From positions 1 to 42,176 of the forward strand of contig JBKHXZ010000187.1 of NCBI GenBank assembly GCA_046565785.1: 42,176 bases of DNA, written 5' to 3'. How positions within the stretch are numbered: the stretch's first letter is position 1; each line of letters begins with the position of its first letter. This stretch comes from Acidimicrobiia bacterium (GTDB taxonomy: Bacteria > Actinomycetota > Acidimicrobiia > Spongiisociales > ZC4RG35). This document shows, piece after piece, positions 1 through 42,176 of this stretch. The notes under the pieces are model-generated. The model saw only the letters and a program-made list of their open reading frames with translations. It had not been told where the DNA came from and searched no databases. The position numbers and the translations under genes were made by a program.

Positions 1-660
1 ACGACCGTGCACGAGGGAGAGGTCGTGGTGATCATCGGACCGTCCGGCTCGGGAAAGTCCACGTGGATCCGCTGCATCAATCGGCTCGAAGTCCATCAGG
101 AGGGTCGGATCGTCGTCGACGGGATCGAACTGACCTCGGACGTCAAGAACATCGAGAAGATCCGCTCCGAAGTGGGGATGGTGTTCCAGCAGTTCAACCT
201 CTTCCCGAACCTGACAGTCCTGCAGAACATCACGCTCGCCCAGACGTGGGTGCGTAAGCGGACCAAGCGGGAAGCCGAGGAAAAGGCCATGTCCCTGCTG
301 GAACGAGTGGGGATCCAGGAACAGGCGGCCAAGTATCCGGGTCAGCTATCCGGCGGACAACAGCAGCGGGTGGCGCTGGCGCGGTCCCTGGCGATGGATC
401 CCCGGATCATGCTGTTCGACGAACCGACATCCGCGTTGGATCCGGAAATGATCAAAGAAGTACTGGACGCCATGAAGGAGCTGGCACGGTCGGGTATGAC
501 CATGTTGGTGGTCACCCATGAGATGGGATTCGCCCGGGAGGTGGCCGACCGGGTGATCTTCATGGATCAGGGCCAGATCGTCGAAGAGGGGACACCCGAG
601 CACTTCTTCACCAACCCCCAGCACGACCGCACCAAACTCTTCCTCTCCCAGATCCTCTAG
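1..660 (+). CDS. Polar amino-acid ABC transporter ATP-binding protein (GlnQ-like), 5'-truncated by window edge
   Basis: Walker [10 protein letters not shown]-loop VFQQFNLF, signature [10 protein letters not shown], Walker [21 protein letters not shown]-terminal [10 protein letters not shown]. Confidence 0.95.
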
Positions 661-665
661 TCCGC

Positions 666-715
666 AACCCTGGGTTCTGCACCTTGTAGAGCGCGGTTTC
701 GGCGCACCAGTTCAG
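666..715. repeat. REP-like element family A, single arm
   Basis: aaccctgggtt-ctg-caccttgtagagcgcgg (666-696) matches 37579-37609 at 28/31; the following gcaccagtt matches the other arm of the 37576-37700 palindrome. Confidence 0.75.
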
Positions 716-723
716 AGGGTGGG

Positions 724-768
724 CCCGCGGCGGCCGGTCCCGCCCCACGAGGGAGCGGCCACCGCGGG
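724..768. terminator. GC-rich stem-loop (18-bp stem, 9-nt loop)
   Basis: cccgcggcggccggtccc (724-741) / gggagcggccaccgcggg (751-768), 16/18 complementary. Confidence 0.65.
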
Positions 769-791
769 TTGCGGAGGACCCACGCCGCTCG

Positions 792-818
792 TTCGGAGCG
801 GACACGCCCCCGGATTGG
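792..818 (-). promoter_or_regulatory. SigK-type ECF promoter (orphan copy)
   Basis: Minus strand CCAATCC-N15-CCGAA(C), same architecture as 22955-22981, 24499-24525 and 30409-30435. Confidence 0.65.
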
Positions 819-860
819 TTCCCGGGCGGACTTGCCGGTGATTCCTACCCTTGACGGTGC

Positions 861-1934
861 ATGCGTCGTGCAACCCTCGTCGGAATCGTTCTGGTCGGCG
901 GCACCCTGGTCGGAGCGGGTGCCTTCGTGCTTTCTCCGCCGGTCGGCATCGTCGACGCTGCACTGACCACGACGACCCTGGCGCCGATCGCAGTCGAGAC
1001 CACGGTGCCGCCTACGACCCTTCCACTGCCGTCGAGCACCACCACCACGACGCTTGCCCCTCGACCCGTCGTCATCCACGCCGTGGGAGACGTGAACTTC
1101 GACACTTCGTATGTCCCCAACCTCGCCACCCACGGTTACGAGTACGCCTTCGCCGGTCTCGACGGCCTCTTCGCAGATGACGACCTCACCATCATCAACC
1201 TCGAATGCAGTCCGTCGCTGCTGGGATCGCCCCTTCCCAAGGAGTTCACCTTCCGCTGCGACCCGGCCTCCCTCCCCGTCGCCCGTGCGGCCGGTGTCGA
1301 CGTCGCCAATCTCGCCAACAACCACGGGCAGGACTTCGGTACCCAGGCCATGCTGGACGGATGGGAGAACGTGAACCGCTCCGGGATCCGGGCGGTCGGT
1401 GTGGGCCAGAACCTCCGCATCGCCACCCGTCCGGCCATCCTCGACGTCGGGCCGTGGCGGGTAGCGGTGCTCGGCATGGGCGGGGTGGTCCCGTCGTCTA
1501 CCTGGCTCGCCACCGAAGACTCACCCGGAATGGCCTCCGGCGACGACATCGAACAGATGGTGCAGGCGGTGCGTGCCGCCACCGAGATCGCCGACTACGT
1601 GGCTGTGAGCATCCACTGGATGTGGGAGTTGGAGACCGAGCCCCGCCCGGACGATCGGGAACGGGCCGAAGTCATGATCGCCGCCGGTGCGGACATGATC
1701 TTCGGTCATCACCCGCATCGTCTCGGCGAACTCGAGTTCATCGACGGCAAGCCCGTGTTCTGGACACTCGGCAACTTCATCTGGCCCCGGCTGAGCGACG
1801 CCGGGTCGACCACCGCGGTGGCGCGGGTGGTGATCCATCCCGACGGTCGGTTGGAAGCGTGCATGATTCCCGCCTTCATCGAAACCTCCGGCCAACCCGT
1901 GCTGCGGGGACCGGCACCGTGTGGTGAAGAGTGA
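861..1934 (+). CDS. CapA/PgsA-family metallophosphatase-fold exported protein
   Basis: N-terminal hydrophobic anchor, Thr-rich linker, motifs AVGDVNF, INLE, LANNHGQDFG, SIHW, GHHPH, LGNF. Confidence 0.88.
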   Translation: MRRATLVGIVLVGGTLVGAGAFVLSPPVGIVDAALTTTTLAPIAVETTVPPTTLPLPSSTTTTTLAPRPVVIHAVGDVNFDTSYVPNLATHGYEYAFAGLDGLFADDDLTIINLECSPSLLGSPLPKEFTFRCDPASLPVARAAGVDVANLANNHGQDFGTQAMLDGWENVNRSGIRAVGVGQNLRIATRPAILDVGPWRVAVLGMGGVVPSSTWLATEDSPGMASGDDIEQMVQAVRAATEIADYVAVSIHWMWELETEPRPDDRERAEVMIAAGADMIFGHHPHRLGELEFIDGKPVFWTLGNFIWPRLSDAGSTTAVARVVIHPDGRLEACMIPAFIETSGQPVLRGPAPCGEE

Positions 1935-3465
1935 TGAACCGGCGGCTGATGGCGACGGTGGTCGTCGTTCTCGGAAGCGCCGGCGGAGTCGGAGCCTTCG
2001 CTGTGGTCGGTCCCGCCGAACTGAACATCGACGCCGCATCGACGACGACCACCACGACCACCACCACCACATCCGTTCCGTCCACCACCTCGACGCATCC
2101 CCCCACCACGACCACCACCGTTGCGGTGCGCGCCGAAGGGTCGGTTCCGGCCTGGACGGTGGGAGAACCGTGGGGGACGACTCCGGGGCTGACCATGTTC
2201 CGAGGCAACCCCACCCGCACCTTCTACGGCACCGGGCCGTTGTCCACCACCGCCCCCGACGTGTTGTGGAGCTACCCGGACTCGCCCATGTGCGGGACTT
2301 CGGTGGTCGGAGGCGAGTCGAGCGTGTGGTGCGGTACCGGCTGGACCGGCCAGCCGGCGGTGTGGGACCGTCCCGACGGCGTCACCGAAGTGGTGTTCGG
2401 GGCGTACGACAAGGCAGTGCATTTCGTCGACGCCGAAACCGGGGAGCCCACTCGCGAGCCTTTCGTGACCGGCGACATCATCAAAGGTTCGGTCACCGTC
2501 GACCCCGACGGATATCCGCTCCTGTACACGGGGAGCCGGGACAACAAGCTCCGGATCCTCGCACTCGACCGGGAACCGGTGGTCGAACTGTGGTCGATGG
2601 ACGCCAACGAAGTCCAGGGGATCTGGAACAACGACTGGGACGGCAACCCGGTCGTGGTCGACGACATGCTGTACGTCGGCGGGGAGAATGGGTGGTTCTT
2701 CGCCATCCGGCTGAATCGACAGAGGGTGGCAGGAGAGGTGACCGTCGATCCCGAGGTGGTCTTCGCCATGCCGGGATGGAACGACGAGCTGGTTGCCCGG
2801 GTCGGTCCGAATGTGTCGATCGAGTCGTCGGTCGTCGTGATCGATCGGGTCGTGTACTTCGCCAACTCCGGCGGGCGCATCGTCGGTGTCGACATGGACC
2901 TCGTCGACGCCGGAGTCGAAGATCCCGTCGTGTTCGACTTTTGGGCGGGTGACGACATCGACGCCACCATGGTCGCCGACGCCGACGGGATGCTGTACGT
3001 GGCAGTCGAACTGGAGCGGTTCACCGCCCGCTCCGAGGAGCTGGGTCAGCTCATCTCCCTCGACCCATCCCGACCGGACGACCCGTACCGCTGGGGCGTG
3101 CCGGTGTCCGGAGTGGGAGGATCCGACGGAGGGATCTGGGCGACTCCGCCGTCACCGGAGGCATGGTCTACGTCCCCACCCACACCGGCCGGCTGTTGGC
3201 GGTCGATTCCGCCACTGGAGAACTGGTGTGGGAGGACACTGTTGGTTTCCACGCCTGGTCTTCACCGGCGGTCGTCGAGGGGCGCCTCCTGATAGCCACC
3301 TGTGATCCGCCCGGATTGCGCAGTTACGACCTTTCGGACCCACGCCAACCGCAGCTCGAATGGACGATCCCCGCCGCCGACGGCTGCATCGAATCGACGC
3401 CGGCAGTGTGGAAAGGACGGATCTATGTCGGTAGTCGCGACGGTTTTCTGCGGGCATACGGGTGA
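1934..3465 (+). pseudogene. PQQ-binding-like beta-propeller exported protein, frameshifted near 3147 (real lesion or assembly error)
   Basis: Signal anchor, poly-Thr linker, FRGN motif, repeated SP/TP-xV blade motifs. Adding one G (ACT CCG [G]CC GTC ACC GGA GGC ATG) joins ORF 1931-3292 to ORF 3163-3465, giving IWATPAVTGGMVYVPT...IESTPAVWKGRIYVGSRDG. Confidence 0.8.
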
Positions 3466-3553
3466 CGCCGACTCGTCGTCGGTTCCCACTCCCCTACCCT
3501 TAGGAGAACGCGTCGGTGAAGAACCGGCGCTCCGCGACCCACCGGAGACGCAA

Positions 3554-4450
3554 TTGGCCTACAACGAGCACTTCGAGTTGCTGGAGTCGGTCGAACCGAC
3601 CGTCAAGCAACTCCTGGAGGAGCATCGCGCCCGGCGTAAGCCGTGGTACTTCCACGACCTCATCCCGTGGGAGCTGGGACGCAACTTCAAGACCGAACCG
3701 TGGGACGAATCCCAGGCGACACTCAACGAACGTGCGCGCACGTCCCTCGTCCTCAACCTCCTCACCGAAGACAACCTTCCGTACTACCACGTCACGCTCG
3801 AGCGTTACCTGCCGGAAGGGTCGATATGGCGGGAGTGGAACAACCTGTGGACGGCAGAGGAAGGCCAGCATGCCATCGCCATCCGCAGCTACCTGCTCAC
3901 CAGCCGCAACTGCGATCCGTACGAGCTGGAAGACGACCGGATGGCCACCATGACCGCCGGCTGGGAGCCGCGCTGGGATCATCCGGCAGAACTGTTCGCC
4001 TACACCTCCGCCCAGGAACTGGCGACTCGGGTGTCACACCGCAACGCCGGCAAGATCACCGACGACGAGACCGCCTACGAGCTGATGAAGCACATCGCCT
4101 CGGACGAGAACCATCACTTCCTGTTCTACAAGGGCGTGATGACCAAAATGCTCGAGGACCATCCCGAGGCCGCGCTCGAAGGGATCCTCAACACCTTCAG
4201 CAACTTCCAGATGCCCGGAACCGGCATCCCAGGCTATCTGCGTCGGTCCATCGAGATCGCCCGGGCCGGGGTGTACAACCTGCGGATCCACCACGACAAC
4301 GTGCTGTCGCCGCTCATCACCCAATGGGGTATCGATCGGCTGACCGGGATTTCGACCAGGGCGCAGGAACTGCAGGATCGGATCATGGCGTTACCCGCCG
4401 AGATCATCGCCAAGGCCGAACGCTTCGAAGCGAGGTTCGCCACTACCTGA
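3554..4450 (+). CDS. Acyl-ACP desaturase (DesA-like, ferritin-fold di-iron)
   Basis: LLTEDNLPYY, WTAEEGQH, QELATRVSH, DENHH di-iron motifs, FQMPG; probable TTG start at 3554 after GGAG. Confidence 0.9.
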   Translation: MAYNEHFELLESVEPTVKQLLEEHRARRKPWYFHDLIPWELGRNFKTEPWDESQATLNERARTSLVLNLLTEDNLPYYHVTLERYLPEGSIWREWNNLWTAEEGQHAIAIRSYLLTSRNCDPYELEDDRMATMTAGWEPRWDHPAELFAYTSAQELATRVSHRNAGKITDDETAYELMKHIASDENHHFLFYKGVMTKMLEDHPEAALEGILNTFSNFQMPGTGIPGYLRRSIEIARAGVYNLRIHHDNVLSPLITQWGIDRLTGISTRAQELQDRIMALPAEIIAKAERFEARFATT

Positions 4451-4453
4451 AAC

Positions 4454-5611
4454 TCAGGTCACGGGCGTTCCCAGCCGGCTCCAAGCGTCGTTCTGGGCCA
4501 GGTCGATCACCGTCCACGCCATCGACAGTGCACCGTCGACGATCGCTCGGTCCCCGTCAGGGGTGATCGTGTGGGCGGCGAACTCCGGCTGATGGTTGAC
4601 GTGCGGTGCGGCAGAGATGTCGAGCATCGGATGGATGGTCGGCACCAGGAGCGACACGTTGCCCATGTCGGTCGAACCCGTCCGATCGGGGGGTAGGTCC
4701 CGTCCGCGCAGCATCGGGCGCCCCAACTCTGCGCTGTTGGCCGCGTAGTACTCGACCATCGCCTGATCGCTCTTCATCTCCGTGTAGGTGTGACCGACAT
4801 GCTCGATCTCCACCTGGCAGCCGGTGGCCATGCCCGCCGCCTCGAAGCAGGCGACCACCCGGGGGAAGAGCTCGTCGAGCCGGTCGCTGGTCTGGGCCCG
4901 CACGTACCACGACGAGCGGGTGTAGGCGGGAATGATGTTGGGGGCGTGGCCACCCTCGCGGATCACACCGTGGATCTTGTCGGTGGGGTAGATCGATTGC
5001 CGCAGGGTCGAAACATTCACGTACGCTTGCACGAAGGCGTCCAGGGCGTTGATACCGAGCTGTGGATGCGCCGAGGCATGAGCCTCCTTGCCGTAGAAGT
5101 GGACGTCGATATGGGCCACGGCGATCACGTTGGGATCGACCACGTCTTCGGTGGACGGATGGATCATCATCGCCGCATCCACGCCTTCGAACGCCCCGGC
5201 GCCGATCAAGTCGACCTTTCCGCCGAAATGCTCTTCGGCCGGCGTACCGAGCACCGTGAGACGGATACCGAGGTCTTCGACCAGCGGCGCCAGCGCGGCG
5301 CCGGCTCCGACTGCTGCCGCGGCGATGATGTTGTGCCCGCACGCGTGGCCGACGCCTGGCAATGCGTCGTACTCGGCGCAGATGACGACATGCGGACCGT
5401 CAGAGCCGATCCGGGCGGCGAAGGCGGTCTCGAGGCCATATGCCGGATAGTCGACCTCGAATCCGACCTGACGGAGGAAATCGACGAGTCGGGCACTCGA
5501 CTCGCGTTCCTCGTAGGCGATCTCGGGGTGGTGATACATCCAGTGGCTGAGCTCGGTCAGATGCGACGTCACCGAGTCCAGACCGGCGCTGGCGCGTTCT
5601 TTGGCGTTCAA
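4454..5611 (-). CDS. M20 family amidohydrolase (PM20D2/AbgB-like)
   Basis: HPEIAYEE, AEYDAL, GHACGHN, TPAEE, MMIHP, GSTDMGNV; probable TTG start at 5611 after GGAG. Confidence 0.9.
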   Translation of the reverse strand: MNAKERASAGLDSVTSHLTELSHWMYHHPEIAYEERESSARLVDFLRQVGFEVDYPAYGLETAFAARIGSDGPHVVICAEYDALPGVGHACGHNIIAAAAVGAGAALAPLVEDLGIRLTVLGTPAEEHFGGKVDLIGAGAFEGVDAAMMIHPSTEDVVDPNVIAVAHIDVHFYGKEAHASAHPQLGINALDAFVQAYVNVSTLRQSIYPTDKIHGVIREGGHAPNIIPAYTRSSWYVRAQTSDRLDELFPRVVACFEAAGMATGCQVEIEHVGHTYTEMKSDQAMVEYYAANSAELGRPMLRGRDLPPDRTGSTDMGNVSLLVPTIHPMLDISAAPHVNHQPEFAAHTITPDGDRAIVDGALSMAWTVIDLAQNDAWSRLGTPVT

Positions 5612-5689
5612 CTCGTACTCCGTTGAGGTTGGGCTCGACTCTATTGAGTGGTCGTGGTCGACGCTGGCGGCCGGTACCCTCGGCTTCCC

Positions 5690-6202
5690 ATGCGCCGTGT
5701 CTTTCCAACGCTGCTCGTGCTCATCGTGGCCTGTACCGGGGTAGCCGAACCCACCACGACGACCGAAGTCACGACGACCACCACGACCGAGCCCACAACG
5801 ACCACCACCATTCCGCCGCAATGTGCTCCGCCTCCGTATTCGGTCGAAGCTCTTCCCGAGAAGGTGGAACCGACGATCGTCGACGCCGCCGACCTTCCAC
5901 GGCACGCGTATCTGGAGGTGCCGGGAAGCTCGTCGACGATCTGGGTGGACGGCAACGGTGAGTTGGCCGTTGCGCTGGTGCGGGGAACCCTGCCGTTGGA
6001 GGAGTGGCCGGGGGAGCGGGGTGAAGTTTTCATCGACGGCGCACGAGCAGTGGTCGGTCCGATGGACGACGGGTCCTGGGTGGTGGGGTGGTTCGAACAG
6101 CCGGGAGACCGTTGTGACCTGTTCACGATGGTGTTTTTCCCTCCGATCGAACCAGCAGAGGTCGAAGCCACCCTGTTGTCGATGGACCGCACGGCGGGCT
6201 AG
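5690..6202 (+). CDS. Hypothetical lipoprotein with Thr-rich linker
   Basis: MRRVFPTLLVLIVAC lipobox-like signal, then PTTTTEVTTTTTTEPTTTTT and a small globular domain. Confidence 0.7.
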   Translation: MRRVFPTLLVLIVACTGVAEPTTTTEVTTTTTTEPTTTTTIPPQCAPPPYSVEALPEKVEPTIVDAADLPRHAYLEVPGSSSTIWVDGNGELAVALVRGTLPLEEWPGERGEVFIDGARAVVGPMDDGSWVVGWFEQPGDRCDLFTMVFFPPIEPAEVEATLLSMDRTAG

Positions 6203-6204
6203 CC

Positions 6205-7140
6205 GTGGACGGGCGGCCCTGTTGTGCGCCGTCGGTGTCCCGGCGAGTTGCTGATGCCGCTGTCTCCGCGTCGGTTCGTCCGTCGGAAGGTGGCATGGCA
6301 CGGATCGCCGCCGGCTGCTTCGACATGGGATCGGACGATGCGGATGCCGTTTTCGGCGACGGGGAAGGCCCGGTGCGGACGGTGGAGCTCTCGACGTTTG
6401 CGATCGCTCCCACGACGGTGACCAACCGCCAGTTCGCCGAGTTCGTCGGCGATGCGGGCCATGTCACCGACGCGGAGCGCTTCGGCTGGTCGTTCGTCTT
6501 CGAGGGCTTCGTCGCGCCGGACGCCGAGGTGATCGGATCGGTTTCCACCGCGCCGTGGTGGGCTGCGGTACGAGGGGCATACTGGCGTGCGCCGGAAGGC
6601 CCCGGCTCAGGCGTGGACGATCGCCTCGCTCATCCTGTCGTTCACGTGTCCTGGAACGACGCCGTCGCCTACTGCAACTGGGCCGGGACTCGGCTTCCCA
6701 CGGAGGCGGAGTGGGAGAAGGCGGCCCGCGGGGGGCTGGAGGGGGTTCGCTTCCCGTGGGGCGACGAACTGATGGTCGACGGAGAGCACCAGTGCAACAT
6801 CTGGCAGGGGCGGTTTCCGATCGAGAACACCGGTGAAGACGGCTATCCGGGAACTGCCCCGGCGGATGCCTTCCATCCCAACGGGCTCGGCCTGTTCAAC
6901 ATGTCGGGCAACGTGTGGGAGTGGTGCGCAGACTGGTGGAGCGCCGACTGGCATCGGGCGGCAAGGTCCGAGACTCGGGTCGATCCGCAGGGGCCCCCCA
7001 CGGGGACGGCGAAGGTGATGCGAGGCGGGTCGTACCTCTGCCACGACTCGTACTGCAACCGTTACCGGGTCTCCGCCCGCACCTCCTCCACTGCCGATTC
7101 CTCGACTTCCCACACCGGCTTCCGCCCCGCCACCGACTGA
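6205..7140 (+). CDS. Formylglycine-generating enzyme (SUMF1/FGE family)
   Basis: HPVVHVSWNDA, RLPTEAEWEKAARGG, MSGNVWEW, catalytic RGGSYLCHDSYCNRYRVSAR, TGFR. Confidence 0.92.
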   Translation: MDGRPCCAPSVSRRVADAAVSASVRPSEGGMARIAAGCFDMGSDDADAVFGDGEGPVRTVELSTFAIAPTTVTNRQFAEFVGDAGHVTDAERFGWSFVFEGFVAPDAEVIGSVSTAPWWAAVRGAYWRAPEGPGSGVDDRLAHPVVHVSWNDAVAYCNWAGTRLPTEAEWEKAARGGLEGVRFPWGDELMVDGEHQCNIWQGRFPIENTGEDGYPGTAPADAFHPNGLGLFNMSGNVWEWCADWWSADWHRAARSETRVDPQGPPTGTAKVMRGGSYLCHDSYCNRYRVSARTSSTADSSTSHTGFRPATD

Positions 7141-7215
7141 AAAGGGCCCCGCCAACCCAGGGTTCCCCGGGCCCCGGGAGGGCCCCGCCAGCCCACGGTT
7201 GGGCGAGCCCGACGA
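7141..7215. repeat. 75-bp intergenic repeat (REP-like), copy 1
   Basis: 73/75 identical to 13898-13972; contains the AACCCAGGGTT core. Confidence 0.9.
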
Positions 7216-7266
7216 GTTCGGCTCGCCTGCTCGCCCCGCCGGTGCTCCGTTTCCGACCGCTGTTCG

Positions 7267-7340
7267 CGAAAAAAGGTTTTCCGATCTCGGCGCAAGAAGA
7301 CCCAAAGTCGGGCATCATCCGGTTCGAAAAACGTTTTCCG
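7267..7340. promoter_or_regulatory. Two LacI-type operator candidates
   Basis: cgaaaaacgttttccg (7325-7340, CG-centred palindrome) and the near copy cgaaaaaaggttttccg (7267-7283), directly upstream of the LacI gene. Confidence 0.7.
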
Positions 7341-7351
7341 ACCACCGGACA

Positions 7352-8380
7352 ATGGTGATGAAACAGCGAACGGTGATGAAACAGCGCATCACGATCAGGG
7401 ACGTGGGCCGTGCGGCAGGGGTGTCGGTGGGAACCGTGTCCAAGGCCTTGAACGGAACCGGGAGCGTGGCACCGGACACCGCACAGCGTGTCCTCGCCGC
7501 CGCCGACCGACTCGGATACCGTCCGAGCCGGGCAGCCCAGGGCCTCGTCGGGGGTCGGTCCTTCCAAGTGGGCTATGGGCTGCCGCAGCTGGGCGCTTGG
7601 GGTAACCCGACCCTCAACGCCTTCCTTCACGCCATGGTGGGGGCGGCGGCGGGTCACGGCCTCGAGATTGTGCTCTTCCGGGGGCAGGCTCACGACACGG
7701 CGCCGTACGACGACCTGGTCCGACGGGGCGTCGTCGACGGCTTCGTCGTTTCCGACACCGACTACGAGGACGCCAGAGTCGACCACCTGCTCGACGAGGG
7801 CGTCCCGTTCGTGACGTTCGGTCGAACCGCGGCCAGTGAGCGTCACTTCTGGGTCGACGTCGACGGTGGAGCGGGCACCGCCCAGCTGACGGAGCGCCTC
7901 ATCGAACGCGGCCATTCCCACTTCGGGGTGATCGCCTGGCCCGAGGGTTCCGAATCGGGCGATCTCCGTGTCGACGGCGTATTGCGAACCCTGCGTGCCC
8001 ACGGGCACCGACCCCCTGCTGTGGCTCGGAGCCTGCATGGGGTCGAGTACGGGCGGGAGGCGATGGCCCAGTTGTTGGACAGCCATCCGGACCTGACCGC
8101 TGTCATCGCCGTCGAGGACGAGTTGGCCATCGGCGCCATCCAAGAGGCGCGTTCCCGGCGTCTCGCCGTCGGAGTGGACGTCGACATCGCCGGATTCGAC
8201 GACATACCGTCCGCCGCCATCATCGACCCTCCGCTGACGACGGTGAGGCAACCCTTCGACCAGATCGGCGGCGTCCTCGTCGACATGCTCGCCGAGGCGC
8301 TGTCGGGGGTCGGAACGCCCCGCGGCGAGCTGCTCACCCCGATCGTGATCGAGCGTGCCAGTACCGGAGTGGACCGATGA
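7352..8380 (+). CDS. LacI family transcriptional regulator
   Basis: HTH ITIRDVGRAAGVSVGTVSKALNG, hinge LGYRPSRAAQGL, C-terminal GFDDIP...PPLTTVRQP; start could be 7352, 7358 or 7376. Confidence 0.93.
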   Translation: MVMKQRTVMKQRITIRDVGRAAGVSVGTVSKALNGTGSVAPDTAQRVLAAADRLGYRPSRAAQGLVGGRSFQVGYGLPQLGAWGNPTLNAFLHAMVGAAAGHGLEIVLFRGQAHDTAPYDDLVRRGVVDGFVVSDTDYEDARVDHLLDEGVPFVTFGRTAASERHFWVDVDGGAGTAQLTERLIERGHSHFGVIAWPEGSESGDLRVDGVLRTLRAHGHRPPAVARSLHGVEYGREAMAQLLDSHPDLTAVIAVEDELAIGAIQEARSRRLAVGVDVDIAGFDDIPSAAIIDPPLTTVRQPFDQIGGVLVDMLAEALSGVGTPRGELLTPIVIERASTGVDR

Positions 8381-10500
8381 GGCCGATCGACACCTGGACG
8401 ATCGTCGAGGAACGTTTCGACCCCGGGCGGGCAGGATGGCGCGAATCGCTCTTCACCATCGGGAACGGATACCTGATGACACGCGGGTCGTTCGAAGAGC
8501 AGCGTCGCGGAGAGTGCCGGGCGACGTTCATCAATGGGGCGTTCGTGACGCCACCCGGCGATCTCCCTCTGCTCGGTGCCGTACCGGACTGGACCGGGTT
8601 TCGCTTCACGGTCGACGGGGAACCGTTCGACCTCGAGCACCGTCGTCCGGCCGGGTATCGACGGGAACTGGACCTCCTGAACGGCTGTGTCACCCGGAGC
8701 GTCCTGTGGCGAGGTGCCGAGACCGGGACGGTGAGGGTCGCCTTTCGGCGTGTCCTTCCCCTGGGAATGCCGCATCTCGCAGTGCTCGAGGTTCGTATCG
8801 ACTCGCTCACCGACGACGTCACCATCGAATACCAGACCGGGCTGGATGCTTCGGTGCCCGGGCCTCACGTGCCGTGCTGGCACCCCCTCCACATCGAGCA
8901 CGGCGACGGTGGGGAGATGCGAGGCCGCTATCGGAGCGTCGACGATGCACACGGGCTCGATGTCCTGTGGCGAGTCGACGCCGATGGGCCGGTTCACCAC
9001 CTGGACGACTCCATCCACCCGCGTGTGCGCGGCCAGGTTTCGATCCCGGCAGGTTCGAATGCCACCTTCACCAAGTTCGTCGGTTATCGGGTGGATCGCA
9101 ACGAGGAGATCGACCTCATCCTGCCACCTCGTGGGACGTCGTTCGACGCCGTCGCCGATTCCTCCCGGGCGGCGTGGGCGACCCGCTGGCAGGCCTCGGC
9201 GATCACCGTCGACGGTGATCCCGAGGCCGAGCTGGCGTTCCACTACGCCGCCTTCCAGCTCATCGGGGCGGCTCCCCAAGCGGACACCGGAGCAGGCATC
9301 GGGGCTCGGATCGGCGGCTTCGGATACCGCCACCACGTGTTCTGGGACACCGACATCTTCGTTGCCCCGTACTTCGCCGTCACTCAGCCAGATCTGGCTC
9401 GGGCGCACCTCGGCTATCGGTACCGGGGTCTGGACGGTGCCCGTCGCAAGGCCGCCCGGTACGGGCGGGCAGGCGCCTTCTACGCCTGGGAGTCGGCGGG
9501 CACCGGTGACGAGGTAACACCTGAGTGGTCGAATCCCATCTACGGCGAGCCGGTACGCATCTGGACCGGCGAGATCGAAGAGCACATCACCGCGGACGTC
9601 GCCTGGTCGACAGAGCACTACTGGCGCTGGACCGGGGACGACCAGTTTCTGCTGACCGAAGGTGCGGAGATCGTGCTGGAGGGTGCGCGGTATTGGATGA
9701 GCCGGCTGGAGCACGAGGCGGACGGCTTTCACCTTCGAAACGTCATCGGACCCGACGAGTACCACATCGGTGTCGACGACAACTTCTACACCAACCTCAT
9801 GGCCGCCTGGCAGCTTCGGCTTGCCGGCGAGATGGTGTCCCGCCTCGACCGGATCGAAAGCGGCGCCGGGGACCGAGTTCTCCGTTCGCTCGATCTCCCG
9901 CGCGCCGGCCTCGCCGAGATGGCCCGCCGGGCGGACGACATCGTCCTGTCCCGAGGTCACGGCGGGGTGTGGGAGCAACACGCCGGGTTCTTCGAGCTGG
10001 AAACCCTCGACCTGGCAGCGTTCGAACCGCGGCTGCACAGCATCTACGAGTTGCTCGGCGAGGCCCGGATGCAGCGCACTGCCGTTATCAAGCAGCCAGA
10101 CGTTCTCATGGCGATGGCGCTGTTGGCGGCAGAGTCTCGACGAGACGAGCTGGCGGCCGCGAACTGGGCGTACTACGAGCCGAAGGCGGACCACGGCTCG
10201 TCGCTGTCGCTCACGTTCCACGCCCTGCTCGCCGCGCAGATGCACGAGCCGGATCTCGGGTACGAACTCCTGCGGCGTGCGATGGCGATCGACCTCGACG
10301 ATTCGATGGGGAACGGGGCCGACGGGATCCACACCGCCTGCCAGGGGGGCCTGCTTCTCACGGCTCTCTTCGGATTCGGAGGGCTGACACTGGGAGATCC
10401 GGATAGGTCGGTTCCCGCTCGCCTCCCGTCCCATTGGAAATCGTTTCATGCCTCGTACCGCAGAAGAGGAGAGCTACGGGAGATCGACATCTCGGGCTGA
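8377..10500 (+). CDS. Glycoside hydrolase family 65 (alpha-glucoside phosphorylase: kojibiose/maltose/trehalose-like)
   Basis: ESLFTIGNGYL, YRHHVFWDTD, EEHITAD, catalytic GPDEYH, VDDNFYTN, KQPD, HGSSLS. Confidence 0.92.
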   Translation: MRPIDTWTIVEERFDPGRAGWRESLFTIGNGYLMTRGSFEEQRRGECRATFINGAFVTPPGDLPLLGAVPDWTGFRFTVDGEPFDLEHRRPAGYRRELDLLNGCVTRSVLWRGAETGTVRVAFRRVLPLGMPHLAVLEVRIDSLTDDVTIEYQTGLDASVPGPHVPCWHPLHIEHGDGGEMRGRYRSVDDAHGLDVLWRVDADGPVHHLDDSIHPRVRGQVSIPAGSNATFTKFVGYRVDRNEEIDLILPPRGTSFDAVADSSRAAWATRWQASAITVDGDPEAELAFHYAAFQLIGAAPQADTGAGIGARIGGFGYRHHVFWDTDIFVAPYFAVTQPDLARAHLGYRYRGLDGARRKAARYGRAGAFYAWESAGTGDEVTPEWSNPIYGEPVRIWTGEIEEHITADVAWSTEHYWRWTGDDQFLLTEGAEIVLEGARYWMSRLEHEADGFHLRNVIGPDEYHIGVDDNFYTNLMAAWQLRLAGEMVSRLDRIESGAGDRVLRSLDLPRAGLAEMARRADDIVLSRGHGGVWEQHAGFFELETLDLAAFEPRLHSIYELLGEARMQRTAVIKQPDVLMAMALLAAESRRDELAAANWAYYEPKADHGSSLSLTFHALLAAQMHEPDLGYELLRRAMAIDLDDSMGNGADGIHTACQGGLLLTALFGFGGLTLGDPDRSVPARLPSHWKSFHASYRRRGELREIDISG

Positions 10501-10538
10501 ACACAAGGGACTCGACGTCCCCGGGAGAAAGGAAAGAG

Positions 10539-11867
10539 ATGATGCGATACAGGAAAGGTTGGGTGACCCTGGCGATCCTGGCCATGGTCATCGCTGCCTG
10601 CGGGGGTTCCGACGGAGCCACCGATACCACCAGCGGGGAGACCACCACCACCGCCCAGCAAACGACGACCACCCTCTCGGAGACGACGACGACGGTCGCC
10701 GCCGGATCACTCGAGGGTGTGGAGTTGAAGTTGTGGGGCTGGTCGTCGTCCGATGCAGAGAATCAGGCACTCGCCGATCTCGTCGCTGAGTTCAACGCCG
10801 AGACCGGAGCATTGGCAGAGTTCCAGCCCCAAGCGGAGTATGACGCCACCCTTCAGGCTGCGCTGGCCGGAGGAGAGCCACCGGATGTCTTCTACGTGGA
10901 TAGCTTCAAGCTGCCGGATCTGGCCAGCGAGGGAGTCCTCGCCCCCATTCCGGACGGGGCGGTCGATGCTCCCAGCGACATCTACCCGTCATTGCGGGAG
11001 GCGTTCACTTTCGACGGTACCTGGTACTGCCCGCCGAAGGACTTCTCGACGTTGGCGCTGATCTACGACCCGAGCGTGCTGGAAGCAGCCGGTGTCGACG
11101 TTCCGACCAACTGGGAGGAACTCCGAGCAGCAGCAGAGGCCCTGACGACGGGACCGATCGAAGAAATCGCCGCCGGGAACGCCCAGGCGGGTCTGGCCAT
11201 GGGTGTCGAATACCCCCGTTGGGGCGTGTTCCTCTTCCAGGCCGGCGTGGCGCTCACCGACGACGAGGTGACCATGGTCACCCTCGACAACGACGAGGCT
11301 CGACAAGCCCTCCAGTACGTCTCTGATCTCTACCTCGATGGATACGCCGTGAAGCCGCAGGCGGTGGACGCCGGCTGGGCCGGGGAGGCGTTCGGTCAGG
11401 GCAAGGCGGCGATGACGATCGAGGGCAACTGGATCGTCGGATACCTGCAGGACACGTTCCCCGACAAGGAGTTCGCCGTCGCCGAGCTGCCCGTCGGACC
11501 GGCCGGGCCGGGGACGTTCGCGTTCACGGTCTGCTACGGGGTGCCAGCCAATGCTCCGAACCCCGACGCGTCCTGGGCGCTGGTCAACTTCCTGACCAAT
11601 CCGGAGGGCTCACTGGCGTGGACCAGTGCGTTCAACGTGATGCCGGCACGTATATCGGTGGCAGAGGACTGGCTCGCACCCCGGCCCGAGTTGGCGGCGT
11701 TCCTCGACGGGGCGGAGTACGCCCGCCGATGGGGCTTCAAGCCGGGTGTCAACGACCTGGTCGGTGTGTTCAACGAGATGGCCGAGGGTCTGATCGTCGG
11801 CGACGTCACCGTGGACGATCTGATCGCCGAGGTGGTGGACGCCGGCGAGAGCATCCTCGGAGGCTGA
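10539..11867 (+). CDS. Sugar ABC transporter substrate-binding lipoprotein
   Basis: Lipobox IAAC, Thr-rich linker, PPDVFYVD, PKDFSTLALIY, GKAAMTIEGNW; purine-rich RBS. Confidence 0.92.
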   Translation: MMRYRKGWVTLAILAMVIAACGGSDGATDTTSGETTTTAQQTTTTLSETTTTVAAGSLEGVELKLWGWSSSDAENQALADLVAEFNAETGALAEFQPQAEYDATLQAALAGGEPPDVFYVDSFKLPDLASEGVLAPIPDGAVDAPSDIYPSLREAFTFDGTWYCPPKDFSTLALIYDPSVLEAAGVDVPTNWEELRAAAEALTTGPIEEIAAGNAQAGLAMGVEYPRWGVFLFQAGVALTDDEVTMVTLDNDEARQALQYVSDLYLDGYAVKPQAVDAGWAGEAFGQGKAAMTIEGNWIVGYLQDTFPDKEFAVAELPVGPAGPGTFAFTVCYGVPANAPNPDASWALVNFLTNPEGSLAWTSAFNVMPARISVAEDWLAPRPELAAFLDGAEYARRWGFKPGVNDLVGVFNEMAEGLIVGDVTVDDLIAEVVDAGESILGG

Positions 11868-11876
11868 TTCGGCGTC

Positions 11877-11911
11877 GGTCCGGTCGGCTCGGCGAGCGAG
11901 CCGACCGGACC
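11877..11911. terminator. Intra-operon stem-loop after the SBP gene
   Basis: Perfect 15-bp stem ggtccggtcggctcg / cgagccgaccggacc, 5-nt loop. Confidence 0.75.
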
Positions 11912-11930
11912 CCTTTCGGGGAGGAGAACG

Positions 11931-13004
11931 ATGACAACGGGAGTCAGGCGTCGTGAGGCCACCGAGTCTCGGAAGCGGCGTCGGAGGAACGATCCTCTGG
12001 CCAGCAGGGCGCGGCTCGACAAGCGCGAAGGCGTGATCGGGTGGTTGTTCACCGCACCAGCACTGATCGGGCTGACCGTGTTCCTCGTGGTGCCGATCAT
12101 CATGACCGTATGGGTGAGCTTCACCGACTGGTCGGGACTCACTCCGCCGCTCGAATCAGACGTCATCGGGACGTCGAACTACGAGGAGTTGCTGATCGAC
12201 GACGGTCTCCGTCGTAAGGACTTCGCCCGGGCGGTGAGGAACAACTTCTGGTACGTGGTCGGTGTAGTGCCGGCGCAGACGATTCTGGCGTTCGTCCTGG
12301 CGGTGATCCTCAACCAGAAGTTCCTCAAGGGAAAGGGCTTCTTCCGCACCGCTTACTACTTCCCGTCGATCACAAGTTCGGTGGCGGTGACACTGATCTT
12401 CGTCTTCCTGTTCCAAACCCGCGGCCTGATCAACTCTGTCCTGCCCTTCCAGGACGTCAACTGGTTCGACAGTTCGAATGGTCTCATCCACAACTTCCTT
12501 GGGGTGATCGGTGTGAAGGGCGCGCCGGTGTGGATGGAGCGTGAGGTGTTCTCGTTGTCGTTGTGGGAATGGATGTCGGGACCGAGCGTGGCGATGACGG
12601 CCATCATGATGCTCGTTACCTGGACCACGGTGGGCACGATGATGCTCATCTTCCTCGCCGGACTGCAGAGCATCCCACCCTCGATCGAGGAGGCAGCGCT
12701 GGTCGACGGAGCTTCCGCGATGCAGCGCTTTTGGGAGATCACCGTGCCGATGATGCGTCCCACCATCTACTTCGTGGTGACGCTCGGTCTGATCGGCACC
12801 TGGCAGGTGTTCGACCAGATCTACGTCGCCACCTTCGGAGGCCCGCGCAAGGCCACGATCACCCCTGCCTTTTGGATCTACTTCCAGAGTTTCGACAACA
12901 ACTCGGCGTCACTGGGCGCGGCGATGGCCGTGGTGCTGTTCGCCATCATCATGGTTTTCGACTGGCTCAAGCGGCGGGTGGTCAAAGACACCGGGGAGGT
13001 CTGA
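11931..13004 (+). CDS. Sugar ABC transporter permease (MalF-like)
   Basis: Multiple TM segments, EAA loop IEEAALVDGAS, FRTAYYFP. Confidence 0.93.
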   Translation: MTTGVRRREATESRKRRRRNDPLASRARLDKREGVIGWLFTAPALIGLTVFLVVPIIMTVWVSFTDWSGLTPPLESDVIGTSNYEELLIDDGLRRKDFARAVRNNFWYVVGVVPAQTILAFVLAVILNQKFLKGKGFFRTAYYFPSITSSVAVTLIFVFLFQTRGLINSVLPFQDVNWFDSSNGLIHNFLGVIGVKGAPVWMEREVFSLSLWEWMSGPSVAMTAIMMLVTWTTVGTMMLIFLAGLQSIPPSIEEAALVDGASAMQRFWEITVPMMRPTIYFVVTLGLIGTWQVFDQIYVATFGGPRKATITPAFWIYFQSFDNNSASLGAAMAVVLFAIIMVFDWLKRRVVKDTGEV

Positions 13005-13007
13005 CAT

Positions 13008-13892
13008 ATGGCTCGTTCTGTTGCTACCGGTGTCCACGAGACGGGACCGGTCGCCGTCGCCAAGCGCGTCGTCGGTTACACCGCCCTCGTGGTGTTCGCG
13101 CTGGTGTTCATCTATCCGTTCCTGTTGACGATCACCAGCTCGTTCAAATCGCTTCCCGACATTCAGGCAAATCCGGTGGCGCTCCTGCCCTCTGCCGAGT
13201 TCGGCGGCGCGACCACCGAGGGGATCGAGCGGCTGAACTCCGAGCAGATCCGGTTTCCGCGCTGGGCCTTCAATTCGGTCGTGACCACGGTGGCCGTGGT
13301 GGTGCTTCGAATCGGCTTCGATGCGACTGCCGGGTACGCCCTCGCCCGGCTGCGATTTCCTGGAAGGCGCCTGGTGTTCAGCCTGGTGGTCGCAGTGATG
13401 GCTGTGCCCGGTGTCGTCCTGCTCATCCCCAAGTTCCTCGTGATGCGCGAGCTGGGAATCCTCAACACGTATGCCGGACTCGTCCTACCCCTGGCGTTCG
13501 ATGCGTTCGGAATCTTCTTGATGAAACAGTTCTTCGAGCAGCTACCCAGGGAGTTGGAGGAGGCGGCCGCGATCGACGGTGCGTCAACGTGGGAAACGTT
13601 CAGACTTGTGATGCTTCCGCTGGCGGCACCAGGTCTGATCGCTCTGACCATTCTCTCGACTCAGGGCGTGTGGAACGAGTTCCTCCACATGCTCATCGCC
13701 GCGCCGTCCGAGCCCGATCTGAAGACCCTCACCGTCGGGTTGGCCGGCATTCGAGGCGCCTTCGGTGAGGCGCCTCCGTGGAACACGATCCTCGCTGGAT
13801 CGATCATCACGACCATCCCGATCGCCATCATCTTCTTCACGTTCCAGCGCTTCTTCGTCCAGGGAGTGGCCGCCTCCGGCACCAAGGGCTGA
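13008..13892 (+). CDS. Sugar ABC transporter permease (MalG-like)
   Basis: AGYALARLRFPGR, EAA loop LEEAAAIDGAS, WNEF, FQRFFVQGVAASGTKG. Confidence 0.93.
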   Translation: MARSVATGVHETGPVAVAKRVVGYTALVVFALVFIYPFLLTITSSFKSLPDIQANPVALLPSAEFGGATTEGIERLNSEQIRFPRWAFNSVVTTVAVVVLRIGFDATAGYALARLRFPGRRLVFSLVVAVMAVPGVVLLIPKFLVMRELGILNTYAGLVLPLAFDAFGIFLMKQFFEQLPRELEEAAAIDGASTWETFRLVMLPLAAPGLIALTILSTQGVWNEFLHMLIAAPSEPDLKTLTVGLAGIRGAFGEAPPWNTILAGSIITTIPIAIIFFTFQRFFVQGVAASGTKG

Positions 13893-13897
13893 ATCCG

Positions 13898-14031
13898 AAA
13901 GGGCCCCGCCAACCCAGGGTTCCCCGGGCCCCTGGAGGGCCCCGCCAGCCCACGGTTGGGCGAGACCGACGAACCGTGGGCCGGGGCACGCCCAGAGGAC
14001 GGGCGCCACCAACCCTGGGTTGGCGGCGCCC
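13898..14031. repeat. REP-like long nested palindrome, copy 2 of the 75-bp repeat, between convergent genes
   Basis: 13898-13972 matches 7141-7215; outer IR gggccccgccaacccagggtt / aaccctgggttggcggcgccc; inner IR cccacggtt / aaccgtggg. Confidence 0.88.
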
Positions 14032-14050
14032 TCGTCGGTAGAAGGTGTGG

Positions 14051-15031
14051 TTACTCCTGAGAACCGGGGGTGGTGGAGCTGCTCGACGTCGTTCGCGACG
14101 TCGACATCGTGCGGCCGGTGCCCGGATCGACGTCCTTCCACATCTCGCCGATCGCAGCGACGCTGCCCAGCACCCCGCTGGTGTCGAGCGGCAGGAAGAT
14201 CTTCGTCGCTTGACCATCGGCGACTTGGCCGAGGGTCTCCAGGTAGCGGATCGCGATCAGGTCGGGAGTCGGATCGCCGGTGTGGATGGCCTGGAACACC
14301 CGCTCGATCGCCCGTGCCTCACCTTCGGCCACCGTTTCCTTCTGATATCGGTCGGCGTCGGCCACCCGCTTGATCGCCTCGGCTTGGCCTTCTGCTTCCA
14401 AGATGTTGGACTCCTTGATTCCTTCCGATCGAAGGATGGCCGCCCGCTTCTCGCCTTCCGCCTCGGTGACCGCGGCACGACGATCTCGCTCCGCTTTCAT
14501 CTGCCGGTGCATGGCGTCGGTGACGTCCGCCGGCGGCTCGATCCGCTGGATCTCCACCCGGACCACCCGAGTGCCCCACTTGTCGGTGGCGTCGTCGAGG
14601 ATCTGCCGCAACTTGGCGTTGATGATCTCCCGGGAGGTCAACGCCGAGTCCAGGTCCAGATCACCGATGACGTTCCTCAGGTTGGTCTGGGCGAGCTTCG
14701 TCACTGCCAGGATGAAGTTCCCCACGTTGTACTTCAGCTTCACTGGGTCGGTGGGCTCGTAGTAGATCACCGCGTCGACCGTCACCGCCACGTTGTCCTT
14801 GGTGATGACCTCCTGCGGTGGGACGTCCACCACCTGTTCGCGCATGTCCACTTTGGTGATGCGCTTGACGAACGGGATGACCCAGCGGAGACCGCTGTCG
14901 ACCGTCTTCTCGTACCTTCCGAGAAACTCGATCAGCCCCTTTTCGTAGGGTCTCACCACTCGGAACCCGGCTGCTGCGACGAGGATCGCCGCTACCGCCA
15001 GGATGAAGAGCAGGAACACGAGTGCGTCCAT
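14051..15031 (-). CDS. SPFH/band-7 (stomatin/QmcA-like) membrane protein
   Basis: N-terminal [65 protein letters not shown]. Confidence 0.93.
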
Positions 15032-15056
15032 TGCCTACCTCACTTTCTTGCTGTCG

Positions 15057-15863
15057 TCATTCGTCGCCCAGCGGGGTGACCACCAGGCGGGAGCCTTGTA
15101 CGTCGGTGACGATGATTCGTGTTCCCGCAGGGATGGCTGAGCCGTCTTCGCTCATCGCCCGCCATTCCTCTGTGTCGATGCGGACCATGCCGTATCCGCT
15201 ATCCGGGTCGATGTCGGCCAGGACCACACCTTTCGCCTCGAGCCAGCGATTGGCGCCGATCCGAGGCTGGACCTGGTTGTCCTGCCGGTCGATGAACTTG
15301 CGGAGATAGGCGAAAGCGATCGCCGAGACTCCGAAGAACACCAGCCATTGAGCGAGTAATGCCACCCCAAGCCAGGCGAGGATGGCGGCCGCCGCCGCCC
15401 CGATCGCGAACGGAAGCAGGAAGAAGCCGGCAGTGAAGATTTCGCCGATTCCCATGCCCAGCGCCAGCAGGGTCCACACCCAGCGCCATTGGTCGTTGTC
15501 CACGTCGTTTCCTCCTTGCACGATGCTGCCGACGATGACCCCGGCCACCAGGGCCAACATTCCCAGTCCGTAGGTGGCGGCCGTTCGGCGACTCATCCGT
15601 CGGAAGTCGGCTGCGCCACTCTGTACGTCGTCCCAGGCGCCTGCCTCGATGCGGGCGCCCGCCGCTTCGGCCCAGTCGGCCGCGAAACGGCGGAGGTCGT
15701 GTCCGACGACTGCTTCCGGTGAACGGCCGTCCGCGGCCGCTTCGGCCAGGTGCTGCCCGAGTTCCAGTCGCATCTGGGTGCGGACCCGGCGGGGAACTCC
15801 GGCTTCCTGCCAGAAGCGGTCGCAGTCGGCTGTGATTCGTGCGAGTTCGGCACTGCTGGTCAT
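15057..15863 (-). CDS. NfeD-family protein with an extra N-terminal helical domain plus TM (possible internal start at 15503)
   Basis: C-terminal ~148 aa: EIFTAGFFLLPFAIGA TM region and OB-fold GMVRIDTEEWRA...GTRIIVTDVQGSRLVV; N-terminal RLELGQHLAEAAADGRSPEAVVG resembles helical domains encoded next to PadR genes. Confidence 0.82.
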   Translation of the reverse strand: MTSSAELARITADCDRFWQEAGVPRRVRTQMRLELGQHLAEAAADGRSPEAVVGHDLRRFAADWAEAAGARIEAGAWDDVQSGAADFRRMSRRTAATYGLGMLALVAGVIVGSIVQGGNDVDNDQWRWVWTLLALGMGIGEIFTAGFFLLPFAIGAAAAAILAWLGVALLAQWLVFFGVSAIAFAYLRKFIDRQDNQVQPRIGANRWLEAKGVVLADIDPDSGYGMVRIDTEEWRAMSEDGSAIPAGTRIIVTDVQGSRLVVTPLGDE

Positions 15864-16231
15864 CGCTTGTCACCTCCCACCACGTTGGCGACTCCGGCCA
15901 CGAGCTCGTTCCACGCTTTCGACCATTCGGTCAACGCTTGTTCCCCCTTCTTTTCCATGCGGTAGTACTTGCGTGCCGGGCCTTCCGGCGACGCCACCAG
16001 ATATCCCTCGATCAGCCCGTTGCGTTGCAGCCGGCTGAGCACCGGATAGATGGCCCCTTCGCTCACGAGATCGAGTCCGCGTTCTGTCAGTTTTCGCACC
16101 ATCTCATATCCGTAGCTCGGTTCCTCGGAAATCACCGCCAGGAGGCACATGTCCAGCACCCCTTTCAGTAACTGGGTGCTGCGGTCTCCGCCGGACCGGT
16201 CCCGTGGGCGGCCTGTGTCCTTGGTCACCAT
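15860..16231 (-). CDS. PadR family transcriptional regulator
   Basis: QLLKGVLDMCLL, SYGYE, SEGAIYPVLSRL, GPARKYY, W..L; stop overlaps the next start. Confidence 0.92.
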   Translation of the reverse strand: MVTKDTGRPRDRSGGDRSTQLLKGVLDMCLLAVISEEPSYGYEMVRKLTERGLDLVSEGAIYPVLSRLQRNGLIEGYLVASPEGPARKYYRMEKKGEQALTEWSKAWNELVAGVANVVGGDKR

Positions 16232-16250
16232 CTGCCGGTGGCTCGATCCA

Positions 16251-16292
16251 GTATCATGGAGTACAAGGTAGCAGAACTCCACCACTAGTCAA
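16251..16292 (-). promoter_or_regulatory. Putative sigma-70 promoter and PadR operator
   Basis: Minus strand TTGACT-N16-TACCTT; imperfect palindrome gtatcatggagtacaaggta (16251-16270) overlaps the -10. Confidence 0.45.
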
Positions 16293-16309
16293 CAACACCG
16301 AATAGTGAT

Positions 16310-16336
16310 TCTTTGGCGCAAGAGTCGCGCGAAAGA
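16310..16336 (-). terminator. Stem-loop downstream of the 16341-16733 gene
   Basis: tctttggcgc / gcgcgaaaga, 9/10 complementary. Confidence 0.45.
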
Positions 16337-16340
16337 GCCG

Positions 16341-16733
16341 CTATTGCAGGCGGGTGAGGCGGCGGTTGACGGCGTCGAGCACCGCCTTGGCGGTGGCGGT
16401 GGCCGAGTCGCCGTCCCGCACCAATGACGAACCGATCAGGTAGTCCGACCAACCCGACTCTCGCACCTGAGCGAGTGCGATCCGCACGGGACCCAGGTCG
16501 GAGGTGGCAACCGCGCTCAGGTCGAATTCGGACAGGCCACCGGTGAGGTTCTCCACCGCGCGCAGGGTCGCTTCTCCGACCACCCGAGGTCGATGCTGCG
16601 GTTCTGCCGTCCCTTCCGCACTGCCGCGATGGATCTCTCCGGCGAAGCCGATGGTCACGTCGACGTGAATGCGGTCGCCGTCTTGGTGCTGTTCGAGTGT
16701 CGCCAGGAAAGGGCGTTGGGCGTCGGTGATCAC
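16341..16733 (-). CDS. Hypothetical protein
   Basis: Fills the gap between padR and mscL; plausible alpha/beta sequence ending LIGSSLVRDG..ATAKAVLDAVNRRL; start uncertain. Confidence 0.65.
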   Translation of the reverse strand: MITDAQRPFLATLEQHQDGDRIHVDVTIGFAGEIHRGSAEGTAEPQHRPRVVGEATLRAVENLTGGLSEFDLSAVATSDLGPVRIALAQVRESGWSDYLIGSSLVRDGDSATATAKAVLDAVNRRLTRLQ

Positions 16734-16815
16734 GCCGTCAGGCTAGGCACGCGCTGCGCCCGCGGCGCAGCAGAGAGGCGGGGTATCTTGGCGCCACCGT
16801 CCGGAAGGGGAGCAT

Positions 16816-17202
16816 GTGATCAAGGAGTTCCGCGAGTTCATCAACCGGGGAAACCTGGTCGATCTGGCTGTCGCCTTCGTCCTCGGTGTTGCGTTCGCCT
16901 CGGTGACGACCGCGTTTACAGCCCGCATCGTCAGCCCCCTGATCGGAATGGTGTTCGATCTGTCCGGTTTGGAGACCATGGGCACCTTCGGCCCGGCCGA
17001 TCCGGAGACCGGGCTGCCGGTGGGATCTGTGGGGGCGTTCATCCAGGCGTTGATCAATTTCGTGATTGTTGGCTTCGTGATGTTTTTGGTGGTCAAGGCC
17101 TACAACAAGACCAAGAAGCCTGAGCCCGAACCGGAGCCCGCCGCGGATCCGGAGGACATCGTGCTTCTGCGGCGCATCGCCGAGGCGGTGGAACGGGACT
17201 GA
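16816..17202 (+). CDS. mscL: Large-conductance mechanosensitive channel
   Basis: MIKEFREFINRGNLVDLAVAFVLGVAF, GAFIQALINFVIVGFVMF, DIVLLRRI. Confidence 0.95.
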   Translation: MIKEFREFINRGNLVDLAVAFVLGVAFASVTTAFTARIVSPLIGMVFDLSGLETMGTFGPADPETGLPVGSVGAFIQALINFVIVGFVMFLVVKAYNKTKKPEPEPEPAADPEDIVLLRRIAEAVERD

Positions 17203-17222
17203 GGCCGGGCAACCTCCATTCC

Positions 17223-17254
17223 ACGATGCCCCTGGATTCGTCCGGGGGCATCGT
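17223..17254 (+). terminator. Terminator hairpin after mscL
   Basis: acgatgcccctgga-ttcg-tccgggggcatcgt. Confidence 0.75.
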
Positions 17255-17278
17255 CGCGTTCCGACCGAGCGGGAATAG

Positions 17279-17301
17279 ATCTGATATGAATAGACTTAGA
17301 T
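17279..17301. promoter_or_regulatory. HAIR-like HspR operator upstream of clpB
   Basis: AT-rich atctgatatgaatagacttagat; reverse complement reads TCTAAGT-N7-TATCAGA; overlaps a TAGACT -10-like hexamer. Confidence 0.55.
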
Positions 17302-17328
17302 TTACTGAATGACGAAAGGAACGGTTGG

Positions 17329-19902
<2,574 letters not shown>

Positions 19903-19905
19903 CCG

Positions 19906-20610
19906 TCACCGACAGGCGTCGACCAGCCACCCGAACAGCGGTTGCTCGTCGTCCAGGTCGAGGCGTTCCGGGTGCCATTGCACGGCGAGTGCCGGCCAGT
20001 CGTCGGTGGTTGCCAGGGCTTCCGGTCGACCGTCGTCGGCGAAGGCCAGCACCTCCAGCCCGTCTCCGACCCGATCGACGGACTGGTGGTGGTAGCTGTT
20101 CACCCGGCGGCGGTCCTTCCCGTAGAGGTCGCGGAGGATGCCGGTGAGGGCCACGTCGTGGGTGCCGAGCCGGAGGAACGTCTTGTCCTTGTTCCACAGG
20201 TCGGGATGCGCCTCGGAATCCCACACGTGCTGTTCGAGCGTGCCACCGAATGCGATATTGAGGATCTGGGCACCGCGGCAGATCCCCAACAGTGGTTTCC
20301 CCACCGCCCTGGCGGTCTCGACCAAGGCCAGCTACCACCGGTCCCGCAGCGGGTCGATCTCGCTGCTGGCCTGGTTGTCCGCGCCGTAGACGGCAGGGTC
20401 GATGTCTCCTCCACCGCTGACGAGGATGCCGTCCATCCGGTCGACCACCCGAGCTGCATGCTCCGGGTCGATCGACGGCAACAGCACCGGGGTGGCGCCG
20501 GCGGCGACCAGCGCTGTCGTGTAGGTGGAGGACAGCATGTGGTGGCGTTCGCGGTGGGCGATGTTGGTGTCGTAGTCCCGCTCCCAGCAGGAGATACCGA
20601 TGAGTGGCAT
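19906..20610 (-). pseudogene. Gamma-glutamyl-gamma-aminobutyrate hydrolase family (peptidase C26, PuuD-like) with in-frame TAG at 20332-20334
   Basis: DGILVSGGGDIDP, RDRW*LAL (family has RD..E), LGICRGAQ, VNSYHHQ, AVQWHPE; both ORF halves are in the same frame. Confidence 0.85.
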
Positions 20611-20653
20611 GGGGGAAGGGTATTCCGATCGGGCTGTGCTGAAATCCAGCGGA

Positions 20654-21004
20654 GTGACTCAGGTGTTCGTCTACGGGACGTTGCGTCGTCGGGGTGTCGC
20701 CGAGGCGTTGCTGGACGGTGCGCGTCGGCCGGCCGTGCTGGCGGATCATGTCCTCTATGGCCGCACCCATCCGTACCCGTTCGTGGTTCCCCGCCCGGGT
20801 GGAATGGTTCACGGTGAGGTGGTTGACATCTCCACGGACCTTCTCGACGAACTCGATGAGTACGAGGGCGACGAGTACGTCAGGGTGGAGAGGACCGTCC
20901 AGACCGATGAGGGCGCTGTCGTGGTTCAGGTCTGGCTATCCGTCGCCGATCCACCCCTTCCCGAATCCGAGCTGATCCGCAGCGGCGATTGGTTCGATCG
21001 GTGA
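20654..21004 (+). CDS. Gamma-glutamylcyclotransferase family (AIG2-like) protein
   Basis: VFVYGTLR, YP, VHGEV, LDELDEYEG, SGDW; probable GTG start at 20654. Confidence 0.87.
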   Translation: MTQVFVYGTLRRRGVAEALLDGARRPAVLADHVLYGRTHPYPFVVPRPGGMVHGEVVDISTDLLDELDEYEGDEYVRVERTVQTDEGAVVVQVWLSVADPPLPESELIRSGDWFDR

Positions 21005-21014
21005 CAATGGCTCG

Positions 21015-22214
21015 ATGATCGACCTCGCCGCCTGCAAGGCACTCGACGCCGCAGATCCACTCGTTTCCTTCCGTCAGCGCTTCGACCTGCCAGATGGCGT
21101 GGTGTATCTCGACGGGAACTCGCTCGGTCCGCTTCCGTCCCACGTCCCGGAGCGGATCGAGCGGGCGGTCCGCGAGGGTTGGGGTGAGGGTCTGATCCGG
21201 TCGTGGAACACCGAGGGCTGGGTCGACCTGCCGTATCAGGCCGGAGATCGCATCGCCCGGGTGATCGGACGAGAGCCAGGGACGGTCGTCGTTTGTGATT
21301 CGACCTCGGTGAACCTGTTCAAGGTGGTGTCCGCCGCCCTGGACATGACCGACCGCAAGGTGGTGCTCAGTGACTCAGCCAACTTCCCGACCGACCTGTA
21401 CGTCATGTCGTCGCTGGCGGAGTTGCGGATCGTCGAACCGGACGCCGTGATCGAATCGATCACAGATGAGGTCGGCGTCGTGGCACTCACCCAGGTGGGG
21501 TATGCCACCGGCCGGATGCACGACATGGCCGCGATCACCCCGGCGGCTCATGCGGCGGGCGCATTGATGGTCTGGGATCTGGCGCATTCGGCCGGGGCGA
21601 TGCCGATCGATCTCGGCGACGCCGATTTCGCAGTCGGGTGCGGGTACAAGTACCTGAATGGCGGCCCGGGAGCACCGGCGTTCCTCTATGTGCGCCCCGA
21701 TCTCCTCCCTGCCTTTCGGAATCCGATCACCGGGTGGTTCGGCCATGCCGCCCCTTTCGACTTCTCACTCGACTTCGTTCCTGCCGAGGGGATCACCCGA
21801 GCGCGGGTGGGAACCCCTCACGTGTTGTCGCTGGTGGCGTTGGATGCGGCGTTGGAGGTCTTCGACGATGTCGACCTCGATGTCGTTCGGGAGAAATCGG
21901 TCTCTCTGACAGAGACATTCATCCAGCTCGTCGATCAGTCGGAGCTGCCGTTGGATGTGGTCAGCCCCCGTGACGCCTCGGTCCGCGGCTCACAGGTCTG
22001 CCTTCGTCACCCCGACGGGTACGCCATCGTCCAAGCCCTGATCGACCGAGGCGTGATCGGCGACTTCCGGAGTCCGGACGTGTTGCGTTTCGGCTTTGCC
22101 CCGCTCTACATCTCTCACGTCGACGTATTCGAGGCGGTGCGGGTGTTGGGAGAGGTGATGGAGTCCGGCGCGTACCGACACCCGAGGTACGCCTCCCGCA
22201 ACAAGGTCACATGA
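21015..22214 (+). CDS. kynU: Kynureninase
   Basis: YLDGNSLG, DSTSVNLFK, NFPTDLY, WDLAHSAG, PLP lysine GCGYKYLNGGPG, RGSQV, GVIGDFR. Confidence 0.95.
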   Translation: MIDLAACKALDAADPLVSFRQRFDLPDGVVYLDGNSLGPLPSHVPERIERAVREGWGEGLIRSWNTEGWVDLPYQAGDRIARVIGREPGTVVVCDSTSVNLFKVVSAALDMTDRKVVLSDSANFPTDLYVMSSLAELRIVEPDAVIESITDEVGVVALTQVGYATGRMHDMAAITPAAHAAGALMVWDLAHSAGAMPIDLGDADFAVGCGYKYLNGGPGAPAFLYVRPDLLPAFRNPITGWFGHAAPFDFSLDFVPAEGITRARVGTPHVLSLVALDAALEVFDDVDLDVVREKSVSLTETFIQLVDQSELPLDVVSPRDASVRGSQVCLRHPDGYAIVQALIDRGVIGDFRSPDVLRFGFAPLYISHVDVFEAVRVLGEVMESGAYRHPRYASRNKVT

Positions 22215-22218
22215 CGAA

Positions 22219-22246
22219 GGGGCGGGAGCCGTACGACTCCCGCCCC
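22219..22246. terminator. Hairpin between convergent kynU and fasciclin genes
   Basis: ggggcgggag-N8-ctcccgcccc, perfect 10-bp stem. Confidence 0.75.
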
Positions 22247-22271
22247 AACTCGTCCGCTTGGTCCGGTCGGG

Positions 22272-22910
22272 TCAGGAACCCGGCACGAGGACGGTGTCGA
22301 TGATGTGGACGGTGGCGTTGGCGGTCTGGACGTTGCCGCAGATGACGCTGGCACCGTTGACAGTGATGGTGTCACCGTCGGTGGTGATGGTCAGGTCTGC
22401 TCCGTTGACGGTGGTCACGGTTCCGGCGTCGGCCAGGGCTTGGGCGTCGAGGGAGGCGCCTGCCACCACGTGGTAGGTGAGGATCGAGGTCAGCAGTTCG
22501 GTGTCGGCCAGGATCGCCTCGAGGTCTTCGGCCGGGATGGCGGCGAAGGCGTCGTTGTAGGGGGCGAAGATGGTGAACGGTCCTTCACTGTTGAGGGTGT
22601 CGACCAGTCCGGCTTCGACCACGGCGCTGACCAGGGTGGACAGGACCGGGTTGTTGGATGCGGCGGTGGCGGCCGGATCGTCGGCCATCCCGTCGAACGA
22701 ACCCTCACCGTCCATCGGCACTGCCGAGCACGCCGGTCCGAAGTTGACGGTGGACAGACCCATGTCGTCCATCTCTTCCATCGCCTCGGTGGTGGTCGTG
22801 GCGGGAGCCACGGTCGTGGTGGTCGTGTCTTCGGCGTCGCCGCTGCTGCAGGCGCCGAGAACCAGGGCGAAGATCGCCATGAGGGCGACCAGTCGTACGT
22901 GCTTTCTCAT
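22272..22910 (-). CDS. Fasciclin-domain lipoprotein (MPT83/MPT70-like)
   Basis: Lipobox LGAC, Thr-rich linker, FGPAC...GSFDGMADDPAATAASNNPVLSTL, FTIFAP, LTYHVV, VICGNVQTANATVHIIDTVL; RBS GAAAGGA. Confidence 0.93.
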   Translation of the reverse strand: MRKHVRLVALMAIFALVLGACSSGDAEDTTTTTVAPATTTTEAMEEMDDMGLSTVNFGPACSAVPMDGEGSFDGMADDPAATAASNNPVLSTLVSAVVEAGLVDTLNSEGPFTIFAPYNDAFAAIPAEDLEAILADTELLTSILTYHVVAGASLDAQALADAGTVTTVNGADLTITTDGDTITVNGASVICGNVQTANATVHIIDTVLVPGS

Positions 22911-22954
22911 CGTGTGTTCCTTTCGGTCTCGACCCTCGGTGGGGTCGGGGGTGG

Positions 22955-22981
22955 TTCGGAGCAGGGGGAGGGTTGGATTGG
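22955..22981 (-). promoter_or_regulatory. SigK-type promoter of the fasciclin gene
   Basis: Minus strand CCAATCC-aaccctccccctgct-CCGAAC. Confidence 0.8.
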
Positions 22982-24490
22982 TCAGGCGTCGACGAGGACC
23001 ACGATCGAATGCCACCCGGTCGCACCGTCGGGGATGGGCCGGGCCCGCTGTTCGGTTTGCACCGTGCCGGTGCCGTCGGTGGCACGGCAGGTGATCTGGT
23101 GTCGGCCGGGGGTGGCATCCCACGCCAGACGCCACTGCCGCCAGGTGACGTCGTTCAGCTCGTCGGCCAGTTCGGCGTCTTGCCAGGGACCGTCGTCGAT
23201 CTGCACTTCGACCCGTTCGATGCCTCGGGTCTGTGCCCATGCGACCCCGGCGATGGCGGTTCGACCGACCGGGATACGCCCAAGGGGGGCGGGAGTGTCG
23301 ATGCGGGATTGGGTCTTGATCGGTGCTCGAGGTGACCAGCCGCGATCGACCCAGTAGTGGTCGAACTGGTCGAAACGGGTCAGTTCGATCTCGGCCAGCC
23401 ATTTGGTTGCCGACACGTATCCGTACAGGCCGGGAACGATCAGCCGGGCCGGAAACCCGTGTTCCGGCGGGAGAGGTTCACCGTTCATGCCGATCGCCAC
23501 CAGGGCGTCCCTGCCGTCGAGGACCGAGACGGGGAACCCGCAGGTGTACCGGTCGACCGAGCGGCCCACGATCTGGTCGGCCTGTGGCTGGATTCCCGCC
23601 TCGGCCAGCAGGTCGTCGAGGCGGACGCCCAGCCAGCGGGCATTGCCGACCAGCTTGCCGCCGACCTCATTGGAGACACAGGTGAGCGTGATGTCGGATT
23701 CGACCAGTACTCGGTCGACGAGTTCGTCGAAGGTGATGCTGAACGGTCGGTCCACCATTCCGGATATCTGCAGGGTCCAGGTGTCGGGGTCGATACGGGG
23801 GACGGTGAGGGCGGTGTCGATTCGGTAGAAGTCGGTGTTGGGGGTGACGAAGGGATCCAGGCCGGGATCGGCGAACGACACTTCGTCGGGAATCGGATCG
23901 AGGGTTCGGTCGGGGCGGGGAAGCGCCAGCCGGGAGGGCTCGATGTCGAACCGGCGTCCGGCGGCGAAGCCGATCCCGCCAACGAGGACCGACGCCGCCG
24001 CCGCCGAACCGGCGATACGGAAGAACTGGCGCCGGGACGCGGCCAGATGGGGGTCCATCTGCGGTGTGTCTCGAACCAGCCACATGAGCACTGCGATCCC
24101 GACCCCGGCTCCGATCAGGCTGGGTAGAGCGCCGAGCAACCCGGCGGTGCCCACTGATGCGGAGACGGCCCCGATCAGCCCGAACAGTCCGACGCCGAAG
24201 GCCCCGAGGAGGCGGCTGCGCCGCGCTGCGATCACACCCACGGCAGCCGAGTACGCGAAGGTCAGGGTGGCGATCCCGACCAGGAGGGCGGGCTTGTCGG
24301 CGGTCCCGAACACGTCGATAGCGAACTCCTTGACCGCCGACGGCACGCCGTCGATCACCCGGTCGCCGACATCGAAGATCGGGTTGCGTAGGGCAGGAGA
24401 GAGCGCGGCGACAGCTTGAGCGGCGGCGAGTGCGGCCAGGGCCGCCACGGTTCCGGCGACCGCGCCGCGGGTACGAGATGTGGGGGTCAT
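22982..24490 (-). CDS. Membrane-anchored molybdopterin-dependent oxidoreductase (sulfite oxidase family)
   Basis: N-terminal TM domain (FGTADK), SRRQFF, FYRIDTAL, Mo-ligand TLTCVSN, GNARWLGV, HGFPARLIVPGLYGYVSATKW, C-terminal dimerisation domain AGVAWA...PDGATGWH. Confidence 0.92.
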   Translation of the reverse strand: MTPTSRTRGAVAGTVAALAALAAAQAVAALSPALRNPIFDVGDRVIDGVPSAVKEFAIDVFGTADKPALLVGIATLTFAYSAAVGVIAARRSRLLGAFGVGLFGLIGAVSASVGTAGLLGALPSLIGAGVGIAVLMWLVRDTPQMDPHLAASRRQFFRIAGSAAAASVLVGGIGFAAGRRFDIEPSRLALPRPDRTLDPIPDEVSFADPGLDPFVTPNTDFYRIDTALTVPRIDPDTWTLQISGMVDRPFSITFDELVDRVLVESDITLTCVSNEVGGKLVGNARWLGVRLDDLLAEAGIQPQADQIVGRSVDRYTCGFPVSVLDGRDALVAIGMNGEPLPPEHGFPARLIVPGLYGYVSATKWLAEIELTRFDQFDHYWVDRGWSPRAPIKTQSRIDTPAPLGRIPVGRTAIAGVAWAQTRGIERVEVQIDDGPWQDAELADELNDVTWRQWRLAWDATPGRHQITCRATDGTGTVQTEQRARPIPDGATGWHSIVVLVDA

Positions 24491-24498
24491 GGCCCAGG

Positions 24499-24525
24499 TT
24501 CGGAGCGGCTTCAGTCCCGGATGGG
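24499..24525 (-). promoter_or_regulatory. SigK-type promoter of the Mo-oxidoreductase (near-leaderless)
   Basis: Minus strand CCCATCC-gggactgaagccgct-CCGAA, 8 nt before the ATG at 24490. Confidence 0.8.
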
Positions 24526-24596
24526 TGGCGCCCCTTGACCCGAGACGGATCGCGGATACCGTGTGGACGGGGCAAGGGCAGCCTCGGGAGGCAATC

Positions 24597-25193
24597 GTGA
24601 AGGGCTCGCTGGGCTGGCGGGTTCGATCCTCACCCGGCAATGGCGGAAGGTTCTTCTGTCCGCTCGAAGGCGGGGATCGGGACTACATCAGATCGGACGT
24701 TCGGCGTTGGTTCGCGCCTTTCGGGATCCCCCTGTGGTCGTCGCATCGGCTGGGTGAATACATCCGATGTGTCGAGTGCCAGCAGACATTCACCACCGAA
24801 GTGCTGGAGATCCTCACCACCGAGGAGATGTCGATCCGCCTCGAGCGGGCAGCGGTCATGCTGCTCTCCACGATGGCGGCTCGCTCCGGTGATTCCGACA
24901 CGGTGCGCGAGGTCGCCGAACGGGAGCTTCGCCGCTACGTCCGGCATCCGTTCACGGCGCACGTCGGTGGGGAGGCATGGAAGCTCGAGGATCTGGTGGA
25001 GGCGGTGTCGTCGGCGGCGGTGAACATGGAGCATTTGGGACGCCGGGGCCTGTTCGCTGCGGCGGTCCGGGTGGCGCATGCCAATGGCAGTCTGACCAGT
25101 CAGGCGTTCGCCGCTCTACACGCTGCCGGCGGTGCCCTCCGTCTGCCGATGCCCACCATCCGCACCCTCATCATCTCCGCCGGCGTCGGCTGA
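24597..25193 (+). CDS. Zinc-ribbon plus TerB-like helical domain protein
   Basis: FFCPLEGGDRDY...RRWF..FGIPL...YIRCVECQQTF ribbon, then helical domain AVRVAHANG...LHAAGGALRL; GGAGG RBS before GTG. Confidence 0.65.
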   Translation: MKGSLGWRVRSSPGNGGRFFCPLEGGDRDYIRSDVRRWFAPFGIPLWSSHRLGEYIRCVECQQTFTTEVLEILTTEEMSIRLERAAVMLLSTMAARSGDSDTVREVAERELRRYVRHPFTAHVGGEAWKLEDLVEAVSSAAVNMEHLGRRGLFAAAVRVAHANGSLTSQAFAALHAAGGALRLPMPTIRTLIISAGVG

Positions 25194-25265
25194 GAAGACG
25201 CGTACCGAGGTTCCTGTGGACGAATACGTCCGAATTCGCGTGGTGGTTCGACCGTCGATGCCACG

Positions 25266-26054
25266 ATGAGGACGATGTCCGAGAACCCGTACGCCGACTA
25301 TCTGGCCCTCGAACCCCTCCTCGCCCAACAGCATCCGGTGTCAGACCAACACGACGAGATGCTGTTCATCGTCATCCACCAGGCCACCGAGCTGTGGATG
25401 AAACTAGTGCTGCACGAAGTCGCTCTCGCCCAACACAAGATCGCCACCGACGACCTTGGGCCGGCTTTCAAGGCTCTTGCCCGGATCGCCCGCATCCAGC
25501 ATGTCCTGATCGAGTCGTGGCAGGTGCTCGCCACCATGACCCCGGTCGACTACCTGCAGTTCCGTCACATGTTGGGCAACGCGTCAGGATTCCAGTCCGA
25601 GCAGTACCGGGCCATCGAGTTCGTGTTCGGTCGAAGGCCGGTCGGGTATCTCAACCAGCTCGACGACGCCGGACGGGAGCGGGTCGAACAGATCCGGCGG
25701 TCCCCCGGCCTTTACGACGAAGCGCTGCGGCTGCTCGCCCGGAGGGGACTCGTATCCGACCGGTGGTTGGAACGAGATTGGACGGTCCAGCACGAACTCG
25801 ACGAGGAGGTGGTCGAGGCGTGGATGGCGGTGTACCGGGACACCGAAGATCACTGGGATCTGTACGAGCTGGCCGAGAAGCTGGTCGACCTCGAGCACGC
25901 CTTCAGCCGCTGGCGGTACGAGCACTACCGGACGGTGCACCGGATCATCGGGGGCAAGCGCGGCACCGGCGGCACCGAAGGCATGACCTATCTCCGGAAG
26001 GCGGTCGACTTCGTGTTCTTCCCCGAGTTGTGGGAAGTACGGTCGCGGCTCTAG
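25266..26054 (+). CDS. kynA: Tryptophan 2,3-dioxygenase
   Basis: YADYLAL, HDEMLFIVIHQATELWMK, ASGFQS.QYR, WRYEH, RIIGGKRGTGGT, FFPELWEVR; start 25266 or 25275. Confidence 0.95.
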   Translation: MRTMSENPYADYLALEPLLAQQHPVSDQHDEMLFIVIHQATELWMKLVLHEVALAQHKIATDDLGPAFKALARIARIQHVLIESWQVLATMTPVDYLQFRHMLGNASGFQSEQYRAIEFVFGRRPVGYLNQLDDAGRERVEQIRRSPGLYDEALRLLARRGLVSDRWLERDWTVQHELDEEVVEAWMAVYRDTEDHWDLYELAEKLVDLEHAFSRWRYEHYRTVHRIIGGKRGTGGTEGMTYLRKAVDFVFFPELWEVRSRL

Positions 26055-26061
26055 CGACCGA

Positions 26062-26352
26062 CTAGAACGGGACTTCGGTCTGGAGCGCGACGACTTTCAC
26101 GTCGACCAGCTCCCCGTCGATGACGTCACCCACCTGCGGACCGACCAGCGCCTTCGCTCGTTGGCCGTCGGCCAGATCGAGGATGGCCGGCATGGTCTTG
26201 TCCGCCAGGGCAGCGTGCTTGTAGAGGCGGATCACCCCGCCCCAGGTGGCACCGGTTTCCGGGTCACGCCGTTCGAGGATCGCCTTTCCCACATCCACCA
26301 ACAGTCCGTTGGTGTCGAGGATGCGGGCGCGCCCGGTAAACGTGTCACTCAT
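26062..26352 (-). CDS. Hypothetical small beta-rich protein
   Basis: MSDTFTGRARILDTNG...WGGVI...EVPF, 96 aa, fills the gap between kynA and a repeat. Confidence 0.6.
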   Translation of the reverse strand: MSDTFTGRARILDTNGLLVDVGKAILERRDPETGATWGGVIRLYKHAALADKTMPAILDLADGQRAKALVGPQVGDVIDGELVDVKVVALQTEVPF

Positions 26353-26380
26353 GCCGCCGGCGAGAGTAGTCGGGTCCCCC

Positions 26381-26517
26381 GACGCGTTCTTAGCGGGCCA
26401 GCGCCGCACAGATGAGGCGCTCCGCGTATTGGAAATTGACGATCGCTGTGGGAGCGTGAAGCAAGTTCTTTTGCGCGAAACGCGTGATGGTTGAGGCGCT
26501 CACACGCTGAGCGCGTC
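26381..26517. repeat. REP-like family B, degenerate copy
   Basis: cgcgttcttagcgggccagcgc (26383-26404) matches 30438-30459 at 21/22; right end gcgaaacgcgtgat...gcgctca..cgct matches the right arm of 30442-30550. Confidence 0.7.
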
Positions 26518-27907
26518 AGCCGAGGGTGCGGAGGGCGTCCCAGAGGAGGAAGCCGCCGACGCTGGTCACGGCGAGGCCGGCGAGGGCGGGGACGAGGCGG
26601 CGGGGGAGGGCGATGCGCCGTTGGATCCGGTCGAGTCCGGCCTTCGACAGGCGGAGAGCCACGAGACCGGCGGCCACCAACGCCACCGACATGCCCACCC
26701 CGAACCCGAAGACCAGCAGCACCCCGAACCAGGGCCGACCGATCGCCACGGCTCCCAGCAACAGCACCACTGCCGACGCCGAGGGGACCAGGCCGCCGGC
26801 CAGCCCGAGCGCCGCCAGTGATCGCCAGCCCAGGTCGGGCAGTTCGTGGTGGTGGTGGTGGTGTTCGTGTTCGTCGTGGTGGCTGTGTGCGTGATGGTCG
26901 TGATCGTGATCGTGGTCGTGATCGTGATGAGCGCGGCCTCGGATGGCTTTCACCAGCAGCGCCACTCCCAGCCCGGTCACGATCAGTGCCGACCCCGTGG
27001 TCAGCCACGGGTACACCCGGTCGGGCTGGAAGGTGCTCGAGGCGACCGCCGTCACCAATCCCAACACGCCCACCCCGACGGTGTGGCTGACCGCCACTGC
27101 CAGGCCAAGCCCGACCGCCTGACGGGGGCGACCGCGGCGTCCCACCAGGTAGGCGGCCATCAGGGTCTTGCCGTGGCCGGGGGCGAGGGCGTGGGTGACC
27201 CCGAGCCCGACTGCCGCGACCAGGGCGACGAGCCCTCCCGCAGAACCGTCGGACGCAAGACCGGTCGCCAGACGGGCGGTGACCCCGTTCGAGTCGGGTT
27301 TCGCCAGGGCTGCTGCGGCGACCTCGCCGGCTTCTCCCAGTGTGATGGTGGCCTGCCGTTGGGCGAGTGGACTCGTGTCCGGATACTCGGTGAGAAGTTT
27401 GGACGGTGACGACGATGGAATCCCCTCGGCCGAACCGCCGGTCACCACCATCTCCACCCAGCCGATCCGCTCCTCGTAGACGAGGTTGGACACGTCGAGT
27501 GATCCGATACCGGCTGGCAGCGTGGCGGTGTAAGAGCATTCGACCCGCAGGGTGTGCAGGTCGCCTTCGCCCGGCAGCAGTGACGCGGTGCTGGTGGATG
27601 CCGTGAGAGCGATCGGCGTGGCGTCGGACTCGATCGCGAGTGTCTGCCGGTGCTCGGTGCACGAGGCTGCGGCGTAGGAGTCGAGTTCGTCGTCGCTCAT
27701 CGTCCCGTCGTCGTCTGCGTCGAGCGGCTCACGGAACGTGGGGATCTCCGCCATGTCGACGATCAGACGGACGTCGAGCCGGTCTTCGTCGATGTGGATA
27801 CCGAGATGCAGGTTGGTAGTGAAGTTCCCCAGCGGGTGGGCGAGGGCGGGCACAGCCACCGTGAGCAGTGTCCCGGTCAGGATCGTGAGGAGAAGGAGAC
27901 GCTTCAT
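26516..27907 (-). CDS. RcnA/HoxN-like Ni/Co transporter with N-terminal extracytoplasmic domain and His-rich loop
   Basis: Signal peptide ending ALA then HPLGNF; GVTHALAPGHGKT, SHTVGV, HHDHDHDHDHDHHAHSHHDEHEHHHHHH, GLVPSASA. Confidence 0.85.
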   Translation of the reverse strand: MKRLLLLTILTGTLLTVAVPALAHPLGNFTTNLHLGIHIDEDRLDVRLIVDMAEIPTFREPLDADDDGTMSDDELDSYAAASCTEHRQTLAIESDATPIALTASTSTASLLPGEGDLHTLRVECSYTATLPAGIGSLDVSNLVYEERIGWVEMVVTGGSAEGIPSSSPSKLLTEYPDTSPLAQRQATITLGEAGEVAAAALAKPDSNGVTARLATGLASDGSAGGLVALVAAVGLGVTHALAPGHGKTLMAAYLVGRRGRPRQAVGLGLAVAVSHTVGVGVLGLVTAVASSTFQPDRVYPWLTTGSALIVTGLGVALLVKAIRGRAHHDHDHDHDHDHHAHSHHDEHEHHHHHHELPDLGWRSLAALGLAGGLVPSASAVVLLLGAVAIGRPWFGVLLVFGFGVGMSVALVAAGLVALRLSKAGLDRIQRRIALPRRLVPALAGLAVTSVGGFLLWDALRTLG

Positions 27908-29175
27908 CGTTCTGCCAGTAGTTCGGTGGCGTGGTCCGCCCAGATGGGATGGAAGTTCGGTTGCAGTTCGAGTGCGGCCTGCAGCCGAGTACGAGCCAGG
28001 TCGGCATCGCCGTTGGCGTGGGCGATGAGCCCCGCCCGGTACCAGACGACCGGGTCCGCAACGGTGATCGCCCGGACGGCGTGAGTCTCGGCTTCGGAAA
28101 ACCGTCCCAAGGCTGCCAGCACGGTGGCCATCAGATGGTGGCCGTAGGCATCGTCGCGTTCGGCCAGTTCGGTTTCGGCCATCGACAAGGCCAGTTCGAG
28201 CGCCCGGCCGTGGTCGGCCAGCACTTGGGCGGTCTGACGGCGGAGGGCGGGCTGGTCGAGGGCGGCGATCGCCTCCACGGTGTCCAGTTGTGCGTCCGCT
28301 CCGGCGACGTCTCCGGAGGCTGCCAGCACGTCGGCGAGGAAGCCGAGCGCGGCCGGGTCGGGGGAAACGGATGCGGCGTGTTGTGCCTGAGTGATCGCCT
28401 CGTCCAGGTCAGCGGTGGCCGCGGCGGCACGAGCAGACAGGAGCAGGGCAGCAGGATCGTTGGGGGCGAGTCCGAGGGCATCTTCGGCGAGTCCTCGGGC
28501 GCGATCTGGGTCACCGAACAACAGGTGATAGCGGGCAACGGCAGACCGGTAGAAGACGAGGTCGGCAGCGGGGAGGGAGGCGTCTTCGGCACGGCCGAGT
28601 GCCTCTTCAGCCGCGTCGATCGCTCGATCCGGCATGCCTGTGTAGAGGGCCAGTTCGGCACGGCGGATCAGGATGGCGGGCTCATGCGGATGGAGCCGCT
28701 CGAGGGCGGCGACCTCGTCGGCGGCGTCGGGGAGGCGACCGAGACCCAGCAGGGCGTCGAAAGAGACCGAGCGACGGGCGATGGAGTCGTTGGTGACTTC
28801 GTCGAGTTCGCCCAGTGCCCCGGCGAAGTCGTGCAGAGCCAATCGGGCGCGGGCCAGGTCGATCGCCAGGTCCGGGGTTCGGTCGACTGCGGCGGCGGTT
28901 TCGAGGTGGACGAGCGCACGGTCGTAGTCGTCGAGGTCGTTACCGATCGATGCTCGTTCCAGGTAGAGGCTGCCGAGCCGTGCACGGTTCAGCCAGCTGG
29001 AGGGCTCGGCTTCGACCCGGGCGGCGAACACGCCGATCAGGCGGTCGAGCTCGGTCGGGTCGACGGTGGCCGTGCGGAAACGGACCGGCACTTCTGTGTC
29101 GAGGGCGGCGTTGGCCGCATACAACCCGCCGAGAGTGACGGCGAGAATGACGGTGAGGGCGAGGAGGCGTCGCAT
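27904..29175 (-). CDS. Exported tetratricopeptide-repeat protein
   Basis: N-terminal signal/anchor and Ala-rich TPR helices (LGSLYLERA, ALHDFAGAL, DALLGLGR, WYRAGLIA, ALELQPNFHP); stop overlaps the transporter start. Confidence 0.82.
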   Translation of the reverse strand: MRRLLALTVILAVTLGGLYAANAALDTEVPVRFRTATVDPTELDRLIGVFAARVEAEPSSWLNRARLGSLYLERASIGNDLDDYDRALVHLETAAAVDRTPDLAIDLARARLALHDFAGALGELDEVTNDSIARRSVSFDALLGLGRLPDAADEVAALERLHPHEPAILIRRAELALYTGMPDRAIDAAEEALGRAEDASLPAADLVFYRSAVARYHLLFGDPDRARGLAEDALGLAPNDPAALLLSARAAAATADLDEAITQAQHAASVSPDPAALGFLADVLAASGDVAGADAQLDTVEAIAALDQPALRRQTAQVLADHGRALELALSMAETELAERDDAYGHHLMATVLAALGRFSEAETHAVRAITVADPVVWYRAGLIAHANGDADLARTRLQAALELQPNFHPIWADHATELLAER

Positions 29176-29189
29176 GGGGCGAGGTGAGG

Positions 29190-29228
29190 TGTCGGGGAGA
29201 CGGGCGGAAGGATCCCGCCTCCCCGACA
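29190..29228 (-). terminator. Intra-operon stem-loop after the DUF4331 gene
   Basis: tgtcggggagacggg / cccgcctccccgaca, 14/15 complementary. Confidence 0.65.
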
Positions 29229-29236
29229 GACCTGAC

Positions 29237-30358
29237 TCAGCTGTGCGGGTTCCCGAGGTACGGGAACACCGTCAGGTAGTCGTCGTGCGGTCCGACGCCG
29301 TCGGAGTTGATGGCTCCATCGGCATCCCGGTCCCCGAACAACCCCAGCGGGTCACCTCCGGTGACGATCCGCAACTCGATGTCGATGACATCGTCCGCCA
29401 GCGCACGGCCGTTGAGCGGACCCACTGCCTCGGTCGCCGTGTCGTACCGGAGCACGTCCGGCAACAACACTCCGGCCAGAGCCACGAGCTGGTCGTTGCT
29501 GTACGGACCTTCGGTGTCGAGCGACGAAAACGCGGTCAGGGCTGCAGCCGCCGCCGGGATGAACTGGGCGTCGTCCTTGGGATGGCTGGCGTTGAACAGC
29601 GCCTTGTTGGCGGGATCGGCGTTGACGATCGGGCCGGTCGAGTTGACCACCGTGTTGATCGCCGGACGACCCATCCGGTCGGCCTGCTGCCAGACACCTT
29701 CGGCGTTGGGGGCACTGGTGGTCGCCCACACCGCGATCTGGCCACCGAGAACCTCGTCCGGCACCTCGATCACGATCGCCAGCACGTTGAGGTTGGCGAA
29801 GAAGTCGGTCGGGTCGTCGCCGAACGCGTCGTCGCCCGCTGCTTCGACCGTGCCGAGGAACCCGGTGAGGTCGAAGAAGAACGGGTCGGAACGCAGGCCG
29901 GCGAACACCTGTCCGCCGTCACGCAGCGCCAGGGTCTGGCCGACATCACCGCGAGCGATGAGCTTGCCATCGGGCTCGAGGCTGGTGGCGTCATCGCCGG
30001 TGGCCATCCGCACTTGCACCATCTGCGGGTTCGGTCCCCGATCGATGAAATCGAACTGGAACGTGACGTCTTCGATGGTGTCCCCGTCGTTGTCGATCCG
30101 AAGTTGGTATCCGGCGACGTCCTTGTGGGCGAAGTCGGTCCCGGCGATCACACCGGCGGCGGGTGCCACGGTCATGGCCAGTACGGTGTTCGACGGGTCG
30201 GATCCTTCGAACGCGTACAGGTCGTTTATGTCGGTCTGGGCGTCGCCGGCGGCGGGACTGTCCAGATGGTCGGCGGCGCCGGCACCGGCGATCGGCGCGG
30301 CGAGTGCGAGCACCAGGCCAGCGACCAACGCGGGGCGGGCCCATGGTCTCTTTCTCAT
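29237..30358 (-). CDS. DUF4331-family secreted protein
   Basis: Signal peptide then ADHLDSP, DINDLYAF, VFAGLRSDPFFFDL, DRMGRPAINT, NGRALADDVIDIEL, FPYLGNPH (motifs recognised from memory). Confidence 0.85.
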   Translation of the reverse strand: MRKRPWARPALVAGLVLALAAPIAGAGAADHLDSPAAGDAQTDINDLYAFEGSDPSNTVLAMTVAPAAGVIAGTDFAHKDVAGYQLRIDNDGDTIEDVTFQFDFIDRGPNPQMVQVRMATGDDATSLEPDGKLIARGDVGQTLALRDGGQVFAGLRSDPFFFDLTGFLGTVEAAGDDAFGDDPTDFFANLNVLAIVIEVPDEVLGGQIAVWATTSAPNAEGVWQQADRMGRPAINTVVNSTGPIVNADPANKALFNASHPKDDAQFIPAAAAALTAFSSLDTEGPYSNDQLVALAGVLLPDVLRYDTATEAVGPLNGRALADDVIDIELRIVTGGDPLGLFGDRDADGAINSDGVGPHDDYLTVFPYLGNPHS

Positions 30359-30408
30359 TGTCTACTCCCTGTCTCCACGGCCGTGTGTCGGCCGTTCTCC
30401 AGGGATGG

Positions 30409-30435
30409 TTCGGACCCGAGCCCCCGGCGGATTGG
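30409..30435 (-). promoter_or_regulatory. SigK-type promoter of the DUF4331 operon
   Basis: Minus strand CCAATCC-gccgggggctcgggt-CCGAAC. Confidence 0.8.
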
Positions 30436-30441
30436 TCCGCG

Positions 30442-30550
30442 TTCTTAGCGAGCCAGCGCGCGAAAAATCGCGCGATCTGCATGCCAAAACGCGAGTCCGG
30501 ATTTCTGGCACGCGAAACGCGCGATTTTTCGCGCGCTCATTCGCTAAGAA
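30442..30550. repeat. REP-like family B long palindrome
   Basis: ttcttagcga..agcgcgcgaaaaatcgcgcg..tgcca / tggca..cgcgcgatttttcgcgcgct..tcgctaagaa. Confidence 0.85.
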
Positions 30551-30587
30551 TCCGGTGGTCTCCGGTGGTCTCCGGTGGTCTCCGGTG
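30551..30587. repeat. 10-bp tandem repeat (tccggtggtc) x3.7
   Basis: tccggtggtc tccggtggtc tccggtggtc tccggtg, directly after the hspR stop. Confidence 0.9.
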
Positions 30588-31031
30588 TCAGTCCCGGGTG
30601 AGGTCGGGGAGCATTTCGGAGCGGAGCATCAGCTCGTGGCGGTAGGAGGCGTGGATCTCACGCGCCTCGCGGGCGGCTGCTTCTCGGGTCTTCTCCAGCT
30701 GCTCCTCCAGCGCTTCGACCTTGCCCTGCAACCGGGCGATCTCGTTCTGCAACTCCATCACCTTGTGCACGCCTGCCAGGTTGAGGCCCTGTTCGGTCAT
30801 CTCCTGGATCAGTGCCAGCCGGTCGATGTCCTCCTGGGAGTAGCGGCGGGTGCCGCTCGGCGTGCGGTACGGGTCGATCAGACCCTTTCGCTCGTAGATC
30901 CGGAGCGTCTGCGGATGCATTCCGGCCAGTTCCGCCGCCACCGAAATGACGAACACCGCCCGCTGGGACGGGGCAGCCTCCTCTGGCTCCTCGTCGACCA
31001 CGTCGGGTTCGAGCGGTTCATCTCTGGCCAT
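30588..31031 (-). CDS. hspR: Heat-shock repressor HspR (MerR family)
   Basis: [42 protein letters not shown]; last gene of the dnaK operon. Confidence 0.95.
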
Positions 31032-31037
31032 GACGGA

Positions 31038-32165
31038 TCATCCTCGCAGGTGCGCCCGCAGGTCCTCGGGATCGTACGTCCCGAGTTGTTCCAGCAGCTT
31101 CTTCACGTCCCGCCCCGGTTTGGAGGGCACGACGATCTCGGTCTTCACCAGCAGGTCGCCGGGTTTTCCGCGTGAAGACGAGACTCCGCGGCCGCGCACC
31201 CGGAAGGTCTTGCCGCTGGTTGTCCCGGCGGGGATCTTCAGGGTGACCGGGTCCTCCATCGTCGGCACTTCGAGTTTCGTTCCGAGTGCCGCCTCGGAGA
31301 AGGTGATCGGCACGGTGAGCGTCAGGTCGTCGCCTTTGCGTCCGAACAGCGGATGCGGTTCGACGCTGACCGTGACCAGCAGGTCCCCAGGCGGTCCCCC
31401 ATTGCGGCCCGGTCCTCCCTTGCCGGGTAGTCGGATGGTGGCGCCGTCCTTCACCCCGGCCGGGATCCTCACCTTGATGTCCCTGGTTCGAGTTTCGGTG
31501 CCCCGTCCACGGCAGATCCCGCACGGCTGTTCGATCAGCCGTCCGGCTCCCCTACATTGGGGACAGGTCTGGGGGAAGGCGAACAGACCCTGGCTCTGGG
31601 CGACCTGTCCCGCCCCGTTGCAGGTGGGACAGGTCGTGATCGAGGTTCCCGGCTCGGCGCCGGAGCCACCGCATCGCGAGCATGCCGTCTCGCCGCGTAC
31701 CGTGACGGTCGTCGTCACGCCCCGGAAGGCGTCCTCGAAGCTCATGTGGAGGGTGGCGGTGTGGTCGGCCCCACGGCGGGCGGTTTGCCGTCGTGAAGTC
31801 GTCCCGCCGAAACCACCGAACAGGTCGCCGAGACCACCGCCGAACACGTCGCTCAGGTCCTCGACCCGGATGCGTTGTCCGCCCGCCCCGAACGGGTTGC
31901 CGGCGCCACCGGCGAATCCGACGAACCCGGAGGCACCCAGCCGGCGGACCTCGTCGTATTCTTTCCGTCGCTCTTCGTTCCCGAGCACTCCGTACGCTTC
32001 GGAGATCTGTTTGAACCGTTCCTCGGCGGCGGCGTCCCCCGGGTTGGCGTCGGGATGGAGCTTCTGGGCGAGCTTGCGGTAGGCGCGCTTGATCTCCTCG
32101 GTGGTGGCGTCCTTCGACACCCCGAGGATCTGATAGAAGTCCTTCTCGAGCCAATCCTGATTCAC
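31038..32165 (-). CDS. dnaJ: Chaperone DnaJ
   Basis: J-domain with HPD, G/F region, four CxxCxGxG zinc fingers. Confidence 0.97.
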   Translation of the reverse strand: MNQDWLEKDFYQILGVSKDATTEEIKRAYRKLAQKLHPDANPGDAAAEERFKQISEAYGVLGNEERRKEYDEVRRLGASGFVGFAGGAGNPFGAGGQRIRVEDLSDVFGGGLGDLFGGFGGTTSRRQTARRGADHTATLHMSFEDAFRGVTTTVTVRGETACSRCGGSGAEPGTSITTCPTCNGAGQVAQSQGLFAFPQTCPQCRGAGRLIEQPCGICRGRGTETRTRDIKVRIPAGVKDGATIRLPGKGGPGRNGGPPGDLLVTVSVEPHPLFGRKGDDLTLTVPITFSEAALGTKLEVPTMEDPVTLKIPAGTTSGKTFRVRGRGVSSSRGKPGDLLVKTEIVVPSKPGRDVKKLLEQLGTYDPEDLRAHLRG

Positions 32166-32168
32166 GGT

Positions 32169-32764
32169 CTAGCTGCGTTCTTCCAATGCGACGAGGGCTG
32201 CCCGCAGGACCCGGCCGCGCAGGGCGTATCCCCGGCGCAGTTCCTGGGCCACGATGAGCGGACCGTCGCCACCCGAGGTCATGACCGCCTCGTGCACTTC
32301 CGGATCGAACGGTTCACCGACGGTCTGGATCGGTTCCAGGCCCTCCTTGGCGAGGACGTCCATCAGCTGGGCATGGGTGCCGCGCATCCCGCGCAGGAGC
32401 TGTTCTTCGGTCTCGGTGGTCGGCTCGATCGCCAGGGCGGCGTCGAAGCTGTCCAGAACCGGAAGCATGTTGACCAGCACCCGTTCCGCTGCACGATCCA
32501 CGATGTGCTGTTGGTCGCGTACCGCCCGTTTGCGAAAGTTGTCGAAGTCCGCCGCCACTCGCCGCAGATCATCGAGGTAGGTGCCCGCTTCGGCCCGTGC
32601 TTCGTGCACGGCGGCGAGCAGCACCTGCTTGGCCTCCTCCGGGTCGTCGGGCAGGTCGATCCCGAGCGCTTCTGCGGAAAGGACGGGCGAGGCGTGCGAC
32701 TCGGTCGCCTCCTCGCCTTCCTCGCCCGTCAATGGCTCATCGGTGGTGAGCTCGTGGTCGGCCA

Positions 32765-32765
<1 letters not shown>
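32169..32765 (-). CDS. grpE: Nucleotide exchange factor GrpE
   Basis: ADFDNFRKR, LPVLDSF, FDPEVHEAV, GY.L..RVLRAALV. Confidence 0.96.
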
Positions 32766-34594
<1,829 letters not shown>

Positions 34595-34639
34595 GGGATG
34601 GGGCTCCTTTCCAAGTCGATTTCAGGGAGATCGCGAGAT

Positions 34640-34684
34640 CTTGAGTATGTACAGACGGTACAACCTGAGTCACCCATTGTCATA
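34640..34684. promoter_or_regulatory. HAIR-like sites in the dnaK/lon divergent promoter
   Basis: CTTGAGT half-site (34640-34646) and CCTGAGT-N7-TGTCATA (34664-34684). Confidence 0.6.
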
Positions 34685-34754
34685 TTTCCGAAAACTTGGA
34701 ATAGTTGCCCGTCGACAGCGTTCGTGTAATGACGATTACGGCCTGAGGAGATCC

Positions 34755-37046
34755 ATGCCCAACACCACCCAGCTCTCCCTCCCGGTGCTCCCGCTGCGCA
34801 ACGGCGTCGTGTTCCCCCACATGACGGTGACCCTGCGGATCGAGACCGCCGAGGGTCGCACCGCCATCGCCGCCGCCGAACGGGTCGACGGACGTCTGCT
34901 GTTGGTTCCCCGCATCGACGGTCGGTACGCCAGCGTCGGCACGTTGGCCGAGATCCAAGACGCCGACGACGACGGAAACGTCGTCGTCTCCGGCATGGCC
35001 CGTGCCCGGGTCGGAGCCGGATCCACCGACGAGACCGGAGCCCTGTGGGTGGAGGCCGAGGCGTATCCGGAAGTGGACATGGTCGACGAGGAGCTCGACC
35101 AACTGGTTGCCGAGTATCGGGCAGTGGTCACCGAAGTCCTCGACCATCGGGGGATCGGGGCGGTCGCGGAGCGGATTCTCGGCATGGAGAACCCGAGCCA
35201 GCTCGCCGACCTCGCCGTGTACTCGCCCGACCTGACTCTTGCCCAGAAAGTGCAGCTGTTGGAGACGCTCGACATTCGTCAGCGTCTCGGCCTGCTGCTC
35301 GACTGGATGCGCGAGGTGCTGGGGACACTCGAACTCCGCCGCAAGGTGCGGGACCAGGCCGCCGAGAACATCGACAAGTCACAGCGCGAGTACGTACTGC
35401 GCCAGCAGATGGAAGCGATCCGCAAGGAACTGGGCGACGAGTCGGACACCGCCTCCGAGTACCGGGCGAAACTCGCCGAGCGCACGCTTCCCGAACACGT
35501 TCTCGAGGCCGTCACTCGCGACATCGACCGTTTGGAACGGATGAGCGAACAGTCTCCCGAGCATTCGTGGATCCGTACCTGGCTGGACACCGTGTTGGAC
35601 ATCCCCTGGGAGACGTCCACCGAGGACCGCCTCGATCTGGACGAAGCGTGGGCGGTGCTGGACACCGATCACACCGGACTGGTGGACGTCAAGGAGCGGA
35701 TCGTCGAATACCTGGCGGTGCGCAAGCTCCGTGCCGAACGCGGCCTGGACAAGGACGACAACCGGGACGGGGCCATCCTGTTGTTGGTCGGTCCTCCCGG
35801 CGTCGGCAAGACCTCGCTGGGCGAATCCGTCGCCCGGGCGCTCGGCCGGCAGTTCGTGCGAGTGGCGCTGGGCGGGGTCAGAGACGAAGCCGAGATCCGC
35901 GGTCACCGTCGCACCTACGTCGGCGCTCGGCCCGGGCGGGTGGTGCGGGCTCTGATCGAGGCCGGTTCGATGAACCCGGTGTTCCTGTTGGACGAGATGG
36001 ACAAGGTGGGCAACGATTGGCGGGGTGACCCCTCCTCGGCGCTGCTGGAGGTGCTCGACCCCGCCCAGAACCACACCTTCCGGGACCACTATCTCGAGTT
36101 CGACCTCGACCTGTCCCAGGTGGTGTTCATCGCCACCGCCAACGTGGTCGAGACGATTCCCGCCCCACTGCTGGACCGCACCGAAGTCATCCGGATCGAC
36201 GGCTACACCGACGCCGAGAAAGTGGACATCGCCCGGGACCATCTGCTGCCCCGCCAGGTGCGCAGCGCGGGTCTCGAGCCGGAGGAGATCACCGTGACCT
36301 CTGAGGCGCTGTCGGCCGTCGTCGACCGCTACACCCGGGAGGCCGGGGTCCGCAACCTCGAACGACAGCTCGGCAAGCTGGCTCGCAAGGTCGCCACCCA
36401 GGTGGCCCGCGGTGGTGACGGTCATGTCGTCGTCGACCGGGACGACGTCGTCACCTATCTGGGGAAGCCCAAGGTGTGGAAGGACGAAGCCAAGGACCGC
36501 ACCGACGTGCCAGGAGTGGCAACCGGGCTGGCGGTGACCGGAGCCGGGGGCGATGTGCTCTTCGTCGAAGCGTCGGTCACCGACGGGGAACGGGGCCTCA
36601 CCCTCACCGGCCAGCTGGGCGATGTGATGAAAGAGTCTGCGCGTATCGCCCTCACCTATCTGGAAGCCAACGCCGAACGGATCGGCATCGCCCCGGACGC
36701 GCTCGACGGACGGGTCCACCTCCACGTCCCCGCAGGAGCGGTTCCCAAGGACGGGCCGTCCGCCGGTATCACCATGACCACCGCCCTCGCCTCGCTCCTG
36801 ACGGGCCGCAAGGTGCGGGGAGAGGTCGGGATGACCGGCGAGGTGACACTGCAGGGCAAGGTGCTTCCGATCGGCGGGGTGAAACAGAAGGTGCTCGCCG
36901 CACACCGTGCCGGACTCACCGAGGTGATCCTGCCGGAACGCAACGAGGTGGATCTCGACGACGTACCCGACCACGTGCGGGCGGAGATGACCTTCCACAT
37001 CGCCTCGACGATCGACGATGTGCTGGCGGTGGCCCTGGAGACGTGA
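34755..37046 (+). CDS. lon: ATP-dependent protease La (Lon)
   Basis: [14 protein letters not shown]-domain, [17 protein letters not shown], catalytic [15 protein letters not shown]; GAGGAG RBS. Confidence 0.97.
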
Positions 37047-37076
37047 CAGGCTGGACGCTCGGCAGGAGGTAATCGG

Positions 37077-37574
37077 ATGGAGCCCGTCGACCTGATCGTG
37101 ACCGTGGTGCGAGTGTGGGCCGGGGTGGTGATGATCGCTCACGGACTGAACCATGCCCGCAACCTGGACGGAACCGCCAAATGGTTCGGCAAGGTCGGTT
37201 TCAAGGCGGCGCGACGTCAGGCGCAGGTGTCGGCGTTCGGCGAACTCGCCATCGGCGCTTCGCTGGTCCTCGGGTTGCTCACCACCTTCGGGGCGTTCGG
37301 TCTGGTGGCGGTGGTCTCGGTCGCCTTCTGGTCGATCCACCGCTTCGCCGGGTTCTTCGTCTTCGCCCGTCCCGACGAAGGGTACGAGTACGTGGTGACG
37401 TTGAGCCTGGCGACGGTGCTGGTGGCGACTCTCGGGCCTGGTCCGTTCTCGATCGACGCTGTGCTCGGCATTGCCGACCAGTTGAACGGGTGGACCGGTC
37501 TGCTGATCGCCGCCGGCGGGGTGGTCGCCGCCGCCGGCCAGCTAGCCCTCACCTGGCGCAAACCCACCGCCTGA
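37077..37574 (+). CDS. DoxX family membrane protein
   Basis: RVWAGVVMIAHG, ELAIG..LVLGLLT, H...GFF....GYEY, GPGPFSID; AGGAGG RBS. Confidence 0.88.
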   Translation: MEPVDLIVTVVRVWAGVVMIAHGLNHARNLDGTAKWFGKVGFKAARRQAQVSAFGELAIGASLVLGLLTTFGAFGLVAVVSVAFWSIHRFAGFFVFARPDEGYEYVVTLSLATVLVATLGPGPFSIDAVLGIADQLNGWTGLLIAAGGVVAAAGQLALTWRKPTA

Positions 37575-37575
37575 A

Positions 37576-37700
37576 CGAAACCCTGGGTTTCCCACCTTGT
37601 AGAGCGCGGACTCGCCGCATCGGTTTGAGATGCCTCTTGTGGCCGCCTGAAACTGGTGCACTGAACCCGCGTCATACAAGGCCGGAAACCCAGGGTTTCG
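37576..37700. repeat. REP/MITE-like family A, 125-bp palindrome between convergent genes
   Basis: Perfect 17-bp terminal IR cgaaaccctgggtttcc / ggaaacccagggtttcg, extended by ccttgta..cgcgg / ccgcg..tacaagg. Confidence 0.88.
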
Positions 37701-37712
37701 AAGCTGGGTGGG

Positions 37713-38170
37713 CTAGTTGAGGGGGTCTTGGAGGTCGCCGATCAGGGCGTCTACTGCCTGTTCGATCAGGTCGTACATGTGCTCGTAGGCGGCGTCCGGC
37801 TTGCCCCACGGGTCAGGGACCTCGCCCCCGCCGACATACGACATGAGCGACCGCAGTCGAGCCGGTGATGCATCAGGGGCGATGCGCCGGGCGTTGGTGA
37901 GGTTCGATTCGTCATGGTGAGGATCAGGTCGAACCGGTCGAAATCGTCACGCCGGAGCTGACGGGCGTTCCCTTCCACGACGTAGCCGCGGCGTTCGCCG
38001 ACTGCCACCGACTTGGGATGCGGCGGTTCCCCCACGTGATACGACCCGGTTCCGGCAGAGTCGACTTCGATGTCCAAACCCGCTGCCTCGCCTTTGGCGC
38101 GGATGACGGCTTCGGCCGCCGGAGAGCGGCAGATGTTGCCCAGGCAGACGGTGAGGATGCGGAAACTCAT
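37713..38170 (-). pseudogene. Low-molecular-weight protein-tyrosine phosphatase, frameshifted near 37913
   Basis: P-loop VCLGNICRSP, DSAGTG.YH, ARQL; restoring one G (ATG[G]AC) gives MDESNL...EVPDPWG...YDLIE, ending at TAG 37713. Confidence 0.85.
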
Positions 38171-38298
38171 TCTCGAACCGTATCCGCGCAGTTCATCGGG
38201 CCGAAACGAGAACCCGCCATATTCGCGTCATGAGGCGGTATGCTAACTATTGCAAGCGCAGGCGTTCGCCGGTGCCCGCCTCCTGAGGAGGTTCAAGA

Positions 38299-38931
38299 AT
38301 GCACGCTTCCCATCTCTCTGTTGTCCGTCGTCCGGTGGTGCGGGCGATCACCCGCCATGGTTTCGGGGTCGAGTTGCGTCCTGTGACGCCCGACGACAAG
38401 CCCCTGCTAGCGGACGGATTCGCCCGCCTGTCCGAACGCGCCCGCTATCTCCGATTCCTCGCGCCCGCCGATCGTCTCACGCCGGCACAGTTGGCATACC
38501 TGTCCGAAGTCGATCATCACGATCACGTCGCCTGGGGTGCACTGGAGAACGATGCCGCGGTGGGGGTCGGCAGGCTCGTGCGGTACGAAGACGATCCGTC
38601 CTCGGCCGACGTCGCGCTCACCGTTCTCGACGAGTATCAGGGGCGTGGGGTCGGGCGGCTGCTGATCGAAGTGTTGGGCGTGTGCGCTCGAGCGCGTGGC
38701 GTCGGACAGCTTCACTTCGACGTGCTGGCGGAGAACGCTGCCATGCTCGGTCTCTTGCGAACACTCGGGGCGATCAGAACCGACACCGGGGAGATCGTGC
38801 ATCTGGTGGCCGACGTCGGACGGATCCCCGCCCCCGACATCGTCGAAGGCGACCTGATCGGGCTGCTGGAAGCCGCCCGCCGTCAGGCGTCGGACGGGTC
38901 CAGTTCCAAACTCAGCGAGTTCACGCAGTAA
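38299..38931 (+). CDS. GNAT family N-acetyltransferase
   Basis: ELRPVTPDD, LSERARYLRF, VDHHDHVA, YQGRGVGRLL, VLAENAAM; overlaps the msrB 3' end by 49 bp. Confidence 0.88.
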   Translation: MHASHLSVVRRPVVRAITRHGFGVELRPVTPDDKPLLADGFARLSERARYLRFLAPADRLTPAQLAYLSEVDHHDHVAWGALENDAAVGVGRLVRYEDDPSSADVALTVLDEYQGRGVGRLLIEVLGVCARARGVGQLHFDVLAENAAMLGLLRTLGAIRTDTGEIVHLVADVGRIPAPDIVEGDLIGLLEAARRQASDGSSSKLSEFTQ

Positions 38932-39281
38932 CGAAGTCCGGTCGGCCGCGGGCCGTCTGGGAACAGGTGTCCGAGGTGGCCCCCACAGTTGCGGCACACG
39001 ATCTCGGTGCGGACCATGCCGTGGGAGGTATCGGGCCGTTCCTCGATGGCGTCGGGGTCGAGAGCCGCGTAGAAGGACGGCCAGCCCGAGCGCGAGTCGT
39101 ACTTGGCATCCGACGAGAAGAGTTCGGCACCGCAGCCGGCGCACTTGTAGGTGCCGGGCCGCTTCTCATCGACGTACTCGCCGGTGAACGCTCGCTCGGT
39201 GGCACCCAGACGCAGCACCTGGAATCGGTCGGGATCGAGGCGGATGCGCCACTCGTCCTCAGTTGTGGGAAGCTCGCTCAT
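38883..39281 (-). CDS. msrB: Peptide-methionine (R)-S-oxide reductase
   Basis: TERAFTGEY, CAGC, KYDSRSGWPSF, RTEIVCRNCGGHLGHLFPDGP, RYCVNS. Confidence 0.96.
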   Translation of the reverse strand: MSELPTTEDEWRIRLDPDRFQVLRLGATERAFTGEYVDEKRPGTYKCAGCGAELFSSDAKYDSRSGWPSFYAALDPDAIEERPDTSHGMVRTEIVCRNCGGHLGHLFPDGPRPTGLRYCVNSLSLELDPSDA

Positions 39282-39307
39282 GAGTCGAACTTACCGGCCG
39301 GAGGCCG

Positions 39308-39760
39308 TTATCGGCCCTGGCCGAGTGCCGACTTCAGTCTCTCGTAATACTCGGCCTGGGCTGGGTTCAACAGGGATGTGGCCTCGGTCGCCCCGCACCA
39401 CCGGACTACGTCGATCTCGGGGATGGTCATCGGCTTTCCCCGAAACTCGATGGTGATCTTCCCCGGCCGCAACGTAGCCGGGTCGAGCGCAGCCTCGAAC
39501 GCCCACGCCACGATCGTCTTCCCCGCCTTCTGGGTCACCTCGCCGAGATCGATGTAACCGTGATCCGGTGTCGGTCAGCCGGTCTCTTCGGTGAACTCAC
39601 GACGGGCCGCGGCGAGTGGATCCTCCCCAATTGCGATCTCCCCCTTGACGATCGACCAGGCACCGGCCTCACGACGCGCCCAAAACGGGCCGCCCGGATG
39701 GGCGATGAGGATCTCCAACTCGTCGGCCAGCCGGTAGGGGACCAGCCCCGCGCTACGCAT
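39308..39760 (-). pseudogene. NUDIX hydrolase with in-frame TGA at 39575-39577
   Basis: SAGL, AHPGGPFW, WSIVKGE, Nudix box AARREFTEETG then * and in-frame PTPDHGYIDLGEVTQKAGK.IVAWAFE...PEID. Confidence 0.82.
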
Positions 39761-39801
39761 GTCCCGACGCTAGATCGGCAGGGCGTCGGTACCGTGGCCG
39801 G

Positions 39802-40230
39802 ATGCAGATCGGACCGACGCCGAAATCCCGGCATCCCTGGGGTGAGGCCGCCACTCCATACGAGGGCCTCGGTGGCGACGAGGGGGTGCGTGCACTGGCG
39901 TGGGCGTTCTACGACCTGGTGGAGGGGACCTCTCCGGTGCTGACCGCCATGCTTCCGGACGACACTGCCGTGTCGCGTCAGAAGCTGTATGAATTCCTCA
40001 GTGGCTGGACCGGCGGCCCACCCCTCTACTGGGAGCGACGTGGACATCCGGCGCTGCGCATGCGACATGCCCCGTTTCCCATCGACGCCCACGCCGCCGA
40101 CGAGTGGGTCCGCTGCATGGATGCCGCCCTCGACCGATGCGGGGTTTCCGGGGAACTGCGGGATTTCCTCTCCCGGGAACTGGGTCGCGCTGCACGCCAA
40201 CTCCAGAATGTCGGGAATACGCAAACTTGA
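39802..40230 (+). CDS. Group II truncated haemoglobin (trHbO-like)
   Basis: YEGLGG, FYDLV, FLSGWTGGPPLY, GHPALRMRH.PF.I, W..CM..AL. Confidence 0.9.
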   Translation: MQIGPTPKSRHPWGEAATPYEGLGGDEGVRALAWAFYDLVEGTSPVLTAMLPDDTAVSRQKLYEFLSGWTGGPPLYWERRGHPALRMRHAPFPIDAHAADEWVRCMDAALDRCGVSGELRDFLSRELGRAARQLQNVGNTQT

Positions 40231-40250
40231 GTCGGGTGTTATCAAGTTTG
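40222..40250. promoter_or_regulatory. HAIR (HspR operator) upstream of hsp20
   Basis: caaaCTTGAGT-cgggtgt-TATCAAGtttg; 12/14 match to CTTGAGT-N7-ACTCAAG, with 9-bp perfect outer IR. Confidence 0.85.
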
Positions 40251-40266
40251 GATGAAAGGAGGTTCC

Positions 40267-40719
40267 ATGACATTGCCTGCACGGAGGAACGATTCGAGTC
40301 CCAGCGTCGGGTCCGTGATGGATCCCTTCGCCGAACTCGATCGCTTCCATCGTCAGTTGACCGAGTTCCTCGATCGCTCGTGGCGTCCCTGGAACGACAC
40401 CACGTTCGTCCCGCCGGCCGATATCGAAGAGACCGACGACTCGTTCGTCGTGGAGGTCGAACTACCCGGTGTCAAGCGGGAAGACGTGGACGTCGAACTG
40501 CTCGGGCGACGCCTCACCGTCCATGGTGAACGCAAAGAGCGCGAGCGGGTCGGTGTGCTCCGCCGGCGTACCCGCCGAGTGGGCGAGTTCCACTACGAGG
40601 TGGTGCTGCCGTCGGATGTCGCCGATGCCGAAGTCGACGCCAAGTTCGCCGACGGTGTCCTCACCGTCACCATCCCCAAGCCCGAGCGTGAACGGGCCCG
40701 CAAGATCAAGGTCAACTGA
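40267..40719 (+). CDS. Hsp20/alpha-crystallin small heat-shock protein
   Basis: PPADIEETDD, ELPGV, LTVHGER, A.FADGVLTVTIPK, C-terminal I-x-V; AAGGAGG RBS. Confidence 0.95.
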   Translation: MTLPARRNDSSPSVGSVMDPFAELDRFHRQLTEFLDRSWRPWNDTTFVPPADIEETDDSFVVEVELPGVKREDVDVELLGRRLTVHGERKERERVGVLRRRTRRVGEFHYEVVLPSDVADAEVDAKFADGVLTVTIPKPERERARKIKVN

Positions 40720-40723
40720 TCGA

Positions 40724-40752
40724 CGAAGGGGCGGCGACTCGCCGCCCCTTCG
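40724..40752 (+). terminator. Terminator hairpin after hsp20
   Basis: cgaaggggcggcg-act-cgccgccccttcg. Confidence 0.75.
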
Positions 40753-40824
40753 CTCGTTCGAAGTACGCTCGCCGTTGTGCACCCGGCAGCTGCCAACCCT
40801 TTCTACCACCGATATCTCCCCGCG

Positions 40825-41784
40825 GTGACCGGCGGCCTCGCCCTCGAAAGTCGGGAGCCTTTGGCTCAAGGGTTGCGTCGGGTCACGGTCGAGCAATTCG
40901 ATCTCGCTTTGGCGGTGCTGGCAGACCAACCGCACGATGTTGCGGTACACGAGGTGCGCAAGGCGACCAAGCGAGTCCGGGCTGTTCTGCGGATGGTGCG
41001 GCCGGCGCTCGGTGCCCGCTACAAGCCCGAGGACGCCATTCTCCGCGACATTGCTCGAGTGTTCGCCCCCTATCGGGATGCCCACGTCCGGGTGGCATCA
41101 CTCGAAGCGATGCGTGCTCGTTACGACGTACATCTCCGTCCCACCGCCTTCGAAGCGATCGCCGACCGGTTGAACGACCTGCGCGAGCGCCGGTTCAGCG
41201 CACTCGAGAATGGCGACGATCTGCGTACGGTGGCCTTCGCCCTGCGATCGGCCCGTGCCCGATACGCGGCCTGGCCGGTCGATAAGCGGTCTGCCCAGGC
41301 GCATGGAACTGCCGTGATCGAGCATCGCTTTAGGTCGGTCGGGCCGGGAGTAGACCGAACCTACGCATTCGGCCGTGACCAGATGCGCAGCGCCGAGCGG
41401 CATCCGAGCGCCGAACAGTTCCACGGCTGGCGGAAGCAGGCCAAATACCTCCGACATCAGCTGGAGGTACTTGCACCGCTGTTCCCCGAGGTGCTGTTGG
41501 GGCATGCCGCCTCGTTGGAGCGACTGGGTGACCTGCTCGGTGAGGAGCACGATCTGGCGGAGTTGCTCCGTTTCTTGGCCGGTCGACCCGACCTCGCCCC
41601 TGACACCGTGGAACGATCGATGCTGGTTGCCCTCGTTCAGCACCGCCGCGCCGAGTTGCAGGCCCAGTCCCTCTCGCTCGGCCGTCGCATCTACGCCGAG
41701 TCGTCTGACCGCTTCACTCGTCGCATAGGCACCTACTGGTCGGCGTGGGACACCCCCACTCCGATCGGTTTCTCCCCCGAGTAG
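40825..41784 (+). CDS. CHAD domain protein (polyphosphate-binding family)
   Basis: VHEVRKATKRVRAVLR, RDAHV, FHGWRKQAKYLRH, LGEEHDL; start 40777 or 40825. Confidence 0.88.
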   Translation: MTGGLALESREPLAQGLRRVTVEQFDLALAVLADQPHDVAVHEVRKATKRVRAVLRMVRPALGARYKPEDAILRDIARVFAPYRDAHVRVASLEAMRARYDVHLRPTAFEAIADRLNDLRERRFSALENGDDLRTVAFALRSARARYAAWPVDKRSAQAHGTAVIEHRFRSVGPGVDRTYAFGRDQMRSAERHPSAEQFHGWRKQAKYLRHQLEVLAPLFPEVLLGHAASLERLGDLLGEEHDLAELLRFLAGRPDLAPDTVERSMLVALVQHRRAELQAQSLSLGRRIYAESSDRFTRRIGTYWSAWDTPTPIGFSPE

Positions 41785-41880
41785 GTTCTCCGCTCTTGGG
41801 GGGACCGAAGGGACGCGCAGCGGACCTTCGAGGGGGGACGTGAGCGAAGCGAACTCGATGGTCCACCTGGTTTGAGACGG

Positions 41881-42057
41881 CCCCCCTCTGCCTCACCGCG
41901 CTCGGCTTTCTCCCCCCAGCGGGCTTCGCCCTGGGGGGAGAATGTTGAGGATGTTGTCCGCTTTCCTTGCCCCCCAGAAGCGTCAGCGACGTTGGATGGA
42001 TCGCCCCGCCTCTGCCTCGCTGCGCTCGGCTGTCACCCTCCAACGGGCTCCGCCCTG
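41881..42057. repeat. REP-like family C, two degenerate direct copies (~41881-41943 and ~42004-42057)
   Basis: cctctgcctc..gcgctcggct.tc.ccc.cca.cgggct.cgccctg occurs twice; copy 1 closes the hairpin ttctcccccca..tggggggagaa. Confidence 0.75.
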
Positions 42058-42176
42058 TGGGCCTCCCCCAGGATCGTGTAGGGGGGTTTACGCGACGTGG
42101 GGTCTGGTGGTGTTGGCCTCCTCGTATGTGATGGGCGGCTGGTTGCCGCAGTGGCTGTGCCGTCGGGTCCGGTTGT
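42058..42176 (-). mobile_element. Right end of an IS3-family insertion sequence (IR plus transposase C-terminus 42088-42176)
   Basis: Minus strand reads NRTRRHSHCGNQPPITYEE...VA*, matching the IS3 OrfB tail YN..R.HS..G...P..YE; followed by terminal IR TGGGCCTCCCCCAGGATCGTGTAG with an IS3-type TG...CA end. Confidence 0.8.

Follow-up and report, generated by a model that had tools for sequence, protein, structure and literature searches.

A SigK-type promoter motif was found at positions 791-818 on the minus strand of the window, that is, of the whole stretch of 42,176 nucleotides of an Acidimicrobiia genome analysed here, where it lies between two plus-strand genes and points leftwards, with no plausible protein gene on that side. 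The motif is not a chance occurrence. It belongs to a small regulon that includes an autoregulated sigK-rskA pair, occurs together with the hairpin downstream of it as a single copy in the genome, and is retained at the same place in one other species of the genus. Very probably it is a working SigK-dependent promoter, as predicted from its match to the regulon sites, and its product is probably a short RNA, non-coding or antisense. That the whole constitutes a genuine SigK-dependent non-coding unit, acting in cis, convergent or antisense to an amino-acid ABC operon and with the capA promoter at its back, is given slightly less than an even chance.

Layout of the locus and the SigK-type sites

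The genome of the window (G000) is a 2.75-Mb assembly, which was compared with seven other species of the genus (G001-G007). A spacer of 200 nt (661-860) separates the two plus-strand genes, and along the minus strand the elements follow in the order CCAATCC (818-812), 15 nt, CCGAAC (796-791), 7 nt, a GTG at 783 and a hairpin (768-724). The features of the locus are the following:

1-660, plus strand: 3' part of a gene for a GlnQ-like polar-amino-acid ABC ATPase, truncated by the start of the contig and convergent with the promoter
661-675 and 761-775: left and right arms of a 15-nt inverted repeat, which closes the long-range helix in both read-through folds
665-712, plus strand: a copy of a 51-nt repeat family, directly past the ABC stop codon
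712-783, minus strand: a 23-codon frame opened by GTG (72 nt, reading MGPPQPAVAAPSWGGTGRRGPTL, with its TGA at 712), rejected as a conserved gene
724-768, both strands: GC-rich hairpin, common to the convergent ABC operon and the predicted SigK-driven transcript
773-777, minus strand: CCUCC near the 5' end of the short RNA form, left free by the 74-nt fold and in part paired when the RNA reads through
783-785, minus strand: predicted transcription start, 6-8 nt past the -10 box
791-796, minus strand: -10 box CCGAAC, preceded by T as at all regulon sites (TCGAAC at equal spacing in G003)
812-818, minus strand: -35 box CCAATCC, the same at five other sites of G000 and in the G003 orthologue
846-851, plus strand: -10 box TACCCT of the capA promoter, 9 nt ahead of the ATG at 861 and 27 nt off the SigK -35 box
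861-1934, plus strand: gene of the CapA/PGA_cap family (capA), divergent from the SigK-type promoter

The original prediction of a leftward promoter with no protein gene in front of it was borne out, as the minus strand downstream of it holds just short frames or frames overlapping other genes. On the other side, the position of the capA -10 box implies that the capA mRNA is leaderless or almost so. This box is contained in TTCCTACCCT at 842-863 on the plus strand, and the word TTCCTACSCT ahead of capA is retained in six of the seven congeners seen. A second example of the TTCCTACSCT type was observed elsewhere in G000 (contig C63), with an ATG 7 nt downstream.

The strict motif, CCAATCC-N15-CCGAAC, had six matches in the 2.75-Mb assembly, compared with 0.21 expected under a first-order Markov model and with a single match altogether in 30 whole-genome shuffles (~0.03 expected). 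As a control, the motif read backwards had no match in any of the eight genomes of the genus. When a looser motif was taken in the window alone, the excess was weak (three found vs. 0.96 expected, three being reached in 10 of 100 shuffles), and a GGAAC-type ECF box gave seven matches in the window against 1.76 expected, in unrelated contexts. In total, seven SigK-type sites were found in G000, four of them in the window, including that at 791-818, which has three sister sites within 30 kb of it. The other six sites are the following:

C39, 1679-1706: strict motif of the sigK-rskA site, with an ECF sigma gene and then a gene with an RskA_C anti-sigma-K domain
Window, 22954-22981, minus strand: strict motif, sister promoter of a fasciclin (MPT70/83-like) lipoprotein gene with its ATG at 22910
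Window, 24498-24525, minus strand: CCCATCC variant, sister site of a Mo-oxidoreductase gene with its ATG 7 nt past CCGAAC
Window, 30408-30435, minus strand: strict motif, sister promoter of a DUF4331 gene with its ATG at 30358
C59, 4027-4054: strict motif, site of a CHRD-domain gene
C113, 2514-2541, minus strand: strict match within coding DNA, with ACCGAAC in place of TCCGAAC

A longer form, C(A/C)ATCC-N14-TCCGAAC, is common to all six sites that are gene-associated or orphan, and the orphan site at 791-818 matches perfectly the extended consensus of the gene-linked ones, AC-CAATCC-N14-TCCGAAC. The match in C113 may be a promoter, internal or antisense, or else a product of chance.

The ECF sigma factor encoded in C39 carries the Sigma70_r2/r4 domains, and its best NCBIfam match is SigK at 214 bits, just under the curated cut-off of that family (226 bits), followed by the next family at 134 bits. 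The gene after it matched RskA_C with an E value of 2e-22, and the sigK gene itself has the regulon motif upstream, which is the pattern of autoregulation. The SigK-type promoter predicted at 792-818 is a genuine member of a small regulon, in which an autoregulated sigK-rskA pair and a fasciclin target make up the signature of the mycobacterial SigK regulon. The G000 boxes also resemble the published mycobacterial SigK box, which is reportedly close to CCATCC-N16-CCGAAT. Just upstream of the fasciclin gene sits the Mo-oxidoreductase gene (molybdopterin; sulfite-oxidase family, membrane-anchored), whose ATG, 7 nt past CCGAAC (24488-24503, minus strand), implies a leaderless mRNA; a longer frame initiated by TTG from 24640 probably does not mark the real start. 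The spacing at this apparently leaderless sister site is the reason for placing the transcription start of the orphan promoter at 783-785, and the GTG at 783, which had been singled out for its oxidoreductase-like spacing, is indeed found 7 nt past CCGAAC as at that site.

Two further observations concern the DUF4331 gene. Its mRNA has a small hairpin in the 5' leader (window 30365-30407, minus strand), reading CGGCCG-ACACA-CGGCCG in G000, and the counterpart in G003 (C16, downstream of 38309) reads TGGCCG-AAACA-CGGCCA, so that the outer pair covaries with that of G000. In addition, back-to-back SigK -35 boxes (GGATTGGnCCAATCC) were found in G001:C20:73815-73871 and in G003:C173 at ~69715-69772, where they separate a DUF4331 gene from a gene for a TPR-like membrane protein; in G003:C173 the leftward -10 box is replaced by TTCCTACGCT.

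Compared with the mycobacterial SigK-RskA regulon (sigK-rskA, mpt70/mpt83 loci), the G000 regulon shares the pair of a sigma factor best matched by SigK and an RskA_C anti-sigma factor, the motif upstream of the sigma gene, a fasciclin target of the MPT70/83 type and a very small size. It differs in that DUF4331, CHRD and Mo-oxidoreductase genes are also among its targets and in that its host is a member of the Acidimicrobiia and not a mycobacterium. The accessible part of PMC7509140 describes a conserved mpt83-sigK-rskA cassette and SigK-binding sites that are highly conserved among Actinobacteria, and reports that Mycobacterium smegmatis has no sigK-rskA; that of PMC4105308 describes the SigK regulon as small. 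In these parts both papers treat what triggers SigK regulons, and what they are for, as unknown, and a non-coding target is described in neither of them.

The predicted RNA and the adjoining repeat

The predicted transcript would open with G(C)GUGGGUCCUCCGCAA and carry CCUCC at 777-773. The hairpin that had been noticed at 768-724 was confirmed and has 18 pairs (13+4+1), a folding energy of -40 kcal/mol when taken alone and a z-score of -3.9. For a 74-nt RNA starting at 785, the fold has an energy of -46 kcal/mol and leaves UCCUCCGCAA unpaired ahead of the strong 3' hairpin. The hairpin energies are the same on both strands (-39.9/-40.0 and -28.3/-29.0 kcal/mol), and the hairpin may therefore be conserved merely as the terminator of the ABC operon; one U-G pair of the G000 hairpin becomes a C-A mismatch on the plus strand, which is too little to decide the strand. 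No U-tract follows the hairpin on either strand, and a terminator scan of the minus strand over positions 1-1000 gave no terminator-like call. The absence of a U-tract means that the discrete RNA of ~65-70 nt first proposed is not assured, and at least partial read-through is favoured. When the RNA is folded in its read-through form, UCCGCAACCC at its 5' end pairs with GGGUUGCGGA of the adjoining repeat, which buries the CCUCC seed in part. Chance alone predicts many occurrences of GC-rich 10-mers in G000, which limits target prediction for the putative seed. As for the frame at 783-712, most of it is the hairpin itself. No Rfam 15 family matched the whole window at gathering score, and a permissive scan of 560-960 gave three matches, all with E values of 5 or more and all outside 583-871.

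The perfect 10-bp inverted repeat pointed out at 661-670/766-775 was confirmed as exact, and at 87% identity it can be followed over 15 nt. It is absent from G003, which carries no repeat copy. The 51-nt repeat family, with a consensus of roughly CGAAACCCTGGGTTC...CCTTGTAGAGCGCGGTTTCGGCGCACCGGTTT, has 41 copies in G000: that at 665-712, a pair at 37576-37700 of the window and 38 more on other contigs. A total of 16 copies form eight inverted pairs, each folding as one long hairpin, as exemplified by the pair 37576-37626 (plus strand) with 37650-37700 (minus strand), which forms a single long hairpin of -79 kcal/mol (z -9.5). Roughly every second copy starts no more than 12 nt from a stop codon, and the family has no Rfam match; it looks like a 3'-end element of the REP/BIME or MITE kind. 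The contigs of G004 and G005 break at the spot of the repeat copy.

It had been foreseen that the stretch 661-818 might prove to be a multi-copy REP carrying the motif by chance. Only 665-712 was found to be repetitive. No second copy of 715-865 was detected in G000 by blastn, so that promoter and hairpin are single-copy, and the repeat model, run with all filters off, had no match in 715-818. The idea that the hairpin is the decayed second arm of a repeat pair was also tried and rejected, as the same model matched neither 715-818 nor the G003 spacer at E values up to 100. The likeness of the locus to REP-, BIME- or MITE-like repeats thus lies in the adjoining copy at 665-712, which belongs to a family often arranged as inverted pairs past stop codons, and the difference lies in the single-copy promoter and hairpin. 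In outline and size the stretch 661-775 does imitate a repeat pair, despite a right half that is not repetitive, because the opening 10-15 nt of the repeat copy pair with opposite-strand bases immediately 5' of the hairpin.

Regarding transcript data, a search of sequencing runs returned 11 runs, nine of which contained the stretch in whole or in part. Four of the nine were RNA (rhizosphere metatranscriptomes), with a share of at most 0.11 each. Over positions 1-4000, the contigs of these four metatranscriptomes covered the ABC gene and, in places, 2011-4000. Most came from relatives, and a few pieces within 2175-4000 matched exactly. The segment 671-2010 had no cover, which counts neither way.

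Conservation in related genomes

Among 41 related genomes searched with the DNA, just the last ~60 nt of the ABC gene were matched (31 of 41), the spacer being generally unconserved; this set includes two unpublished genomes (G027 and G038), on which no claim is based. In the seven congeners, the ABC gene is 82-87% and capA 69-75% identical to those of G000. The state of the locus in them is as follows:

G003: promoter and hairpin unit at the same place, as CCAATCC-N15-TCGAAC, 19 nt and a 12-pair hairpin
G001, G006 and G007: order ABC-capA retained in the spacer's surroundings, with other hairpins and no motif
G002: a different neighbour upstream
G004: spacer flanked by contig ends on either side
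G005: contig broken off at the ABC stop codon, no CapA match found

Promoter and hairpin were therefore found together in two of the eight genomes of the genus (G000 and G003). The ABC gene of G003 is the least similar of the seven (82%), its capA is 69% identical, and a genus tree built from the ABC gene, which is poorly resolved, did not group G003 with G000. The motif itself is identical in 12 of 13 bases between both species, compared with 25 of 52 other aligned non-hairpin columns (Fisher p 0.003); the promoter spacer is identical at 8 of 15 positions and the 5' transcribed stretch at 9 of 20. The hairpin tip UCCCUUGUGGGGAGGGA is the same in G003 as in G000, and the G003 hairpin shows one compensatory change from C-G to U-A; this change and one U-G wobble, coming from two sequences, have no statistical weight. 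With TCGAAC as its -10 box and another dinucleotide upstream, the G003 copy may be a weaker or a decaying one.

The elements proposed to lie within the RNA fared otherwise than the promoter and hairpin when conservation was checked. CCUCC is lost in G003, where GGGUACUCG (also given as GGGUACUCGC) stands opposite GGGUCCUCCGC of G000. The 23-codon frame has no counterpart either, as there is no start codon 7 nt past the -10 box of G003. A GTG 3 nt past that box is followed directly by TGA, and from another GTG, 5 nt past it, a frame antisense to the ABC gene extends over at least 165 codons, one that is closed in G000 and unrelated in sequence.

Wider scans gave no further copy of the unit. A combined pattern scan of 401 genomes of the order matched two of them, and a covariance model, built from only two sequences, had strong matches solely in G000 and G003 among 141 genomes of the family. 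Weak covariance matches appeared in nine other genomes of the family at about chance level (E 0.004-0.08 per genome), and none of the eight loci inspected, leaving out a 29-nt match in G440, was the unit. A relaxed and too permissive motif was seen nowhere beside the 3' end of the ABC gene among the 150 of 379 matches listed for the 41 relatives. In metagenomes, a pattern of promoter plus hairpin loop had no loci, while a pattern of capA -10 plus promoter had 19, none of which gave a CapA or ABC match by tblastn (0/19) and which lay in unrelated contexts, mostly of lower GC. With the unit absent from three syntenic congeners and not found again in the wider genome sets and metagenomes scanned, any function must be dispensable and lineage-restricted, and its confinement to two of the eight genomes speaks against a general repressor arm of SigK regulons.

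A proposed cis-acting unit and competing explanations

The reading proposed here starts with the release of SigK from its RskA-type anti-sigma factor, upon which RNA polymerase would start at ~783-785 and move leftward. After ~15 nt, the RNA would fold as the hairpin 768-724, which would also end the convergent ABC-transporter operon. The product would be non-coding, either a hairpin-ended RNA of ~60-70 nt, ended or trimmed there, or a read-through RNA that crosses the repeat copy and continues, as an antisense transcript, into the glnQ-like ABC gene from its 3' end. The amino-acid ABC operon might thereby be expressed less, or its expression be insulated, through convergent transcription or antisense pairing. 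In this scheme the start site and the RNA ends are predictions, and the cis effect is wholly conjectural.

That the motif is a chance match to which no polymerase binds is extremely improbable: the strict match of C113 within coding DNA may itself be chance, but the genome-wide expectation is 0.03-0.2, and the copy in question is intergenic, fits the extended consensus, has three sister sites within 30 kb and is kept in G003. A real promoter that does nothing is a more serious rival, though an unlikely one. It would be a by-product or a relic, for example half of a former divergent SigK pair such as those of G001:C20 and G003:C173, and the patchy distribution (the site being lost in three syntenic congeners), the weakened -10 box of G003 and the existence of back-to-back SigK boxes elsewhere in the genus are all in line with it. 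In Bacillus subtilis, alternative-sigma promoters give rise to many antisense RNAs, which are regarded for the most part as noise. On the other hand, the G000 copy fits the regulon consensus perfectly, and 12 of 13 motif bases were conserved in G003 vs. ~48% of the neighbouring non-coding columns, in a species whose capA is merely 69% identical. The proposed cis-acting unit resembles cis-antisense RNAs, known for example from B. subtilis, whose synthesis is started by alternative sigma factors where convergent genes end: a promoter just past the stop codon, facing into the gene, and a bidirectional hairpin are held in common, whereas the G000 motif is better conserved than noise predicts and the transcript is here a predicted one.

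Two readings assign the effect elsewhere, and both are decidedly unlikely. According to one of them, a trans-acting sRNA of ~65-70 nt would pair with Shine-Dalgarno regions through its unpaired 5' CCUCC stretch, as a repressor arm like MicA/RybB. The candidate anti-Shine-Dalgarno sequence is present in G000, where the 74-nt fold leaves it free upstream of a strong 3' hairpin, the promoter is genuine and has been kept by one congener, and ECF-dependent repressor sRNAs are known in Escherichia coli, whose sigma-E drives MicA, RybB and MicL according to the accessible part of PMC6767563. These three resemble the G000 unit in that an ECF sigma promoter leads to a short, hairpin-ended non-coding RNA, there serving as the repressor arm of an envelope-stress regulon. 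Their seeds are conserved, their terminators end in U-tracts, and they depend on Hfq and are widely conserved, whereas the seed of the G000 unit is not conserved (CCUCC is not kept in G003 and the 5' region is 9/20 identical), no U-tract is found, the 10-nt repeat helix of the read-through fold covers part of the seed, no Rfam family covers it, and the unit exists in two species only. According to the other, the two back-to-back promoters interact, so that SigK-polymerase would occlude the capA promoter or stimulate it via the supercoiling of divergent transcription. The capA -35 region lies ~4 nt from the SigK -35 box, the capA -10 box is conserved across the genus, and the gap between GGATTGG and TTCCTAC (the capA -10 word) is 23 nt in G000 and G003 alike, although the intervening sequence differs. 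Nevertheless, the same capA -10 box is found in G001, G002, G006 and G007 with no SigK motif (the upstream part of G004 being unassembled), and equal spacing in two species could be shared ancestry. Finally, a leaderless mRNA for the 23-residue peptide is highly improbable. Mycobacterial transcripts beginning with AUG or GUG are translated, and the GTG at 783 has exactly the spacing of the Mo-oxidoreductase ATG; however, the frame is mostly hairpin, and at this place G003 has a GTG-TGA or an unrelated shadow frame.

A bolder form of the cis-acting reading would make this the first non-coding arm of the SigK (ECF18/19) regulon, in which, under envelope or redox stress, the ~65-nt RNA or its antisense extension shuts the polar-amino-acid ABC importer and, its promoter being wired back-to-back with that of capA, a single sigma-binding event re-programmes both neighbouring operons; we regard this as unlikely. 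A literature search that reached less than full texts found no SigK-dependent non-coding RNA.

Confined as it is to two species, the unit has limited general importance. The locus nevertheless displays a compact, motif-defined regulon comprising sigK-rskA and the fasciclin, DUF4331, CHRD and Mo-oxidoreductase genes. If the cis-acting reading is true, a conserved SigK promoter without a protein target, aimed at an amino-acid importer, would tie this small regulon to nutrient uptake, and it would represent a simple case of ECF-driven cis regulation in Actinobacteria.

Follow-up and report, generated by a model that had tools for sequence, protein, structure and literature searches.

The window, i.e. 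positions 1-42,176 of contig JBKHXZ010000187.1 (Acidimicrobiia bacterium, GCA_046565785.1) and thus the whole stretch that was analysed, harbors three co-oriented genes on the minus strand encoding a DUF4331 protein, a TPR protein and a permease (Table 1). As proposed in the initial annotation, all three products are exported or membrane proteins and the genes are located behind the sequence CCAATCC-N15-CCGAA, as was confirmed by ORF analysis and motif search. The ORFs of the TPR protein and the permease indeed overlap by 4 bp (ATGA, 27904-27907). The TPR protein contains one N-terminal hydrophobic segment, which is either a signal anchor or a signal peptide, and the position predicted for its TPR body is outside the membrane.

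Table 1. Features of the DUF4331-TPR-permease locus and of the neighboring genes sharing its promoter motif.
Feature	Position	Strand	Details and basis
SigK-type ECF promoter, CCAATCC-N15-CCGAA	30409-30435	-	motif search
DUF4331 gene	29237-30358	-	373 aa; PF14224, E 7e-43, 147.8 bits (cut-off 27)
Ala29-Asp30-His31 codons, predicted mature NH2-X-X-His tip (ATCUN-type)	30266-30274	-	ORF coordinates, conservation
GC-rich hairpin, DUF4331 stop to TPR start	29191-29227	-	14-bp stem, 9-nt loop, no U-tract
TPR gene	27904-29175	-	423 aa; matches to several TPR families exceed their cut-offs
Permease gene	26516-27907	-	463 aa; PF03824 NicO, 39.6 bits (cut-off 27.7)
Permease signal peptide (predicted), residues 1-23, ...VPALA/H	27839-27907	-	homologue alignment
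Permease outer domain, residues 24-225, beta-sandwich	27233-27838	-	conservation, AF2, structure comparison
RcnA/NicO-type six-helix membrane domain	26516-27232	-	profile matches, topology
HALAPGHGK, residues 239-247	27167-27193	-	sequence
His-rich loop, 28-residue run, residues 327-354	26843-26932	-	sequence
Molybdopterin oxidoreductase gene with promoter	22982-24525, start 24490	-	CCCATCC-N15-CCGAA at 24499-24525
Fasciclin lipoprotein gene with promoter	22272-22981, start 22910	-	CCAATCC-N15-CCGAA at 22955-22981

The hairpin that had been noticed 3' of the first gene is present and strong (dG -36.4 kcal/mol, z -4.16), and none of 200 shuffled sequences folded equally well. Of 44 related loci, 41 form an equivalent hairpin of different sequence (dG ≤ -28), compared to 19 of 176 random windows. 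The hairpin may act as a partial terminator or stabilise the mRNA at its 3' end; the abundant expression of DUF4331 suggested earlier is deduced from this hairpin only.

The -10-like element of the DUF4331 promoter ends about 50 nt upstream of the ATG, with a GGGAG ribosome-binding site in between. Three exact copies of the motif are found in the window, where 0.05 are expected, and three copies were reached in 0 of 100 shuffles. The same motif precedes the sigK-rskA pair (C39) and a CHRD gene (C59) of the host genome; its designation as SigK-type is based on this place before sigK-rskA. In addition, it is found in front of the fasciclin gene as an exact copy and in front of the molybdopterin oxidoreductase gene with one mismatch and the ATG 9 nt past the motif, supporting both the proposed SigK-type control and the shared regulation with these two genes. 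Among 79 related loci, nine carry AATCC-N15/16-CCGAA 66-110 nt upstream of DUF4331, seven of which are labelled Acidimicrobiia or Acidimicrobiales.

According to excerpts of earlier work, the mycobacterial SigK-RskA regulon includes the fasciclin genes mpt70/mpt83 (PMC7509140, PMC4105308), and the sites bound by SigK show high conservation among Actinobacteria (PMC7509140). Similarly, the host possesses an ECF sigma factor with SigK as best NCBIfam match (214 bits), an RskA_C anti-sigma partner and a small regulon with an exported fasciclin protein among its members. Unlike the mycobacterial regulon, that of the host adds the DUF4331-TPR-permease genes, CHRD and the molybdopterin oxidoreductase. 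The two redox cysteines of mycobacterial SigK are also absent, and since the host SigK contains zero cysteines, the published mycobacterial redox switch cannot apply to it. The window gave no Rfam match, and neither a riboswitch nor a metal-sensing repressor could be recognised; control by an ECF sigma factor without such an element counts against a role of the module in metal handling.

DUF4331 is predicted to carry a signal peptide of residues 1-28 (...AGAGA/ADHLDSP; this site and that of the permease were predicted by the (-3,-1) rule together with family conservation). The mature chain would start at Ala29 and thus, as claimed before, with Ala-Asp-His. To follow this end through the family, 150 representatives were surveyed, comprising 111 N-extended proteins, 22 leaderless proteins and 17 without the motif (judged by regex; mostly fragments). 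Of the 111 N-extended representatives, 104 have a signal-like segment together with a (-3,-1) site that immediately precedes [A/S/T]-D-H, and all 22 leaderless ones begin with M-[A/S/G]-x-H, so that Met excision would yield the same X-X-His end. The predicted placement of His at mature position 3, on which the initial annotation depended, therefore holds across homologues; even in a distant SSHREAP subfamily, Ser-Ser-His follows the predicted site in 35 of 37 loci (ADH in one). Across 50 diverse homologues H31 never varies, and conservation of D30 reaches at least 90%.

ATCUN motifs are amino-terminal Cu/Ni sites, as in the Asp-Ala-His end of serum albumin. Like these, the predicted DUF4331 tip would have a free alpha-amine, a residue other than Pro in second place and His in third. 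Conservation goes beyond the needs of a plain ATCUN site, in that it extends to an acidic residue (Asp/Glu) at mature position 5 and to Pro at position 7; this counts against metal handling, and it may hint at a more elaborate site. The other conserved polar residues are nearly all Asp, which would equally fit a Ca2+ or structural role, and in the same 50 homologues only one His is invariant, while no cluster of Cys, Met or Tyr is conserved. The AF2 model (pLDDT 89.3, pTM 0.87) has an Ig-like beta-sandwich core, for which structure comparison returned no convincing solved relative. Since residues 29-32 and 34-36 have pLDDT values below 50, no site geometry can be read from it. In the literature searched, no paper dealt with DUF4331, and no conserved ATCUN end was described for this or any exported bacterial protein family.

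The permease consists of an RcnA-type six-helix domain fused to a separate Ang-1/ZrgA-like outer domain, which had been missed in the initial annotation. Its leader (...VPALA/HPLGNF) is predicted to be cleaved after ALA as anticipated, leaving mature His1 followed by Pro, and the anticipated HALAPGHGK motif and His-rich loop are both in place. Among homologues the HPLGNF start is nearly invariant and HALAPGHGK invariant; two Cys of the outer domain are invariant in 23 full-length homologues and at least 90% conserved in a 29-row domain alignment. The best match of the outer-domain model (pLDDT 84.3) was Cu-bound Ang-1 (9GCE; Foldseek E 5.2e-6, probability 1.00; Z 9.7, rmsd 3.6, 138 aligned, identity 15-17%, TM-scores 0.42-0.49), followed by zinc-binding ZrgA (8EZW and 8F1B, Z 8.2 and 7.8) and PA4063 (7AHW, Z 7.0), whereas unrelated chains reached Z ≤ 5.8. 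The model thus suggests a putative metal-binding domain.

In anglerase-permease fusions, Ang-1/Ang-2 domains sit on HupE/UreJ-2 and bind Cu(II) at 62-74 nM via His1 (excerpts of Franco Cairo et al., Nat Commun 2025, PMC12537917; 9GCE). As in these fusions, predicted cleavage of the permease exposes His1 on an Ig-like beta-sandwich, linker-fused to a multi-helix permease. However, the permease is of the RcnA/NicO type (PF03824) instead of HupE/UreJ-2 (PF13795), and a DUF4331 gene lies close to the fusion in almost every region of the reverse test. NicO, DUF4331, TPR and ATCUN are all unmentioned in the text of PMC12537917.

ZrgA of Vibrio cholerae and PA4063 of Pseudomonas aeruginosa are periplasmic zinc-binding proteins and partners of ABC-type zinc importers. 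They belong to the same beta-sandwich class as the outer domain and are accessory metal binders, as that domain may be, in their case of uptake systems; they are free-standing, share 10-12% sequence identity, and a His1 mechanism is not implied for them.

With the Escherichia coli Ni/Co efflux permease RcnA, the membrane domain shares the helix-1 motif H-x-x-x-P-G-H-G/S-K, six helices and a central His-rich loop, the latter predicted to be cytoplasmic by the positive-inside rule. Unlike RcnA, the permease has an additional exported His1 domain of 200 residues, and its gene neighbors are DUF4331 and TPR. It scores 108.3 bits against the RcnA-type profile NF007454 (residues 229-355), below the cut-off of 195, which counts against the metal-module interpretation. 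Of the earlier assignment as RcnA/HoxN, the RcnA-like part was retained; the HoxN/NiCoT-like part was rejected, as H-x4-D-H, which we take to be the signature of that family, does not occur outside the His-rich loop.

According to the neighborhood survey, linkage of the three genes extends across phyla. Among 80 DUF4331 loci, 51 contain a TPR gene, 28 the permease and 21 a SigK-like gene, and all 28 permease-bearing loci also encode the TPR protein. In the reverse test, comprising 40 regions from 38 Actinomycetota genomes centred on an outer-domain match, fused NicO was found in 40, DUF4331 in 37, TPR in 31 and SigK in 20. No permease was found within 8 kb in 23 of the 51 TPR-bearing loci, some of which are truncated while several have the full flank; this likewise counts against the metal-module interpretation. 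Neither permease nor SigK (0 of 17) nor TPR genes lie near leaderless DUF4331 genes; that these presumably cytoplasmic proteins keep the X-X-His start without partner genes counts against a metal module.

Taken together, DUF4331-TPR-permease is a widely conserved, unstudied bacterial module of three co-transcribed envelope genes. SigK-type control, His at mature position 3 and gene linkage of the initial interpretation stand, while the HoxN-like identity does not. We consider the chances about even that it is a conserved, uncharacterised extracytoplasmic transition-metal system, with Cu(II) or Ni(II) as its likeliest metal and a SigK/RskA-type ECF stress sigma factor as its switch. Release of SigK by RskA would initiate transcription from the promoter, and, owing to the hairpin, DUF4331 mRNA might persist longer or be more plentiful than the TPR-permease message made by read-through. 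Export and cleavage would expose the NH2-Ala-Asp-His tip of DUF4331 and His1 of the permease, atop the six-helix channel with its cytoplasmic His-rich loop. The membrane-anchored TPR protein may hold DUF4331 close to the permease, and metal would be handed among tip, His1 domain and channel. Capture-and-import is a tentative possibility for the direction; export plus sequestration, or metallation of DUF4331, is slightly less probable.

Alternatively, DUF4331 could be a cell-surface or matrix protein or an envelope-acting enzyme alongside extracellular-matrix-type SigK regulon members, with its N-terminal segment either playing a structural part or docking as a peptide onto the TPR protein, and the permease at most supplying a cofactor. 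TPR domains commonly bind terminal peptides, and conservation of positions 5 and 7 beyond ATCUN needs would fit such a segment. Among 18 long relatives scanned, C-terminal CHRD (8), SLH (4), Spondin_N (2) and RTX (1) domains point to a surface or matrix role, in line with the Ig-like core and with the promoter motif shared by the separate CHRD and fasciclin genes. However, His exactly at position 3 in exported and leaderless proteins alike and the linked RcnA-type permease with its own His1 domain would be left unexplained, and Pfam and NCBIfam searches detected no carbohydrate- or peptidoglycan-active family. We regard this explanation as unlikely.

Still less probable is an envelope redox defence, in which DUF4331 would be a secreted metalloenzyme, e.g. 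one that depends on Cu or Ni to scavenge reactive oxygen species, loaded by an RcnA-type exporter via its His1 domain. Induction alongside the molybdopterin oxidoreductase, predicted to be membrane-anchored and weakly similar to MsrP and sulfite dehydrogenase, would fit, as would the cytoplasmic His-rich loop, the fact that, among characterised proteins, the one closest to the membrane domain is an exporter, and mycobacterial SigK-RskA, described as redox-sensitive (excerpt of PMC7826278). Against it speak the cysteine-free host SigK, the weak oxidase activity of Ang domains (excerpt of PMC12537917) and DUF4331 itself, with one invariant His and no conserved Cys, Met or Tyr cluster suited to a catalytic redox site. 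Pfam DsbD_2 also matched the permease above cut-off (residues 279-433, 37.2 bits versus 24.9), raising the idea of a DsbD/CcdA-like or other LysE-superfamily carrier, comparable to DipZ of the mycobacterial SigK regulon, in a module for envelope folding or thiol redox; in mycobacteria, dipZ presumably sits between mpt83 and mpt70. This is highly improbable, as the RcnA profile scores far higher, the homologue alignment contains no Cys pair in the helices, whose invariant residues are His, Gly, Pro and Ser (HALAPGHGK, SHT, GGLVPSASA), and the His-rich loop and Ang-like His1 domain are hallmarks of metal handling. If the reading as an extracytoplasmic metal system is true, two proteins with processed tips resembling classic metal-binding sites would serve copper or nickel handling outside the cell.

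The module comprises three minus-strand genes encoding a DUF4331 protein, a TPR protein and a permease, which were characterized by profile searches (see table) in a 2.75-Mb assembly of 313 contigs, the window being contig C187; close homologues carry the label Acidimicrobiia. PF14224 was above its cut-off for DUF4331 in the whole-genome profile search as well, and the TPR protein scored 53 bits with TPR_2, 51.9 with TPR_14, 51.3 with TPR_16 and 48.9 with TPR_19, among others. The claimed overlap between the TPR and permease genes was found, as they share the sequence ATGA. Upstream of the module, hspR (NCBIfam) is encoded in the same orientation, and beyond it come three ORFs that were judged from their translations alone to be dnaJ, grpE and dnaK.

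Features of the window and of other contigs of the same genome (C39, C59); the three module genes lie within 26516-30358
Feature	Position	Strand	Remarks
DUF4331 gene	29237-30358	-	373 aa; PF14224 147.8 bits (cut-off 27), E 7e-43
TPR gene	27904-29175	-	423 aa; Pfam TPR repeats above cut-off
Permease gene	26516-27907	-	463 aa; Pfam NicO match
115-aa ORF	26062-26409	-	no family match; downstream of permease
CCAATCC-N15-CCGAA	30409-30435	-	before DUF4331
CCAATCC-N15-CCGAA	22955-22981	-	before fasciclin lipoprotein gene
CCAATCC-N15-CCGAA	792-818	-	intergenic
Mo-oxidoreductase start	24488-24525		ATG 9 nt past -10-like element
sigK start	C39, about 1670-1706		first of two candidate ATGs 6 nt past -10-like element
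CHRD gene	C59, about 4101-4628		separate gene under the same promoter motif
Inverted repeat	30437-30555		53-nt arms; between hspR stop and SigK-type promoter
22-nt piece of inverted repeat	26383-26404		just 3' of permease
10-nt unit, head-to-tail copies	30551-30587	-	directly after hspR stop codon

The conservation of this arrangement, for which the initial annotation had suggested a gene-neighbourhood survey, was analyzed in both directions. In the forward direction, 80 loci encoding DUF4331 relatives, many of them incomplete, were searched with tblastn (E <= 1e-4) within 8 kb. A TPR gene was detected in 51 loci and the permease outer domain in 28, all of which also harbored the TPR gene. SigK-like and RskA genes were found in 21 and 13 loci, respectively, and fasciclin, Mo-oxidoreductase and CHRD genes in four, four and three. 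Leaderless genes starting M-S-H-H, from Acidobacteriota and others, made up 17 of the 80 loci; near these, neither permease nor SigK was detected (0/17) and TPR matches were weak (2/17), so that the other 63 loci account for 49 TPR, 28 permease and 21 SigK occurrences. Some Chloroflexia loci with full flanks contained the TPR gene and had no adjacent permease. In the reverse direction, a profile of the outer domain matched 58 of 301 Actinomycetota genomes (53/296 without five unpublished ones, which enter into none of the other findings). In 40 regions sampled from 38 published genomes, the outer domain was always fused to a NicO membrane domain, DUF4331 was encoded within 7 kb in 37 regions, and TPR and SigK genes were nearby in 31 and 20. 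Of the three regions that lack DUF4331, two stop at contig edges. The two tests together confirm that the three genes are linked and rule out a chance adjacency.

The N-terminus of DUF4331 was examined among 2574 representative clusters of relatives (E <= 0.001), retrieved from 1.84 billion representatives. In 50 diverse sequences H31 was invariant and D30 at least 90% conserved. Among the best 150 of the 2574 representatives, 111 have an N-terminal extension, which in 104 cases shows a hydrophobic segment and a (-3,-1) site exactly in front of X-Asp-His, the residue preceding Asp-His in the 111 being Ala (99), Ser (11) or Thr (1). A further 22 are leaderless and without exception begin M-[A/S/G]-[D/H/N]-H, for which excision of Met would yield the identical X-X-His end. 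The motif was absent by regular expression from the remaining 17, mostly fragments; among them P0133 genuinely lacks the His and P0188 merely escaped the expression. In a distant subfamily encoded beside the permease in other Actinomycetota, the predicted mature start is Ser-Ser-His-Arg-Glu in 35 of 37 loci, the other two being one Ala-Asp-His and one partial gene, so that the His-3 register is kept in 36. The initial annotation was to be refuted by cleavage sites that place His elsewhere than at position 3 across homologues; the predicted ends of the exported, leaderless and distant forms passed this test. With cleavage predicted from the (-3,-1) rule and hydrophobicity, the mature protein would start Ala-Asp-His with a residue other than Pro at position 2, as expected of an ATCUN sequence, and the conserved acidic position 5 and Pro 7 suggest a motif beyond the minimal ATCUN site. 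Leaderless genes in Acidobacteriota and other phyla start M-S-H-H-Y-S-G-P (loci L045, L047, L055, L075-L079 and similar); this branch is presumably cytoplasmic, yet retains the X-X-His start.

RcnA/NicO proteins are characterized by H-x-x-x-PGH-G/S-K in helix 1, a central His-rich loop and six helices, whereas the NiCoT signature of HoxN/NixA is H-x4-D-H in a transmembrane helix. The permease had been described as RcnA/HoxN-type. The RcnA-like part of this description stands, as NicO (PF03824) matched residues 230-352 with 39.6 bits (cut-off 27.7), HALAPGHGK was invariant in 23 homologues, six hydrophobic segments follow the outer domain, and the 28-residue His-rich run was found as described. 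The HoxN/NiCoT part does not: the transmembrane H-x4-D-H is absent, the sole H....DH match in the permease being at residue 328, within the soluble His-rich loop. The RcnA profile NF007454, which has a cut-off of 195, gave 108.3 bits, and from its sequence the permease is RcnA-like, yet outside the RcnA family by the NCBI rule. Among 8000 scored sequences, 4128 homologues were retrieved at E <= 0.001. These keep A/HPLGNF after the signal peptide (slash, cleavage), two Cys of the outer domain, HALAPGHGK, SHT and GGLVPSASA, and vary in the length of the His-rich loop. H24, which would become His1 of the outer domain, shows a conservation of at least 90% both among 23 full-length sequences and among 29 sequences of the domain. 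Judged by hydropathy and the positive-inside rule, residues 24-222 are external and the His-rich loop is cytoplasmic.

Modelled alone, the outer domain gave a pLDDT of 84.3, and its top Foldseek match was Cu-bound Ang-1 (9GCE; E 5.2e-6, probability 1.00, TM 0.42/0.49). In a second-look alignment 9GCE again ranked first (Z 9.7, rmsd 3.6, 138 residues), followed by ZrgA (Z 8.2 and 7.8) and PA4063 (Z 7.0), with unrelated chains at 5.8 or below. The models thereby indicate a moderate likeness to RbAng-1a (9GCE). Pfam returned no match to the outer domain at E <= 10, which leaves an identity as DUF1007 without sequence support, and a PDB sequence search with the permease yielded His-tag artefacts only. 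Ang domains were proposed to 'fish' metal on behalf of the HupE/UreJ-2 permease to which they are fused (Franco Cairo et al., PMC12537917). Both proteins have a signal peptide followed by a conserved His1 and, according to the model, an Ig-like beta-sandwich, but HupE/UreJ-2 (PF13795) is absent here, the Pfam scan giving NicO and DsbD_2 only. By analogy, the permease would work like an anglerase-permease; it is not a member of that family as defined. The combination of an RcnA-type permease with an angler-type domain is not mentioned in the text of PMC12537917.

An AF2 model of DUF4331 was obtained with pLDDT 89.3 and pTM 0.87, the tip being of low confidence. Foldseek found no real relative (best TM 0.17), and the best matches in an all-against-all structure alignment (VIA-align) were antibody Fv domains (Z 8.3). 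Since these matches are only generic Ig-like, no family name was adopted from structure searches. There was no match in the PDB by sequence at E <= 1, nor a usable match to the query in the ESM Atlas after exclusion of PF14224 clusters. Complex prediction for TPR (25-423) and DUF4331 (29-373) scored 0.15 against a mark of 0.32, which counts neither for nor against an interaction. In the searched library, DUF4331 and the SSHREAP motif of its distant subfamily are mentioned by no paper; the supplement of PMC7826278 (text, table S2, ECF genetic contexts) may cover these genes.

The three copies of CCAATCC-N15-CCGAA in the window compare with 0.05 expected, and a CCCATCC variant with one mismatch lies 9 nt 5' of the ATG of the membrane-anchored Mo-oxidoreductase. 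In a genome-wide search the identical motif was common to the upstream regions of sigK, fasciclin, CHRD and DUF4331, the exact copies outside the window preceding an ECF sigma and RskA_C anti-sigma gene pair and the gene of a CHRD-domain protein. A copy on contig C113, inside long overlapping ORFs, was set aside as probably fortuitous. The best NCBIfam match of the ECF sigma factor was NF007228 SigK, whose 214.3 bits fall just short of its cut-off of 226 and compare with 133 for the family ranking next, and the anti-sigma factor matched PF10099 RskA_C (80.2 bits vs 29.4) and NF052375 (157.9 vs 100). The presence of the motif before this pair and the fasciclin gene supports the proposed SigK-type promoter, the term resting here on the context within this genome. 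SigK sites were described as highly conserved among Actinobacteria (PMC7509140). Among 79 related loci, nine have AATCC-N15/16-CCGAA 66-110 nt 5' of DUF4331, seven of these nine being labelled Acidimicrobiia or Acidimicrobiales, and sigK-rskA directly adjoin the module at many loci from other lineages. The SigK of this genome is devoid of cysteine, hence the published redox switch (PMC7826278) cannot apply here.

Leaders of about 45-50 nt precede DUF4331, fasciclin and CHRD. Because their ATGs lie 6-9 nt from a -10-like element, the Mo-oxidoreductase and sigK transcripts may be leaderless; for sigK, the family scans took as start a Met 87 nt downstream. The intergenic motif copy sits between a convergent ABC-ATPase gene (end 660) and a gene whose start is at 861. 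No plausible ORF lies downstream of it, and its product could be a small or antisense RNA.

As claimed, a hairpin (14 bp) follows the DUF4331 stop codon. Counterparts of unrelated sequence with dG <= -28 kcal/mol were detected in 41 of 44 loci, against 19 of 176 random windows of the same loci (Mann-Whitney p 8e-21). As only 61 nt separate DUF4331 from the TPR gene, TPR and permease must be transcribed through the hairpin, which likely serves differential mRNA abundance or stability.

Several side observations concern the flanks. The inverted repeat folds as RNA with a dG of -86.7 kcal/mol (z -8.4), and its arm of about 40 nt recurs on at least nine other contigs of the genome, which marks the repeat as a palindromic element, REP- or MITE-like. 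The 10-nt unit reads GGAGACCACC. The 115-aa ORF has a counterpart of 66% identity at the equivalent position in L002, the closest related locus, and was not detected in the other related loci. An Rfam scan of the window at gathering thresholds gave no match.

Different functions of the module can be considered. A surface or matrix role is suggested by long DUF4331 relatives carrying C-terminal CHRD, Spondin_N, SLH or RTX domains (P0125, P0127, P0128, P0134, P0137, P0203, P0122, P0126, P0161, P0230). These fusions and the shared promoter motif link CHRD and DUF4331, both domains of unknown bacterial function. The CHRD protein itself has a predicted cleavage site ...NRAANA/GHTNP after which His would be the second residue of the mature chain, a further N-terminal placement of His in the regulon of DUF4331. 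Alternatively, DUF4331 could be a redox-defence enzyme, or the membrane protein a carrier of a non-metal substrate. Our best reading, to which we give an even chance, is an ECF-controlled extracytoplasmic Cu/Ni relay consisting of the DUF4331 tip, the His1 domain and the RcnA-type channel. Regarding its direction, the nearest characterized relative of the membrane domain is an exporter, and stress responses are the more typical setting for control by an ECF sigma factor. The structural relatives of the outer domain include the metal-capture proteins Ang-1, ZrgA and PA4063. For Ang-1, a function in uptake was proposed (PMC12537917). An extended form of the relay is put forward tentatively: DUF4331 might represent a new class, the exported protein 'metallophores'. 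It would be a beta-sandwich whose processed NH2-X-X-His tip captures Cu(II)/Ni(II) and which exchanges this metal with a dedicated RcnA-type permease through the latter's His1 'angler' domain, being held at the membrane by the TPR protein and produced in excess by means of the hairpin; the relay as a whole would be an output of the SigK/RskA envelope-stress switch. If true, the long-unexplained SigK regulon would gain a function in metal homeostasis.

DUF4331 is a large family without a solved structural relative or a paper in the searched library, and its fixed NH2-X-X-His end together with the near-obligate His1-permease partner make its function testable by spectroscopy and genetics. If confirmed, the recent 'anglerase' principle would reach RcnA-type permeases beyond HupE/UreJ, and bacterial metal homeostasis would gain a secreted ATCUN protein. 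The physiological role of SigK-RskA was described as still 'to be elucidated' (PMC4105308); upon confirmation, this switch would be tied to the way in which metals are handled on the cell surface.
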